A DNA stretch of 10,906 bases from an uncultured archaeon (GCA_964426185.1 CAYRPF010000040.1:17223-28128), one strand, 5' to 3'. Counted from the stretch's first letter, positions 1-10,906 are shown. Numbers and translations are program-made. Notes: generated from the sequence alone by a model not told the origin.

Positions 1-1923
1 AGATTTTAAAATATGGATACTTTTAGAAATGGCTTCAGCAGTGGGTAAACTGTCACCTGTAATCATCACCACATCAATTCCAGCCTCATGGCAAAGGTCG
101 ATAGCATTCTCCACACCTTCCCGTGGGGGATCAATAATAGCTACAAAGCCGATGTAGATTAGCTCGCTTTCAACTTCCTCCCGTTTATTTTCAAGATCCT
201 CTGGAATGAATTCCAATGGCTTATAGGCAAAACTTAGTAAACGATAGCCCTTCATCGCGTATTCATTAATGAGATTCATGATAATCAAGCGTAAATCTAT
301 CGAAAATTCAAATATTCGACCATTATCCCCTAAAAGAAAATCACAGTTGGATACCAGAAATTCACTGGCACCCTTTGTAAAGGAAATTATCTCACCAGAA
401 CGTTTATCTTGCAAAACTTTTGTCATTCGCTTAAATTCCGAAGAAAAGGGAAATTCAATAATTTCCAAATAATGATTCCGAATATCTATACCATTTTTAT
501 GAATAATTTTTGCCTTATGTGCAAGTGTTTGCAAGGCACCCTCAGTGGCACTACCAATAACTTTCCAATCTTCCACTACAACTTTCTTTCGTCGTTTTTC
601 GACTTCAAATTGATATTTCATTAACATAGAATTATTGTTTAGATAAGCAGAACGAATTAAAAACTCGAGATGAGGATAATCTGAGATTTTTTCTATTTTT
701 TGGGGTTTATGAGGTATATCGACCAGATAAAATTCACCTTTTGGGGTATAACCACTGCCGGTCACCTTAAATGTGGAGCCCCTTGCCCAAATATACTGTA
801 CTGCCATTTGACTTTTAGTGAGCGTGCCTGTTTTATCAGTACATATTACGCTCACTCTCCCCAAGCTATCCACCGAAGCTACATTTCGCACGATAACTCC
901 GTATTCCGCCATGGCTACAACTCCAGAAAGCATAATCACCGTAACCAGCAGCGGGATATTCACCGGCATGATTCCCATTGCCGCGTTAAGACTTTCTACG
1001 AACTCGAATTTGCCGGTGGTGATTTTAAGGTAAATAAGTGTTCCCAGCCAAAGTAAGAAGATCGAGATTCCAAACCATTTACCTAGATTATCCATTTTCT
1101 TGCGAATGGGAATTTCAGTACTCTGTATTTCGGCCATTCCTTTCGAAATTTTACCGATTTCCGTATCAGAACCGGTGGCAAACACGATTGCGAGACAGTT
1201 TCCTGAGTTAATAAATGTTCCATAAAACAGAATGTTCTCTTGATTTTGAAGGTGTAAGAGTTTATTTTCTAAGGGATCCCCCCTATTTTTGGAAACAGGT
1301 TCGCTTTCACCGGTAAGGGAGGCTTCATTGACCCTTAAATCGTTGGAAGAAATAATTCGGGCATCCGCTGGCACTTGATCTCCTGTAGCAAGCTTTACTA
1401 AATCACCCACAACAATGTTTTTTGAATAAATTTCTACAATTTGCCCTTCTCGGATTACCCACGATTTTGGAGCAGCCATAGACTGAAGAGCTTCAAGTTT
1501 TTTGGTAGCACGAGCTTGTTGATATATAGCCACCACACAATTCATAATAACAACCATTAAAGTAACATAAACCAACGACATATTACTCGTTCCAAAAAGA
1601 AGGCTGGCAATTAGCATGATTCCTGCAGATATAAGATAGAGTATGATCAACCAGTTAAAAAGAGGTGCTAAATAGGTGGTAATAAACGAAGGTTTTTCTA
1701 AAGATAATATATTTTGGCCATATTTTTCTAAATTTTCTTGAGCTTGTTTCTCTGTCAACCCTAAATCTGGATGAGTTCCGAAATATTCAAAAATTTCTTG
1801 GCGTAAGAAAGCCCAAATATGCTTTTTTTCTGCTTTAATGCATTCTTTTTTATCAGCATCAGATTTTGATTCGAATTTAGAGCAATTATTATAAATATCT
1901 TGATGATCATTATTATTCAGCAC
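1..1923 (-). CDS. Cation-translocating P-type ATPase, type II(A)-like scaffold, 3' end outside the window
   Basis: Manual translation gives 641 open codons from GTG at 1923 to the window edge, with a GGGAG RBS upstream. Motifs seen: GLTEKQAQENLEKYGQN (N-terminal P2 motif), VVGDLV..GDQVPADAR, LTGES (TGES at 1303-1314), ICTDKTGTLT (DKTGTLT at 817-837), VTGSGYTPKG, FPFSSEFKRMT, KGASE, DPPR and MITGD. Four hydrophobic segments (TM1-4) precede the P domain. Confidence 0.97.
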   Translation of the reverse strand, partial: MLNNNDHQDIYNNCSKFESKSDADKKECIKAEKKHIWAFLRQEIFEYFGTHPDLGLTEKQAQENLEKYGQNILSLEKPSFITTYLAPLFNWLIILYLISAGIMLIASLLFGTSNMSLVYVTLMVVIMNCVVAIYQQARATKKLEALQSMAAPKSWVIREGQIVEIYSKNIVVGDLVKLATGDQVPADARIISSNDLRVNEASLTGESEPVSKNRGDPLENKLLHLQNQENILFYGTFINSGNCLAIVFATGSDTEIGKISKGMAEIQSTEIPIRKKMDNLGKWFGISIFLLWLGTLIYLKITTGKFEFVESLNAAMGIMPVNIPLLVTVIMLSGVVAMAEYGVIVRNVASVDSLGRVSVICTDKTGTLTKSQMAVQYIWARGSTFKVTGSGYTPKGEFYLVDIPHKPQKIEKISDYPHLEFLIRSAYLNNNSMLMKYQFEVEKRRKKVVVEDWKVIGSATEGALQTLAHKAKIIHKNGIDIRNHYLEIIEFPFSSEFKRMTKVLQDKRSGEIISFTKGASEFLVSNCDFLLGDNGRIFEFSIDLRLIIMNLINEYAMKGYRLLSFAYKPLEFIPEDLENKREEVESELIYIGFVAIIDPPREGVENAIDLCHEAGIDVVMITGDSLPTAEAISKSIHILKS

Positions 1924-1928
1924 GGATA

Positions 1929-1935
1929 CTCCCTT
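1929..1935 (-). promoter_or_regulatory. Shine-Dalgarno site (AAGGGAG) of the P-type ATPase
   Basis: ctccctt on the + strand, 5 nt from the GTG start at 1923. Confidence 0.65.
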
Positions 1936-1947
1936 TTATCTATAAAT

Positions 1948-2008
1948 AAGGATTTAGAACAATCCTTTTCTACAATATATATTGTTGGATCGTATTAATT
2001 ATAATACG
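1948..2008. promoter_or_regulatory. Divergent promoter region with three adjacent inverted repeats (candidate operators/TATA elements)
   Basis: AAGGATT-N6-AATCCTT (1948-1967), the perfect palindrome ACAATATATATTGT (1972-1985) and CGTATTA-N4-TAATACG (1991-2008), all within the 228-bp gap between divergent genes. Confidence 0.5.
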
Positions 2009-2151
2009 TTGCATTAATCCCATATTTTCAAAATTTAATCAGCCTTGGTGATTGAAAAAACCTTCTAATTTATCAAGTTAAAAAAATAGAGGAGATTTTC
2101 TTCGCAAATGAGAAATATTTTTTGAAGTTTGCCTCCTTTATTAAATGAGGA

Positions 2152-3489
2152 ATGTTCGTGGAAAATTCAATTCAAAACAAGATAGAATTATTAGCACCTG
2201 CAAAAAATTTTATGGCGTTAAAGGCTTCTGCACCTTATGCGGATGCAGTTTATTTTGGTGTTGAGAATTTTAATATGCGGATGAAAGCAGATAACTTTAG
2301 TATTCAAGATCTCCCCAGAATCGCACAAATCTGTCATTTTCCAAAAGATCCAACTCATCGACGTAGAAAAGCATTTTTAACTCTAAATATCGTAATTTAT
2401 GAAAATGAGTTAAATCAATTACGCAAGACAATAATTGCTGCTAAAAAAGCAGGTATAGACGCCATTATAGTCCACGATTTAGCCGCTATGCAAATTGCTA
2501 GAGAAGTGGGAATACCTTTTCATATTTCAACTCAATGTAATGTATCAAATTCCGAAAGCGCAAAATTCTACGAGTCTTTAGGGGCGGAACGAATAATTCT
2601 AGCCCGAGAATGCTCTCTTAAGCAGATTACACAAATTACTCCCAAAATGACGACCGCCTCTATTGAAGTATTTATTCACGGTGCCATGTGCTCCTCTATA
2701 TCGGGGAGATGCTATTTATCTCAAACAATTGCATGTTCGGCTGATAAATCTGCAAATAGAGGGGTTTGCACTCAACCTTGCAGGGGAAAATGGACTCTGA
2801 TATCTGAGTCAGGGCATGAATTCTTATATGATGGAAAACGCATTTTAAACTCGCGCGATTTATGTATGATAAATTATATTCCGCAGCTAATTGAAGCAGG
2901 GATTAAAAGTTTCAAGATTGAAGGCAGAATGCGCCATCCACATTATGTAGAAACGGTTTCTCGGGTTTATCGCAAAGCAATTGATGCCTATTATGAAGGA
3001 AAATTCGAGGAAAAGCGGAAAAAAAATAAATGGATAACGCAATTAAAACAAGTTTATAACCGAGGTTTTACCACTGGTTTCTATTTTGGACGGGCATCTG
3101 AAAAGGATTCGCAATTGAACAGTCCTGCAAATATTTCGCATTTTCGATATATAAAGATGGGAGAAATTGTACAAAGTTTTCCCACAAATGCTGTGAAAAT
3201 CCGCCTATTTAATGGAACTTTGAAGGTAGGAGATGAAATCATTGTAATGAGCACTAAAAAAGGAGGAGAAACCTACTTTACTCAAAAAATTAAAGATATT
3301 CGAAAAGAGAATAAAGATGTTACAAAAACGGCTCCAGCAACAATAAATTCTCCGGTAGAAATTACATGTAAATTTGATAACGCAACTTCGGTAGAATGGC
3401 AAGATGCTATCTTCAAGTTCACGGATGAGACTTATCAAAAATCTTTAAAGAAAAGATATGCAAAAAAGCCAAAATATAAGTTGAAATGA
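2152..3489 (+). CDS. Peptidase U32 family Fe-S protein (TrhP/RlhA-like, probable O2-independent RNA hydroxylase)
   Basis: Motifs: ELLAPA, ADAVYFG, HISTQ, GAERIILARE, EVFIHGAMC-x6-C-x18-C-x3-CR (C180/187/206/210), SFKIEGRMR and NRGFTTGFYFG, followed by a beta-rich C-terminal domain. The true start may be GTG 2158, which is 7 nt from GAGG at 2147-2150. Confidence 0.93.
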   Translation: MFVENSIQNKIELLAPAKNFMALKASAPYADAVYFGVENFNMRMKADNFSIQDLPRIAQICHFPKDPTHRRRKAFLTLNIVIYENELNQLRKTIIAAKKAGIDAIIVHDLAAMQIAREVGIPFHISTQCNVSNSESAKFYESLGAERIILARECSLKQITQITPKMTTASIEVFIHGAMCSSISGRCYLSQTIACSADKSANRGVCTQPCRGKWTLISESGHEFLYDGKRILNSRDLCMINYIPQLIEAGIKSFKIEGRMRHPHYVETVSRVYRKAIDAYYEGKFEEKRKKNKWITQLKQVYNRGFTTGFYFGRASEKDSQLNSPANISHFRYIKMGEIVQSFPTNAVKIRLFNGTLKVGDEIIVMSTKKGGETYFTQKIKDIRKENKDVTKTAPATINSPVEITCKFDNATSVEWQDAIFKFTDETYQKSLKKRYAKKPKYKLK

Positions 3490-3491
3490 AA

Positions 3492-5708
3492 TTATTCTGA
3501 AGATGAACTACTGAGGTTTCGTCTTAAGATTTTGATCCTTCTGCGATAATTTACAATTTCTTCATTTAGTCTGGCAATTTCTTTCTTTCCAAGAGTCAAT
3601 TCTGCTTGTAAATTAGATATTTGTTCTTGAAATTGTTGTATCTCTTGATTCTTGGCGTCAAGTTCACTTCTTAATTTCTCAATTTCAGCCTTATACTCGC
3701 CGCCATTTTGAGCTTTCAACAATTCAGTCTCCATTTCTGAAGCTTTGCGCTCTGTAAGTGCCAAATTTTTCTCCAGATCAGCGATTTTTTCAGAAAACTC
3801 CACTTTTTGTTCTTGAAATCTCCGCTGCAAATTCAAATTATCTTGGCGAATAGAATCAAATTTATCTTGCAAATCCTTCAATTCTTTTTTCAGTTGATCG
3901 TATTGATCCTTCATAACTTGGTATTTTCCACTCGATTCAGAGGCTAAAGCGAGTTGCTCCCGTAGTTCTTTATTTAAACTATCCACTTGTTTCTGTAGAA
4001 ATTCCTTTTCAATGTTATCTTTAATCATTTCTGGAGTGAGTTCTTGTGCTTTCTGATATTCTTGCTGTAAAGATTCCAGTTGTTTCTCTAGACGTTGAAT
4101 AATCGCTTTATTTCCGCTGTTTTCACGTTTTAATTCAGAAATCCTATCAAATAGTACTTCTTTTTGAGAGATTAATTCTGCAATTTTTTCATTTAACTCT
4201 TCTTTTTCAGCAGTTATTTTCACGTTTTCAAGAAGCGCATCATGAAATTCTTCTTCTTGTTTTTGCAATTCCTCAATAATGGAATCTTTTTCCCGCAACT
4301 GCTCCGCTAAGTTTTCTTGGGAAGCGATTTTTTGTTGTAGTTCCTCGATTTTTGCAAAAAGTTCTTCTTTTTCCTTTTGATGAGTTTGATGCAATTCTTG
4401 AATTTGACTGGTTTTATCTCTTAAATATTCATCCTTTTGAATCAGTTGTTGTTCTGCTTCATCTAATTTATTATTTACTGACTCCAATTCTTCCCGATAT
4501 ACCATTTTTTGAAGTTTTTCTTGTAATTCATGAAGCTCTTGCTTTAGATCGGTAATCATCAATTCTTTTTCTTGGAGGTGAGCGCTTAAACCCGCTTCTA
4601 GGGAACTTCTATCTTCTTGAGTACTATTAAATGTCTCTCGTAAATGTGATAATTCTTGTTGGGCATTCTGTAAATCTCTTTGTAATTCTTCAATTCGAGA
4701 ATCTTTTAAAGACACAGAGTTTTCTAATTGGTCGTATAAAGATTGCAAGTTTTGGAGATTTTTTTGTTTTTTGTCCAATTCATGAGTTAGATGTTCTGTT
4801 TTATCATGTAAATCATCTAGAATAGATTGCAGAGAATGCTTTTCTTCTAATAAATTCATATTTTCTTGTTCATATGTGTCAATTTTGCTTTGAAATTCTT
4901 CGATTTTTGGAATATCAAGTTGATATTCTGCCAGTTGATTATTTTTTTGTTCTAACTCTTCTGTAATCTCTTGAAATCGTCTTTGGAATAGTTTATTTTC
5001 ATTAGTAAGAATCGAATTCTCAGTTTTTTGAGATTCAAATGCTTTTTCTAACTCCGCATTACGCGCCCGCAAAGCATGAACTTCTTCATTCAATTCTTGA
5101 AATCTAGTTAAATCAGTGTGAACTGCTTCCAATTCCCTGATCTTTATTTGAATTTCCTCTTCAAGTTTTGCAATTTTAGCATCTTTTTCCATTAAAATAG
5201 TTTGGAATCTTTGAAATTCATCTTCATTTGGGATAATTGTGGAAGAAGCCGTTTCTGGAGATTGTTCTGAAGTTGATTCCGACTTAACAATAGAAGGTGT
5301 AAAAAATTCCAATAAATCTGAAATATTAGTAAAGGATATATCATCTTTATAAATAATCTGCGGATGATAACTCATAGAATCTAAAAACCTATTGATTAAA
5401 TCACTCATTAATTCCTTAACTTTTGTTTCTTCCAATTTTTTTAGATTTTCAGCCAATTGATCCATCATGTTATTAATTTGCTGTGTCTCAGCCTTATTTT
5501 TAGTTAAAATTGCAATTTCATCTTGTAATTTTTCATGAATTTCTAATAAAGATTTGACTCCGATAAATAAAGATTTCACCCGAAGTAAAGTATCAGGATC
5601 TAAATTGCGTAACTCTTCTTTTGTCTCCAAGGAAAGGGGAATGTGAAGGTTTTGAAATAATTTTAAAATAGATTCGTAAATATTTTCAGAAGAAGTGTCT
5701 CCATTCAT
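3492..5708 (-). CDS. Long coiled-coil protein of unknown function (738 aa)
   Basis: Uninterrupted 738-codon ORF. It has an ~140-aa N-terminal helical region, an S/T/E/P linker (~aa 141-162), then E/K/Q/L-rich heptads to ~aa 732 with only two prolines. No Walker A motif, TM segment or signal peptide was seen. Confidence 0.92.
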   Translation of the reverse strand: MNGDTSSENIYESILKLFQNLHIPLSLETKEELRNLDPDTLLRVKSLFIGVKSLLEIHEKLQDEIAILTKNKAETQQINNMMDQLAENLKKLEETKVKELMSDLINRFLDSMSYHPQIIYKDDISFTNISDLLEFFTPSIVKSESTSEQSPETASSTIIPNEDEFQRFQTILMEKDAKIAKLEEEIQIKIRELEAVHTDLTRFQELNEEVHALRARNAELEKAFESQKTENSILTNENKLFQRRFQEITEELEQKNNQLAEYQLDIPKIEEFQSKIDTYEQENMNLLEEKHSLQSILDDLHDKTEHLTHELDKKQKNLQNLQSLYDQLENSVSLKDSRIEELQRDLQNAQQELSHLRETFNSTQEDRSSLEAGLSAHLQEKELMITDLKQELHELQEKLQKMVYREELESVNNKLDEAEQQLIQKDEYLRDKTSQIQELHQTHQKEKEELFAKIEELQQKIASQENLAEQLREKDSIIEELQKQEEEFHDALLENVKITAEKEELNEKIAELISQKEVLFDRISELKRENSGNKAIIQRLEKQLESLQQEYQKAQELTPEMIKDNIEKEFLQKQVDSLNKELREQLALASESSGKYQVMKDQYDQLKKELKDLQDKFDSIRQDNLNLQRRFQEQKVEFSEKIADLEKNLALTERKASEMETELLKAQNGGEYKAEIEKLRSELDAKNQEIQQFQEQISNLQAELTLGKKEIARLNEEIVNYRRRIKILRRNLSSSSSE

Positions 5709-5770
5709 GGCTAACTAGATAGAAATCATGTTGTGCTAAAAATTTAATCCATCTATTTCAATTAACGAGT

Positions 5771-5784
5771 AAAAAAAGAAAGAA
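5771..5784 (-). terminator. Putative archaeal oligo-T terminator after the acd-DRTGG-DRTGG unit
   Basis: The minus strand reads TTCTTTCTTTTTTT starting about 10 nt after the stop codon at 5795. Confidence 0.45.
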
Positions 5785-5794
5785 TAATTTAACC

Positions 5795-6859
5795 TCAACG
5801 AGAAAATTCTTCCCAATCAAGATTTTGTTCCACTTGTTCATAACAGATTTCAATTTCATCAAGCTGAATGTCTGAATGAATATTCTGCAATTTTTCTGTG
5901 ATGGAAAAAGTATCTCCTGCAGCTAATATTGTCGGAATTTGTTTTTCTTCCGCTTTTTTAAGAAGAGATGTTTCTGGTCGAAGATTACCGGTAAATATAA
6001 GCAGAGAAATGGGAGTTTCTAAGGCATTTAATGCAATATCTATTCGATCTCCGCCAGTAATGACACAAACGTTCGGTTTTCGTTTGATATATTCAATTGC
6101 TTTATTGCTGTGCATAGCACCAATTACAAAATTCGCAATTTTTCGATTTTTGATCTTAACGAACTCTCCAGTGAGCAATTTACCATCAATAGCCTCAAGA
6201 ATTTCTGCAATAGTAGGAAATTCCAGAGTTTTAACGCTCTTTAATCCCCCAATCAACGCAATATTACTATTTCTCATCATAGGAAGATAATATTTTTGAA
6301 TTCGATTTTCTAAAGTTGAATTAACTGGGCTAAGGATAACCCCCCCAATTTCACATTGCTGCATCCTAAAAATTTTAACCGCAGCTAAAACATCATCAAA
6401 ATCACTATCCCCGGCAATTGGAGCACAGATAATTACCTTAGCATTGAAATTCTTGGCGATATGAGCATCACTTAATTCAACTGCAGCATACTGTCGATAA
6501 TCATGATTGCCTTCAATTAATACCACATCAGTTCGAGATGCAATGAAATCATAGGCATCAGTGATTTTTTCTAAAATTTCGGAAGATTCTTTGGGAAGAA
6601 TTTCATCTAAGAAAAATTTAGGATTTAATAATAAAGGACAAAGTTGTTCCTGGCTGAATTTTCGAGCCACAACAGCAGATATAACAGATGCGTCTTTATC
6701 AGTTAGATTTTTAGGTTTAATTGTGGAAGAATCCCCGATAGGTTTAAAATAACCAGGATTTATCCCATTTTCTTTAAATTTTAAGTATGCTCCAATTGCA
6801 ACAACAGATTTCCCTGATCCACGCTTGGTTGATGATAATATAATACTTTTTGAAGTCAT
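5795..6859 (-). CDS. Phosphotransacetylase-N-terminal-like protein (BioD-like P-loop + DRTGG domain), downstream paralog
   Basis: Motifs: P-loop STKRGSGKS, GYFKPIG, VLIEG, IGAM, VITGGDRIDIAL, LIFTGN and DTF. At 354 aa there is no room for a PTA_PTB catalytic domain. Confidence 0.93.
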   Translation of the reverse strand: MTSKSIILSSTKRGSGKSVVAIGAYLKFKENGINPGYFKPIGDSSTIKPKNLTDKDASVISAVVARKFSQEQLCPLLLNPKFFLDEILPKESSEILEKITDAYDFIASRTDVVLIEGNHDYRQYAAVELSDAHIAKNFNAKVIICAPIAGDSDFDDVLAAVKIFRMQQCEIGGVILSPVNSTLENRIQKYYLPMMRNSNIALIGGLKSVKTLEFPTIAEILEAIDGKLLTGEFVKIKNRKIANFVIGAMHSNKAIEYIKRKPNVCVITGGDRIDIALNALETPISLLIFTGNLRPETSLLKKAEEKQIPTILAAGDTFSITEKLQNIHSDIQLDEIEICYEQVEQNLDWEEFSR

Positions 6860-6869
6860 TTTCTATTTA

Positions 6870-6874
6870 CTCCT
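6870..6874 (-). promoter_or_regulatory. Shine-Dalgarno site AGGAG
   Basis: ctcct on the + strand, within the 20-bp gap and 10 nt from ATG 6859. Confidence 0.6.
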
Positions 6875-6879
6875 TTTTA

Positions 6880-7944
6880 TTAATGCTCCTTTAATAGAAA
6901 TTCAGTATCTAAATTTTCGACTTGATCTCTACAAATCTGAATTTCAGAAGGCTGAATATGAGTCTTTATTCGCCTTATTTGCTCGCTAACCGTAAATGTA
7001 TCTGCACTAGTAGTTAACAAAGGCACTCCCTTTTCTTGAGCAACGCTCACAACTCGTGGCACTGGTTCCATATTTCCGGTAAAAATAATTAGTTTGGTAC
7101 TAGTATCTAAAGCAGCTAACGCGATATCAGTTCTATCTCCTCCTGTGATAACGCATTTATCCACGTTTGCGCGTAAAATTTTCAATGCAGCCTCAGCACC
7201 CATTGCTCCAATAATGAATGATCCAATTAAATTGTTTTTTACTTTGAGAAAATCACCCGAATATAATTTAGCACCTGTGGCATCCATTACTTCAGCGACA
7301 GTGGGCTTTTCTAAATCACGAACATTTTGCAAAGACCCAATCACATGGATATCTCGACTTTCTAAGAGGTCAGTATGGTATTTTTTGATTCGGATTTCTG
7401 CCATTTTACTTCTAGCATTCAGAACTACCCCCAAAACATTCAATTTTTGAGAAGTTAAATATTGATGACAAGTAAATACTGCGTTTAAATCATCATCATC
7501 TTCAATGGGTGCACATATCACAATATCTGCATTAAATTCTTTAGCAAAATAGACATCATCTAAATTCACTGGTGCATATTGAGTGAAAGAATGATTTCCT
7601 TCAATAATCATATGATCTACTTTATTTTGAATGTTAGAGAAAGAGTCTTTAATTTGTTGTTGAATTTCCCGAGCATCTTCGGGAAGAATCTCTTCTAAAT
7701 AAAATTCGGGATTTAAGAAATATGGACATATTTCCTCTTTCGAAAATTTTCGGGCAACCACACTTGAAATTACACTAACATCCTTATCCGTCCGGCTTTT
7801 TTCCTGTTGGGTCATGGCATCACCAATGGGTTTAAAGTATCCCATATTTTTCTCTTGTTCTTTCATTTTTAGGTATAACCCAATCGCGACCACACTTTTT
7901 CCTGCACCAGATTTGGTGGAGGTCAACATGATGTTTTTTCCCAT
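6880..7944 (-). CDS. Phosphotransacetylase-N-terminal-like protein (BioD-like P-loop + DRTGG domain), upstream paralog
   Basis: Motifs: P-loop STKSGAGKS, GYFKPIG, MIIEG, GVVLN, IGAM, VITGGDRTDIAL, IIFTGN and DTF. It is collinear with the neighbouring paralog. Confidence 0.93.
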   Translation of the reverse strand: MGKNIMLTSTKSGAGKSVVAIGLYLKMKEQEKNMGYFKPIGDAMTQQEKSRTDKDVSVISSVVARKFSKEEICPYFLNPEFYLEEILPEDAREIQQQIKDSFSNIQNKVDHMIIEGNHSFTQYAPVNLDDVYFAKEFNADIVICAPIEDDDDLNAVFTCHQYLTSQKLNVLGVVLNARSKMAEIRIKKYHTDLLESRDIHVIGSLQNVRDLEKPTVAEVMDATGAKLYSGDFLKVKNNLIGSFIIGAMGAEAALKILRANVDKCVITGGDRTDIALAALDTSTKLIIFTGNMEPVPRVVSVAQEKGVPLLTTSADTFTVSEQIRRIKTHIQPSEIQICRDQVENLDTEFLLKEH

Positions 7945-7951
7945 TTTCTCT

Positions 7952-7957
7952 TCACCT
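7952..7957 (-). promoter_or_regulatory. Archaeal-type Shine-Dalgarno site AGGTGA
   Basis: tcacct on the + strand, 7 nt from ATG 7944. Confidence 0.7.
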
Positions 7958-7975
7958 ATAATAAAAAAATTATTA

Positions 7976-10120
7976 TTAATGTTTAATGGTTATTTTGATA
8001 TCTACTGCTGAATAACCTTTTTCAGATTCAAAAACCAAACAAGGATTAATATCCAATTCGATAATTTCTGGAAAATCATTCACCAGTTGAGATAATCGGA
8101 CCATAATATCAATCACACCTTCAATATCACTGCGGGGTTCCCCTCTAACACCTTCAAGAATCTTGGAAATATTGGTTTGTTGAAGTTGAGCCATTGCATC
8201 ATTTCGATCATATTGATATGCTAGATCGAATTTAACATCTTTTACATAATTGGCATAAATGCCACCGCTTCCAACCATAATCATAGGACCCCATTGAGGA
8301 TCCCGGTTGACTCCAAAGATTAATTCATTAATTTTCTTCTTATCTTCTTTGATAATCATTTCTTGTACTTCTACTCCGCGAAGATCGGCTCCTGCAGGTC
8401 CTTTCGTGCGAGCATTAGACATAATTGTGATAAATGCTTTTTTAGCTTCTTCAGCAGATTTTATATTTAGAACTACCCCTCCGCAATCCCATTTGTGAAT
8501 TATTTGAGGGGACACAATTTTCATAACTACAGGAAATCCGATTTCTTCTGCTAACTGAGCAGCATCACGAGCCGTTTGGGCTAACCGTGATTTAGGATTT
8601 TTAATACCGTATAAATCAAATATTTCGGAAGTTTCATAACTCAATAAAACTACCCGTCCATCAGCTCGTACTTGAGAGAGAATCTCTTTTACACGCTCTT
8701 TATCCACTTCAAAATGTTCGATTTTCTTTGAAGTTATAATAGGCGCATTTTGAATATCATTATATATTTTTAAACCATTTAAAACACGCACTGCATCTTC
8801 AGGAAATGCATAAGTAGGAACACCGCCTTGGGTCAAGACTTTAGCCGCTTCGTTAACACTCACACCTCCAATAAAGCTGGCTATCAATGTTTTTGTTGGA
8901 TATTTTTGATGTAAGGCGGTTATTTTTTGAGCCACTTCCAGAGGTTTAGTTTGAGCTTGAGGTGTTAACAAAATAATACACCCGGCTACTTCAGAATCTG
9001 AACACTGTAACAGAATATCTAAAGCATCTTCATAACGTTCAGGGGGAGCATCTCCAATAATATCTACTGGGTTGTAGAAGTTTGATTCTGCAGGAAGGAC
9101 ACTTCTTAATTTATCAATAGTATCCTCGGAAAAACGGGCAATACCTAATTTCGCAGCTTCCATTGCATCGGTACAGACAATTCCTGGTCCACCAGCGTTG
9201 GTAACAATTGCAAATTTATCTCCTTTTGGAATAGGAGCAATAATGAATGTCATACAATAATTGAACAAGTCAGAAATCGTTTCGGCTCTAATTACACCTG
9301 CCTTCTTAAATGCTAAGTCAAACGCAATATCACTTCCTGCCAAGGCACCCGTATGGGATGAAGCAGCTTTTGCTCCAGCTGCACTACGCCCAGATTTAAG
9401 TAAAATGACAGGTTTCTTTTTGGATGCTTCGGAGACAACTTTAAAAAATTTATCACCATCTTGAACAGATTCTATATATGCCGCTATTACTTTAGTCTGT
9501 TCATCTTGAGCAAGGTATTCAATGAAATCCACTTCATCTGCATCGCATTTATTTCCTAACGAGATAAAACTGGAAAAACCAATTTGGTTTTCAATTGCCC
9601 AATCCAGTAAACCTGTCATCATTGCTCCAGACTGAGATAGCATACCAATATGCCCTTTATCTGGAGATAGAGAAGAAAATGAGAAATTTCCATCAGTAAT
9701 TAACCCCAAACAATTAGGTCCTAATATTCGCATATTATATTGCTTGGCTAATTCATTGATGCGATTTTCACGTACCATTCCTTCTCCACCGATTTCTTTA
9801 AATCCAGCGGTGATAATTACAAGAGATTTTACACCTTTTTTTCCACATTCTTCAACCACTGGAACACAAAATCTACTGGGAATACATATAACTCCTAAAT
9901 CGATATCTCCAGGAACATCTAGAACTGATTTAAAGGCAGTAAAACCATATATTTCACTTTCTTTCGGATTAATTGGATAGATTTTTCCTTTATATCCCGA
10001 TTTTTCCATATTTAATAATACAGTATGGCCAATTTTTCCCAGTTTGTTACTAGCTCCTATAACCGCAACAGATTTTGGATGAAAAAATGGTTGAATAGAT
10101 TGAACAGTCGATAAGGTCAT
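7976..10120 (-). CDS. acd: Acetate/acyl-CoA ligase (ADP-forming), fused alpha-beta subunits (ACD)
   Basis: CoA-binding fold (PKSVAVIGAS, IYPINP, ITAGFKE, RILGPNCLG), SQSG, SLGNK, phospho-His motif ASSHTGALAG (His256), TNAGGPG and NPVD. The C-terminal ATP-grasp domain has GFPVVMKIVSPQIIHK (His542) and ELDINP. No GNAT domain. Confidence 0.96.
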   Translation of the reverse strand: MTLSTVQSIQPFFHPKSVAVIGASNKLGKIGHTVLLNMEKSGYKGKIYPINPKESEIYGFTAFKSVLDVPGDIDLGVICIPSRFCVPVVEECGKKGVKSLVIITAGFKEIGGEGMVRENRINELAKQYNMRILGPNCLGLITDGNFSFSSLSPDKGHIGMLSQSGAMMTGLLDWAIENQIGFSSFISLGNKCDADEVDFIEYLAQDEQTKVIAAYIESVQDGDKFFKVVSEASKKKPVILLKSGRSAAGAKAASSHTGALAGSDIAFDLAFKKAGVIRAETISDLFNYCMTFIIAPIPKGDKFAIVTNAGGPGIVCTDAMEAAKLGIARFSEDTIDKLRSVLPAESNFYNPVDIIGDAPPERYEDALDILLQCSDSEVAGCIILLTPQAQTKPLEVAQKITALHQKYPTKTLIASFIGGVSVNEAAKVLTQGGVPTYAFPEDAVRVLNGLKIYNDIQNAPIITSKKIEHFEVDKERVKEILSQVRADGRVVLLSYETSEIFDLYGIKNPKSRLAQTARDAAQLAEEIGFPVVMKIVSPQIIHKWDCGGVVLNIKSAEEAKKAFITIMSNARTKGPAGADLRGVEVQEMIIKEDKKKINELIFGVNRDPQWGPMIMVGSGGIYANYVKDVKFDLAYQYDRNDAMAQLQQTNISKILEGVRGEPRSDIEGVIDIMVRLSQLVNDFPEIIELDINPCLVFESEKGYSAVDIKITIKH

Positions 10121-10166
10121 TGCTATTCTATCCTAACTCTTTACAATTACTTCAAGCTCATAATTG

Positions 10167-10186
10167 TTTTATAATTTATTCTTTTG
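10167..10186 (-). promoter_or_regulatory. Putative BRE-TATA promoter for acd
   Basis: The minus strand reads AAAAGAATAAA-TTATAAAA (TATA at 10167-10174), about 47 nt upstream of ATG 10120. An AGGA RBS-like motif lies at 10131-10134. Confidence 0.55.
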
Positions 10187-10237
10187 ATAACTTTTAGGAT
10201 TTTTTCTCTATTTTGAAATTGCATTTTATAAGCACTT

Positions 10238-10906
10238 TTATATTTTGATGATCGAAATTTGCTCATCCACAGAAATTTCTGTTTCACCTTGATACTTCCA
10301 TGAAAATGCATGTTGTTCTTGAACAATTCCTTCTCGTTGCCGGGTAATATGCTGGCAAGATACTCCCGTTAAGAATCCCCATGTAGGATCACATTCTCTC
10401 CATCCTCCTGCTTGAGGAGAAAAGAACTCACACCAAGCATGAGGTTCTAATTTTAAACTGGGAAGATCGATAACCCAACCATGCACTATTTTGGCCGGAA
10501 TCCCGCCTCCACGAAGAATTGCTACAAAGAGATCGGACATTTCTGAGCAATCTCCTTTCCTTGTTTGCAAAACTGTGCTGGCATCTTGCCGAATACCATT
10601 TATTTCATAAGTAACTTTCTGATTCACAAATTCAAATGCTAATTGAATGAATTCTGAAGCATTTATTGCATTATTTTTCAGAATTTGAACCAGATCCCGC
10701 AGATTTTTACTTTTCAAAGGCCAAAATCTTGAAGATTTAATCATAATTTCCCCGATAGTATTGGGAGCAGTTATTTCTCTATATTCCTTCCATTTACCAA
10801 AATGAGGTAAAATTATACTTGCATTACCATTTTTCAATATTGACAGGATAAAAGGAGAAACCGTCCTAAAGACAAAAAAAGGAGAGATCATCCCTATTTG
10901 GCAGAC
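10238..10906 (-). CDS. Transglutaminase-like (Cys-His-Asp) domain protein, probably 5'-truncated by the window
   Basis: Motifs: GDCSEMSDLFVAILRGGGIPAKIVHG (Cys), HAWCEF (His) and WRECDPTWG (Asp). The frame stays open upstream of ATG 10891 (GTC TGC CAA ATA GGG) to the edge, so the start is undetermined. Confidence 0.9.
   Translation of the reverse strand, partial: VCQIGMISPFFVFRTVSPFILSILKNGNASIILPHFGKWKEYREITAPNTIGEIMIKSSRFWPLKSKNLRDLVQILKNNAINASEFIQLAFEFVNQKVTYEINGIRQDASTVLQTRKGDCSEMSDLFVAILRGGGIPAKIVHGWVIDLPSLKLEPHAWCEFFSPQAGGWRECDPTWGFLTGVSCQHITRQREGIVQEQHAFSWKYQGETEISVDEQISIIKI

Follow-up and report, generated by a model that had tools for sequence, protein, structure and literature searches.

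The window, a stretch of 10,906 nucleotides, carries at its start a gene that, judged from its sequence, encodes an intact ATP-driven membrane pump with a complete set of catalytic motifs. The pump is probably a competent P2-type ATPase that descends from PEGLP-type (P2A-like) ancestors, belongs to a large clade whose named members are all from Asgard archaea, and moves one small cation other than Ca2+ per cycle. The clade is apparently a large, undescribed branch of the calcium-pump family. Its hallmark lies in the fourth transmembrane helix (M4), where the PEGLP motif is replaced by PVNIP or a close variant, and in the sixth (M6), where an Asp common to canonical pumps is replaced by His.

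The gene and its M4 motif

The open reading frame runs on the minus strand from its GTG start down to base 1, where it is open at the edge of the window (Table 1), and contains the Pfam domains E1-E2_ATPase, Cation_ATPase, Cation_ATPase_N and Hydrolase. The window corresponds to C40:17223-28128 of a 3.26-Mb, 92%-complete assembly, and a scaffold gap of 100 N directly before it (C40:17123-17222) interrupts the pump gene. Past the gap the reading resumes in the same frame and continues to a stop at C40:16305. Contigs of two public runs (X1 and X2), both labelled as hydrothermal-vent metagenomes, bridge the gap with 259 letters instead of the 100 N. The true gene length is then 2841-100+259 = 3000 nt, which is divisible by 3 and represents 999 codons in frame. 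As the public contigs close the gap in frame, the pump gene is considered intact. The GDGVND motif is hidden by the gap; it is seen in a 99%-identical protein of another assembly and is conserved in the clade.

Table 1. Features of the P-type ATPase gene in the window
Feature	Position	Strand	Basis
P-type ATPase gene, first 641 codons, GTG start 1921-1923	1..1923	-	ORF and translation, Pfam
Transmembrane helix M4 segment ESLNAAMGIMPVNIPLLVTV, residues 310-329	937..996	-	translation
PVNIP in place of PEGLP, residues 320-324	952..966	-	translation, HMMER alignment
TGES, A-domain dephosphorylation motif	1303..1314	-	translation
DKTGT, phosphorylated Asp	823..837	-	translation
KGASE, N-domain nucleotide-binding motif	361..375	-	translation
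DPPR, P-domain	121..132	-	translation
TGDS, P-domain TGD motif	49..60	-	translation
M1 segment YLAPLFNW, clade-specific Pro	1651..1674	-	clade vs PEGLP comparison
M2 extension YQQARA, clade-specific Gln	1507..1524	-	clade vs PEGLP comparison

A preliminary description of the window had reported PVNIP in TM4 together with intact DKTGT, TGES, KGAxE, DPPR and TGD motifs. Translation puts PVNIP at exactly the coordinates given there and locates all five of the others. The span of 940-1000 assigned to the feature covers the motif, but its outer coordinates are 3-4 bases off those of the M4 segment. When the protein is aligned by HMMER to the solved Listeria Ca2+-ATPase, Val occupies the position of SERCA E309 and Asn that of G310. 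LTGES is found in 115 of 119 close homologues, the D, K, T, G and T of DKTGT are invariant in a 36-row alignment (A1), and the catalytic motifs are conserved throughout the clade.

Is PVNIP simply a sequencing or assembly error or a strain-specific mutation, or is the gene a broken relic? The run of 100 N does break the gene in this assembly. However, the PVNIP codons have no differing letter in contigs of two independent public runs (X2 and X3), the motif is kept in all of the 120 best homologues in the form P-x-N-[IL]-P, the gap is bridged in frame, and conservation of the catalytic motifs extends over the clade. As the independent runs agree and the homologues share the pattern, PVNIP is not attributable to a sequencing error. 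The chance of an error, a one-off change or a relic is negligible, and this reading is rejected. The preliminary description had likewise weighed the prospect that close orthologues might carry PEGL, as after a one-off mutation or error, and none of the homologues bear this out; its other suggestion, that the odd M4 motif may mark a clade, holds well. Variants among the best 120 homologues are PINIP (80), PLNIP (21), PINLP (11), PVNIP (10) and PTNIP (1).

Ion-site residues

Ion-site residues set the P-type ATPase subfamilies apart, each with its own cargo, and P2 pumps bind ions around an unwound M4. The M4 motif is PEGL in P2 pumps, with Glu as the gating ligand, PxA(L/M)P in P3A, PISL in P4, PP(E/A)LP in P5, CPC in P1B and PTTI in KdpB. 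What of the other helices that contribute ligands? Their sequences come from the contig past the gap and are described here by the established SERCA residue numbering. M5 reads ICINIFEG and retains the Asn and Glu of N768 and E771. M6 reads LLISATLHSLTG. M8 reads TIFIAEFVMA and retains the Glu of E908, in a register set by a simple gap-free comparison with the SERCA motif. Alignments, profiles and the structural model were based on P0005, a full-length orthologue that is 87% identical to the window protein. In its HMMER alignment with the Listeria Ca2+-ATPase, the M6 Ser aligns with the Asn of N796 and the M6 His with the Asp of D800; N796/T799/D800 are replaced by S/L/H in this gene. By sequence alignment, SERCA site II (E309, N796, D800) is gone from this protein. 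Of site I, three of five side chains are kept, and His, possibly also the M4 Asn, is gained. Examination of the TM5/6/8 equivalents had been proposed in the preliminary description, and the outcome, with D800 replaced by His, N796 and T799 lost, and the M5 and M8 residues kept, strengthens its case. As a counterpoint, Ca2+ might still be bound by the Asn, Glu and Glu that remain of site I.

These substitutions are a property of the clade. Among 138 full-length members, M4 consists of Pro (138), I/L/V/F/W, Asn (135), I/L/F and Pro (133), so that the position of the gating Glu is hydrophobic in every one. The M5 Asn is present in 132, the M5 Glu in 138, the M6 His in 137 and the M8 Glu in 136 of them. 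Clade-wide, E309 is represented by V/I/L, N796 by S/A/T/Y and D800 by His. By comparison, the M6 Asp is conserved in 92% of 103 PEGLP representatives, with His there in 1%. Only about 10 positions sharply separate the clade from PEGLP pumps when 39 clade representatives are set against these 103, and the sharpest differences are G310N and D800H. Clade-specific residues are also present in M1, a Pro where PEGLP pumps have Gln (95%), and after M2, a Gln where they have Glu (96%); the clade also has GDGVNDAL vs GDGVNDAP in PEGLP pumps.

Phylogeny and family profiles

In a FastTree analysis of 152 rows, 39 clade rows are split from 106 PEGLP-type rows with a support of 99. A second tree of 64 rows, calculated with IQ-TREE (LG+C20 PMSF, short search) and rooted on the CPC pump of the same genome, shows the clade as monophyletic (SH-aLRT 100), with a stem of 0.54. 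References added to the tree were NCBI-annotated, plasmid-borne sequences: one P3A, two MgtA and one PMCA-type pump. Eukaryotic P2B/C/D, P4 and P5 families were judged by profiles and fold matches and not by the tree. In the rooted order the P3 references branch first, followed by a P2C-like group, and the clade then emerges out of prokaryotic PEGLP groups. Supports at this point are 84-88, so that the clade's place among the PEGLP groups is approximate. Basal subclades read AAIP-x-N-F-P, which is near AAIPEGLP and fits a descent of the clade from a PEGLP pump. This well-supported clade falls within the P2 radiation and branches off later than the P3A and P3B references. The tree with references advised in the preliminary description thus reveals a distinct clade, apart from the P3 pumps.

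Membership in the P-type superfamily is clear from the generic NCBIfam model (HAD-IC, TIGR01494), with 172 bits for the window fragment and 263 for the orthologue against a cut-off of 62.3. This is the only NCBIfam model passed; no subfamily cut-off is reached by a clade protein. The P2A models rank best, followed by IIC, IID, IIB, IIIA, IIIB and V. For the two P2A profiles (SERCA-type TIGR01116 and PMR1-type TIGR01522), P0005 scores 417 vs 703.4 and 445 vs 798.3, or 56-59% of the cut-offs, and the clade paralogues score 404-493. The P3A profile (TIGR01647) gives 325 vs 615.5, and the M6 Asp that carries the proton in that group is replaced by His. The P3B Mg2+-ATPase profile (TIGR01524) gives 327 vs 610.75, and the MgtA references, which read PEMLP, branch elsewhere in the tree. 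P1B heavy-metal profiles give 165-228 vs 313-397; the CPx or SPC that these pumps carry in M4 is missing, and the genome's own CPC pump (contig C134) forms a long outgroup branch. That the protein might represent an uncharacterised subfamily, as initially surmised, is in keeping with both the unreached curated cut-offs and the lack of a description in the papers searched.

Predicted structure

An AlphaFold2 model of P0005, built on a 36-row alignment, has a mean pLDDT of 81.8 and a pTM of 0.75. It displays ten long helices, and M4 is broken at residues 314-317 (M-P-V-N), in the same way as M4 of known P2 pumps is interrupted at the ion site. The best 50 PDB matches found by Foldseek include SERCA2b, SPCA1, SERCA1a, Na,K-ATPase and H,K-ATPase, with E values of 5e-57 and weaker and TM-scores of 0.6-0.77. 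All 50 are P2 ion pumps, and P4 or P5 pumps are absent among them. The ten-helix fold and the position inside the P2 radiation both assign the protein to the P2 pumps in general.

These data bear on the idea of a lipid or organic-cation transporter, a prokaryotic equivalent or precursor of the P4 flippases or P5 pumps of eukaryotes. The idea has some appeal, as the host lineage is Asgard and the hydrophobic residue at the M4 Glu position is followed by a small polar one, as in the P4 motif PISL. It is nevertheless very improbable. The P4 profile (TIGR01652) reaches 94 bits vs 431 on the window fragment and falls below the 1e-40 level on full-length proteins; TGES and PVNIP are found, not DGET and PISL, and the P-domain has GDGVND, not GDGAND. 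The P5 profile (TIGR01657) reaches 246 vs 618, and a single Pro precedes the variable residue vs PP(E/A)LP in P5. In addition, the M5 Glu and M8 Glu that are kept are typical of ion sites, and the fold matches are to P2 ion pumps throughout. Lipid or organic cargo is unlikely because every P4/P5 hallmark tested is missing. The preliminary description had envisaged a competent pump with an altered cargo: its intact catalytic core stands, but the organic/lipid option it included is disfavoured by the TGES motif, the P4 and P5 scores and the P2-only fold matches.

Distribution and paralogues

All clade members with a named source are from Asgard archaea: Promethearchaeota, Lokiarchaeota, Thor-, Hel-, Hod- and Hermodarchaeota, Ranarchaeia, Lokiarchaeum ossiferum and Candidatus Harpocratesius, the protein of the last being 83% identical to the window protein, which makes this genus or a near relative the probable source of the window. 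On calibration of a clade profile, no PEGLP pump scored above 900 bits and no clade member below 940. With a threshold of E<=1e-285, 120 of the 151 Asgard genomes with a completeness of 90% or more contain the clade, representing 39 of 51 genera and 12 of 22 families; a laxer E<=1e-170 (375/400) lets PEGLP pumps in and is not a count of the clade. It was not found in the 23 genomes of the other ten Asgard families, nor in 251 genomes from the same phylum as a Nanoarchaeota MAG or 201 from that of a Methanobacterium MAG. These samples suggest a restriction to Asgard archaea but fall short of proof. When 1.84 billion cluster representatives were searched with one of the paralogues (P0003), the top matches carried P-x-N-[ILF]-[PVI], and from about 480 bits down the matches were ordinary PEGLP pumps. 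A separate locus search with patterns common to all P-type ATPases (DKTGT, GDGVND) returned at least 80 ordinary PEGL-type pumps from bacteria and DPANN archaea.

The genome analysed has four clade members, on contigs C40 (PVNIP), C9 (PINIP), C80 (PINLP) and C34 (PLNFP). It also has one canonical PEGLP pump (C92) and the CPC pump mentioned above. Clade members are often in tandem in other families, and synteny is preserved within the genus only. The neighbourhoods of the four paralogues contain no metal regulator, no partner gene and no hint of the cargo; neighbours are a U32 peptidase, a presenilin-like protease, a lysine aminomutase, an M1 peptidase, an epimerase and a Cys-tRNA synthetase, none of them linked to ion homeostasis. 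Two to four paralogues per genome are, as a counterpoint, many for a metal exporter.

Could these proteins still be Ca2+ (or Ca2+/Mn2+) pumps, working with the site-I-like pocket alone? In favour, profiles and structures match P2A Ca2+ pumps best, the counterparts of N768, E771 and E908 remain, and JGI labels members ‘Ca2+-transporting ATPase’. A published survey also describes the Asgard pumps as orthologous to a putative Ca2+-ATPase (PMC7997004). Against this, the canonical pumps compared keep both the M4 Glu and the M6 Asp, clade scores are far under both P2A cut-offs, and the same genome has a separate canonical pump, which comes close to those cut-offs (721 vs 798, 701 vs 703). Single-site Ca2+ pumps such as SPCA, PMCA and Listeria LMCA1 keep site II, not site I. 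A Ca2+ cargo is therefore disfavoured, since the gating Glu has given way to a hydrophobic residue, the M6 Asp is missing and a canonical pump is present in the genome, and we consider it improbable.

Putative mechanism and cargo

A P2-type pump for a small cation other than Ca2+ is the preferred reading. In the clade SERCA site II, the site conserved in all known Ca2+ pumps, would have been erased, and a single pocket would have been rebuilt at the position of site I from the M4 Asn, the M5 Asn and Glu, the M6 His and the M8 Glu. Around the unwound M4 the conserved polar membrane residues are indeed two Glu, two Asn and one His. That these five form one site, and what they bind, we infer from the sequence. 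The predicted pump would run an ordinary E1-E2 phosphoenzyme cycle, which is expected because all catalytic motifs are conserved over a deep clade, and each cycle would move one small cation. Another small ion is probable because the Ca2+-binding residues are replaced by a conserved Asn-Glu-His pocket.

Which ion might this be? Tentatively, a divalent transition metal of the Mn2+/Fe2+/Zn2+ type is the best guess. A borderline divalent metal (Mn2+, Fe2+, Co2+, Ni2+, Zn2+) would find suitable ligands in a His, two carboxylates and amide oxygens. The cargoes listed in the preliminary description left out divalent transition metals, which the pocket of His and two Glu suits at least as well as it does H+. 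The analogy is weak, however, because P2 and P3 pumps do not usually have His as a ligand. The cargo may also be another inorganic cation.

Protons are the runner-up, though a doubtful one: the His and two Glu are titratable and could carry H+. The protein might then be a proton pump or a proton-coupled exchanger, with the M6 His and the M5 and M8 Glu as carriers and an ATP-driven membrane potential as in fungal and plant P3A pumps. P-[IVL]-N-I-P does resemble the P3A pattern, in which the Glu position is likewise hydrophobic (PVALP in the bacterial P3A reference), and the loss of most oxygen ligands leaves just these titratable side chains. Yet the P3A profile score is low, the clade is apart from the P3 references in the tree, and the M6 Asp that defines P3A pumps is exactly the residue lost. 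A conserved buried Arg or Lys was looked for in M5 of the clade, and none was seen.

With either a metal or a proton as cargo, the clade would be a candidate for a new P2 subfamily: one without the M6 Asp, with a His/Glu/Asn site and a transition-metal or proton cargo novel for P2 pumps, and with an expansion to two to four copies per genome among the archaea most closely related to eukaryotes. The chances for this full combination stand about even. Transition-metal transport is otherwise the province of P1B pumps and proton transport that of P3A pumps, and we know of no other P2- or P3-class pump without the M6 Asp.

Significance

In many Asgard families most genomes contain the clade, frequently as several copies, and its members have swapped the two residues that every known Ca2+, Na+/K+ and H+/K+ pump relies on. 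The preliminary description warned that a routine Ca2+-ATPase label would hide the feature, and public sources do label members ‘Ca2+-transporting ATPase’. Neither the motif nor the clade was found described in the full-text literature, subscription-only papers being outside the search. An Asgard transporter survey treats the P2 pumps of these archaea as orthologous to a putative Ca2+-ATPase (PMC7997004), and a study that derives SERCA and PMCA from bacterial pumps does not mention the clade (PMC7016017). The counting of such proteins as Ca2+ pumps by databases and by the survey enters into arguments on calcium signalling among the archaea related to eukaryotes. A different cargo would mean that these inferences have to be revised, and would open up a new transport chemistry for study, with a site based on histidine in a P2 scaffold.

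Comparison with known systems

P4 flippases share with the clade an Ile/Val/Leu followed by a small polar residue in M4, but differ in the DGET and GDGAND motifs, for which the clade has TGES and GDGVND, and their profile is far from matched. P3A pumps, represented by the NCBI-annotated reference of Rhodococcus plasmid pWB1, are similar in the hydrophobic residue at the M4 Glu position (PVALP vs PVNIP) and in a single reduced site; they depend, however, on the M6 Asp, where the clade has His, and are separated from it in the tree. The P1B-4 transition-metal pumps, with SPC in M4, HEGxT in M6 and eight helices, carry Co2+, Fe2+ or Zn2+. They too have a His in the helix that corresponds to M6, which is a lead at most, since they differ in the number of helices, the M4 motif and the class.

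The canonical pump of the same genome (C92, 966 aa) is closer, with the same architecture and a place in the P2 part of the tree. It differs in having AAIPEGLPAV in M4 and in its P2A scores (721 and 701 vs 445 and 417 for the orthologue), and, unlike the clade, it sits among ordinary prokaryotic P2A-like pumps. The best sequence matches among solved structures, with E of about 1e-100 to 1e-104, are the P2A Ca2+(/Mn2+) pumps: Listeria LMCA1 (6zhf, 9euq), human SPCA1 (8iwp, 7yag) and SERCA1a/2b (1iwo, 7w7u). Shared with these are the domain order, the catalytic motifs, the ten helices, an M4 unwound at the motif, and the M5 N..E and M8 Glu. Unlike them, the clade has V/I/L for the M4 Glu and Asn for the Gly that follows, and it sits on a long stem branch of its own.

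The P-type pumps of the genome

Alongside a single canonical PEGLP pump and a single pump of the CPC copper type, this genome encodes four pumps of the rebuilt-site clade (Asgard P2 pumps with P-x-N-[ILF]-[PVI] in M4 and His at the SERCA D800 position in M6; see table). The L007 pump and its relatives P0292-P0327 form a basal subclade, in which M4 reads AAIP-x-N-F-P and M6 reads ILY-x-T-[IV]-H-F-F-P-P; of the A-domain TGES motif, TGE is kept, but its last position varies, holding S, P, T, I, V or A. The Lokiarchaeum ossiferum member of this subclade is annotated, apparently wrongly, as 'Potassium-transporting ATPase ATP-binding subunit'.

The ATPase gene and its neighbours

Is the window's ATPase gene complete? 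It is interrupted by a 100-N scaffold gap (C40:17123-17222; L004:6901-7000) immediately before window base 1. In public contigs of two runs, 259 bases span this gap, and thus the gene is whole, with 999 codons. Reading straight across the Ns yields an artefactual open reading frame of 946 codons.

Upstream of the GTG start (window 1924-1960, minus strand) are a TATA-like stretch, TTATTTATAG, and, five bases ahead of the start codon, GGGAG; these are possible promoter and ribosome-binding elements. An AT-rich spacer of 228 bases separates the gene from the divergently transcribed U32-family peptidase-like gene. Directly downstream of the ATPase gene is a presenilin-family protease homologue, a position kept within the genus.

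Features of the genome and window
Feature	Position	Strand	Remarks
Rebuilt-site pump, PVNIP	contig C40		
Rebuilt-site pump, PINIP	C9:31356-34334		
Rebuilt-site pump, PINLP	C80:10542-13460		
Rebuilt-site pump, PLNFP	C34:2793-5666 (L007)		
Canonical PEGLP pump	C92:2540-5440 (L008)		
CPC copper-type pump	contig C134		
Presenilin-family membrane protease homologue	C40:14539-15912 (L004:4317-5690)		457 aa; outside window
U32-family peptidase-like gene	window 2152-3489	plus	TrhP and UbiU models best, below cut-offs
Coiled-coil protein	window 3492-5708	minus	738 aa
Tandem paralogues	window 5795-6859, 6880-7944	minus	354 aa each; AAA_26 and DRTGG domains
ADP-forming acetyl-CoA synthetase-type ligase	window 7976-10120		714 aa; adjoins tandem pair
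Transglutaminase-core domain protein	window 10238-10906	minus	cut by contig end

The coiled-coil protein has same-genus homologues at 49-69% identity; its other matches, to SMC, Rad50 and an archaea-specific SMC-related protein, are weak and sub-threshold. The arrangement of the tandem pair with the ligase is kept in two same-genus genomes, and the paralogues themselves resemble the N-terminal half of phosphate acetyltransferase.
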